Shown here: piece after piece, positions 1 through 64,000 of the stretch
Numbering within the stretch: position 1 is the stretch's first letter
Layout: each line of letters begins with the position of its first letter
Assembly (NCBI GenBank): GCA_965644295.1
Contig: CBFFRP010000200.1
Span: 1 to 64,000, forward strand
Source: Paraphysomonas bandaiensis
Taxonomy: Eukaryota; Protista; Chrysophyceae
Direction of reading: 5' to 3'
Length of the DNA stretch: 64,000 nt
Notes under the pieces: generated by a model
What the model saw: the letters and a program-made list of their open reading frames with translations, nothing else
Told to the model about the DNA's origin: nothing
The model's database searches: none
Translations under genes and position numbers: made by a program

Positions 1-18
1 ATGCAGTCCGGTGTTGAA

Positions 19-152
19 TGAATGTCTGTAGCAATAGGTGTTTAAGAGTCGCAGCTAAATAGCATTACACTTTAGTTAAGAACTAGTCCTCAACTCTGAT
101 ATCCTACTATTAAACGCTTTGGAAGCTGCTTGTGCGTCAACACATGTAACCA
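19..152 (+). repeat. Terminal module 'A' of a dispersed TIR repeat family (duplicate at 2370-2503)
   Basis: TGAATGTCT..TAGCAATAGGTGTTTAAGAG..CTCTGATATCCTACTATT..GCTGCTTGTGCGTC is homologous to 5651-5828 (+) and, inverted, to 6581-6695, 34062-34214 and 50829-50993. Confidence 0.85.
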
Positions 153-1069
153 CCTTTGCTCTACCTTCAACAAAGTAAGACTCGCACCTTTTCGTGGTGT
201 TCACATACACAACGACGACGAAAAAATTCAATTTTCTTTCTATTCGTCTAACATTCCGCTATCGCTTCCTATTGACGCTCTCTGTAAACAGAGCTTGAAA
301 GTTATATAAAATATTAAGTAAAAATTATTAAATTAAATTATATAAGAAAATAATAAAGTAAGATAATTAAAAACCCTCTTTTAGAATTACCCTTAAATAT
401 AAAATTAAAAATACAATAGAATTATTTCTATGGGTATATTATGTGTATTTAAAAGGTTTTGAAAGAAAAAATCATAGCAAGATTATTGGAAGTAGTAGAA
501 CAATATATATATAACTAAAGAAAAGTGATGTAGCAGTATTTTTGTCGCAGTATTGCATTTGTTAGTTCGAAGTCGTTGAGAAAATATAAAAAAAAATATT
601 ATTATATAATTTAAAAAATATATATATACAATTAATAAAATGGTTTAAATAAATATTTTATAAATAATATATTATATACTATTATATGAGTTGTAATTTA
701 GAATTGAAGAAATTTAAAAAAAAACTTTCTCTGAATGATGCTAAAAAATACATAAAAAGAAGCATTGCATACCATTGAATACAGAAGATCATGCATTATT
801 TTATGAAATGATAACCCGGAAATACAAATTTAGACTAAACCATAGTCTCTGTAGCCGTGCTAAAATAAAAATGTGAAAGACTGAAATAATGTCGATTTCA
901 AACATAGTATAACTGTAATAAAAACAGTCAAATCATATAATATATTGCGTGAACCACACTTTACATATATTGCAGTGTTGAGTCAGCGAATAGTAGGGCA
1001 AATTAATGTGCTTGTAAGTTCATTTTATATTCTTCATTCACTCTTATATAGTTTAACATACAAATCAGG

Positions 1070-1690
1070 TTCTCTTTGCAACGATGATGATGCCACAAGA
1101 ACCTCAGAGCGTGATCAGGAAATATAGATCACAGGGCGTTAGACATCAATTGATTTGTTGTGGCCATTGAGTCATTCCATCAGCCTTTTAATCGGTTGAT
1201 ACAGATCGATACACTACGTTCAATATCCTCAAGATATTCTTGTGTTTTGTTGCACAGGATATTGATTCTGCAGCTGAGACGTGAGATATAACTGTGGATC
1301 AGTAATTTTGCTTTCGTTGTGTTCTATATATAATAAGATTCTTGCAATATATGGATTCGAATTTATGGAGAACTCATACATGCTGGACATGTGGTTGCAT
1401 GATGCGATAGCTGATCTAGGAGAGTCTATACCTGTCAGTGCTGCTGTTATGGAACACTATAGAGGGAAAAATTATCCACTCCTTTAATTCTACACGAATG
1501 GGTAGAGCACTGTTCTTGTATTCGACTCGTATTATCTTGAAGACGCTGCAACAGAGGGACTTGGAAGGAAGAAAGAGTAAAATTCGCAGCTGTGAATCCA
1601 CGCACTCACTAGTGAAGGTGTCAATATACGAGGACAGGGGAATCAACGGTGGAATCATTCTGATGCTCTATCTAAGGAAACTATAGCAAG
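1070..1690 (+). pseudogene. Decayed piggyBac-like (DDE_Tnp_1_7) transposase remnant (duplicate at 3421-4041)
   Basis: Broken frames contain DITVDQ, NSYMLDMWLH..GESIPVSAAV and TVLVFDSYY. These fall in the same order as the piggyBac motifs (TIDE..., KYMINGMPY..GVPLGEYYV.., ITCDNWF). Stops and frameshifts are present. Confidence 0.4.
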
Positions 1691-2079
1691 AAAGTCCGAT
1701 TATTACATGAGAACGGTTGTGTACAGACACTAGTTTTACATCTATAGATTAACTGGACTTGCTATATATATATATATATATATACTACTAGTGGCGGGCA
1801 ACCATCTCGGGACTGCTTGTGCATCGCTGCTCAGTGGAAAACCTCAAAGTCAGAAGAAAAGAAAACGTACGACGAAAAAGACCTATGTTGCACCTGCTCC
1901 CTCTGAAGTCTGAAGTATATTTTAAACTCTTTGTTTCGAATCATAGTGCACGAATTTCTTGATTAGCTTGTACTCATGTATATATTTCATTTATATACGT
2001 TTGCTTGAAATAGTTTTACCCCTGTACACGTGTTGTTAGTATGAATAGATGAAGTAATACTCAGTTGTTGTTAACGGAG

Positions 2080-2368
2080 TTGTTCTAAATTTTGTTTGTG
2101 AGTTTCGCCCTGCTCGTGCGTCTTTGACTCACTAGCGCGTGTTGCCTGGGGGTCTTCCCTTAGGATACGGCTCCACCAGGCTCTGTGGGACAGGGTTTTG
2201 CATTAAGGTCCGAATTGTACCGAGTACTAGATGTGTGTTCTGTGAGGTGAGTGGAGTGGTGGAAGGTGTCGGTATTTCCTTGCATCGCTTGGGCATCAGG
2301 CATAGGTGTAGTTGCCGGAGACGGCGTCTTTGTCGAGGACCAGATGTTTTCATGCAGTCCGGTGTTGA
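2080..2368. repeat. GC-rich cargo module of the A-TIR family
   Basis: Homologous to 5835-6385 (GGGGGTCTTCCCTT..CAGGGTT..TAAGGTCC..GTACCGAGT). A diverged relative lies at 4200-4580. Confidence 0.75.
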
Positions 2369-2554
2369 ATGAATGTCTGTAGCAATAGGTGTTTAAGAGT
2401 CGCAGCTAAATAGCATTACACTTTAGTTAAGAACTAGTCCTCAACTCTGATATCCTACTATTAAACGCTTTGGAAGCTGCTTGTGCGTCAACACATGTAA
2501 CCACCTTTGCTCTACCTTCAACAAAGTAAGACTCGCACCTTTTCGTGGTGTTCA

Positions 2555-5343
2555 CATACACAACGACGACGAAAAAATTCAATTTTCTTTCTATTCATCT
2601 AACATTCCGCTATCGCTTCCTATTGACGCTCTCTGTAAACAGAGCTTGAAAGTTATATAAAATATTAAGTAAAAATTATTAAATTAAATTATATAAGAAA
2701 ATAATAAAGTAAGATAATTAAAAACCCTCTTTTAGAATTACCCTTAAATATAAAATTAAAAATACAATAGAATTATTTCTATGGGTATATTATGTGTATT
2801 TAAAAGGTTTTGAAAGAAAAAATCATAGCAAGATTATTGGAAGTAGTAGAACAATATATATATAACTAAAGAAAAGTGATGTAGCAGTATTTTTGTCGCA
2901 GTATTGCATTTGTTAGTTCGAAGTCGTTGAGAAAATATAAAAAAAAATATTATTATATAATTTAAAAAATATATATATACAATTAATAAAATGGTTTAAA
3001 TAAATATTTTATAAATAATATATTATATACTATTATATGAGTTGTAATTTAGAATTGAAGAAATTAAAAAAAAAACTTTCTCTGAATGATGCTAAAAAAT
3101 ACATAAAAAGAAGCATTGCATACCATTGAATACAGAAGATCATGCATTATTTTATGAAATGATAACCCGGAAATACAAATTTAGACTAAACCATAGTCTC
3201 TGTAGCCGTGCTAAAATAAAAATGTGAAAGACTGAAATAATGTCGATTTCAAACATAGTATAACTGTAATAAAAACAGTCAAATCATATAATATATTGCG
3301 TGAACCACACTTTACATATATTGCAGTGTTGAGTCAGCGAATAGTAGGGCAAATTAATGTGCTTGTAAGTTCATTTTATATTCTTCATTCACTCTTATAT
3401 AGTTTAACATACAAATCAGGTTCTCTTTGCAACGATGATGATGCCACAAGAACCTCAGAGCGTGATCAGGAAATATAGATCACAGGGCGTTAGACATCAA
3501 TTGATTTGTTGTGGCCATTGAGTCATTCCATCAGCCTTTTAATCGGTTGATACAGATCGATACACTACGTTCAATATCCTCAAGATATTCTTGTGTTTTG
3601 TTGCACAGGATATTGATTCTGCAGCTGAGACGTGAGATATAACTGTGGATCAGTAATTTTGCTTTCGTTGTGTTCTATATATAATAAGATTCTTGCAATA
3701 TATGGATTCGAATTTATGGAGAACTCATACATGCTGGACATGTGGTTGCATGATGCGATAGCTGATCTAGGAGAGTCTATACCTGTCAGTGCTGCTGTTA
3801 TGGAACACTATAGAGGGAAAAATTATCCACTCCTTTAATTCTACACGAATGGGTAGAGCACTGTTCTTGTATTCGACTCGTATTATCTTGATGACGCTGC
3901 AACAGAGGGACTTGGAAGGAAGAAAGAGTAAAATTCGCAGCTGTGAATCCACGCACTCACTAGTGAAGGTGTCAATATACGAGGACAGGGGAATCAACGG
4001 TGGAATCATTCTGATGCTCTATCTAAGGAAACTATAGCAAGAAAGTCCGATTATTACATGAGAACGGTTGTGTACAGACACTAGTTTTACATCTATAGAT
4101 TAACTGGACTTGCTATATATATATATATATATATACTACTAGTGGCGGGCAACCATCTCGGGACTGCTTGTGCATCGCTGCGAGCACCATGGTGCAACCG
4201 TCCCATTCATGTAGTAGTGAGGTTAGTCGGGGGGTCTACCTTTGGGCAATGTTTCTGGCGGGCCGCCTGTGCTATGGGTTATGTGAGGGGTGAATGGGGC
4301 GAGATGTAAACGAGAGTGCAAGTCGGTGGTGGAGACGGTGCTGGCCACAAGTAAGGAGGAGTTGTAAGGAGTTGTTACCGGCCGGAGTGGTTGCGCTTGC
4401 CTCTCTGTCGGGTTCGGACTCTTGCAGAGGGTAGAATTCTTGGAGTGGATGTCACCTGCTGGAGTAGCTGGAGTATTTTTGGTGTCGGGTGAGTATCCTG
4501 GGACTGACTTTGCTGTGAGTGTGTCGGTGTCGAAACCGGTGTTACTGGTGTCGTGTCTGAGTCCCTATTTCGAAGCATGCGGAAACTATTGAATATAGCG
4601 GTACAGTGATTGCTTTTTACTCAGTGTTTTCTAATAATTCAATTTTATAATTAGATAGAGACTATATGGCTACAGACTATGGTATATTGTAAATACTGAA
4701 AAAATTAACAATTTCAAAAGTTTCTCTAAATAGTTTTCCAAAACAGTTTTAAGCATATGGTAAATATACACGACTATGATAAAATATTAACCCCAGTGTA
4801 AATGAACTAGTGTTGTATGAGAATAGACTTAACCTATGCTCTAAAATACCACAATCAAAGTCTTAACCGTCGTTATATCAGATAAACATAGAAAGTATGC
4901 AGAATTATAAATGTTGATACAACAAGTTTGGTGATAAAAAATAATAAAATACCAGAAGAAAGAAAGAGGAAAGTAAGAGACCTCATTACATATATATAGA
5001 GAGAGACATTTTCAACAACACAAAAGTATACATCAAAAAAGAAGTTAGAAAGTTGGAAAAGTAAATTAATAGTATAAAATATATAAAATGTTTTAAAAAA
5101 TATTATATAATTATATAATATATTATTATGTATTATTATGAGTAATAATTATTGTACAAAAAAACACGGAATTAAAAACAAAAAAAGGCATTGTTCATCA
5201 ATCAACAACACAGTTTAAACCTAATCCCATCAAAACGATAAACATAAATAAAATAAAACAAAAATTATAGAAATGAAATAAAAGATAAATGAAATGAAAT
5301 AAATGAAATTAAATTGATTTTTGTTTCGTCGTCGTCGTGTGTG
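2555..5343. mobile_element. AT-rich TIR DNA transposon remnant (element 'C') inserted into repeat module B; left arm also at 204
   Basis: The left end CATACACAACGACGACGAAAAAATTCAATTT matches the reverse complement of the right end, CACACACGACGACGACGAAACAAAAATCAATTT. Module B (TTTTCGTGGTGTTC|..GGGGATAAGTA) is split exactly at these ends. Confidence 0.6.
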
Positions 5344-5650
5344 TTATTCTCGGGGATAAGTAACGGAGGTAGTTTGCTGCCCACTTATATAGGCAAATGC
5401 TTGTATGACAAAAGGCACAAGGGACACTAATATAAGTGTCATTTGTGTAGACGACTTAGGACCATGACGAATAAACAATAAACAGATATCCGGAAATGGG
5501 CCCACCTCAATGGCATCCTGGGTATTGGGCTGCCTACTGAGCCAAGCATCCGTGCTATTCACCTTTAGAACTCAATAATCCTGTAGTCCGCAGATGTCAG
5601 GTATATCAACATTCTGCTTGCTCACTGCGTTTGGTTTGAGTGATACCTAT

Positions 5651-6695
5651 TGAAAGTCTTATTATCTAGCAATAGGTGTTATAAATCTGCATCAATGTAG
5701 TGGCTAGTTGAATGCTAGACAGACTATTTAGACATCTACTGATAACTAATCAGCAAAAACTCTATTATCTTACTATTTAGCGCTACAGAAACTGCTTGTG
5801 CGTCGCCGCAAGCACCAAGGTGCGACCACTTCCGTTCTTAATGTTGATTGTGAGGTTCGCCGTGATCATGTGTCCCAGGATTCACTGGCGCGTGTGATCA
5901 GGGGGTCTTCCCTTGGTATGAGATTCCACTGGGTTTGTGGAGGTTAACAGAAGTTGACATTATTTGCTAAGGTTTACTATTCTCAAATGATAAGATGAAA
6001 ATTATAAACATTACATGATAAAGAACCTAAGTTGTGTTCGATGTGTTCAACACCATTCATTTACTACTATAGTGATCGTATCCTGTATAGTCACCCACTT
6101 CTACTTCAGTTTCATACTACACAATATAATGTACTAATTACATATATATCTTTCGATCCTTGCATCTCACATAATACTGCACTCAATTGCAAGTATATAG
6201 AATCTTCAGATCTCAACAGAGGTACAGGGTTCTGTAGTAAGGTCCTGAGTGTACCGAGTGCTAGGTGTGTGGGCTGAGAGGTGGGTGGAGAATTGGAATG
6301 TGGCGCTGTCTCAGTGCACCGTTTGGCCTCGTGCATAGGTAAAGTTGTCGGAGACAGCATCGTTGTCGAGGGCCTGACGTTTCTTGCGGGACGGTGATAT
6401 GTTCCTGTGGGTATGATTGGTGGGGTTCGTGTGTGCGGTGGGCGGCGGTCCAGTCTCGGGTCGTCTGCTGACACCTAGCAATCGTAGCACCCTTGGCGTT
6501 TTCATGGCTGCCTACGTTTCTGAAGCGGTCGCGGGAGTAGCCTAGGGGCCTAGGGGGTCCTTTGTGTTTGCGTGATAAAATGATTGCACCTTGGTGCTTT
6601 CGGTGACGCACAAGCAGCTTTCGTAGCGTTAAATAGTATGATATCAGAGTTAAATGCTCACTCTTAAACCCCTATTGCTAGTGATAAGACATTCA
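5651..6695. mobile_element. Non-autonomous TIR element A-[GC cargo]-A'
   Basis: It starts TGAAAGTCTTATTATCTAGCAATAGG and ends CCTATTGCTAGTGATAAGACATTCA, with inverted arms of about 115-180 bp. The flanks CTAT/CTAC could be a 4-bp TSD with one mismatch. Confidence 0.65.
5945..6218 (-). mobile_element. Solo LTR-like insertion (274 bp) with a 5-bp TSD GAGGT
   Basis: It interrupts the GC module; the uninterrupted version is near 2185. GAGGT occurs at 5940-5944 and 6219-6223. The minus-strand ends are TGTTG...TGTTA. A second, diverged copy lies at ~62180-62502. Confidence 0.75.
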
Positions 6696-6940
6696 CTACT
6701 AAGCAGATTTGAAGGCATACTTGATTTCATGAAAGTAAGGTGTCACCATGGTGAATAAGATGTGGGAAATTACTCTATCATCTTTTGACAAGTGTTTATA
6801 AAATGCGGACTGGATACATGACAGAGTAGTGGGGAGTTATATTTCCAAATTATATTAATTATAAGCTTGGCCTCATAAAACCACAAAATGTCAAATTATT
6901 CTCCACGTACTACTATGCTAATTCACAGGTAAGTCACAAG

Positions 6941-9900
6941 CTAAGACTTTGAAGCCGCATCTATAATGTGCATGACAGCTGGCTGATCTTGAAGGCTACC
7001 ATGTGCAGAAGAGAAAACTTCACGATATTGTTCATTTGATGATAAGTACTTGATACATGATATGACGATAACTTTCGTTTCATCTGTGTACTGCGAACCA
7101 TCTTCTAAAGCTTGTGCAAACGCCACCAGAATGCGAGGAAGTAACGAAAGGGCGTCAGGATTTTGATCCTTCACAAGGCCAGCTAAACACGTATATATAG
7201 ATAACCCTTCACCAAAGTCTGAACGAAGAGGAAGGGCAGAAATTAGCACTGGCAGTACCTGCCCTAAAGGGACGGCAGACGGGGCTGCCATAATCATCCT
7301 TGCCACAGCGGCCAAAGCGTTGTCAATGTCAGCACCACCAACATCTGAAACTACCTCTGTAGACTCTCTCACACAAAGCGGGTAAATCCATTGCAATATT
7401 TGCAAAATAGAAGGGGATAACTGATCCATTGCGTTCTCACACAAAACACCAAGTGCATAAGCAGAATTCCGTCTAACATTTTCCATTGAATCCGCAACAC
7501 CGGCTCGTACGACTGGAAGAAGAGTTTCTGCATACATCGCTCCAGCTGATGGGCCAACTGCAGACACAACTTCCGCAAAACATCCAATTGCCATTGCTCG
7601 GTCTGTATACGAGCGATTCTTTTTCGTAAATTTCAACAATGGTTTCGCAAATTGCTCGAAATATGGCAAAAAGTCTGCACCTACAACCTTCGCTAGGGTT
7701 GCTACTAAATCACACACAGCATCCATGACAAGGTTGTCATGGTCTTGATCATCATCCTCTTCTTCATGCTGAAATACTGTTTGACACTTTGCCTTTTCCT
7801 TGAGAAGAGCAAGAATATTGTGCATAATGAGGTCACCATAGGTACGTTTGCTTTCTTCCTCAACCAACGTCAAACACGCAACTCCAAGCAGACCGACACA
7901 GCTCTCTAGCCCCTCAATCGCATACGCAGCAGGAAGCTTCTCGACGTCAGATACCATAGCGTTAATGTAAGTTGAGAACACTGCTTCCGATACACGCTTA
8001 GTGACAGGGTCAATCTGAACAAGTTTTCCTTTGGCTGGCGGCTCTACCATTCCATTTGACAGGCATGATACCTTTAAAAAGTACTGCAAATTGAGCAATG
8101 CCTCTGCTCTAATAATTCTATGAAAGCTCCACAAAACTCCGTTTTGTTCAGCGAGCATAACATTTAGTGTGTCCTCCAAGTAAGGAAAGAAGGCGGCACC
8201 AGTGTGATCAGCCAATGAACCAATAGCGCAGATCGCCGCTTTCTTGGTGTTGATGAACCCTTCATCAACCGTCAAGTGGTAGTTTTCTTCTCCGCCCTCA
8301 TCTTCCTCATCGTCGTTCAACGAGTCAAGAGTGTCAGGCTCAGCAGTATACGGAGAGAGCTCTGGCTGACGAATAACGTCAAGTAAATGCGGTACCAAAT
8401 GTGAAAGGTATTGATCAAATACATTTTTCATGACCTTGGCACAGTTTGCAATGTACGTGTAAGAGTATTCTTTTAACTCGTCCTCATCAATCTGAACTCC
8501 TTGCATCGTCGATTGCATACCCATTTCGAAGTATGGAGCGAAGTGCTCACCACCGAGAGCAACAGCGATATGACCCAGACACTCTAACGCCCGTCCACGA
8601 ATACTGAACTGCATCGGCTCACTTGAAAATAGGACAGGTTTCAAAACCTCCACAATGGCCTGAGACAGCATTCCATTAAACAACATGAAAATACAGCAGT
8701 TCTAATAAGAAGTAGTGCACATAAAATCTCAGCAAGAACGCAGCGTGTGCATCGTCACGGTTGTCAGATACAACGATTCGCATTTTCATCACAGATTGTC
8801 GACGAAAGACTCTCACTAAATAGTACTTACATTCGCATATGGCAAAAAGTGTATTTCAGATGCCACTGCTGTAGCAGATATAGCCGCAAGAGCCATTTCC
8901 TGTGTCGACTTCTTCGGGTTGTGCAGAAGGCGTATCAGACGCTCCATCAGCATAGGAAGAAACGGAAGCAGAGTCTGCGACTGCAGATTCTCACAGAAAT
9001 TTTCTAGCACGTAACAGCTGGTACCCTGAACCGTATTGCGAGGGTCATCCAGCGCAGCAAATACAACTGGGAGTATGGCCTGATGGTGGTAAAGGATCTC
9101 TGGCTGACAGTGTTCGGAAAACTGACCAAGAGCAAAGCAGGCGCTTTCTCTGACAAAATACTCTGCGTCCTGCACCGCATGAAGTAATCTAGGAAGAATA
9201 GCTGGTAGCATCTCTTTTATGGCATCGCAACACCCTTCAGAAATGATTCCAAGGACTGCACACCCTGCCTTGCGCATATTTTTATCAGCTGATTCCATAC
9301 ACTGAGAGCATATATTCAGCGCTGGGCCGACAAATGCTTTTGATGAAATGCTCAGGGCCATGCGGTCTAAACACATTTGGGCAATTTCCTGGGACTCCAT
9401 AGCAAGAGTGTAATCCTCATCGTCGTCATCGTCCTCCTCCTCCAGGGGCCTGTTTCGTGTCGTAAAGAGAGTACCAGCACCAGAGCAGTCGGATTTAGCA
9501 ATCGCCTCGACAAATACTTGCAGGATCGGCTCAACCATATTTAGCTTCGAGAGCAGTTTCGGACGCAGTTCAATAATGCTCATTATTGTCTGACCAGCTG
9601 CACTTCGGGTAGAAGACTCTAAGTCAAAGTTGCCCATAATGGAGATGGTGAAAGGTACAATGTACTGCAATTCACACTCATATAAGCTGGCATAGACTAG
9701 CAAACACCCACCTGAACATGGTCGTTAATGAGAGGGAGGTCCATGGCCACAGACTCCTGAAGCATTTCAAGTCCTTCAGTGACGACTTCCTCATCTCCCG
9801 TCTGCAGACACTTTTGCATGACCTCTAGTAAAGGGGAGAGTACACCTTTTAAGTGCATAACTTCTTCAGAGTCAGAGAGAGCTCCTGCTCATAAAACTAT

Positions 9901-10615
9901 TACCATTATAGTAGAATTAAAACCTATGAACTAACCAATAAAAACGGTAGCCGCGCTCATGGCTGCCACAGCTACGTCATGTGACGCATCGCCACATCCG
10001 GCAAGAATCATATCAGAAATGGTTTTAGTGTGCGGCTTCAGAAAGTCTGATACAGATTCGGTCTCTGCGAGCTGTACTTCGTCAGAAAAAGCAAGATATA
10101 CACCGATTTACAAACCTGTCCTAATAAACTGAAACACAACGCCCTCATGTTTGTTTCTTGATGTTGCATAAGCTGTACAAGTAGTGTAAACAATTCGGGC
10201 CAGTCGTTTTCAGTTGAAAACACATTCTTTGCTAGTGTTGCAATCACGCCAGCTATAGCCGTTCGAACTACCTTCTCTGGCTCTGACACAACGATGCGAA
10301 GAAGTAAACTTTTTATTTCTGCTTTGTTTTCATCTTTGCATTTAAAGTAGAGAGAATTAATGCTGCACTTCAAGTAAGCAAAACACTCTGACAGAGAACT
10401 GATATTTCTCACCGTCTTTTAAGAATTAGAGCCGACATATGGCGAACGTTTACATTACTGGAGTGTTCGAGTTGACGAAATAAGAGTGGAATGCATTGAG
10501 GATTTTTTAAAAAAGGTTTTAAAATGGATTCTGCTTGTCTGATTATCTCTGTGTTGTTGGCTCCCAGGGCTTCCAGCACCTGTTCCAGCTGATGAGCATC
10601 AGTTAAATCCGTCAT
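6941..10615 (-). CDS. IPO4: Importin-4 (karyopherin-beta, HEAT repeats), 6 exons
   Basis: N-terminal IBN_N-like segment (IRQAESIL..VRHMSALILKRRI), DWPELF, VRESACFALGQFSEH, acidic loops, VRRNSAYALG and DNALAAVARM. GT-AG introns at 10363-10412, 10072-10115, 9885-9935, 9665-9711 and 8660-8830 keep the frame. Confidence 0.9.
8725..8797 (-). ncRNA. Intronic box C/D snoRNA, predicted 2'-O-methylation guide for 5.8S rRNA
   Basis: On the minus strand: terminal stem AATCT/AGATT, box C GTGATGA (8786-8792), D' CTGA (8764-8767), C' GTGACGA (8752-8758) and D CTGA (8729-8732). The guide CGCTGCGTTCTT is the reverse complement of 5.8S AAGAACGCAGCG. It lies in the 171-bp intron of IPO4. Confidence 0.85.
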
Positions 10616-11091
10616 GCTTCTGGAGGTCTCCGGGTTATAATACCACTATGTTGACAACTGCTTATGTATAGCTGTCACCCAGTGTAAGTATATAACTATG
10701 ACAACAAGATCGATGTGATGGTGGAGAGATTTGTGGCCTATGAGTGTATGAGTGTATGAGTGGCTGAGGGGCGTGAAAAAACAGCGAATGGACACGCGAA
10801 GATGAATGACAAACTACAGTGTAATACAGTGTAATACAAAGTACTATAAGAGATTTGTCGGAATGAGTGGTGAGAAAGGATTCACTAATTTTAATGCATC
10901 AAAATCTTATGTCTACGCCAAAAATATACTTTTTATTAAAAATCCATGATATTATGGAAGCTCACTTGTAGGCACAAAAATAAGATGGACAGGAGTGCAT
11001 GATACTAAACAGCACAGTTCAGATTGATAATTCACACAACTCCAATCCAATCAAGACCAAGCTTTGTACAATATATTCAGATTACTGTGAT

Positions 11092-12708
11092 ATGGGACGC
11101 GGAAAATTCAAGGGTTCATGGTCAAAAAAAAGGAAGTCAGATGCGACTGATGAGGCGGAGACAGACGACAGGAAGGAGTTCACTGAAGTACACGGTGGAA
11201 GTTTTTCTCTTGAAGAGGTGAAGGCCATGGATGAGTATAAGAACAGAATTGAACATGATTCTGCCCCGAAGAGGAAGTATGCAATTGCTTTGGGCTACTG
11301 TGGTTCGAATTATCAAGGTACATATTGATAAATTGTACCGATTTTGTCACTTATGTTTTCTCTGAAAGGTTTGCAGACCAATCCAGGAGCCATCACAGTT
11401 GAAAGTGTACTGGAGCGGGCACTTCTTTTGTGCGGTGGTATTCAAGAGCATAATTTCGGTAATCTACAGAAAATATCATGGACGCGAGCAGCGCGAACTG
11501 ATAGGGGGGTACATGCCATCGGCCAGTGCTGCTCCATGAAGCTCACTGTTCCCATCGGAATGGAGGCACGTTTCATTGAAGACCTCAATAAGTTTCTTCC
11601 CTCTGACATTCGAGCCCTTGCTCTTACACGTACTACTAAGAGCTTTAACGCTAGAATTCACTGTTCTCACCGTCGGTATCAGTACCTCCTACCGACCTAT
11701 ATGCTTGAGAATGAAGGTGTAGTCGCGCAATTACTGTCGGCAGAACGCGAGAAACAGGGGCCTGTACTTGATGCAGGACGCGGGGGCCGATACGCCGAGC
11801 CAAATTCTCGAGAGTTTCTTGCTCCTGAGGGCTTGCGCGCTGTGCGGTCTGCCCTGCTCGGGTACCGCCTCCCTGCAGTGAAGTTGCAGGCGCTGAAGGA
11901 TGCCCTTAAAAAGTACGAGGGTACTCACAGCTATCACAATTTTACTTCCTCAAAGGTGACCGGTACCTCCTCAGAGAGTAGTTTGCACCGATATATGATG
12001 GAGATATCAGTTACCGATCCTTATGTAGTTGATGAGGGAGTCGGACAGGGTATAGAATGGGTCAGGATATCTATACTAGGACAAAGCTTCCTACTAAACC
12101 AGGTAAGTACACTGGCTATGTAATGTACATATGTAATTGCATGTTGTTGATTTGCTGTACCATTAGATCAGGAAAATGGTTGGTCTTGCTGTTGATATGG
12201 TGAGAAAAGAGTGTTCCGATCTCAGTGTGATGGACAGATGCCTGTCACCGTCAAATAAAGTAGACGTCCCAATGGTGCCAGGCCTGGGACTATACCTGGA
12301 CGAGTTGCATTTCGACAAATATAACATCAAGATTGGTTTTGAAGAAGAGAAAGCGGAGAGATCAAAAAAGCGGAAAGTGGAGAAAGAGTCTGCGGCTCCT
12401 GTCGAGGAGACCGAAGAGTGTGTGGAAGACACAAGCTACTCTGTGCGTAAAATATTTTCCATTGCTGCCTCACTTATTATTTTTCAGACTGTTGGAAAGC
12501 TGGATTGGACATCTGACCCATCACTACAACCTGCTTTTGATAGATTTCGCCAGGAAGTGCTATGGCCACATATGTATGCGCAGGTATTGTGCGATGCTAC
12601 CCACTTGCTAAGCTAACGTAGTTGTTGCAGGAACACGACGCTCTTGATTTCTTGTACTATTTGGACTATTTAAGAGTGTCAAACTTCAGCTATATACCTA
12701 AAGAGTAG
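11092..12708 (+). CDS. PUS1: tRNA pseudouridine synthase, TruA/PUS1 family
   Basis: Motifs LGYCGSNYQGLQ, catalytic ARTDRGVHA, YEGTHSYHNFT, GQSFLLNQIRKMVG and PGLGLYL. Introns at about 11318-11368, 12103-12167, 12443-12487 and 12584-12630. Confidence 0.9.
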
Positions 12709-12932
12709 TTTTTCATTGAATTTCTGCGTGTATTATCGTGCTGGTTTATATTTTGGTATACGGTATTGAGAGCGTGCTGAAGTTGAGAAAGTAGAACAAA
12801 TAATCACTTAATGTATTTTCTACTGCAGTTACAAATTTGGCAGAACTCAAATTCTTTACGTTTTGTGGATAAATATGTAAATATATAGGATTAAACGTTG
12901 TTAAAAGAAGGCAAAGTCAAAGTGGTGTAGGC

Positions 12933-13229
12933 CAGGCTTGCGTAACAATTAATTGGTTTGAAAAGTGATAATTTCAACTATTGTTTAGCAGAGCTAAGAT
13001 TGTTATGGCTGATTTTCGCAAGCGAATGACACCTAGACACCTTGAAATATCGATGCTTCTGCGTGAAAATCGGCATCTTTGGGATGATATTCTAAAATCT
13101 AGCGATAGAATTGAATGCAACTAATTGGATTTTTTCAATTAATAGCATTGCCAATATTTGGATGCTTGATTAATAAGTGCAATTATTATTGCTGGGCATC
13201 TGCCACCAATTAATTATTACGCAAGCCTG
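12933..13229. mobile_element. hAT-type MITE (297 bp)
   Basis: 25-bp TIR CAGGCTTGCGTAA(C/T)AATTAATTGGT. The 8-bp TSD is GTGTAGGC / GTGTGGGC (1 mismatch). CAG..CTG ends with an 8-bp TSD are typical of hAT elements. Confidence 0.8.
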
Positions 13230-13499
13230 GTGTGGGCTATATACTATATAAGCCACAGGACTCTATCGTAATCAATTTGAAGCTATCTCGTGTAAATTCT
13301 AAAACAACGTTTCAACTAAAATATCCTGTGCACTATGCAGTCATTTTACTTCAGTTCCTAATTTTTATCATACTAATTGTACATTTTACTACGCTTTTTT
13401 GTACATAGTGAGTTATGGAATAATTAGTACTTAACACTCTTTTTGTGTCTACCCTTTACTCGAACACCGATATCACAGCGATTCTTAGCTGGAACCGAC

Positions 13500-14110
13500 C
13501 TCTTATCAAAACCCTTTTGGTTTGAGACTGTACCCTCAACCTCGCCGCCTTCAACGGTCTTCTTTGCTCTTCGACAGAAGTAGAAGAGTGGGCTTCACTG
13601 AGATGTGTCGGTAGTGCCATGGCCATTATTGACCATACTTGAAACCGACCGTTCCCAATGAACCAACTTATGCACTCAATAGATCTAGTATAACCCAAGC
13701 GAGTTGCCCCTCGACGAGGACCCTGCACAAAGCACACAGGGGGTATATATTCCTAATGTCCTGCTCATCCAGAATCCACTGTGAAAGAGCGTTAAGCCCG
13801 AGAGAATGCTTAGAATCCTCTGTCCAGCGCGTGTTATCCTCACCAGGCCTAATTTTTCTGCCTCTTGTAATAGGGAATGAAATTCAGACTCATATCCCAG
13901 GTCATCCTGTGCATTTGTGCATCACACTGCACTTGCAGACCGCCCGAAAGGGTTCAGTTTCAACATTTCCGACCAGCCCCTTTGCAATATTACAAAAACG
14001 AATAAAACTCTGCCGAATTAGCACATTCGGATCTACTCTATTGGAGTCCTTGACACTATACAGGTACTGTATTGGAATTCCACTGTTAACGTCGCCATAC
14101 ATTGTACAAG
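13500..14110 (-). pseudogene. Possible decayed hAT transposase fragment
   Basis: The stop-interrupted minus frame has KLGLVRITRW followed by AWVILDLL, resembling the hAT TRW(NS) and W..L..L motifs. It sits next to the hAT MITE. Confidence 0.3.
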
Positions 14111-14434
14111 GTACAAGAACACTAAAGCCTATATTTCAATGGAACTAGTTGCAGCTCTTTACACCCTATGTTTCACCGCGATACTTGTTAGATAAATTAC
14201 TTCGTTGTGATATTCGAAGTGCACATTACGTAAGACATTACGTAGTTTCGTGCGAACATAGAACAGTTGACAGTTCCTGGGACTATTATTTCATACATTA
14301 TTTCAAGTTCATATGATTACAAGAGTACTATCCTTACATTGATATAAACATGTACTGTACACAACCGAGAGATCTAGTGACACATCTATACTTCAACTAT
14401 GCGGTTGTTAATCTGCTACTTTTCACATTGAGCA

Positions 14435-15279
14435 TTACACCCCAAATGAATGCTTGGTTGTGTTCGGACGTCTATTCGACTGTTTTTGCTTGACAGTACT
14501 TCCTCCACGATCACTGTTATCATCGTTACACAAGCCGGAGCTCTCGGAATCCACTGTTGTTACGCTATCATCGCTGTTATATTTCATTCCTTCAATATCA
14601 CCGCCTGCAATCATGGCTTCAAATCTTTCTTGTTCCAATTGCTGGAGAAAACTATTAATGGCATATATTTCAGCACGGTATCGTCGCCTCTCTGCATTCT
14701 TTGCCAAAATTTTATCCTGCCGACGCTTTTTTTCCCGCATGATTTCATCCTGAAACAACTCAACTGAAATACAATGACAGGAAGTAAGCGCACCTCGCTC
14801 TTCTGCTTTATCAAACGTTGCTTCTGAATAGATTGGACTGCACGCGCAACTGCAGCAGCATGTAACTCTGAAATATCTGGCATTTTATTTCTCTAGTAGC
14901 GACGTAAGGTAAAATGGGGATATACATAATGACGTACCACTATAATATCTGAGTCGGACTGCCTTGCATTTTCTGTGCGAGAAACCAAACTAGCTGTTTG
15001 ACCACGGGTCAAAGATTTAGAAAATTCTTGACATTTGTTTCTCCGTGCAGCCCGTCTAACTGGAGATGTCGATGAGGCAGGAGGGTTAAATAACCGCCTC
15101 ATATTGTCAGCTTCCTTTTTCTTCGAATGTAATGCCGGCAACGACTGTTTCGAATTTATTGGGCGTCTGCTCGGCGAAGATTGCAACTGTGCAGTTGCAC
15201 TCTTGCTCCTTGCGCAATCATGGCTCGATGTAAATGCTCGACCCACCACTGAACTCCCAGAAAAGTCGTTAGAAGCCAT
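14435..15279 (-). CDS. Hypothetical protein (Ser/Arg-rich N-terminus, coiled-coil C-terminus), 3 exons
   Basis: Three ORFs join in frame through GT-AG introns 14893-14937 and 14750-14793. I recognise no domain. Confidence 0.6.
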
Positions 15280-15918
15280 ATGAAAGAAATACAATCAGAG
15301 GAGTGGCGGCCTCATTGAGATCGATTCTTCTACATTCAGGTACTCAAATAGATGGTTCGTGGATGAGAAGTGTAAATGGCATGTTCGCTGTCTGTTAAGT
15401 CTTATTGCTTACCACTATCACTTTGAACGTTAACACCAGCACAGCTTGTACACATACTCTCATATCGTAGTATAACTTACTTGTCATTCGTTTTTCTGTC
15501 CTTGTAGAATACACAGCTGCACTCTGTACTCTTTTTTTCACAGTTTGGAAGCAAAATGCCGAAAAAACCTAGTTTTTTTTCGAACCACTGACATACAAAA
15601 GCAGCAGTACATAAAGAGTACTGCGGCATATAAAAAAGCCATATTTTCAACACATTAAAGTGCAATACGAAAAAAATGTACCATGTTTTCAGTTTCAGTT
15701 CTACAGTATCCACGACTTTTAAAGATATATAAGCGGCAGTTACATATTATTATCAAAAAATGAAGTGGATTTCTATGTGAAGGTTTTCTTGACGCTTTAA
15801 TGCAATAACATGCATGTATATCTGCAGCCTGAAGTTATTATTAAGACAATACAACTATCAGAAATTGTTGTTGACTCAATGCATGTATTGTAGTGGTTGA
15901 TAGAATAGGCTGACTGGA

Positions 15919-18900
15919 ATGACAGATAATCGCACTCTGATGTCGCGTACTGCGCCACTCCCACCATCACCGTCAAAGGGAAAGCACGACACAGACTTTC
16001 AACTGCTTGATCACAATAATTTTGTAAAGAGCTTAAAACATACGAAAAAGATTAAGGCACCAGTTAAACTTACTAAGTCAATCAAACAACCACCAGTGCG
16101 TGCATTTCCGGGCGATGTGCGGAAAAGTCATAAGCAATCTGAAACGCGGGTCAGCAATCGTACTACTGTTGACGAACTTGATACGTATGAATATGGTGGA
16201 TTTCAGTTCAAAGAGCCACCACCTGAGAGCACTGCACTTGCTAGTGATTTTTTGAAAATTGACCAGTCGAAACTACCCCTTGAAATGTTTGACAGTATAG
16301 AGTATGAAGAAGTGGACAAGAGCCCTGAAGAATGGTTAGCTAGCGGGTCTAAAGGATATGCCCCCTTTTTTCACATGCATAAATGGATGTGGCGCGAGGT
16401 AGATGTTCTTGGGTATGATCCATCGGCCAAAGAATACCAGGTTCAGTTTTTGCCTGATGGAATTATTAAGTCCGTTCACCGATTGAACTTGCGATTTAAT
16501 GCCGAAAATGAGAATATGTTCAATGCCCGCAGGGAGGTAGCCGAAAATGCGCGCAAAGAGACGAAGCAGATAATGAGACTTGATCATTTCATTAATCAAC
16601 AACCGAAAGAAGAAATTCGACCGATTGGTCAGGAGAGTCTTCGCAGAATACATGAGCGAGTAATCGATGGGCTGGCACTCTCTGTTCCGTTTCCAGAACA
16701 GGGCACTCACCTGGGTAACCTGTTGCGTAACCTCACTGGAGAGTTTATTCACTGGTATTCTCGAACGATGAAGAAAACAGTTCTGCATGCTAAGCTCAGT
16801 GGCATACATCGAGATGAAGCTGTTGTCAACAGATATCAAGAACTGAGCTTGCCTCCTGTTCCTCCAAAGCCACCAGTTCCCCGCATTGGGAAAGTCCCCT
16901 GTCCGGAATACCCCTACCATGACTTTCGTCGCCGTGTTTCTCAGCTTCATTATTCTGCTCAGAAAGAAGTTCTGGCAGTGTACAGGTGGTTGTATGATAA
17001 ATGGATGTATCAGTTCCAAAATTATCGCTTCATGGATACATCATTGAAGAAACTAGAGTTACCGACAACGCTTGAATTGTTTCAGCAGGTGCAAAATGAT
17101 TTGCTAGATCACTCAATTAAAGTGATGCGGATTGATTTTCGTCACGCTCTTTTGGATCATTTTGTTGATGCTGTACAGGACATATTCGACTTCTTTCAGT
17201 CGAATATGAAAGTTTATCAGTCTGGCTCCCTCTCAAAACTATTTCGTGTAATCCACTTACAGATCTCGAATTTCTTGCGCACTTCTCTATTCGAATCTCT
17301 CTACATGTGGCAGTCATTTGTTGAGAATTACACTACCTTAAAATCTGAGGATTTAGTTGAAGTAACAGTGGACTCACAGAACTCCTCGCAGTGGAAGGAG
17401 TCTGAGAAGCGTTTTCCGTTGGAGGTACGGCCATCGCTATTTCAAGTTGAGCTTGTTGTTAATGGTTCGCAAGTGGTACTGGAACCGAGTGTTAAGGACA
17501 TTGAGAATGTTTTTATTAGAGCCATAGATAAAATGATATCTGCCATTCGATCAGTCACATCGTTTGATAGGGATGCAATGAGTCTGTTGCAGTTGGAATC
17601 CAAAATTCTTCTCAACGTGGGCTCACATGACCCACTCTATGCGGATGTAGATAAACGCATTGAAGAAGTTAAGCAAAACATTCGTGAGTGTGTTGCCAAA
17701 GCTGCTGATAGGCCACTGGCTATTGCAGAGATGTTTCAGGAGTACATGTGGCTCTTGGAAACTGATGTGGATGAGTATCTTGATAACCTTGTGGCATGTG
17801 ACCCACCTCCAAAGCTGGATGACTATCTTTCTGAACTTTACAAAATGAGTAATGCAGTCACCGGAATCAGAAATCTCACATTTAAGTCTGAAGATTTTAG
17901 TATGATGCAGATCAGATCTGAAAATACCCGCGATATCCTTATTAGCCACGCTATCAAGAAAAGAGATGGAATTCTGAATATAATTGTAACGGAAGCTCAC
18001 GATCAGAATGTTGCCATTGTTCAAGGATACAAGAGCATATTGGAGCGAATATCGCAGAAGCCCTCCAATGAAAAACAGTTAGCGGATTTACGTGAGTTTA
18101 TTCAGTCTACGAAGACAACTGTGGAGGATTTAAAGAACCAAGTGAAGGTAAAGTAGTATTTCACACCGTTGCTGCTGTAACTTCTCCACAGGAAACGAGG
18201 AAAGCTCTAGCTGTTTTAGATGTGTTTTACGTACCTCTTCCAGTTGAAGAAATGACCTTATCTTGGTCCACACTGGAATTCCCTTCCAAGGTGGAAGCGT
18301 CTGCGCGTGATGTTGAAATTGCTTTGGAAGAAGATAAAGTTCGAATGATGGATAAACTCGCTTTGGAAAAGCAACAGTTTGAGCAGTTGATTGAAAGGCT
18401 TGAGTTTGACACGAAGAAGGCAAAGTCTTTCGACGATTACAATGAGAAGGACACTATTGTCGAGTATGTTAACACACTTATGGATTCTATTATTGATGCA
18501 AAGCAGCGTGGCGATGATTTTAATATGCGCGAAAATGTTTTCGGTTTTCCTCCAACTGACTACGCCATTTTAGATTCTTTTATTGAGCAACTGAACCCAT
18601 ATTATAAATTATGGAATATGGTGTCGGATTTTCACAACTCGAAGAATGACTGGTTACACGGAGATTTCAAGGATTTGGATGGAAATAAAATCGAAGAGGA
18701 TATGTCTGAGTGGTGGAAGTCGTCCTACAAACTTGCCAAAAGTCTTGAGGAAGATAGTCCAGGCGCTGCTGCATGCGCTCAGCAGTTGCGTGAGCACACA
18801 ACAGAATTCAGAAGTCACTTGCCTGTGATTCAATCTCTCGCATCTAAGGCACTCAAACGTCGACATTGGGATGCACTTAGCGAACTCCTTGGAAAAAATA

Positions 18901-21900
18901 TCGATCCTGAAGACGAGCTCACGCTGATGGCACTTTTAGACCTTGATGCCGCTGGTCATATTGAGCAAATTCAGGAAGTGACTATTGCTGCTGAGAAAGA
19001 ATACAATCTAGAGAAGAATCTTGCCAATATGATCAAAGAATGGGAGGCGATTGAGTTCGAAGTAAAAGCCTATAAAGAAAGTGGTACATTTGTTGTAGGT
19101 GGAATTGACGATATCATTACCCTCCTTGATGATCATATTGTGAAAACACAAACAATGCGAGGGTCACCCTACATCAGACCCATTGAAAAAGAGGCGAAAG
19201 AATGGGAATACAAACTGAAATATGCTCAGAGTTTGTTGGATGCGTGGATAGCATGCCAACGTACTTGGATGTACTTAGAACCAATTTTCGGCTCTGAAGA
19301 TATCATGCGACAGCTCCCAACTGAGGCCCGAAGATTTAATGGTGTGGATAATTTGTGGCGCAAAACGCTCAGTGAAACATCTCAGGACCCCACGTTTATG
19401 ACTCAAGCTGATCCTGATAAGAGACTTGAAGAAAAGTTCGTGAAAGCCAACGAAAAGTTGGATGAAATCCAAAAAGGTTTGAATGACTACCTGGAAACGA
19501 AGAGGCTTTATTTTCCAAGATTTTTCTTCTTATCTAATGACGAGCTGTTAGAAATATTATCGCAAACAAAAGAGCCTAGAGCTGTTCAACCCCACCTAGG
19601 GAAGTGCTTTGAAGGAGTCAATAAAGTAAAATTCGAGGAGGATTTAAAAATTAGCAAGATGATATCCAGTGAAGGCGAAGAGGTTGATATGGATAAGTGT
19701 GTGGACCCCGAAACCCCAGCGAACAAAGGGAATGTAGAGAAGTGGCTCTTGCAGTTGGAATCTATCCAGTGGGATTCTATTCGAACCCTCACAGTGGCAT
19801 CTCTGGAAGAGTATACTCAGATTAGTCGGAAACAGTGGATCCTAAATTGGCCTGCCCAAGTCATTCTAGGTGTTTCTTGTGTTTACTGGACACGTGAAGT
19901 TACATCTGCATTAATGGGTGAAGTTCCCCTCGCTGAAATCAACAGCAAGCTTGACGGCCAACTTCATGAAATGGTTGATCTTGTTCGAGGAAAGCTAAAT
20001 AAGCTTCAGCGAAAAACTCTTGGTGCCCTAACAACCATTGATGTTCACAATAGGGATGTGGTATCGAAAATGGTGGAGTTAGGAACGCACGAGGTGACAG
20101 ATTTTGAGTGGATGTCTCAGTTCCGTTACTACTGGGAAGATTCATGGCGAGATGGACAAGCAGTGAAAAAGGGAGATAAAACTCTAGTAGCTAGAATAGT
20201 GAATGCTCGTTGTCTATACGGCTATGAATATTTGGGAAATACTATGAGGCTTGTTATTACCCCACTCACGGATCGCTGTTATCGCACAATGATTGGAGCT
20301 GTTGATCTTCTGTATGGTGGCGCTCCGGAGGGACCTGCTGGTACGGGAAAGACGGAGACCGTAAAGGATCTCTCCAAGGCGGTAGCTATACATTGTGTAG
20401 TTTTCAACTGCTCAGATGGTCTGGACTACTTAGCTATGGCAAAATTTTTTAAGGGCTTAGCTGGATGTGGTTCATGGTGTTGCTTCGACGAGTTCAATCG
20501 TATAAATATTGAGGTGTTATCTGTGATTGCACAGCAAATATTGATGATTAATCAGGGGAAGAGGGAGAAGAAAGAAATGTTTACATTTGAAGGGACGTAT
20601 ATGAAGTTGAATTGGAACTGTAATGTATTTATCACGATGAATCCCGGTTACGCTGGACGCGCAGAACTTCCTGATAACCTAAAGGCACTGTTTCGTCCGT
20701 GTGCTATGATGGTTCCCGACTATGCGATGATTGGTGAAATTAGATTGTACTCTTTTGGCTTCGGTGCAGCCAGATCAAATGCTCAAAAAATTGTCCGTGT
20801 GCTTCAGCTCTCATCTGAACAGCTGTCGTCTCAGAAGCACTATGACTATGGTATGCGAGCTGTTAACTCTATTCTTGTAGCTGCTGGAAATCTTCGTCAG
20901 CAGCTTGGTGATGACCCACAATGGGACGAGTCTAAAATTGTATTGCGATCGATAAATGATGTTAACCTTGCTAAGTTTCTTGTTGAGGATCTACCACTAT
21001 TTAATGGTATAACATCAGATTTATTTCCCGGTGTAGTGCTTCCGGAAGCGAACTATGGTTGTTTGCCGCGATGTCTAGAAACTGTTGGTCGAGAAGGATT
21101 CGAGATTGCCCCGGGAAATGTATTTCGCGTGGAAAACAAACCGGAGTATGCAATGAAGTGCATTCAATTATATGAAATGGTTCTCGTTAGACACGGTGTG
21201 ATGGTAGTGGGGCAGACATGCTCCGGCAAAACTGCGACAATTCATAATCTTGCCAAAGGAATGACACTAGCAAATGCAGAAGACCCCGACAATTTTGAGA
21301 AGGTCCAAATATTTACTATTAATCCGAAGTCTGTAACATCTGGACAACTCTATGGTCTCTTCGATGAGAACACCCACGAGTTTGTTGATGGCGTGCTAGC
21401 TGTAACGTTCCGTCGTTGTGCAAAAGATACATCGAAAGATAGGAAATGGCTCTTACTTGATGGTCCCGTCGATGCGGTATGGATTGAAAATATGAATACT
21501 GTCCTTGACGACAACAAGAAGCTGTGCCTTAATTCTGGCGAGATAGTCAAGATGAGTGACCAAATGACTATGATGTTTGAAGCTGAAGACTTGGAGCAAG
21601 CTTCGCCTGCAACAGTCTCACGAGTGGGTATGATATTTTGTGAAACGCGCAATATTGGGTGGTCTCCGGTGAGGAACATATGGCTAGAATCTCTATCAGA
21701 TGTGATGACAGCTCATAAAGAATTTTTATCTGGACTTTTTGACTGGCTCTTCCCTGTCATGACATATTACGTCACGAAGTATTGCAGACAACCCACACCA
21801 ATTGCACCACAGGAATTGATTTTCTCTATCACGAGATTGCTAAAGTGTCTGCTCGATGGTGATGATGGTTTGGCCTCTGATATACCGAAAGTTATTGAAG

Positions 21901-24900
21901 GATGCTTTATATTTGCTCTGGTTTGGTCGGTAGGGGCATGTGTTGATGGAGAAGGAAGAAAGAAATTTGATCACTATTTGCGCCTCGTTTTGTCTGCCGA
22001 AGTATATGAAACTACGGAGTATGAGGATTTCCGCATCAAGACTCCTGAATATGAAGCAGATGTGACTCGAAAGTCGGTGGTAGTTCCTCCGGATTCTGGA
22101 ATGGTTCATGACTTTCTCTTCGATACTAAGACTGCAAAGTGGCTTAACTGGATGGATGGTCGCCCGACATTCAAGATCGATAAAAGTGCGAAATTTAATG
22201 ATATTGTGGTGCCAACGATTGATACCGTGCGCAACGAATGGTTACTGGAGATAATGCTGCGAAAGGGATACCATGTGATGTGTACGGGTGATACAGGCAC
22301 TGGCAAGTCTGTTTCAGTTAAGTCCAAATTATTCGGTGGCATGCCCGAGAAATTCAGTTCTATTGCACTCAATTTTTCAGCACAAACAAGTGCCAATCAA
22401 ACACAAGATTTAATTGACTCCAAACTTGACAAAAGGCGCAAAGGTGTACTGGGACCTCCCTTAGGGATGACCACAATTGTTTTCGTGGATGATTTGAATA
22501 TGCCCGCGAAAGAGGTGTATGGTGCGCAACCTCCTATCGAAATACTTCGTCAGTGGATGGACCACCAAGGCTGGTACGACCGCAAGGAGAATTCCTTCAG
22601 ACAACTTATCGATATTCAGTTTTGCGCTGCCATGGGTCCTCCTGGAGGTGGGAGAACGAAAATCACACAGCGGTATGTGCGACACTTCAATGTTATCAAC
22701 TTTATCAATTTTAACGACGAGTCTTTGGCACGTGTGTTTGGTACTATTCTCGACTGGCGACTATCTCAGGGGTTCGCAGGGCCTGTGAAACAGCTTTCTG
22801 TTGCCACAGTCACTGCCACTATCGAAATATATAACTCCATTGCTTCCAATTTGTTGCCGACTCCAGCCAAATCACACTATACATTTAACTTGAGAGATTT
22901 GTCCAAAGTTTTCCAAGGAGTATTAATGGGTGATGCTAGCCGAGTAAAAGACAAGGACTCCTTTATTAAGCTGTGGTCACATGAATTGATGAGAGTGTTT
23001 CACGATCGTTTAACGGACGAACCAGATAGAAATTGGTTCAAGGCCTCTATCGTCTCCAAGGTTAAAGAAGCATTTGGCGTTGATTTCAACAAGATTAAGG
23101 GTGAGAGGGACCTAATATATGCAGATTTTGGTGACCCGAAAGCGAGTGTGAAAGTCTATCAAGAACTTACGGATATGGAATCCCTGTCAAAAGCAATGGA
23201 AGACTACCTCGATGATTACAATGCTATAACCACGAAGCCCATGAATCTTGTACTCTTTGCCAGCGCAATTGAACATGTTGCAAGGATTTCGAGGGTTATT
23301 AACCAACCATACGGCAATGCTCTCTTAGTCGGAGTTGGTGGTTCTGGAAGGAAGTCGCTCACTACACTAGCAGTGCACATTGCAGATTTCGAACTATTTA
23401 CTATCGAAATTACGAAGAGCTACGGCATGTTTGATTGGCGAGAGGACATCAAAAGCGTGATGAACAAGGCTGGTATACACGACAAAGCTACAGTCTTCAT
23501 GATTGATGACACCCAACTTGTCAAAGAAGCATTTTTGGAGGACATCAACGGGATTTTAAATACTGGAGAGGTTGCCAATTTGTTTAATTCTGATGAAATG
23601 GCTCAAATGATGGATGCATTATCGAAGGTGTGTCTCGAGAATAATATCAATACAGCTTCCCCAACAGACGTATATAATTTCTATATTAGTCGAGTGAGAA
23701 CGAATTTGCATATGGTGTTGTGCTTGTCGCCAATCGGAGAAGCTTTCCGCACCAGACTTCGAATGTTTCCCTCATTAGTCAACTGCTGTACTATTGACTG
23801 GTTCACTGAGTGGCCGGAAGAGGCTCTCCGTAGCGTAGCGTACTTCTTTTTAGAGTCTGTTGAACTTGATCAAGAAGTTAAACAAGGAGTTGTTGATGTA
23901 TGTGTTGACATGCAAGTCAGAGTGGTATCACTATCAAAGAAATACTTGGCAGAAATGCAGCGGCACTACTATGTTACACCAACTTCCTATTTGGAGTTAA
24001 TTAACACATTCAAGGGCTTGTTGAATAAACAGCGCACAGATGTGTTCGAGAGAAAGGCTCGTTATGACAATGGATTGTCGAAACTGAAGGAAACTGCTGA
24101 CCAGGTCAATGATATGCAGGTGTACTTGGAGGACTTGCAGCCGAAGCTGATAGAGGCGACCGTGGCCACAGATGCGTTGCTAGTTAAAATTGCTGCTGAT
24201 AGAAAGGTTGCTGATGCTCAGAGTGTTGTTGTGAATGCTGAAGCTGAGAAATGTAACATTCAAGCTGCTGAGGCGACAGCGCTCAAGGAGTCATGTGAAG
24301 CTGATTTGGCTGAGGCCATACCTGCTCTAGAAGCAGCGGAACGTGCACTAAAGAATCTAGATAAGAGTGATATTACGGAGATGAAGGCTATGAAGAAACC
24401 ATCATTAGCTATAAAAAGTGTGATGGCCGCGTGTTGCATTATGTTGGGAGTGAAGCCCGATAAGAAAATGAAAGAAGGTGATCCCCGGATTGACCCTTAC
24501 TGGGTTCCTGCTACAAAATCACTCTTGAATGATGCTCGCTTCTTGCAAAGATTGCAAAACTACGACAGAGATAACATGGATCCCGCTGTCGTAGCGGGTG
24601 CCAAGGAGTTTACTGACGACCCTGAATTCGACCCTGAAGTTGTAGCTAAGAAAGGGTCTGCTGCTGCAGCAGGACTTGCCAGATGGGTACATGCCATGGT
24701 TAAATACGATCGTGTTGCAAGAACTGTTGCTCCTAAGCGTGCCGCGTTAAAAGAGGCTGAAGCCACGCTCAAGATAGCCCAAGCTGACCTTGCTGAGAAA
24801 CAAGCCTCTCTAAAAGAAGTTATGGACAAGGTAGCTGAGTTGCAGACGTCTTTAACAGAAGCTGAAGAAAAGAAAGATTCTCTGAATAAGCAAGTGACCG

Positions 24901-27900
24901 ATTGTGAAGCCAAATTGAAGCGTGCTGATGCCCTAATAAAAGGATTAGGGGGCGAGAAGTCCAGATGGACTGATATGAGTATAAAGTTGGAGAAATTGTA
25001 TGACAATGTCACAGGCGACATCGTATTGTCTGCAGGTGTGATTGCATACATGGGAGCATTTATTTCTTCTTACAGAGAACAAGCGATCGAACAGTGGTCA
25101 GCATTGCTCAGACAGAAGAACATTACATGCTCAGCTGATTTTAATCTGAGAGAAACTTTAGGCAATGCTGTAGAAATCCGATCGTGGGTTATTAATCGGC
25201 TTCCGAATGATTCCTTTTCTATCGAGAACGCTATTATGTTATCAAAAAGTAATCGATGGCCGTTGATGATTGACCCTCAAGGTCAAGCGAATAAATGGGT
25301 CAAGAAAATGGAGGAAAATAATGGTATAAAAGTTGTCAAACAAAACCAAGGTAACTTTGTTCGTACAATTGAGAATGCAATACAGTTTGGGTCTCCCGTC
25401 TTACTTGAGAATGTCCCCGATTCGTTGGATCCTATATTGGAGCCCATTTTACTCAAACAGATTGTTGTTGCTGGTGGCGTCGCAACTATACGTCTTGGTG
25501 ATGCCACGATAGAGTATGATAAAAAGTTTAGGTTGTATATCACCACAAAGCTCCGAAATCCCCATTACCCACCAGAGCTGTGCGTCAAAGTTAATCTCCT
25601 CAATTTCATGGCAACTTCTGAAGGCTTGCAGGACCAAATGCTTGGAAGAGTAGTTGCAATGGAGCAGCAAGAGCTCGAAGCTCAAAGGCAACAGTTGATT
25701 ATTGAGGATGCAGAAAATCAGCGGCAGCTCAAAGAGATCGAGGATAAGATTCTGTATTTGCTTAAAAACGCTGAAGGCAATATACTTGACGATGAAGTCC
25801 TCATCGATACATTGGGAGATTCTAAAAAGACTTCGAATATTATCCAAGAAAAAGTTAAAATTGCTGAGCAAACACAGAATAGAATTGCGAAAGTTCGACA
25901 GGGCTATGTTCCCGTGGCCTTTCAGTCGTCTCAGCTTTTCTTTTGTATTGCTGATTTGGCTGGAGTGGATCCTATGTATCAATACTCTCTTGACTGGTAC
26001 ATTACGTTGTACGAGCTAGCCATTACGAATGCGGAGAAATCCAGTAATCTTGATGAACGTCTCCAAAACTTGAACGATTGTTTTACGTACATGCTGTATA
26101 AGAATGTCTGTCGATCTCTCTTTGAGAAGGATAAGCTATTGTTCTCCTTTTTGCTCACAACAAAGATTTTGTTGGGTCAGCAGAAGCTACACAGCGAAGA
26201 ATTACGTTTTTTCTTGCAAGGCAATACTGCAATGGATTTAGCTGAACCCAACCCTTTCCCTTGGCTAAGTGACAAATCGTGGAATGATGTTTTGGCATTG
26301 TGCAAGCTTCCGCGATTCTCTGGATTCATGTCACTGTTTAAGAAGCAATCTTCTATATGGAAGGATCTTGTCGACTCTTCTACTCCAGAAGAAATAATTG
26401 CAGATACTCTCTCCGAAAAGTATGATGAGTTTCAGAGATTGTGTGTTACAAGATGTTTGCGCCCAGATGTTGTCGTGCCAAGTGTTCAGCAGTATATTGG
26501 TAATGAAATGGGCACCAAGTTTATTGAACCTCCACCTTTGAACATGAAAGAGTGCTTTGATGATTCGAAATGCTTCACTCCGTTAATTTTCGTGTTAACC
26601 CCTGGAGCTGATCCAATGACTGAACTCATTAAACTTGCCGACGAATTAGGTTTCGGGAACAAGCTACAGGTCATATCTCTTGGGCAGGGTCAAGGGCCTA
26701 TTGCTGAAAATGCTATTCTTGATGCCGGTGATAAAGGAACATGGGTTTGTCTCCAGAATTGTCACTTGTCGATATCATGGATGCCCACGCTTGAAAAAAT
26801 CTGCGAAGAATTCTCGGAGGACACACTTCACCCTAACTTTAGATTGTGGCTTACATCCGAACCGTCACCACACTTTCCTGCCTTTGTACTGCAGAATGGT
26901 GTGAAGATGACTAACGAGCCTCCAAAGGGAATGCGTGCAAATCTATTGGGATCGTTTCTGCAAATTGATAGTAGCTGGTATGAAGGATGCAACCGACGAG
27001 ATGAGTTCAAAAAGATGTTGTTCGGCTTGACTTTCTTTCATGCAGCTGTGAGGGAAAGAAGAAAATTCGGGCCATTGGGGTGGAATATTCAGTATGTATT
27101 CTCTCCTCCTGACTTAAGAATTTCACTTGACCAATTGAGAATATTTTTAGATGACTTGCGACCGGATGACAATGTGCCTTATGCTGCTTTGTCATACCTT
27201 GTGGGAGAATGTAATTATGGTGGTAGGGTTACCGACGATAAGGACCGACGCTGCATTCTGAATATTTTAGATGATTTTTACACACCAAATATCCTTCTCG
27301 ACAGCTATAAATTTTCTCCGAGTGGAATATATTATGCACCCCCATGTGGTTCACTAAGCAGCGTGCTGGACTATGTTAGAACTCTGCCCTACAATGAGGG
27401 ACCTGAAGTGTTCGGTCTTCATGAGAATGCCAATATATCTTGCGCCTTAGCTGAAACGAACTTGTTGCTGGATACAGCACTAAGCCTTCAACCGCGCTCT
27501 GCAGCTGGTGGTGGTAAAAGTTGGGGGGAAACATTAGAAGAACTTGCAGCAGACATCGCTGCACGCTTACCGCCCATGTATGACATAGAAAAGGCATTGA
27601 TTTTGTTTCCTGTTCGCTATGAAGAATCAATGAATACCGTGCTGACACAAGAGTTGATCCGTTTCAATAGGCTTATAGGAAGAGTGTCGAGTACGCTGAA
27701 AGATGTACAAAAGGCAATTAAAGGTCTGGTGGTAATGTCAGCTGAGCTTGAGGATATGGGTAACGCAATGGTTGTCGGAAAGGTTCCAGGATTGTGGGCA
27801 GCTGTTGCGTACCCTTCTCTGAAGCCACTTGGATCATGGACGAACGATCTGTTGGAAAGGTTGCAGTTTTTGGGGTCATGGATGAATGAAGGTGTCGCCC

Positions 27901-28479
27901 CAAATGTCTTCTGGGTTAGTGGCTTCTTCTTCACTCAAGCATTCATCACAGGAACCCTCCAAAATTATGCTAGAAAGTATTCAAAACCAATTGACACGGT
28001 AACATTTTAGATCATTTTTGTGAGACTTATCTAAATCGTTTTGATAGGTGGATTTCGATTTCAGAGTGTTGACTCCCACAGAGGTGGCAATGGCAGATAA
28101 TCAAAAACCTGAAGATGGCGCTTATCTCCGAGGATTATTTTTGGAAGGAGCTCGATGGGATGCGAAAGGACATGTCATTGCTGAATCCAACCCAAGAGAG
28201 CTTTTCATTCAAATGCCATACATACATCTTTCACCTGGCATGAAAAATGAAATTCCAGTTGTTGAAGGCGTTCCGGAGCAATACACGGGTTCTATTAATG
28301 GGACTGCGCACGTGTACATGTGTCCAATATATAAAACCTCTTTAAGACAGGGAACATTATCAACGACAGGCCATTCAACTAACTTTGTGATGTTTGTTCG
28401 CATACCAATGGCTGCAGAACATAAGCAAAAGCACTGGATTAAGCGTGGTGTGGCCATGTTGACTCAGTTAGATACTTAA
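15919..28479 (+). CDS. DNAH1: Axonemal inner-arm dynein heavy chain, DNAH1-like
   Basis: P-loops GPAGTGKT, GQTCSGKT, GDTGTGKS and GVGGSGRKS; CFDEFNRI; stalk/MTBD; C-terminal HWIKRGVA. The N-terminal LPLEMFD..PEEW resembles DNAH1. Introns at 18148-18191 and 27999-28047. Confidence 0.92.
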
Positions 28480-30074
28480 GCTTTAGATATATGAATGTCT
28501 TGATATTTGCACTGATATTGTGCATTGTTGTGTTAGTAGCTGATATGATGTAATAATGATTATAACATTAAACTGAAACAACTTCACTATGTGAACGACA
28601 AAGGCGATGTTGAGCGTGCTCATATGTAATCAATTTAAGTATGTTGCTTTTAAGACTATTGAATTATAACCGTCGAATAAAAAACACTGTAGTTAAATGC
28701 ATTTTTATATGAACTTATTTCCGTTTTGTTTCAAAAGTTCTTTTTCAAAACCTGAATTGGGTTCAACAGAACACTCATATTAGGACCGAGTAAATATTCA
28801 GTTTGAACAGAAATCCACTTCCATCTAAACTCTGATATTGACAGTCATTTGATGTGACTTCAGTATATCACACAATTCTATTGAAACCACCACGATGAGC
28901 CAACATTCAAAAGCAGTTCATCGAACACTTCAAGTTATCGGAATCTTTCATCTGCTGTAAAAGATCAGAATGCTGACATTGCAAGCGATCTATTTTCATA
29001 TCAAGATGTTTGGAGCAATACTTCAATAATAATACTACTGGAAAGTTCAAAATGCCACATCTGATGCTGAGGGCGATTTCGGAGCAATGGTATTCAGCCC
29101 TCTCAGAATTGTGCTTTTCAGGATTGTGTGTGTCATATTACATACAGCATTCGAGCCAGCTACACTAGCAAAGGTTAAGCGTATTGTATATAAACGTCAT
29201 AATGATGCCAATGACAACAGTTGCCATTTCCTTACTATCCTACTGTGGTAGGGGTATAATCTAGTCCATATGTAGCTATGGAGCTGTACTTGACACTTCA
29301 GTTAAGAGTTAATCTAGTTCATATGTCATTCCCTATGTAGCCATCATTGATTTGAAGCAATAATTTGTTTTCCAAATGTTAACCATTGAACACCTATTTA
29401 CTATCACAGCAAGCAAGCTACATAAACCTATACCCTATACATTTTAGTTATTTGGATTTCAACATTATGAGAATGTGCTACAATTTAAACTCGGGATAGG
29501 GAACTTTATCTAATTTTAGAACCCTTGTTTCAAAATTTTGAGCGCGGGGCGATATAGCCTTCTTTTATTACCCGTGGTTAAATATAAATGCTATGAATTA
29601 CTATGTGTACCTAAACTTGTTTTAGTTGTAGCAGGGACAGCATCAGTAAGTGGATGTCAATGATTTAACAGTTTTTATTTGATATGTAGGTATGAAATAT
29701 TGTAGTTAAATATAGTATTATGTACTTTTCAGATATATTCATTTTAGTTTTATTGATCACCCGAAACTGATTGAACTTGGAAAGTTACTCTAATCAGAAA
29801 TACCACCCGCGACCATATCCGTGTTTGACATTAGGATGGTTAATCGTTGAACCCACACAATAATCTATTAGCAAAAATTATAATCAATACCACTTATCAG
29901 TCATAGTCACTCACTTGGCTTATATCATCTCAACTACCAATCATATTATAAGACCTTCTATAGTCACGATTTTGTACAGTAAACATATACTTCAACATAT
30001 CTAAACTATATCATAGCCTATCATTATATTTCATATTACATAGTACTGTCTCTGACTACTGTCTCTGTCTTCGC

Positions 30075-30462
30075 CCTGAATAAAGTTGGACTCTCACCTT
30101 TTCGTGGTGTTCAGGGGGATAAGTACCGAGGAGTTTGTCTCTGGGAAGCAAACGTGAGACGTATTTGTCGACAGCAGATAATGTTCTGCCCACTCATAGC
30201 CAAGTGCTTCTGTGGTGCAACAAGGGACACAAACAAGTATCACTTGTGCAGTTTTTTTGACCTTTACCAATAAACAGACATCGGGGAATGGATCCATCTC
30301 AAGGATAGCCGGGGTATGGGGCTGCCTGCTGGAGTGAAGCATATAAGTTCACCTCAAGGACCAAAAAATCCCGAAGTCAGCAGATGTCAGGTACATCAAC
30401 TTCCTGCTTTGAGTGATTGATACTGAGAATGACTGCGGCTTGATGCTTGTAATGTCGCACAA
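30075..30462 (+). repeat. Module B plus a degenerate A' end
   Basis: CCTTTTCGTGGTGTTC..TCTGCCCACTCATAGCC..AATAAACAG..AGATGTCAGGTA.ATCAAC is shared with 5346-5644, 33667-34050, 49575-49920 (-) and 50512-50725. Confidence 0.8.
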
Positions 30463-31161
30463 TAGAAGATTCACATAACAAAACTGTGATGTGTTTGTCG
30501 CTTCGGATAGGAGCGAACTCACTTCAGTGGAGTCACTTCGCTATCTAGCACCCGTGTTACAGGCTGTGGAAAGAGCATCTCATCTCACAGAAATGTCAAT
30601 ACAGTACAGTCCTCTTTATCTATTCAGACTACTCGTATTGTTTCACTAGTTCGATGGATATGTTTCCATTGTCCCTTTTACATTGAAAACAGGTCCACTT
30701 ATCGACATTCATCAGCATTATATCAGTACAGTGATTACAGTGATAGTGATCATATCCACACTGTGTATACATATATACCATATGAACTCACTCATATGCT
30801 ACTGGCTGATGACGTGATGGTAGAAGATACGCCGCTGGAGTGTCCCTTCACTTCACTTCACTTCACTTCAAGCAGTGAGTCACGCACATATAGACATACT
30901 ACGTACAGAGCACATGATACAATGATACAATCAATATACAGTGATATACAATGCTGTATATACGTAACCATATTCGGGAGAATACAGCCATTGAGAGTTG
31001 GCTACTGCTGTATACACACACTGTACGGTGTACATATACACATATATATATATGCAGGTATATTAAAGAACACAGAGTCGTGTGGTGGTAGTAAACCAAT
31101 GATGCGGTATATCTCGTAATCGTGCCTTATCTTATTTGGTGTTTAGAAGTATCTGGTAACA

Positions 31162-33069
31162 ATGTTTAATTTCATATTTGACGGTAAAATCGGCGACATG
31201 CTCGCCCCTATCCAGAGCAGAGTCCAGCAATTCCATCTTGCAATTCAGCATCATCGCAACCACGAGGTTTGAGTTACTATTGTATAATATTTCTGGCTCA
31301 TGAGGTATTCAGGTTGATTCAATGATGGCTAGTGGTGGTATTGAGCTTGGAAATGTGACAAGTAGTGGCTATGCGGATGTTCATGTTGCTTCTAGGTACA
31401 ACAACCGATACGCCCTAGAAGTTCTACTAAGCAGAGGTGCGTGAATTATGTAGTATAGTGTTATATATCTCATCTTTGTTTAGGAATATCTATCAATCAT
31501 CGCGACAGGGATGGAAATACCCCTCTGCATTATGCGGCTAAGAATGGTCACATTGACATATGCAAATTTCTGGTTGAACGGAAAGCATCCACATCGATAC
31601 GGAACTCACAGGGTCAATCTGCATATGATGTGGCACAGAGTCATATCGTAAGACAGTTTCTTCTTCCATTGCAGCTGTCAAGTGAGCGTGAGGATCCCCA
31701 AGTACATCCACCTCCCCCGGGCGCCACTTTTGGCTCTTCGTACTTCGGAGGCCATCAAAATACACAAAATACGATGCCCATGTACGCACCACCTGGTGGC
31801 ACGAACAACTCCCACACTTCTAGTACATCTCTTGGTGGTGTCGTCTCACCACATCAACAGCAACCGCCTTTAGCACATCGGACACCCTTGCCGTCAGCAC
31901 ATCAGCAGCCCCCTCCTCCAGCGAATCATCAGCCCCCTCCCGCAGCACACCAGCCACCCCCTCCTCAAGCGAATCATCAGCCCCCTCCCGCAGCACATCA
32001 GCAGCCCCCTCCTCCAGCGAATCAGCAGCCCCCTCCCGCAGCACACCAGCCACCCCCTCCTCCAGCGAATCAGCAGCCCCCTCCCGCAGCACATCAGCAG
32101 CCCCCTTCTCCAGTGCATCAACAGCCCCCATCCGGAGGACATCATAAACCCTTGCCCTCAGCACATCAGCAGCTCCCTTCCCCAGTGCATCAACAGCCCC
32201 CATCCGGAGGACATCATAAACCCTTGCCCTCAGCTCATCAGCAACCCACCCCTCCAGCGAATCACAAGCCTCCGCCCCCAGCATATCATAAAGCCTTGCC
32301 CTCAACACATCAGCAGCCCCCAACCCCCCCATATGCCACGTCCACTCCCTCCTCGGCTCCACCCTCGTACCAACCTCCGCGAGAGGCACATAACCCCCCC
32401 ATTTCTGGGACGACCAGTCACTCAGTCAATAAGCCTGCGCCCCGATCATTTGAAGGCTTTACTTCATTGAATTCTCCTCATGTCGCTACGTCCATCATGC
32501 ACCCCTCATATTCTGGTAGTGATTTATCCGCGCTTTCCCAGTCGCTGGATTCATCTGCTCCTGTCCAAGCTACTGTAGCCCACTCCAGCTCTAACTCTAG
32601 GCGAATCATCCAGCCGGATGGGTTTGGGTCATCTGCATCTGACCCAGTGTTACAGAAAAAGTATGGTCACACGAAGACAGTCACTAATATAGCTCCCCCA
32701 CCTGTGTTTAGCGGTTCCAGTGGCACCAGTGCCCCACCTGCCGCTGTATCATACAGTATGTACGGGACAACGTCAGGCAACCAACCTGCTCATCCGTATT
32801 CTCGATATGTGCCATATGGTCCTAATTCGAACTCATCCGCTTCCACTGCTCAAGTACCTTCACCCGCCACCCCACCTCTTCCGTATAGTCACAGTCACTC
32901 GCACCCCCCTCCTCCAGGTAGACCCCATCCACCATCACAAGAGCAGGGTGAAGTTAATGTCGATTCTCCACATGTTAGAGTGCCCGCCACAACTGGCAAT
33001 GTGTCTATGTTTAACCCAGTCACGGATAAAGTGGTGTCAGCAACATCTTCTTCAAGCGCGATTCTTTGA
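31162..33069 (+). CDS. Ankyrin-repeat protein with a long Pro/Gln/His-rich tail
   Basis: Splicing introns 31267-31312 and 31437-31483 gives GYADVHVAS..DRDGNTPLHYAAKNGHIDICKFLVERKA (ankyrin repeats), in frame with ORF 31630-33069. An alternative start is at 31198. Confidence 0.8.
31898..32330 (+). repeat. Coding minisatellite (27/30-bp units encoding [H/N][Q/H]QPPPPA)
   Basis: Tandem CAGCAGCCCCCTCC.. units, with higher-order repeats of about 57 bp and 90 bp. Confidence 0.85.
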
Positions 33070-33666
33070 GAGATACTTTCCGGCTGTCATATATTATTCT
33101 TGTTGTCATTGAGTATATATACGTTACAAACCAGAGCAGACGCAAATGTGTTTATAGCTGTAGCACTGACGTAGAATCCACCGTAATAATGTATCCGTAA
33201 ATATATTGTTTATTCAAGTTTTTTCTCTATCTGGGGCCTGTGCTGAGAAGAAAGCGTGACTGTTACTTGGTAACTTGGTAACAATGAAGGCAGTGCTATT
33301 GTACACACCAAACTTCCTGAATTATTAATAAAGAGGAGAAAACGGAAGCAAGCTTCTTACCACCCACCCTCCTCGCATTTTTACACTTTTCCTTTCATAC
33401 GTACAATTGCGTTCCATCTATCTTTTTCTGAATTATGCATTATAAGAAGTGTTTTTTACATTACGTCGAATACTACTTCAACTCTTATTACACCTTGAGG
33501 GTGCTTATATCCGGTATCCGGTTTAGACACAGTATACTATTATGTGATACCTTTTTTCTCAAGACTATTTTAATTACGCTTCTTCATTAAGTCTCTGTGC
33601 ATTTAATTGTATACATTCTAACTCCCATTAGCAAGAAAGCCCCACCCATTAAGTATGGACATTATT

Positions 33667-34214
33667 CCCTCAACAACGTCCGACTCGCGCCTTTTCGTGG
33701 CTTTCTGGGGAATAAGTACCGGAGACATTTCTCCAGGAAACTAACTTGAGCCGCATATATAGTCAGCAGATAGCTATTGTTCTGCCCACTCATAGCCAAT
33801 AGTACAAGGAAAACTAATTACTATTAGTTAGTTCCAGTTGTGTAGACGTCTTTGGGCCTTGACTAATAAACAGGACACCGGGGTATTGGGCTGCCAGCTG
33901 AATTTAAGCATCCGGGAATGAGCCCACCTTAAGTACATCCGGAGTATTGGGCTGCCTGTTGAAGTCAAGTATCCGGGCTGTTCACCTTAAGGTCCGCAGA
34001 TGTCAGGTATATCAACATTCTGCTTGCTCACTGCGTTTTCTTTGAGAGATAGAACAAAAGCGGTTGCACCTTGGTGCTAGCGGCGACGCACAAGCAGCTT
34101 TCGTAGCGGAAAATAATAGGATATCAGAGTTAAGCACAAGCTAGTTAAATTGTTTTGCTGCATCAGTTCTGACTCTTAAACACCTTGTTCTAATAGCTAA
34201 TAATAAGGCATTCA
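33667..34214 (+). repeat. Module B + A' (right end of the TIR family)
   Basis: B is followed by GGTTGCACCTTGGTGCTAGCGGCGACGCACAAGCAGC..GGATATCAGAGTT..ATAAGGCATTCA. Confidence 0.85.
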
Positions 34215-34542
34215 CGACTATGAAGATTGTTTGTGATTTGTGTTTAACATAGCGATTAAATTATGTATCATCTCATTCATGAAGGAGAGCTTAACGTAGA
34301 CTTTTTGGAATGACTCTCAATGTCTCAGTGTGGTGAGGATGTATTTTTGATGTACTTTTTCAGTCACCCTCTGATTGGACTGTTTGCATTCATCAAGAAT
34401 GTCGGATGCTTTCCTCAACTTAGACTCTATAACAAATAAATCCTACAACGGCCAAAGAGTAACGAAACTACAGTGTGATAAAAGCAACATCAATCTATAA
34501 TTTCCTAACGTGTTGGAGATTCAGAGTGATGAAGTGCTTATC

Positions 34543-35348
34543 TTACACGAACATGTTCTCAGTTCGAGATAAAAAAGTATCTGCCCTGACCATATCCTTG
34601 TGAATATTACTCTCCGAAAAAATTAAAGAGTCTATGTCGAGAAAATTACATATCTGAGGACAAAGCATCTCCAAAGCTTTAGCCGCATCACGGCAGTAAG
34701 AGGCACCACGAATCGTGACACAGGCAATGCCAGGCAAACCATTGGCAGTGCAGTGACATAATGTAGCTGCAGCACACCCGTCTATAACATTACCAACTTC
34801 TAACAAGTCTATACTCGAAAACAATTGACGAGTGAGCCCAGTCACATTATCTGTTAATAAAACTCGCAATTTCTTAGCCGTCCCTGAGGAATGGAACCTA
34901 AAGCGAAAGCCACTTAGAAATAAACATACACATCAAAGACATACCTTGACATTTGAAGGCCATCAACTACAAAAAAGGATTGAACACCCTTCGAAACGAT
35001 GATATCCAGCCATTCATACACCAAAGCCGCTGGAATATCAGAAACATTACGAAGAATTAAACATCCAGAGTTCGGGTTAACATATATTTCACTGAGAATT
35101 CGCTGTCGCTGACTACCAGAACAACAGAGCTCAATATTTCCATAGCGTTGAAAATTTCCAGATGTTGTGACAGCAGTCCATACATTGAATGCAATATTAT
35201 TCAAAACTAATAATGCCTTTTGAAAAGAGGCCGTTGCATCTGCGCCCTCGACAAGGTTCAGAGTTATGGTCGCATCGGGAAAAGTACTATCATTTGTCCA
35301 TGTATTACGGCCACTGCTGAAATGAATATTCTCGTTAAATGAAGCCAT
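34543..35348 (-). CDS. PSMG1: Proteasome assembly chaperone 1 (PAC1)-like
   Basis: LEVGNVIDGCAAATLCHC..GLPG resembles PSMG1 LEQPNIVHDLPAAVLSYC..IP. The C-terminal NMFV sits at the HbYX position. One intron, 34898-34944. Confidence 0.6.
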
Positions 35349-35670
35349 GTTGGTAGATTGAATGCAGTCTAGTTAACTCTGAGGCTGTTCAACAGCAGCA
35401 CACAGTGTGCTTCTACATCATCATCTCTTGCTTTGCAATCCTGTATTTTTGGTAATACAGTGTATACCATATATATCTTGTACAAAATCGACTCCTCACT
35501 TCGACTCACTTCGACGCACTTCAAAGAAGATCGTTCGCTCTATACATGCATATGCAGGACTGGAAGTAGGAGTCATTCGTATGCTAACAATGAAATACAT
35601 GAGAAGAACAGCATTTTACTGCTGGGAATTAGTAGTCAGTGAGTGTGATAGTTAGTGAGAGTGACATACA

Positions 35671-36201
35671 ATGCGTTCAGGGGTCCGAAAGAGGAAAGAC
35701 CTTCCACGTGGAGCGGTGAGTGGGAATGCTGAGCTGAAGAGACAGAAACCGAGCGCAAAGTCCGATGATATTGTCGTCGCAACTGCAGCAAGAGTAGATA
35801 CTTTATTTTGTGGAGCTGTTTCACGCATAGAATCCACAAGAAGTGGAATAGCAAATGAGAATCAAGTGAGTGGAGATGGAGGAGTGTCTGTTGACTATGA
35901 TAGATCATATATTTTGTATAGCGCCATATTGCCGAAAAGGAAACTTCACTAAAGCATAATATGAGAGCAAAACTGGTATTCAGCAACATGTTGGTTTAAA
36001 ATGACAGGATTTCTATAGAATGAATTCACTTCTTGTGTGGAACTAACGCAATATGAGAAAAGACTTCGAGACCTGCTGAAGGAATGTGAAACTCAAAAGA
36101 AAGAAATCAAGCACCGATCTAACGACGTATCTAAGCTTGAACACATCGTCAAGAAATCAGGGAAGTCATTTGCTTCGGAGTGTAATGAGCAGATTTGTTG
36201 A
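35671..36201 (+). CDS. Small hypothetical coiled-coil protein with a basic N-terminus
   Basis: Exons join through short GT-AG introns (~35866-35921, ~35975-36018) to give ..YEKRLRDLLKECETQKKEIK.. It is divergent from PSMG1. Confidence 0.5.
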
Positions 36202-37509
36202 ACTATATGCTACAACGTTCTACTTTGTCAGCATTTGACATATTATTTTGACACAGTGTTTCATTATTACGCATTAGAGTATCGTTAATCTATGCACAAC
36301 CTCGTCATTTCAAATAAAAGCAGTCCTATTTCCGTATTGTTTAAATTGTAACATAAAACACTTCACATGGTTTATACTATCTTTCGAAATGTATACCCAC
36401 TAATAAATCAAAAGTCAACTCCAAATTAATGGCCAGTAAATCTTTGTACCTCTAATGATAGTCTGTGTCGGTATATCATCTCCAGGCAGCGCTATGGCAT
36501 ATTCTATAGTCACTTGCATTAGCTCACATACACAGTACAAGGTATGTACAGCGTGGTCGACAGAATGATCGTAACGGTCCTTAAGTACTATAAGCATAAA
36601 TATTTTCAGATTAATTACATTACTACGTTCGAAAAGTAATACAGCTGCTTTACTTCATATATTAATGCTTTATGGTCCCAGTCATAGTTACATGTCCACG
36701 GTCCACGCCATGGACATATAGCCGCAGTTCACTTTCGCTTATTTTCATAATACATTCCACCCCACAGAGAATGATTTACTTATGAAATAAATTACTATAC
36801 ACTTCCATGAGTAATTCAATCCCCTTCCTAACATACATAACGTGTACTTTGACAGTCTAACGGACAAGTAGAAGCCAGAGCACTTGGAAGTTCTTGAATA
36901 TGCCGATTTTTTGCGAGAATGGGTACAAGTTCTGACTCAATAAATGATGATTACATCATGATTCTTTAAGACGCATATATGTTTTCAACAGTATGCCCAA
37001 TTCCACAACAAATGCGTGCGTGCTGAGTCCTGTGAAATGTCAACACAGTGGAATTAATCTGTGAACCCTCTCAGCACTAAATCAACCAATAAACATGGCA
37101 ATATCACAGAAGAGAAATAGAGCGATGTTCTCACCCTTACCTTGACAGTGCGTCTAGATAGCATTGACTGTCAACAGAGCACACACCTATGTGCATATCT
37201 CATAGCTATCACAATCTTTGGAATACCGTGTATTCGATGTCGTCAATTGGAATACAGCACTACATACAATATAGTGTAGTGTATACATACAGCAGTATAT
37301 ACAGGAGTACATGGTAGCGTACATGTACATAGTTGCCTACACATAAACTGCTGGAGAGAAATGGGAAGAAATTCACTTGAGGTCCCACTAGACCGTGTCT
37401 GATACAGGAAATCAGTCAAAGATGATGTGGTTCATTGACCGCAAGTATTCCTCGATCAGAGGAGAGGCATAGCTCGTGTATTCTAGTTCTGTGTGCTGAT
37501 AGTGTGGTG

Positions 37510-40500
37510 ATGACAATTGCGGTATGGAGAGTGGGGATTTTTATGGCAATCACTGCCATGGAAAGTGCACTAGCTGCGACCTCTTGGAGCCAAATGCAAG
37601 GACTCTATGATTTCTATAATGCTACTGGTGGTTCGAATTGGATTTGGAGAAATCAGCCATGGAACTTTTCTGCTTATCATGACCCCTGCACTGAACGGTG
37701 GGATGGAATCATGTGTAATGACACATTCGCTAATTGTAGAAATCATACTTGCGGAATTGAAAGATTAGTTCTACCTGGCTTTGGTCTGCTCTATTCATTA
37801 CCACCATCTCTCGAAATATTGACAGACTTACGTGTGTTGTCTCTTCCTAATAACTACTTAACTGGATCTATCCCTGATATATTTTTCGGCTTGCGAGACC
37901 TAGTTGTGCTTGCACTCAGTAACAACTCGTTGACATCGACTATCCCGGCAGACATTGCAAAATTGCAGCAATTAGCAGTTCTTGACCTTGGCACTAACCA
38001 CCTTTCTGGCACAATTCCTGCTGAATTCAACACCGCTGCTTTTGATCAGACCCTGTCATTGTTATATCTTGGGGAAAATCACCTTCACGGACCTATTCCG
38101 TCTGAGTTAGGTCGACTGATATTTCTGAGACAGCTGTACTTGACAGCAAACCTTCTTACAGGATCAGTCCCCGCATCGTTTGCGAGCTTGTCACGACTCA
38201 ACTATCTCGGGATGTCCACCAATAAACTCACAGGTAGCATATGGGCTGGCATAGACTGCTACTCTAGCCTCCAGCATTTATATTTGAATCGAAATAGCTT
38301 AGAAGGAAATATTCCATTGGAGATGGGCTCGCTGCAGTCTCTATTGTACTTAGAAATGAGCGGAAATTACCTTACGGGGACTATACCGTCTGTGCTTTCT
38401 CACCTGAGACAACTACAAGTGCTGGAGCTTGCCACCAACCATCTTACCGGCTCAATTCCTACTGAATTGGTGGCATTGACTAATGTTCACACCCTGCAAT
38501 TGCAGCAAAATAGTATATGGGGCACCATCCCACAGGACATTGGACAAATGGCGTCGATGAAGCTGCTGCTGCTGTACTCGAACCGTCTTCATGGTTAGTT
38601 ATACTTCGATGTTTATTATATGACTAAGTATATGATCAGGTACGATACCGCAGTCTATTGGCAACATGGTGGCTCTAGAGGAACTCAATATATATGAGAA
38701 CAGCCTTACCGGACTGATTCCGTCTACCCTTCTGGATATCAGTTGCCTGCGTACCCTGTTGGTGCAGAATAACAAGATATCGGGATTCGAGATGAATTTA
38801 GATTCCCCTCACGCTTCTATTTCTATGCCCTGTATGGAACACCTGGATATATCCGACAACATGTTCACAGGTTCCATTCCGGCTGCTCTTTTTACAGCCT
38901 TGCCATCCATACTTTCTGTCGCAGCTGTGAAAAACTGCTTCTCCGGAAAGATTCCGGAGAGTATCTGTCTTGCAGATAGCCTCCAGGTTTTACACTGTAA
39001 ATTATCTGTGACGTAATAATAATATACTTTAGGTTCTCGCCTTGGATGGCCTTGCTGCGGGTTCTAAGTGTCGCACATATCTCGTTGATCCTTTCAACCT
39101 TGTCGATGCCTACACCGTTCGGGCACTAGAAGGGAGCATCCCGTCATGCATGTGGGCACTTCCTAATTTAACTGTTTTCCACCTTAGCGGCAACGGATTA
39201 ACAGGAACCATCCCTGATATTCCAACAACTTCGAAACTGATAAACATCAGTGTCTCTCGCAATCGTTTAACGGGAACCGTTCCGCGTACCATGCGGAGAG
39301 TACCGTACGTAGAACTCAACTTAGGGTACAACAAGTTGAATGGCATATATGATGACGGTGGAATGGTACCAGCCCATGGCGTCCGTGCTATTTTTAATAT
39401 CGAGAACAATAGGTTCTCTGGATTTCCACCTCGACATGTCGAGAGTGTGGATAGCATTCGCGTGGTTAAGGGTAATCTCTTTGCCTGCTCCGCCAATCAC
39501 CCCATACCAGATAACGACCCAGAGAAAGAAGAATATGTGTGTGGGAGTGAACAGCTTGATCAGACGTTGATTTTATGGGCTGTTGTATTGTTCTTGGGCA
39601 CTACATGTGGACTAGTCGTATGGTTCATGATCAGACGAAAAGAAAATTATCCTTTGTGTAGTGACAATGAGTGTGGTGATAGCGAGCCCTTACTATCTGC
39701 TTTACACGAGAACTCACGCGGAGACTTGATCAATAGGATTCATCATTCAGTTGTTTCTGTGACATTGTGGTATGACGTTGGCGGGCTGCGACATGACAGC
39801 ATCAATGGGGAGGTAGCTCTGATACCCGACCTTGCTACGTTCATTTCTATTCTCAGAATGCTTAGGAAGACAAGTATATTGATAGCTTCAACTTCTGTCC
39901 TCGTTTTGCTTCCATTATATGTAGGACTGAAGCTGGGTGTTCCGTCCTGTACAACTTACACAAATCAGTATGGGTGGATGTTTACTGCGGCTTTCTTCAG
40001 TGGTGTAATGCCCTCCGTAGTCATGTTGCTGGCATTTACTGCTTTAGTATGTATGGTTTCATATTCATTCGTGATGCTGTACCCTGTTTCCATTGATCAC
40101 AGAATAACTGTGCACTTCAGAGAATCTCTGACCGTCCCGCGAAGATGCCGCACGATGCAGATGAGCCCACAGTGCATCAGAAGGAGCTCTCAGATCAGCA
40201 ATATCTATACCCGAATATTTGTGTATGCATCTGTTATACTTGTAAATATCATTATGTACACATGCGCGAACGCATTTTACGTGTACATTTTACTGTCTGA
40301 TTATGTTGGAGCTGTGAAAATGACAGCAAAGCTTGTGATGGCTATATTTACAGTAGTTTGGAATGTTTTTATAGTCCCGGGGTCAATTGAGGCATCTGTG
40401 GGCATGCTGAACGATATTTCAAGCCAGGTCAAGTGGATGACTGCCATGTTGCTTCTCTTTAATAACATCGTTGCACCGACCATAGCCACGGGACTTTCAG

Positions 40501-41294
40501 ATGACTCTTGTTACGATGACTTGTTTGTCCATAACGAAGAAATAGATGCCTTTTACTCTTATGAATACTGCGAGGTATATTCAGTGGATGTCATATCTGG
40601 GGAACGAGAGTGCTATCGGATGTCAACCTTGGGATTCTCTACATCATATTATCCGCCATTTCTCTATAATCATACTTGCGCGTCCGCAATCTTGGTTAAC
40701 TACATACCAATGTTTTTTATTACCTATGCCATCCTTACTGTGATTCCCCCTGTCGTCCTTGTGCTGCTATCCTATCCGTGCTGCTTAAATATGTTACCGG
40801 ATTTTATTAGAACGTCAATTCCATCTTTGTTTTGGCCACCCAACCATAAGTACAACAGATCCACACCTCTTCTGAAGCCAAACAGGATAATAACAAATCT
40901 AATGAGCCATTTTGCGGTGTTGCTGACATTTGGACTGGCGTGTCCGTTTCTGTCACTAGCAATTGCGTGCTCGATATGTTCTGTAACTGCACTGCACCAG
41001 ATTACAGTTGGGAGGTATTTGTGCTATTATACCGATTGCAAGACGAAGTTAGTTGCAGATGAGTGCACAGAACGTCTGGAAGGAGCATGCAGTGGTATTT
41101 TGGACAGCCTACCTTCATGTCTCTGGACTATACTTTGTGGAGCGGCACTACTTTTCAGCTATATTATATATGATTTTGTTGGAGACGAACTGGCATGGGA
41201 GAATTCTTTGTGGTTTTTAGTTGCCACACTATTGGTTCCTCTTCTGGGATGGATGTCCTTAAAACTGGCTCTGCGACACACATCCAGAAGTTAA
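37510..41294 (+). CDS. LRR receptor-like multi-pass membrane protein (signal peptide, plant-RLK-type LRRs, ~9-11 TM segments, no kinase)
   Basis: N-cap W..W..DPC..WDGIMC, more than 20 LxxLxLxxNxLxGxIP repeats, then many hydrophobic helices. Introns at ~38594-38639 and ~38987-39032. The exact 3' end is uncertain. Confidence 0.85.
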
Positions 41295-42953
41295 TATACA
41301 TAGTGAATATTATATGCTACAGCGATAGCGGTTGGTGAACCACTTCTTGAGTAAATATATATCTCGCTTAATTTACATGTGTACTGAAGTATTGTTGTAC
41401 TTACATTGTACGCACTCCGATGTGTGGGTGGTCTGCTCTATGTTACTGCTAGTGTGATTTTTATGTGAAAAGAACTATATTATTTTATTTTTAGTAAACT
41501 ATATTAAATATCGCACATTAGAAAGGAAATATATGCACTATGTTTTTCTGGGTTATATTTGCATTTTGTGGGATGAGCGATACTACTATATGAGATGATA
41601 TATCTGGAGAATTAATGTTCCTAACTTCTTCAGTAGGAATATTTGTAAACAATTTCACCACTTTTCCTTGATAAATGATTACAGGATTTTATTATACTTA
41701 CGTTTGATTGATTCAATAGATTATTCGTATGCTAGGCTGTGTTCATTCCCTTTTCGTCATCTTTTCGATTCAATAGGCTGTGTTCATTGCCTGTCCAGAA
41801 CGTCGGACATTTGCAAATTGTGCCATAGAAGGTCGTCAATATCACTAGATGCCCTGTATATATTCTCAGTTTTTGCCCATGTGATATTTTATATATTATT
41901 CCCTAAAAAAAATCATATGTGTATTTATTGAGGTTACAAAAAGTTACGATCACTTGTCGAAAGAGAAAACAAATTATTAAGATAAGGGAAAACATCTATT
42001 AAATCAGCATTCACTTGTGTCTAGTGTATATCAGCAAGGGTGTACTCGTGGCAGTTATATCTCTGGATATACTATCCTATTGCTGTCGATTGCTATCAAC
42101 AGTACAACTAGTTAGAAATATCTACACTGGCACATTAAGTCTTTACTCAGAGCCTTGAAGCAGTCGTTTTAAAAACTGCAGCCTCCAATATCGTATTGGC
42201 ATATACGTCACATGTTTAGGAATTGAAGATATACCTTCCACCTTTGAAGCATCTGAGAGGCATCTTTGAAGACTTCATGGTTGCTATGGACTCATCTTCA
42301 CCTTATCATGCTTGCATGTGAAAGCTCTTTGAAATGACGAATTCACAGCTACTCGCACATCCCTCTACTGCAGAACAATTCCAGCACAGTGGTCATCTAT
42401 TCACAGTCTATGAATATGATACACTGCTATCTTACTGCCTATACTGCCTGATCGGCAGCCAGCATCTTATTTTTCGGAAATAAATTGAAGCAAATATACT
42501 CTATACCACAGCAATACAACTACGGCTGTAATACAGATAATTATTGTCTCAATATATGAGGCATATTTCACCAAAAATATACAAAGCGGCCTGTAGTGAT
42601 ATACACGACAGATGCAGACATATGATTGGCCGACACTTCCATATACTATGCGTATCTAGACTGTAGGAATGTTCCTACTGCTGCAAAAACGTCATACACA
42701 GACTATCGCACCTGGTTATTTTTTTTAGAAGGAAGTGTTGTCGATTTCAACTTGTACGTAGTTTTCTATACACAAGGAAGGGAAGGGGGATTCCAGTCGA
42801 GTCGACTCGTATGGCATTCAACTGCATCATCGTAAGACATGAAGTGGGGAATTCCAATTAGTGCTGCTATACTCATAGCGTGTATGCCTATGGTAGATAT
42901 GCTCGGCTCATTGCTTTGTCATATTCCTGAATGTTGTGTTCAATATAAATTCA

Positions 42954-45900
42954 ATGATGAATGTAGCCAATCTGTTTGGTATCAGTCGACCATCAACTGG
43001 TCAATTCAATCGGCGCTCAGAAATGAGCAGTTGCCAATCAAATGAATCAGTCACAGATGCTTACTATGCAATGTGTGGGGCGAGGGCGAGATCACTAGTG
43101 ACAACTTTTGAGCCCGGCAATGATTCCTCTCTCACGAGCGCATTTGCAGTTGAGCAATGTGCTTCATTCTGTCCGAGCAACCTCAGCTCTGTTCCTCCTA
43201 TTGGAAACAGTTGGTTTTTCAATGGGTGTTGTATGCTCGCCGATATATCGGGATTTACTGAGCTGTCGAGTGCTTTATGTGCTGAAGGTGCAGTTGGTCT
43301 CGATAAGCTGCGATTAATAACGGATCATTCATTCGCAAAATTTGTGAATATTATATATTCGCACGGTGGAGACGGTAAATGCCTTAAGTAATGTGTACGC
43401 ATTTCATTGTATTTTGCAGTCATCTCGTTTGCTGGGGATTGTCTCCTGTGCGTGTTTCTGCCTGACCCGCAGGAAACAACCCTCCAAGGGTGCTCGTTGC
43501 GTGCTGTTCAGTGTGGGCTAGATATAACTAAATGCGTAATGGATGGTACTCAAACTCATGTTGCTGTATCTGCTGGAAGGATGTGTATGGCCCTCCTTGG
43601 AGGACATAACTACCAGCGTAAATATGTCATGAACGGTTCTTGCCTGGAGAGTGCTGGCACATGCCTCAGCCATGCCGGTGCGCAGGAACTTGTGATAACT
43701 GGTGGCGTCTTAAAAGCCGTCAATGGTATGGTCATGAGCAGTCTAGTTAACAAACAACGGGACGCTGGGGAGTTCTTCAAGGTGACTCATTGCTTTCCCC
43801 CTGGAAAGGTAGTCGTTGCTCGTTGCACTTTGTTTTTAGTTCTGACTCCTGGTTGTGTAGGGCGTGGAAAGATGTTGGCGACTACCCCAGTATGACAGTC
43901 CAGGGGGATGTTCCCTCGATAGCATGGTGAGCTGTGTGCCATCACCAGTGGCAGAAGCCATAAGATTTGATGTTCTCAGTAGTATCAAGGAGCTCCGAAC
44001 CGTTACTACGTTGTTTTTGCGATTGGACAGCTACAGCTCAACGGAATTCGAAGATGTTAAAACCCTTCAGCCCTTCTTCGTAGCCATGCAGAAGTGTTTA
44101 GATGAATGTGGTGGATTTTTAAGACAGTTCCTTGTCGATGATAAAGGTTGTGTATTAATAGGCCTTTGGGGTGTTCCCACTGCAACCCATGCTGCGAACT
44201 GCTCTAAAGCTCTCCGATGTGCAGTGATGATGAGACACCAAGCTCTTACTTTGGATTTATCCCTATCTATTGGTATCACTACAGGAAGTACCTACTGTGG
44301 TACCGTTGGAACGGACTACCGTCGAGATTATGTTGCAATCGGCCGCTCTGTTAACTTGGCTGCCCGTCTGATGGTCAAAGCGAGAGGGCGTATATTGTTG
44401 GACAAAGAAACACTTGTAAAACTTCCCCTAGATATATCCACACTTATCTCACATACCGAGGAACTAAACATGAAAGGTATTCCACAAGGGGAAAATTATT
44501 ATTTCTATGACTCGACCATTATACCTCGATGGGTTGAGGCTGATGTAAGAGAAGATTATTTCTTGGGTATAGAAGGTTACATTCGCCGTAGATTGAATAT
44601 CGTTCTCGATATTGTTGGATCGGCTGTTGATAGCTCATCCGAAGAACTTTCATCAGATATGGCTTGGTCGCGGGGCGCTGTCGAATTTCTTGTAGACCAG
44701 AGTGAGGACTCACGACAAACCTCTCAACGGTTATCTCTGTCGAGTGTAACATCTAGCAATGGCGTACCATATACTCCCATACTCTCTCCTCGTTGCCCTT
44801 TGCGATTTAGCTACAAGAAAGCTTCCACCCCTCCAACAGAAGTTTTCGTTGTCAAGGGAATATCTGGATCAGGTAGTGTTAGTTTACTTTCTTCTTTATG
44901 AACTTACAGTGGTCAATCAGGAAAAACGGCTATCGTAAATCACCTAATTCACCGGTTATCTATTCATGAGAAAAATCCAGAGCTACTTAAGCGGCGGGCA
45001 GTATATGTGTCCCTTCGTCGCGATAATGATACCAATCAATGGAGCTCGATACGTAAAATATTCTTTGCACTTCTTCCTGAAATGAAAGACTTTAGAGTGC
45101 GCTCAGAAAAAGAAATAGTTGTCGACTTATTCAGGAATGCGTTTCCAGAGTATTCATGTAAAGTTCTGAGTGGTTATATCTTTCCTTTGGTATGTAATAT
45201 TCTCGGATTTAACTGGGAATGGATTTACAGCGGCGAAAGTATATCCGACCAGAGAGAAGAATTGTGTATGGAGACTCCTACGGTACTGGCGGAATTGATC
45301 TATTATATGTTAAGTTCTGGGATATCTGTGCTGGCAATCGATAATGCGCACTTCTTGTGTGGAAAATCGTGGGAAGTATTGACGCTCCTTGGGACCATGG
45401 GTTGCAGCGCTTTGTTAGTTTTATCTATTCGAGTTCATGCCTCGTCTTCTGGAATTTCATCTTTTGGTGCACTTATTTCCGACGACAGCAGCTTGAGTAG
45501 CCCAACGAAAGAAGATTTGATGGACTTAACACATAGTAGATCTACAAGGTTTTCCCTCCAAAAAGAAAATAACTTAGCATCCACTGTGGTGCCATCCAGG
45601 TAATACAAGAATTTGTATTTGTTAATTGAATTTATATGTTCAATAGGCATGCAGCTGAATATGTTCACTTTTGTGAAGCGTTGCACCCTGGGTGTTTGCA
45701 TAGCTTAACCTTGAGACCGCTTGCTGAACGGACCGTTGCTTGGATTCTACGCAATGGAGTGTTATTTACACTTTCAGACGAAAGCATTAGTGTGATTTGC
45801 TCTATATCTCAAGGAAATCCGTTCCTTCTATGGAGAATTGTTTCCCACCTAACGGAGACACAGGCGGACGATATTGATAGCGTGATATCTAATCTAAAAG

Positions 45901-46778
45901 ACAGTTCCCTTGTTGTATCTATGATGGAACGAGTACCACAAATAAACAGAGTGATTGTAAAAATTGCCAGTATTATTGGTACTGAGTTTGATGTCGAAGT
46001 GCTACGAGAGGTCTTACCGAAGGAGCACGAAGAGATCATGGATACTGCCTTGAGATACTTGGAGAACACAGGATTTCTGGTGACGATATGCGATGGTGTC
46101 ATGGGATTTACCAGTAGCCTAATGAGAAAATATATTTACGACCTACTACCACCAAGGTGAGAGCGAAATTATGTTTCTAATGTTGACAACATTGACTTTT
46201 TGACATTGCAGCAATGCACAAGGTGTTCATGCTGAAGTCGCTACTTCAATCGCTCGCTTGCATAATCAAGATTTGGCACCGTATATGTTCAGGTAGCATC
46301 ACATTACATCAAAATATTCCCAGTAACGTGCACTTTGTATAGCTTGTGTTATCACTATTTCAGGAGTGACCCTAAGGTTTACGGGCAATTGGCATTTGAG
46401 TGTGCATGTCAAGCGGTTGAGTTGTGCATTAAACATCAAGAAATCGAGATGTTTTTACCATATCTAGAAATTGCATCGAAGCAATGCGTCGATCGACGAA
46501 GCAAATCAAGACAACTAAATTTACTAGCAAACTGTATTACCACTACCAGATCAAAGTTAGATAATATTCTAAATTCGAATTCCTTGGAAGCTACAGCGCT
46601 TAATTTTACGTTGGATAGACTCCGAGGTTTGTATTTAAAACAAAAACACTCCGCAGGACTTGCACCTTTTATTGCTCACAAATTCAATGCGATTATTCAA
46701 ACTGTGTGTCTTCTAGGTGCCAAAAGAAAAGTGACTCCGTCCGTCTTGTATTCCGTAGAGAAACTGTCTGACGACTGA
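42954..46778 (+). CDS. Soluble adenylate cyclase, ADCY10-type (two class III cyclase domains + STAND P-loop region)
   Basis: Motifs ADISGFT, GGDVISFAGD, LRQFLVDDKG, IGRSVNLAARLM, P-loop GISGSG|KT, Walker-B-like IDNAH and SQGNPF. Six short introns (first 43375-43419). Confidence 0.85.
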
Positions 46779-47559
46779 TCTTCTTTTGTACTTCAGTTTC
46801 GGCTCTTTCATGATGTCGTGTTTCTTGTGTGCATTATTGGGTGAATAGCCTTTGTCGTTAATTTTGTTCTCTGTTATTTATATATTGTTTTATAGTATTC
46901 ACATTACTTGAAAACTAAACGAAACCTCTATGTATATTAAAATAAGACTGTTTTCGAGTTTCATGGTCCGTATGTTTACTAAATTGATTCGATTTCGTTC
47001 TGTACATGTGTGACATTTAGGTTACAGTAACATGAATAACAACATATTGGAATTGTTCAATGCATGGAGCTGATATCATAAAATGGCCCCCTATTTTTAA
47101 TCATATTGACCTGGCCAGTGGTTTCGGAGTTTCACATGGCTGGCACGTAGAAACCTAGTCTTATTATTAGAAGATGGTCAAGTCACTTCTTTTTGTGTAA
47201 TTTTCGAAAGCAAGCGGATGTGCGCATACCGTGTGAATCATGTGAGCACTGCTTTGTATGAATATATTATGACTATCAGTGTACTATGCATGTACATTTT
47301 TATGATCCCCCCTTCCATGTACGCAGACTTTATAGAGTATAGAGCACGGAGGAGCGCAATACCACTTAACACTTCCGACTTTACCATGATATGAAATTTT
47401 CAGAGCTATCATTTATAACGATACATGCATTAGCTATGCAAATACTTACAGTATTCGTACACAAGCATAAATCAGCTTTGAATACAGTTGTTATCACGTT
47501 ATCATACACATGTTATTAACCATCAGTTAATGCTATGTAATGCATCCCATCTTTCCTAT

Positions 47560-48070
47560 GACCGACCACAATTCGTAGCTCCTGCCTCTCGTTCCACGAT
47601 CAATTCCATTTCATTCTCATATCTTCACGGTGTGGCACCAGTCGTAATAAAATTAGAAATAGCGGTGGCTTAGCGCCCCCAATAAACACTTGCCACATCT
47701 AAGTAGTATATGGGCAGAAATAAGTTCAAGTTAAATATTACCCCAATGATTAACCACGTTGGAGACAGGTATTGACTCTTCCAGTGGTGTGATGGCATCA
47801 TGCAACCAGCATCAACATTCATATACAACACCTTGTGGCTCTAAGTGATGTTATATCTGTGCACATCAACTGTGATTTACTATACACTCGAATGAATGAT
47901 TCCAATTCATTCTCGGATGATCATACACTAACATGACGGACTCAATAATGGTCAGTCTCATCCAACTGCTATAGAAAAACAAGCGATAGCTTCACTTCAC
48001 TCCTCTATCCGGCCGGATCATATGAACTGGCCGCACTACGCTTCCTCATAAACTTAACCTCATGAGACGC
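47560..48070 (-). pseudogene. Second, diverged copy of the piggyBac-like transposase remnant
   Basis: The minus strand reads WLHDAITPLEESIPVSNVVNHW..YYLD..VFIG, homologous to WLHDAIADLGESIPVSAAVMEHY..SYYLE at 1390-1540. Confidence 0.5.
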
Positions 48071-48303
48071 CAACTGAAAAAAAAGATTAAAATGAAAAAC
48101 CTGTTTTTTTTTCAGAAATGGGGGGTATTTAGTATCCGTTTCCCCATGCTATGCCCTGTGACTGTGTGCTGTGTATGTATGCCCGACCAGCTCCATAGGA
48201 ATAGGAATTGAAATCAATCTACCGAACCATACACTCAGTGAAGCTCACTGTATAAAACTTGAACGCCACTATTTCCTAGTTTTTAAATTCCACCTATCTG
48301 AAT

Positions 48304-49283
48304 ATGGCGGAGTATGTACACAAATCGGATTTGCAATTAGTTAGAGATTATGTCACTGCTATGGACCACCTGCAATATACACAGCTGCCCGAAGATGTAG
48401 TCTGCATTCTTTTGACTCACTCCAATCTTCCTGCCCAGCATCCTGATATACGGCTGAATTTGCACACCACGGTATGGGGTGTTCGACTATGTCTTACTGT
48501 TAATTATACTGGTTCCTATTCAGATTCGTGACGTCAAAGATAAATTTCGAACGCATATAGGAACATCTGTAGATCACCAGCGCCTTGTTTTGAAAAGGGA
48601 TGGGGCAGTAATAGGCGAGATGTCTGATGACAGTAAAATGTTAGGGTTTTATGGGGTGGAATCTGGAATGGAAATTCACGTCATTGACACTGATCCGTTT
48701 TCGTTGTCACGAGGTGGAGGTCTCACGGACACTACACTAGTTGAAAAGTACCGAATGTCGGACGAAACCTACGACAAGCGGAAGGGTACACTGCGTGAGT
48801 TTATTAAAGAACAAAAAGCTAAAGATGCAAATTTCAAGCTCAATGCTAAACCCGGGGGGGGTGCCCCTGCTGCGGCACCACCTACTAATGTTGGCCCGGA
48901 GTCTGTCCAAGGTATAACAGTTGGAAATAGATGTCAGGTGATGCCGGGAAAGCGCAGGGGGAGTGTACAGTTTATAGGGGAAGTAGAACAGCTTTCTGAA
49001 GGATACTGGGTAAGTAGCCATGTCGCTTTGTCGCTCAACATGTCAATACTAACAAGAGTTGATATAGGTTGGCGTGAAGTTTGACGAGCCCTGTGGGCTC
49101 ACGAATGGTACTGTGAAAGGGGTTCGATATTTTGATTGCGAAGAGAACTATGGCTCTTTCGTTCGTGGAAAAAATGTCACTGTTGGTGACTTTCCCGAGC
49201 GCGACCTTCTTGATTCGGACTCTGAAGACGATGAGGGAAACAATGTTGATCCAGCGGGAGATGAAGAGGAAGATGAAATTTAA
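48304..49283 (+). CDS. TBCB: Tubulin-folding cofactor B (UBL + CAP-Gly)
   Basis: IHVIDTDP, VEKYRMSDETYDKRKGT and the CAP-Gly motif WVGVKFDEPCGLTNGTVKGVRYFDC..YGSFVR. Introns at 48472-48523 and 49010-49067. Confidence 0.92.
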
Positions 49284-49574
49284 GCTTTATCGATTTTTTC
49301 TGACGTTGCCCTGATATTGCTTTGTACGCTGCCTTCTATTTTGTCTTATAGTGGTATGATTAGTCTAAATTCTGAATAATTGAAAATATGCTATGAGATA
49401 AAACGTAAATAGCCTATATCGAGTGTAGTGGAACATGCTGTACGTAGTACATCTTAGAGGTCCATAGCATAATTAACATCATCAATATATCGATATCGCG
49501 AAACACAGTGAAAGTACCCTCAGTAACAAGAAAACCTATACCTGCCTGAGAGGTATGTGTGTCCTGAAGGTGAG

Positions 49575-49920
49575 CAGCCCGGATGCATGACTTAAGCAGT
49601 AAGCTCGATACCCCGGATGCCTTTGAGGTGAGTCCATTCCCGGATGATTAACTTCAGCTGGCAGCCCAATATTTCAGATGCCCTTGAGGTGGACCCTGCT
49701 GTCCCGGATTCCTGTTTATTCGTCATGGACCCAAAGACGTCTACACAAGTGACACTACTTTGAGTCCCTTGCACCACACACCAAGCATTCGGCTATGAGT
49801 GGGCAGAAGAATATCGGCTGACTATATATGCGACTCACATTTGTTTCCCAGAGAATTACCTCCAGTACTTATCTCCCAGAACACCACGGAAAAGTACGAG
49901 TCCGACTTTGTTGAGGGACA
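49575..49920 (-). repeat. Module B, inverted copy
   Basis: Reverse complement of CCCTCAACAAAGTCGGACTCG..TCTGCCCACTCATAGCC..AATAAACAGG. Confidence 0.8.
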
Positions 49921-50511
49921 AAATTGTAATATATATAATCGAACCTGTAATACATTTGTTAAATTACATTATTAGACCACAAGTTAGTATTTAATCTCCG
50001 TGCTGCGAGAGCAACAATTACTCTCATGTACTGCACATGTAGGTTGTTCAAAGAGTTTCGTTGGTTCTTCGAGGATGTTATCTTGTTTTGCTTTAGATGA
50101 GGTGAAGGAATATATGAGGTAAACCTCGTGTAAAATGTTGCCGAAGTCTTCAAATTACTGAACGATTGATTTACATTAATACCGACACAAGGAGATATTT
50201 CAATGATATTAACTTTAACACATCTTTTTTAGATTACATAGTGTAATTTTACAAAAGTTTTCCTACAATACCATAAGAAGCAACTGGTCTCTGAAATATT
50301 TTGTCTGTTCCGGGTATTTTAGATAAAAGATTATTAGAACATAATATAATCTTTATTTGAAAAAGGGTTTGCAATTGCTAGCCATCGATTACAATTTCAT
50401 CGATTACACCTGTGCGATGATAAGTTACACCTTTGACTTTCTTGTTCACCAAACACTTAACCTTTTCTAGCTAAATGATCACAAATGTTAACATATTCAT
50501 TAAAAAAAAGG

Positions 50512-50993
50512 AAGTACCGGAGAGATTCTCTCTGGGAAACTAACGTGAGCCGCATATATAGTCAGCCGATATTCTTGGTGTGTGGTACAAGGGACACCAA
50601 TAAGTGTCACTTGTGTAGTCGTCTTTGGGTCCTGACGAATAAACAGGCATCCGAAACAGGGCCCACCTGAAGGGTAACCGGGGTATTGGGCTGCCGTCAA
50701 GCATCCGGGATGTTCACCTTAAGTACTCAGAACTTATGGTTGAAGATGCTATACGTGTTTGCAGGGTGTAACTAAGATAATTAGACAATATTTGGCACAA
50801 TTAAATATTTCATTGTTACGCAGCCCTGGCTTGCAGCGACGCACAAGCAGCTTCCGTAGCGTTAAATAGTAGGATAAAAAAGTGCGCACTGATTAGTTAC
50901 AGCTAGAGGTCTAACTAGTTTGTCTAGCAGTCATCTAGCTACTAAGTTGGTGCAGGCTCCTTTTAACGCCTATTGCTAATAATAAGACTTTCA
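50512..50993 (+). repeat. Module B + A', with a 67-bp CAGGG..CCCTG hAT-like remnant (50762-50828) at the junction
   Basis: B homology at 50512-50725 and A' at 50829-50993. The small insert has ends resembling the TIR of the MITE at 12933. Confidence 0.7.
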
Positions 50994-51291
50994 ATTCATG
51001 TCAGTGAAACCCTTGAAATTTCTTCATAGATGTATACTGTCTATCTGATTTCGATGCAGTCATTGTCATTAGTGGATGTACTTTTAGAGCTTTCCTCAGC
51101 CTCGCCAAGGAGCTACTACGAACACTACAACAATACTACATCCACAAGATTACTTGTATTAGGCCCTTCGTACACTATTATCGGTACCGTAAGATTGTTC
51201 ATTTTTCTTAATACATTCAAAATTCATAAATAATACTGTTTTCATGACGTACATACTAACTGGCTCTTGTAATAAATGGATATATACTTTA

Positions 51292-51690
51292 TCAATTATC
51301 TGTGCTCTTCCGTTTAACACCGCGGCGCTGTTCGGGAACAGCTGGGGTCGATTCTGTACTTTTTCCTTGTCCCTGCAAATGACCACATACAGCCTCATAC
51401 AAATGATGCTTAAACTTCATATCGGGTGTATGTAACCGTAGTTTTTTCCCTAGTCGCACATTACATAGTTATAACACAAGTCTCAGTATAAAAATAAACC
51501 TACCGAAAATTAGAGTAATATCATCAGCATCTACAACACTTGATTGACGATGTTTCGCTACATATATCGCTTGTTCTACTAGAGCACTTGTAAGTTCTTT
51601 CAAATGTTTCATTAACAAGGTCTGGGCTGCTTCATCGAGCTCAACATATTCGTCACCATCCTTCACAAGTTTATTAAAACTTTCAGTCAT
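51292..51690 (-). CDS. TAF12: TAF12-like histone-fold protein
   Basis: KLVKDGDEYVELDEAAQTLL..LVEQAIYVAKHRQSSVVDADDITLIF matches the TAF12 pattern. Intron 51450-51503. The start may lie further upstream. Confidence 0.65.
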
Positions 51691-52176
51691 CAAACCAAGC
51701 AGATTATTCCTAATGGAATCGAGACACTATAAATTGACCCTACCAATGATTCAACTGCTGAGAAATGAGACCCTTATATCTCTAATCTATAACTCTACAG
51801 CAGAGTACATCTCACTGCTATGTGCACTGTGCATGTTCATCTCGGCCTCTTCATCTCAGTGTATCTCAGTGTAGGGAATCGGAATACAGACTAATATACA
51901 GAGAGAGTTAGAGGGACAAAATTTTACGATATACTTCTGGCTGCATACTGTATACACGCCTGTGTATAGTATGTAGACTGCTGTAGATGTAGAGAATGAT
52001 GTGGCAGCATCATCTCGCTGCACTCACACACACATTCTCACTATCGTAATACTTGATGAAAGTGGTAATTCTTTGGAAAAGGAATGTGTTGGAGGTGACG
52101 GAAGACCTCATATGATAGATATTAGTTCTTCAGCAGAAGGAAGTTCGAACTGCGGGTCAGTGTAACACTAGTACTA

Positions 52177-53323
52177 ATGCGCTTGCCTGTGGCTGCGATT
52201 CTTGCCTTTTTTTGTTGGTATAGTTGTGTCATGCCAACATCAGATTGGCTAGTTGCCAATAGCCGATCTCTAAGAGGTCGTTCCGGCAAGGAGGCCATCT
52301 CCAAAGTACATGGTCATATAGGAACGCGAAAGATAAAGAGACATTACAACCACACAGAGCACATGTATAGGAGGCGAAAGGAACTTCTAGAAATGGTATC
52401 AAACGCTTCTATTGTTCCTCGAAGTAAGAATACGCTGATATTTTTGATGTATTACTTCTATCTAATATTTCTCCTGTAGCTAGAAGAAACTTCAAGCCTG
52501 ATTGGTTTGAAATGATGCAATCACCTCCACCTGATTGTGGGTCAGATTTTGTGGGCCTAATGCAATCAATGGTGAGTTTCGAGGGAGGAAGTGTCGTGAT
52601 TATTGGGGCTAACGTGGGAGCGACACGACTGGACCCAACGTGGAGAGGGCTCTCGTCCCCAGACAATAGAGCACTTCAAAAAGTATTCGTTGAGCCTATT
52701 CCATGGCTCTTCGAGACACTAACGGCAAATGTTCATGCTCTCGGAATGCAAAATGCTGTTTTAGTTAATGCTGCAGTGACGAATAAAACTTCAGACTTTA
52801 CTATGTTCTGCTTACGCAGAATAAACCCTGTGACTGGAACGAAGCTCAGGAGTCTGCCATCGTTCACCTCTGAACTGTGTTCACTGGACAGGGAAAGATT
52901 TTTCTCTCCCTATGGTGTCTTAATGAAGCAGTTCTCACGTGAAGAAATTGATGCGCAAGTGGTAGAAGTAAGAGTGAGGGGCCTCACTGTCCGCGACCTC
53001 CTATCGAAATATCGAATATCTCCAAGTGATGTCAGGTCTGTTCAGATTGACGTTGAGGGATTTGACGATGAGGTCGTTGCTAGATGTTGCTTCTGTGATT
53101 GTATTAACTTGTACGTTTGATATAGGTTGTGTTTCAACTTCCATTTTCAGACGAATCTTTTCGACCTTCGTCATTGGCTTTCGAGTATGTGCTGCTGAAT
53201 ATTACACGTCTGGAAGCGGTGTTACATCATCTGAGGCACTATAAATACACCAGTTGCATATATTTGCAGAACGTGTATTCATTTCGTGGGGACAATAGGC
53301 CGAATTACACCTCATTTTTTTGA
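52177..53323 (+). CDS. FkbM-family SAM-dependent methyltransferase with an N-terminal signal/anchor
   Basis: Motifs VIIGANVG, VFVEP, VNAAV, QIDVEGFD and LAFEY. Introns at ~52423-52479 and ~53073-53126. Confidence 0.8.
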
Positions 53324-54052
53324 TATTTTACTGTACTCCTTTTTTCTCTTTTGTTAGAGTGTACGTATGTGCGTATCAGCTAGTACAATTTTCTTTGCCT
53401 GCATATCGATGTATGTATATGTAGCTCGCCTCAGTATGATATGTGTGCGCTGCAGTTGCTTCTTCAGCAGTTACTTCAACGATACTGCTCTGTGTAACAT
53501 CCCACATATTTCCTAATAAGGTGTGTGAATGACTTCCATGTACTTGTTAACTTATAAAAATATAGTTCCTCAGTTTGATGGTGCTGCAAGGCATACACAT
53601 TATTTTATGAAGTACTTTTGAATATGTATGCTATTCTACTAGCAATGAGCATCCACACAACTGCAATAATTTGATGGAATATACTATTCACGAAATGCTG
53701 ATAAGTGTGTACTGCGGGTTACTTTTTGTTCTGTTATTCCACACATAAGATAAGAGCACATAGATAAATATATACACGCCCATGACGACGAGGAGTAACT
53801 ACTTAGCTCATAACGAATTACGTGATTGCAAATAGCTGACACCTGTATGGCGATACAATATAGCAATGTCGCTAATACATGGTCTAATACATAATACTTA
53901 ATAGTGAAGCGCGAGTTACAAGTCATCACCGAAAATATAAACGTATCCCGGCAGTGGTGTAGTGGTAAACAACAACTTCGTTCAGTTAGTATAAAATAAT
54001 ACATATACCCTTCACGATCACATTCATATCAGATGCGAGGAAAAAATTACAA

Positions 54053-54954
54053 CTAGCTGCTAGCCTCGTCATCTCCGCCATTTGAACGACATTGATGCTC
54101 TGTCAGTATGGCGCTTCTCAAGCGATGAGCTAATAAATCAAGTGCAACCGCATTGTGGCCGGATGGAATAATAATATCGGCATGTCTCTTGGAGCTCTCA
54201 ACAAACATTTCGTGCATTGGCCGCACTGTTGTCATGTACTGCTCCACTACACTTTCTGCAGTACGCTGTCGCTCGGCAATATCCCGCTGCATGCGCCGAA
54301 TAAATCGAATATCTGCATCGGTATCAACAAATATTTTGATATCCATTTCATCAACTAGCTTCTGATCAGCAAATATAAGAACTCCCTCAACTAGAATAAC
54401 TCTTCTTGGATGCACATCTTCGCCAGTAGGCATACGACAGTGAGTTTTGAAATCATATGTGGGCATTTGAACTCTTTCATTATTTTTCAATCGCTCTAAG
54501 TGATATATTAACAGTGGAGTATCCAAGGCGTCAGGATGGTCAAAGTTATGACTGTCTCTTTCCGCTTCAGATAAATGAGACAGGTCCTATGAAAGATGAT
54601 AAGCGAACATAACTCCACAAGTAATAAGGGTATGAAACCTTGTAGTAGTTGTCATGTGGTATGTAAGTAATGTTCTCAGCACCAAGAACATCTAATAAAG
54701 CATTTGCCAGAGTAGTTTTTCCAGAGCCACCTGCACAAACACATGATTACCAGAAGTCTATACTTTGCTTGCTACTTACTTCCACCACCAACCCCAACCA
54801 CCACAGGCCTTTCTGCACTATTCAGACCACATTCTTCAACACTATTTAAGTACAAGTTATTCACAAACACAGCATCTGTGTTGGCTTGAGTTCCGCATAC
54901 ACAGCCAAATATAGTGATCAGCAAGGAGAGAGTTATCAATGCATTGGTATGCAT
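54053..54954 (-). CDS. Uridine kinase with a hydrophobic N-terminal leader
   Basis: Spliced P-loop GVGGGSGSGKTT, HDNYYKD, NFDHPDA, LVEGVLIF, RRMQRDIAER, VRPMHEMFVE and ADIIIP. Introns at 54731-54779 and 54587-54638. Confidence 0.9.
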
Positions 54955-55542
54955 GATCAATTTTTGAAACAACTGATTCACTGACTCCAATTGATTTGTC
55001 TTCGTAACTACAGTTGAAAGGGCGGCAGGTGGTTAAACTAGTTGGTGAATACACCAGCATATACAGAGTGTATTGGGTGTATCAAGAGTCTGGATGCTTA
55101 TATGAGGCCCTCCGTTCATCCTCTATATACTGCTGCTGCATGTACTGCTGTGTATATATCAGGCAGCGTATTCTGCTGTATTTTCTAAAGTATAGCAGGA
55201 GGAGAGGAATACACAGTGTACACTACGAATACTGTATGTGGAATACAGTACTCAAATACCAATTCCGAATGTTGAACCTGCAGTGTGTTGTGTACGTCAT
55301 ACGTTGTAGTATGTATGTATTTGTAATGTATATATGCAAAATAGAATCACGAGCACCACACAGCAGAATGAGAAGTGCAGTGGTGTGTGTGGTGTGTGGT
55401 GGAAGAGATCAACTCATCCTCAGCTACTCTCATACTCTCCTACAATACACATACACACTACAGCAGAGTTCGATAGGAGGAAGAGACTCTCCCTGTACAC
55501 ACACGTATATATACATACATTAATAGAATCATATTAAGCATC

Positions 55543-56644
55543 ATGGAACCCGTCATTAATTTAGCTGTTCGCGCGGGTGCTTTGGCTGTTGGTGCGGGAG
55601 TGTTTTCTGAATTATGTTTGTATGATGGTAAGGTGCATCTGCCAGTCGTCGTCCTCCATAATGTGTCTGCTATGTCTCAGTTGATGGTGGGAGAAGAGCT
55701 GTTATATTCGATAAAATTAATGGAATACAAAAGCAAGTTGTAGGAGAAGGGACCCATATCCGAATCCCTTTCCTCCAGGTAGATGCTGTCTCAGGATATT
55801 AGCTCTGTAATATGTTATGCTGTGACCAGGAGCCTATTATTATGGACATCAGGGCTCGTCCAAGGTCTATCCATTCATCCACTGGAACGAAAGATTTGCA
55901 AATGGTTTGTGATAAAATCAAATGTCTGCATTGTATTTATTATGCGTAACTGCAGGTTAATATATCACTGAGGGTCCTGTCCAGACCATTGGAGGAGGAA
56001 CTACCAGAGATTTACAAGACGTTGGGAGTAGACTTCGATGACCGTGTCCTACCATCGCTCGGTAAGATAATCATAAAGTGGGGTACATACGCCTCTTATT
56101 GGAATTAGGGAATGAGGTTTTGAAGGCCGTTGTTGCTCAGTACAATGCTGAGGAGCTGCTATCCAAGAGAGCCATAATCTCCCAGCAGATCAGAAGGGAC
56201 CTCATTAAGCGCGCTGCCCACTTCCACCTTATTCTTGATGATGTCAGTATCACACATCTTACATTTGGGCGTGAGTTCGCTAAGGCTATTGAACACAAGC
56301 AAGTCGCTCAGCAGGAGGCAGAGCGCCAGAGCTGGGTGGTGGCCAAATCCGACCAGGAGCGGAAGGCAGCTGTCATTCGTGCTGAAGGAGAGGCTGAGGT
56401 TGGGAATATTTATTGTTTGTTTGTGCTCGTTAATTATCCTGTGCAGGCCGCTAAGTTGATCTCAAATGCCATTGCAAAGGCTGGCAATGGAATCATAGAG
56501 CTTCGTCGCATCGACACCGCCAAGGAGGTGGCCGGTGTGGTTAGCAGAGCTCGCAACGTCACATATATCCCGGGCAACCATGGCTCTGGGTCCTCCGGAT
56601 CCAGTGGAAGCAATCTTCTGCTCGGTATTGGTTCCGACAAGTAA
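55543..56644 (+). CDS. PHB1: Prohibitin 1
   Basis: [52 protein letters not shown] and IELRRI. Five short introns. Confidence 0.92.
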
Positions 56645-56887
56645 ATGTCGTTCTGCAGCCGACACTGGCCGAGTGAATGTGTAGCATACTTATTCCATTT
56701 GCTCTGAACAAATATTTTATCGGAATGAAATAGTTGGATAACATGAAACTATAATAACTAATGCTAATTCGTTCCCACAGAATACATTTTAACTTGTGTG
56801 CAATTACAAGGAGGTGTCAAGAATAGGATAAATGTATCAAATCAAAAGTCACAATATGCTAAAGAAACAATCGTGATAAACACATTT

Positions 56888-59800
56888 TATTGAACTACAA
56901 CCAACTCCTACGTGCGTACTTGAAGTTTGGTAAAGTCAATCGCTAGTAGTTATCCTGTATTCTATGTAGCAATGAAATACAGAATATACATGACTACAGT
57001 ATAGGAGTAGCTATTACAAGTATACAAAGAAACTGAAAATATAGTAGCTGTTAAAGATATGATTTGTAGAACAGAATGTTGATGTTGGTGAATGACGTGG
57101 TTCCTAACTCACAGGGCTACAACATCATAAACTTACTATATCTCCTATAATATCAATCAGTCAATATTGCACTAACTAAAAGCGTAAATTAATATGGCAG
57201 CGGATGGAAATTTCACGAATGTCGCCTCAGGCTCAAAGGTACCTCCCTTCGAGGAACTGAACTTCAAGAAATTCAAGAAGTTCTTCACCTCATTCCTCAT
57301 GAGACACAATCGAGCTCATCTTGTCCTCTCAAAGGATAAACCAAGGCACATTCATGATCTAGACTCTACAGTCCCAGCGGGAGCTCATATGACTGATGCA
57401 CAGAAGAAGCGACTACGCAAAGCGAAGAAACTCTGGAACACCCGGAACGAGACCGCGTACTCCTTCCTGATGGAAGTGTGCAATGCTCACCCAAAAGCAG
57501 GCACAACAGCGGCTCTCTACGAAGGAAGTACAGCAAAAGGGTTACTACAGGCACTGGAAGAGAGATTTCTCAATGTTGAAAAGAATACAGTACAGGCAGA
57601 GGTCACAAAGTTCAATTCAATGAAGATTACCTCAAGTCAGTCAGGAGCAGAGTTCGTCGACAGCGTTGAAGCCCAGGCCAAGATTCTCGAGAATCTAGGT
57701 CGTGAAGTCACGGAAGACGACAAGCTCACTCGACTAAAGGAAGGTCTCACAGACAAGAGATATTCCCAACTAGCACACAGCCTGTATACAGCAAACGATG
57801 TGACATACGCAAGAGCAAGCAGCCTAATCAAAGGGTATGAAAACACATCATTCGGCAAGCATGCGTTGCAAAATTCAGGGGAAGACAGTGTCAATCAAGC
57901 AGTGGATGACAGTAAATGGAAAGAGCACAAGAGAAAGGGCAGATGCAATAAGTGCAAGAAACTTGGCCACTTTGCTAGGGAGTGCAAGACTCCAGAGCAT
58001 GTCATAAAGAGGATGAAGGGGACAAGATCACAGAGAAAAGATAGAGATCACAGAAACAGGGGTGATAACAAAACAAAGCTACCTGTGTGTGAGATATGTG
58101 ACATCCCAGGCCATCAGACTAAAGACTGCTTCCACTTGAAGACTGCTAAAGCTGCAGTGGTCAGTTCTAAACGGGGGCGAGACTCTAGAAGGGAAACGGC
58201 ACCCTACAAGAACAAGAAGAAACCGCGAGTGTCTGTACATGATTCAGAAGATGAAGCGGGATACGAATCGATGATATGTGTGGAAGAAGAGGTGAATCTA
58301 GCACAGAGCATGTCAGATGTTATTTATTTAGACAGCGGGTGCAACAAGATGATCCTTACCTCCAAAAACCACATGACCAACCTTCAGCGCGCTGATAGGC
58401 AGATGTCCACAGCGAACAAAGGTAAACTGTCAATACACAGTGTTGGCGATGTAGGAAGCTTTAAAAAGGTGTACTACGCACCTGAAGCAAGTAAGAACCT
58501 CGTAGATATGAAGAGCATCACAGATAGGGGTTGTGTTGTGACGTTCGATAATGATGAAGTCGTCATTCGAAATAAGACTACGAACAAGACACTCATTAGA
58601 CAGAGAAGTGTTAATGGATTATATCCAGTTCGACTCGAAGACTTACTTCAGCTTGGAGAAGAATCCTCAGCAGCACTTGAGGAGCAGGGGTTTGATGACC
58701 AGCGAATTCTATGGCACAAAAGACTTGGCCATGTCAACTATGATAAACTGACTGAGTCCGACCGCCGAGGCCTAGTTGATGGAATAAATCTGGACAAGAA
58801 ATATTTCAGAAAAAAACACAAAAAAACGATATGCAAATGTAATACCTGCATGCGATCGAAACTCACGAGAAAGAACTTCAGGACTCCACGCCAGTTGATG
58901 AACTTAGACAACAACCCAAAGGAGAGAGGGGTGCTCAGTGCAGATACGATGGAAGTCCTAAACACGCCATCGATGGAAGGCTACAAACATGTGTTACTAT
59001 TCAAGCACAGTGATGCAAAACATGTATGGGCTTATGGGTTGAAAAACAAGACTGGGAGTGAAGTGTTAAAGTGTATGAAGGACATGGTAGAGACCCAACT
59101 TGTCAAAGAAGGATTGCAACTACGACGATATCATGCAGATGGCGCAGGAGAACTAGTAGGGCAACATGTCAGGCAGTACTTACGTGAAACCACCAGCACA
59201 AGGACTGTACAGGTTACTTGGACTCCACGTGACACACCCGAAATGAATTCGCTATCGGAACGCACTAATCGTACAGTGAAGGAGATGGCCCTTGCTATAT
59301 TGCTCGATAGTGGCATGCCATCAGTATTTTGGTTCAAAGCAGTCTTGCATGCTGTATATCTGATCAACAGGTTACCTACGAAGACAACGAAAGGATACAT
59401 CTCACCTTTTGAGTATATTACTGGAACCGCACCAGATGTGAGTGACTTGAAGATCTGGGGCTGCAAGGCATGGGCTATTGTGCCGAAGGAGCAGCGCCGC
59501 AAAGAGTGGAAAGAAAAGGGAAAACCTGGATACTATATGGGACAATGTCAACAACCTGTTGGACACCAAATATATATTCCAGACCTGAATGCTATTATTG
59601 TTGCAGTCAATGCACAGTTTGATGAGTCAATTCCAGAGCGTTCACAGGAGTATTTCGACGAAATAGATAATCTACAAATCGACACCTCAGAAACAGCAGA
59701 GAGTGTAAATGACTATCAGTACCTGGTGGGCCTCAGACATCTTGATGGACACCTGTGTTATGTTACCACCAGAGTGATAGAGAGAAGAGGAGTCATTGTT

Positions 59801-62066
59801 GCATATAGGAGATTAGATATGAAAGGAAATACTACCGAGGAGCAAACTCCAATTCATATCAAAGATGTAGTAAAGATGACTCACTCTACAAAGTGTCAGA
59901 CCGACAAGTTTAATAGTTTGCGAAATGAGTTGGATCAGACTTGTAATGACAGTGACAATGAACAGAGGACTCCTGACCGCTCAAATCGGGGCGCATCTTC
60001 AACAGGTGGGGCAGATCGAAATCCCAGAACTGAAAAACGACCTCGAAAAAAACGGCACATTGTTAACGTTGGTGTCCTCGGCGATGTCTCATTGTTTCTT
60101 GATTCCTCCAACAGCACAATTAAAGAGCCACAGACGCTGGCAGAAGCAAAGAAGACTCCACAGAGAACATACTGGATTGAAGCTACCAGGAAGGAGGTGC
60201 ACAAGCTTGAACGAAGGACATGCTGGAAGATTGTCCGAAGGCCGAAACACCGAAAAATCATAAAATCTAAATTGGTCTTTAAAGTAAAGCGCGACCATCT
60301 TGGAAAAATTAAGAAGTTCAAAGTTCGACTTGTGGCGAAAGGGTTTACTCAAGAACAAGGAGTCGACTATAATGAGACATTCTCCCCAGTAGCTAAAGGT
60401 GTATCATTTAGGCTAGCACTGGCACTGGCTCTGCGATACAATCTGCAACTCCGTCAACTCGATGTAGAAACGGCATTTCCGTATGCAGATCTGGACGAAG
60501 ACGTGTTTATGTCTCCACCTGCAGGAATAGATATTCCACAAGGCTGTTGTTTGAAGATTCTGAAGAGTTTGTATGGCCTAAAACAAGCGCCTCGAAATTG
60601 GCATTCAATGCTGAAGGACAGTATAAAGGCGATGGGGTATAAACAATGTGTTCTTGACCCATGTTTATTTGTACTCAAGGGTACTGATGATAACCTACAT
60701 ATGATACTTGTGTATGTAGATGATATCATTGTGCTCAGCTCTGACAGCCGTCATATTGAAGAAGTCATCAGCGCCTTTAAGACTCAATATGCCATGCAAG
60801 ATATGGGGGACCTTAAGCATTATTTAGGTCTTACCATTGAGCGTCATAATGGCCAGATTAAGTTACATCAGTCTGCATATGCTAAAGATGTTGTGGCCAG
60901 ATTCAATCACTTGTTGTCAGAAAAGAAGAGACGGTGCAAGGCAACCACACCTCTACCACCTGGCCTAAAGTTGTCCAAGGATGCAAAAGAGGAAGAAACT
61001 CGAAAACAGAGAGAATACGTTGATGCATTTCCCTATCAATCTGTTATTGGTGCCTTAATGTATTTGGCAGTGCATACTAGACCAGACATGGCATATACAG
61101 TAAATCTTCTCTCCCGGTTCACCACAAGACCCACGTACGCTGCATGTCAAGCTGCTCTGCATACTTTATTGTATTTAGAAAATACAGTTGATCAAGGTAT
61201 CATATTTCCTAATTTCACAGATGAAGACCCTCTATGTGTGTACTCTGATGCAGATTGGGCCGGAGATCTGGATACATGCAGATCCACTACAGGGTATATC
61301 GTATATCTGTGGGGTGCTCCAATTGCATGGCAGTCCAGACTGCAGCCAACAGTGGCTACGTCGACTATGGAAGCTGAATATATGGCTGCATATGCTGCAA
61401 TTCAGGAGATTGTATGGATACGAGGGGTGATGACAGAGCTCGGAATTCGTGGATTTGAGCTCAGTAAGAATGCGTCTCCAACAATCTTGAATATGGACAG
61501 CAAGAGTGCGATTGATCTAGCTCAGAACCCGGTAAATCATAAACGTTCCAAGCATATTCGGATCAAGTATCATTGGATTCGAGAGCAAGTGGGAGGCTGT
61601 ATCGTCAGGCTGAATCATGTGCCAACGGCAGAGATGACAGCAGACGTGATGACTAAAGCCTTGTCCGAGAAGCTGCACTATCAGCATGTGCACACTATGG
61701 TATCGCACTAAGTAGACTTGCTCATCACAGTATATTCTGATATGTTCATTGAGTGGGAGTATTGAACTACAACCAACTCCTACGTGCGTACTTGAAGTTT
61801 GGTAAAGTCAATCGCTAGTAGTTATCCTGTATTCTATGTAGCAATGAAATACAGAATATACATGACTACAGTATAGGAGTAGCTATTACAAGTATACAAA
61901 GAAACTGAAAATATAGTAGCTGTTAAAGATATGATTTGTAGAACAGAATGTTGATGTTGGTGAATGACGTGGTTCCTAACTCACAGGGCTACAACATCAT
62001 AAACTTACTATATCTCCTATAATATCAATCAGTCAATATTGCACTAACTAAAAGCGTAAATTAATA
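56888..62066 (+). mobile_element. Intact Ty1/copia LTR retrotransposon
   Basis: Two 307-bp LTRs (56888-57194 and 61760-62066) appear identical. The 5-bp TSD CATTT is at 56883-56887 and 62067-62071. PBS-like TGGCAGCGG starts at 57195 and the PPT GAGTGGGAG is at 61751-61759. Confidence 0.97.
57194..61711 (+). CDS. Copia gag-pol polyprotein (1505 aa)
   Basis: Two CCHC knuckles, protease YLDSGC, WHKRLGH/CxxC, integrase D-D(HADGAGE)-E(SER), RT YVDD and RNase H DADWAG..EAEY. The order PR-IN-RT-RH is that of copia. Confidence 0.97.
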   Translation: MAADGNFTNVASGSKVPPFEELNFKKFKKFFTSFLMRHNRAHLVLSKDKPRHIHDLDSTVPAGAHMTDAQKKRLRKAKKLWNTRNETAYSFLMEVCNAHPKAGTTAALYEGSTAKGLLQALEERFLNVEKNTVQAEVTKFNSMKITSSQSGAEFVDSVEAQAKILENLGREVTEDDKLTRLKEGLTDKRYSQLAHSLYTANDVTYARASSLIKGYENTSFGKHALQNSGEDSVNQAVDDSKWKEHKRKGRCNKCKKLGHFARECKTPEHVIKRMKGTRSQRKDRDHRNRGDNKTKLPVCEICDIPGHQTKDCFHLKTAKAAVVSSKRGRDSRRETAPYKNKKKPRVSVHDSEDEAGYESMICVEEEVNLAQSMSDVIYLDSGCNKMILTSKNHMTNLQRADRQMSTANKGKLSIHSVGDVGSFKKVYYAPEASKNLVDMKSITDRGCVVTFDNDEVVIRNKTTNKTLIRQRSVNGLYPVRLEDLLQLGEESSAALEEQGFDDQRILWHKRLGHVNYDKLTESDRRGLVDGINLDKKYFRKKHKKTICKCNTCMRSKLTRKNFRTPRQLMNLDNNPKERGVLSADTMEVLNTPSMEGYKHVLLFKHSDAKHVWAYGLKNKTGSEVLKCMKDMVETQLVKEGLQLRRYHADGAGELVGQHVRQYLRETTSTRTVQVTWTPRDTPEMNSLSERTNRTVKEMALAILLDSGMPSVFWFKAVLHAVYLINRLPTKTTKGYISPFEYITGTAPDVSDLKIWGCKAWAIVPKEQRRKEWKEKGKPGYYMGQCQQPVGHQIYIPDLNAIIVAVNAQFDESIPERSQEYFDEIDNLQIDTSETAESVNDYQYLVGLRHLDGHLCYVTTRVIERRGVIVAYRRLDMKGNTTEEQTPIHIKDVVKMTHSTKCQTDKFNSLRNELDQTCNDSDNEQRTPDRSNRGASSTGGADRNPRTEKRPRKKRHIVNVGVLGDVSLFLDSSNSTIKEPQTLAEAKKTPQRTYWIEATRKEVHKLERRTCWKIVRRPKHRKIIKSKLVFKVKRDHLGKIKKFKVRLVAKGFTQEQGVDYNETFSPVAKGVSFRLALALALRYNLQLRQLDVETAFPYADLDEDVFMSPPAGIDIPQGCCLKILKSLYGLKQAPRNWHSMLKDSIKAMGYKQCVLDPCLFVLKGTDDNLHMILVYVDDIIVLSSDSRHIEEVISAFKTQYAMQDMGDLKHYLGLTIERHNGQIKLHQSAYAKDVVARFNHLLSEKKRRCKATTPLPPGLKLSKDAKEEETRKQREYVDAFPYQSVIGALMYLAVHTRPDMAYTVNLLSRFTTRPTYAACQAALHTLLYLENTVDQGIIFPNFTDEDPLCVYSDADWAGDLDTCRSTTGYIVYLWGAPIAWQSRLQPTVATSTMEAEYMAAYAAIQEIVWIRGVMTELGIRGFELSKNASPTILNMDSKSAIDLAQNPVNHKRSKHIRIKYHWIREQVGGCIVRLNHVPTAEMTADVMTKALSEKLHYQHVHTMVSH

Positions 62067-62179
62067 CATTTTCCAGTATCCATTGCAACTTCCTACATTG
62101 CGTAGCAATTAATTACAATCAATACAGCAGCAATGTTTTTGTTTACCTAATATATTTCATGAAAATTTCTATATTTTCA

Positions 62180-62502
62180 TGAAGATTCTATATGCTTGCA
62201 GTTGAGTGCTGAGTGCAGTATTATATGTGAGATGCAAGGATCGAAAGATATATTTATATGTAATTAGTATATTTGCATATTATATATTGTAATATGAAAA
62301 TGAAGTATAAGAAGTTGGTGACTATACAGGATACGACTACTGCGTGTGTGGTTCTGTGGTTCTGTGGTTCGTACAATATAGAAGTAAATGATTGGTGTTC
62401 AACACACCGAATACAACTGAGGTTCTTTATCATGAAATGTTATAATTTAATCTTATAAAATTGAAAACAGCAAACCTTAGCAAATAATGTCAACTTCTGT
62501 TA
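62180..62502 (+). repeat. Diverged copy of the solo LTR at 5945-6218
   Basis: Inverted homology from GAAGATTCTATAT..GATGCAAGGATCGAAAG to GCAAATAATGTCAACTTCTGTTA. Confidence 0.8.
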
Positions 62503-62696
62503 GTGGTGTGATGAGAATTAGTGTGGCCGTGTGGCCTGCAGGAGAGATTTCTTGGGCTCCAGAATGAGTTGTTGGCGGAATGACCTGACGTTTAACGGCT
62601 TAAAATTTTCATCATAGATACATGATGGGAAAAAATGTGAGATGTTCCAAAGGTCAGGATAATACCAAAACCTGAAGTAGTTTATAAAACCTGGTA

Positions 62697-62771
62697 TTAG
62701 TCAGCCTATAGATATAATACTAGTTTCTGTACCCAACCGTTCTCATGTAATAATCAGACTTTCTTCTCATA
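62697..62771 (-). repeat. Fragment of element C (homologous to 1683-1755)
   Basis: The reverse complement reads GAAAGTCTGATTATTACATGAGAACGGTTGGGTACAGAAACTAG. Confidence 0.75.
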
Positions 62772-63888
62772 AAACCTGGTAAGTTTTTAATGATTGTCGG
62801 AAAAGGGTATACCTACGCACTACTCACATTGAGTAAATATATTAATTATATGTGTGAAGAATATATTATAATATTACTTCAGTTTTACAGCAATGATATA
62901 GTCGTCGACTACACATGATATATATAGTTCAAGCTATTCAGTCATAAGTATGTAGCCCACTACGTTGACTTTCTCTGGTCAAAACATACTATGTCGTACT
63001 ACACATGCTCTGTCTAACTATTTCTTTTTTCTAACACATTTCAAAAGTATTTAATGTTATCTCCAGCTTAATAGGTTTTCATCCAAGATATAAAATATAA
63101 AGAAGACCCCGAGTTTCAATAAAGAGCGCGGTATATAAATTGTATATAATAAATACTTTACGGCGTTACAACTAGCCATCTCGGAAAAGACTTCATCATG
63201 CCTGGTGTCATGGTAATATTACACTTTTCTTGACAGGAATATCTCGTTGTATAATTCGTAAACTATTATATATAAAACCGCAATCAATATGCCTAATATT
63301 AGTTATTTAATTAACCTCCTGTAGATTTTCACTTCTTAGCCATCTTTCGCATTGGTTAAAAACATGACAACCAATATTTTGTTTACAATCTTGGAAGCTC
63401 TCCAACACTTCCTTAATTATCTACAGTATGTCTAGATTATTGTACTAGCCCGTATTGTTTCCCTCAGCCTTATTCAGGGGAAGAACTTTTAAGTGCACTC
63501 ATAAGGTGGTGGGTGGTGGCCCTGCAAGACTTTATTTTGTTCCTTCAGCATCATAAAAACTCAAAAAATCCCCGTACATAAATCAACCGTACAAACGTAC
63601 TGTCGTCCGAACTGGATTGCGTCCATCTCGCTAAACATGGTTAGGTTTTCTTCAGGGAAGTGAATATCTTGCATAGACTAGATCTTATCATCATTATATC
63701 TCGTCGCAACACCAGAAATTATACAATATCACTTATGATTATTATAGTATATATAATCACTTTATACAATAGTTGATATTATAGACATACTCAGAAGAAA
63801 GCTATTCAAAAACTGAAATGCCTACTAAAACTAACCCAACATGCAATGACATAATACAAACGTTGATGTACAATTCTGCGCTACTTCA

Positions 63889-63999
63889 TTAATCATCATC
63901 ATCATCATCATCATTTATGAGATGATGCAATAGACCTCTTCGCATGAGTTCTTGCCTCTTCGTAATTTTTGCCGCTCTGTCATCCTCACTTGACACCAC
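63889..63999 (-). CDS. Possible 3' end of a gene running off the window (poly-Asp C-terminus)
   Basis: Open frame ..EDDRAAKITKRQELMRRGLLHHLINDDDDDDD* with a (GAT)n run. Confidence 0.3.
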   Translation of the reverse strand: MVSSEDDRAAKITKRQELMRRGLLHHLINDDDDDDD

Positions 64000-64000
64000 C

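Follow-up and report, generated by a model that had tools for sequence, protein, structure and literature searches.

A conserved, predicted box C/D snoRNA with a 5.8S rRNA guide in an importin-4 intron of Paraphysomonas bandaiensis

Introduction

An importin-4-like gene of the chrysophyte Paraphysomonas bandaiensis contains a single intron that is 3.5 times the length of its neighbours, and the question raised by this locus is what the long intron carries. A first reading of the DNA, referred to here as the earlier note, had proposed a box C/D small nucleolar RNA (snoRNA) that guides methylation of 5.8S rRNA. The locus was analysed within a window of 64,000 nt, which is the whole stretch of DNA under study, and was compared with the rest of the genome and with importin-4 relatives from environmental assemblies. 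The segment at 8725-8797 is very probably an intron-encoded box C/D snoRNA and a predicted guide for 5.8S rRNA.

Results

The host gene and its long intron

The host is an importin-4-like karyopherin gene of six exons (6941..10615; the gene, its introns and the snoRNA all lie on the minus strand), delimited by Pfam matches and by exon mapping against P0001, a transcriptome-derived Paraphysomonas protein (MMETSP1103; taxid 36769). The open frames of the gene match the Pfam domains TPR_IMB1, TPR_IPO5, Importin_rep_6 and HEAT, the nearest database relatives of its exons are named importin-4 by JGI, and the exon lengths, with exons searched one at a time, sum to a coding length of 1103 codons. P0001 is 99% identical to both exons flanking intron 5 and joins FLPYAN to AIVEVLK at the intron borders. 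Because this protein reads across the gap, 8830-8660 is a spliced intron. Intron 5 (8660..8830) begins with GUAAGU, ends with CAG and is 171 nt long; by-eye mapping against P0001 placed the other host introns at 10363-10412, 10072-10115, 9885-9935 and 9665-9711, with lengths of 50, 44, 51 and 47 nt. Divergent from the importin-4 promoter region, the window contains a gene at 10999-12616 (plus strand), in which an open frame gives a match to tRNA pseudouridine synthase (PseudoU_synth_1, E = 2e-7); the presence of an RNA-modification gene as a neighbour of importin-4 is probably a coincidence.

Box C/D architecture of the intronic RNA

Within intron 5 lies a single predicted mature snoRNA of 73 nt (8725..8797), identified by sequence reading and scored at 85 bits by R1, a covariance model built from the orthologues described below. 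The snoRNA is in sense orientation to its host; 33 nt separate it from the 5' splice site and 65 nt from the 3' splice site. From 5' to 3' its layout is AAUC, U, GUGAUGA, 18 nt, CUGA, CAACCG, UGACGA, UGCACA, CGCUGCGUUCUU, G, CUGA and GAUU. These blocks correspond to the 5' half of a terminal stem (AAUC, 8794..8797), a C box (GUGAUGA, 8786..8792), a region containing the D'-side element AUCGUUGU (8770..8777), a D' box recognised by sequence reading and alignment (CUGA, 8764..8767), a C' box 6 nt further on (UGACGA, 8752..8757), the box-D guide CGCUGCGUUCUU (8734..8745), a D box that is invariant in the orthologue alignment A3 (CUGA, 8729..8732), and the 3' half of the terminal stem (GAUU, 8725..8728), which forms 4 bp with AAUC. 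The earlier note had described one long intron of 171 bp among short ones, with C, D', C' and D boxes in order, a terminal stem and about 65 nt to the 3' splice site; all of this was borne out, with coordinates, boxes and guide exactly as it had given them.

The folding energy of the snoRNA was no better than that of shuffled sequence (z = -0.54), as is usual for box C/D RNAs. No Rfam family matched the window at its gathering threshold, and searches in E-value mode returned generic sub-threshold box C/D matches only. The top Rfam score (snR52, sR2, snoR117, Afu_294 and SNORD53_SNORD92 tested) was 18.8 bits against a threshold of 45 for the window and 25.9 against 46 for the orthologue in L052. 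Genome searches, including a search with R1, gave a copy number of one, with the runner-up match scoring 30 bits. A second genomic near-match to the guide, ACTGCGTTCTTGCTGA on contig C478, is without an upstream C box and was set aside as a chance match.

The 5.8S rRNA target and its register

The box-D guide forms 12 Watson-Crick pairs with the 5.8S segment AAGAACGCAGCG, in a duplex beginning at the second nucleotide upstream of box D. This segment was found in every 5.8S copy fetched from the genome (Rfam 5.8S match, 146.8 bits). The fifth guide nucleotide is opposite the A in GAUGAAG[A]ACGC, which is position 42 when the first base of the Rfam 5.8S match is taken as 1. Both the pairing of the 12-nt guide with conserved 5.8S sequence and the methylation target predicted from the fifth-nucleotide rule had been put forward in the earlier note, which named a 5.8S without the target sequence as grounds for rejection; the pairing proved perfect against the genome's own 5.8S, and the predicted register was confirmed at the level of sequence. 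A reading of the locus as an antisense 5.8S pseudogene fragment was rejected, given that the complementary blocks occur in the order opposite to that of a colinear antisense copy and identity ends at 12 nt.

To place the target among known sites, its distance to the G equivalent to Gm79/Gm75 was counted in this genome's 5.8S and amounts to 32 nt. The same 32-nt spacing presumably leads to Gm79 in Arabidopsis and to Gm75 in human 5.8S, which would make A47 the same nucleotide as the target; the plant 5.8S target presumably has a U where that of Paraphysomonas has a C. The predicted target appears to be the site known as Arabidopsis Am47 (guide snoR9), and is probably also Neurospora Am42 (guide CD29). 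RiboMeth-seq has located Am47 in Arabidopsis 5.8S, and AtsnoR9-1 and AtsnoR9-2 have been assigned to it via the 3', box-D-side guide (PMC8583080), in agreement with the earlier note on snoR9. A review gives the Am47 site for tomato, tobacco and a green alga and lists none for human or yeast (PMC11542601). In Neurospora, CD29 guides 5.8S Am42, as verified by primer extension, and its authors give plant snoR9 as the counterpart (PMC2780460). A literature match in Leishmania concerns Am479 and is irrelevant to the 5.8S site.

The rDNA of this assembly is spread over many contig ends (G000 contigs C68, C188, C653, C525, C545, C543, C516, C420, C438 and C669), with the LSU present in pieces only. 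The assembly also has 5.8S copies with lower scores, at 116 and 63 bits, and on C669 a divergent SSU copy of 483 bits; these could be degenerate copies, or of organelle or contaminant origin.

Expectation by chance

A collection of short motifs may arise in a long intron with no functional RNA behind it, and the frequency of such coincidences was therefore estimated. The target 12-mer AAGAACGCAGCG is found at a single place in the window, the snoRNA, against a chance expectation of 0. When both strands of the window were scanned on a small scale, three skeletons of C box, D box and stem came up; one of the three, the snoRNA, has a perfect 10-12-nt match to the organism's own rRNA beside box D, and the reversed-rRNA control gave none. 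Arithmetic from these scan counts yields about 0.003 coincidences of skeleton and rRNA match per window, or a few skeleton-plus-12-mer coincidences across the 62-Mb genome. As a few are expected per genome, statistics alone are not decisive. Against an assembly by chance stands the conservation of guide, boxes and stem in the same intron of five genes whose protein identity is as low as 51-55%, together with flanks that cannot be aligned while the stem shows compensatory change. On this evidence, set out in the next section, a chance origin is extremely improbable, and the reading of the segment as a snoRNA is retained.

The snoRNA in orthologous introns

Contigs encoding related importin-4 exons were collected from environmental assemblies. 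When these IPO4 introns were checked for conservation, as the earlier note had proposed, five related genes were found to keep the same guide in the same intron. The carriers are L050 (protein P0011, 54% identity to the window), L052 (P0018, 53%) and L053 (P0013, 51%), in which the snoRNA is full length, and L049 (P0012, 54%) and L051 (P0009, 55%), in which the contig begins within the snoRNA. Each has CGCUGCGUUCUU (UGCUGCGUUCUU in L053), followed by 1 nt and CUGA, in the same intron and just upstream of the orthologous exon. In addition, a 324-nt gap before the exon on the P0010 contig suggests another carrier.

The guide is invariant in all six orthologues, window included, except for the 5' U in L053, which creates a G-U pair. 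The C box of L053 reads AUGACGA, and that of the other three full-length copies RUGAUGA. The variant C' box UGACGA is complete in L050 and L052, where both members of the D'/C' pair are found, and its 3' end is kept in the truncated L049 and L051; the D'/C' pair is degenerate in L053. Conservation in the alignments is limited to the snoRNA, and the intron flanks are unalignable. Across the four full-length copies, all 16 positions of the terminal stem pair, with AU, AU, UA or CG as the outermost pair. This is suggestive of compensatory change, although with four sequences it is not statistically strong, 47 of 500 shuffles pairing equally well. R1 gave 75-87 bits for the full-length orthologues and 39-41 bits for the truncated L049 and L051, compared with 17-35 bits for unrelated environmental snoRNAs with the same guide. 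Taken as sequence evidence, these comparative data are decisive for the snoRNA.

The host intron has a length of 182 nt in L052, 164 nt in L053 and more than 289 nt in L050. Between the D box and the 3' splice site there are 69 nt in the window and 78, 48, 107, 112 and 100 nt in L052, L053, L050, L049 and L051, respectively; in mammals there is reportedly an optimum for the distance of a snoRNA upstream of the 3' splice site or branch point, described by Hirose and Steitz in 2001. A motif GUGCA(A)CU lies about 7-10 nt 3' of the snoRNA stem in the window (8711-8718, minus strand), in L049 (36-43) and in L051 (34-40), and is absent from L050, L052 and L053. The motif might be left over from shared ancestry, or might be a signal for processing.

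Relatives without the snoRNA

Five relatives have no snoRNA at this position. In P0003, P0006 and P0007 (57-61% identity) and in P0025 (45%) the intron position is kept, with introns of 41-88 nt that hold no snoRNA, and P0002 has no intron and reads through the site. An R1 search of the sequences of the snoRNA-less relatives gave no matches, and no decayed relic of the snoRNA was found in the 88-nt intron of L016. The five non-carriers include the relatives closest by protein identity, and carriers are as far from one another as from non-carriers; P0011, for instance, is 76% identical to P0018, 49% to P0013 and 51% to P0003. From this distribution we infer that the association of the snoRNA with the importin-4 intron is probably old and was followed by several losses. 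Since five relatives are without the snoRNA at this position, it is dispensable at the importin-4 locus. That importin-4 has a link to ribosome biogenesis is a soft argument in support of the host pairing. In one snoRNA-less relative (L015:88-841, minus strand), importin-4 adjoins the genes for Mak16 and ribosomal protein L28e, both ribosome-related.

The same guide in other environmental snoRNAs

Metagenomic sequences were scanned with a pattern consisting of a C box, 28-58 nt, the guide CGCUGCGUUCUU, 1 nt and CUGA. The scan returned 25 loci that belong to about six unrelated sequence families, all with the same guide in the same register. A terminal stem of at least 4 bp, which the pattern does not require, was recognised by eye in 22 of the 25. 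Given 25 loci in about six families, the same 5.8S guide and register is, judging from these predicted snoRNAs, widely used among environmental eukaryotes.

Two of the contigs showed further features. In L028 (449-928), an unrelated box C/D snoRNA bearing this 5.8S guide is present as three tandem copies at 203-nt intervals, and its D' guide motif CAACCAGGUAG is common to the largest metagenome family (L021 and others). L042 (2974-3065, minus strand) has a match to snoZ159/U59 of 38.9 bits against a threshold of 39; the 5.8S-guide snoRNA on the same contig lies about 175 nt away, which suggests a snoRNA cluster.

Complementarity on the D' side

A target for the 18 nt before the D' box was sought in the SSU, the 5.8S and the available pieces of the fragmented LSU, and none was convincing; the best match of the D' guide, a 10-bp run that includes two G-U pairs, fell among those obtained with shuffled guides. 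A shorter complementarity exists next to the box-D target. The 5.8S segment ACAACGAU, which pairs with the D'-side element AUCGUUGU, lies one nucleotide (G) 5' of AAGAACGCAGCG. The core AUCGUU of this element is kept in L050 and L052, and their differing extensions also match 5.8S: in L050, UUUCAUCGUUG pairs with CAACGAUGAAG over 11 bp, including one G-U pair, and overlaps the guide target, and in L052, UUAUCGUU pairs with AACGAUGA over 8 bp, including one G-U pair. L053 is without the D'-side element. At least three of the four full-length orthologues show this two-sided complementarity to 5.8S. In a predicted fold, the D'-side bases can instead pair with the C' region of the snoRNA itself, GACGAU. 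The D'-side region also includes, at 8776-8784 (minus strand), AAUGCGAAU, which is sense-identical to a 9-nt stretch of the genome's own 5.8S, UAAUGCGAAUUGC; this may be a coincidence.

Three functions were considered for the D'-side element. The first is a double guide, in which the D' guide would also direct methylation about ten nucleotides upstream in 5.8S, at AC[A]ACGAU. The 8 bp of the window do span positions 3 to 10 upstream of D', and so include the fifth. However, 8 bp is short for a guide, position 5 of L050 pairs with a neighbouring C at the edge of the duplex, and position 5 of L052 is unpaired. As the register relative to D' shifts among species, a second methylation is unlikely, and with the best match of the D' guide in the available rRNA pieces no better than those of shuffled guides we give the double guide very little credence.

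Secondly, the snoRNP may act mainly as a chaperone or processing factor of the pre-rRNA, clamping a contiguous 21 nt in the 5' part of 5.8S, with methylation secondary or absent. The 5.8S segments complementary to the two halves of the snoRNA adjoin one another, the D'-side element of L050 pairs over 10-11 bp into the guide target, and such roles of modification guides are documented (PMC13487219). Yet the box-D guide is exactly in register for a methylation known in plants and fungi, and the D'-side pairing is short, is missing in L053 and competes with the intramolecular alternative at the C' box. A mainly chaperoning role is consequently improbable, if somewhat less so than a double guide.

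The third and preferred function leaves the box-D guide as the methylation guide and gives the D' side a supporting part, the AUCGUU core most likely adding base pairs with the stretch of 5.8S that directly precedes the target on its 5' side. Extra base-pairing elements of this kind have been described in yeast and human snoRNAs, where they occupy the second guide region and pair beside the target, sometimes overlapping it (van Nues et al. 2011, PMC3116282).

Discussion

The comparisons made here indicate that the long intron of the importin-4-like gene holds a real, conserved and previously uncatalogued snoRNA, and that this is an ordinary guide RNA aimed at a known site. As a box C/D guide, the snoRNA would be transcribed within the importin-4 pre-mRNA, and after splicing exonucleases would trim the intron back to the snoRNP core, which would assemble on the kink-turn that the C and D boxes form together with the 4-bp terminal stem. 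The box-D guide would pair with 5.8S AAGAACGCAGCG in the pre-rRNA, and fibrillarin would methylate the 2'-OH of A42, opposite the fifth guide nucleotide. A more far-reaching proposal, which we consider speculative and rather doubtful, is that the snoRNA forms a bipartite clamp, in which both antisense regions bind one continuous stretch of about 21 nt of 5.8S and either boost methylation or hold the 5' part of 5.8S during ITS1/5.8S maturation, and that the site, having guides in stramenopiles, plants and fungi alike, was already methylated in the ancestor of eukaryotes and lost this modification in yeast and animals. If the clamp were true, the rRNA strand would run past the terminal C/D kink-turn.

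Literature searches yielded little on stramenopile snoRNAs; for a chrysophyte, the present locus provides a guide with good support together with a predicted 5.8S Am site. It also offers an example of a pairing between snoRNA and host intron kept across deep divergence, with an intron of about 40-90 nt in some snoRNA-less lineages. The result is of use for annotation, for studies of snoRNA gene mobility and for explaining outlier intron lengths, and brings no change to the known working of box C/D guide RNAs.

Several known RNAs resemble the Paraphysomonas snoRNA in part. In the consensus of Rfam family RF01506 (Afu_294, Aspergillus fumigatus), CGCUGUGUUCUU precedes a box resembling D', and the register is that of the Paraphysomonas guide. 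However, the snoRNA scores 13.2 bits against a gathering score of 43, and its C' box and D guide align to the C box and D' guide of Afu_294; membership in this family is ruled out by the sub-threshold score and the misassignment of boxes. Neurospora crassa CD29 is likewise intron-encoded and a guide for 5.8S methylation (PMC2780460). Unlike the Paraphysomonas snoRNA, CD29 is 101 nt long and SCARNA9-related, and uses its D' guide for 5.8S and its D guide for U2 snRNA Am31, so the resemblance is confined to the guide. On the D' side, the snoRNA resembles the yeast and human snoRNAs with extra base-pairing in that its second guide region holds a conserved putative element, out of methylation register and complementary to rRNA beside the target, known elements being 4-11 bp long (PMC3116282); it differs in that the same bases can pair with its own C' box region. 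Outside the boxes and the guide there is no detectable sequence similarity to Arabidopsis snoR9 (AtsnoR9-1 and AtsnoR9-2), yet the Paraphysomonas snoRNA is like snoR9 in being a box C/D RNA whose box-D-side guide is directed at 5.8S rRNA, with the adenosine in GAUGAAG[A]ACG as what appears to be the common target (PMC8583080).
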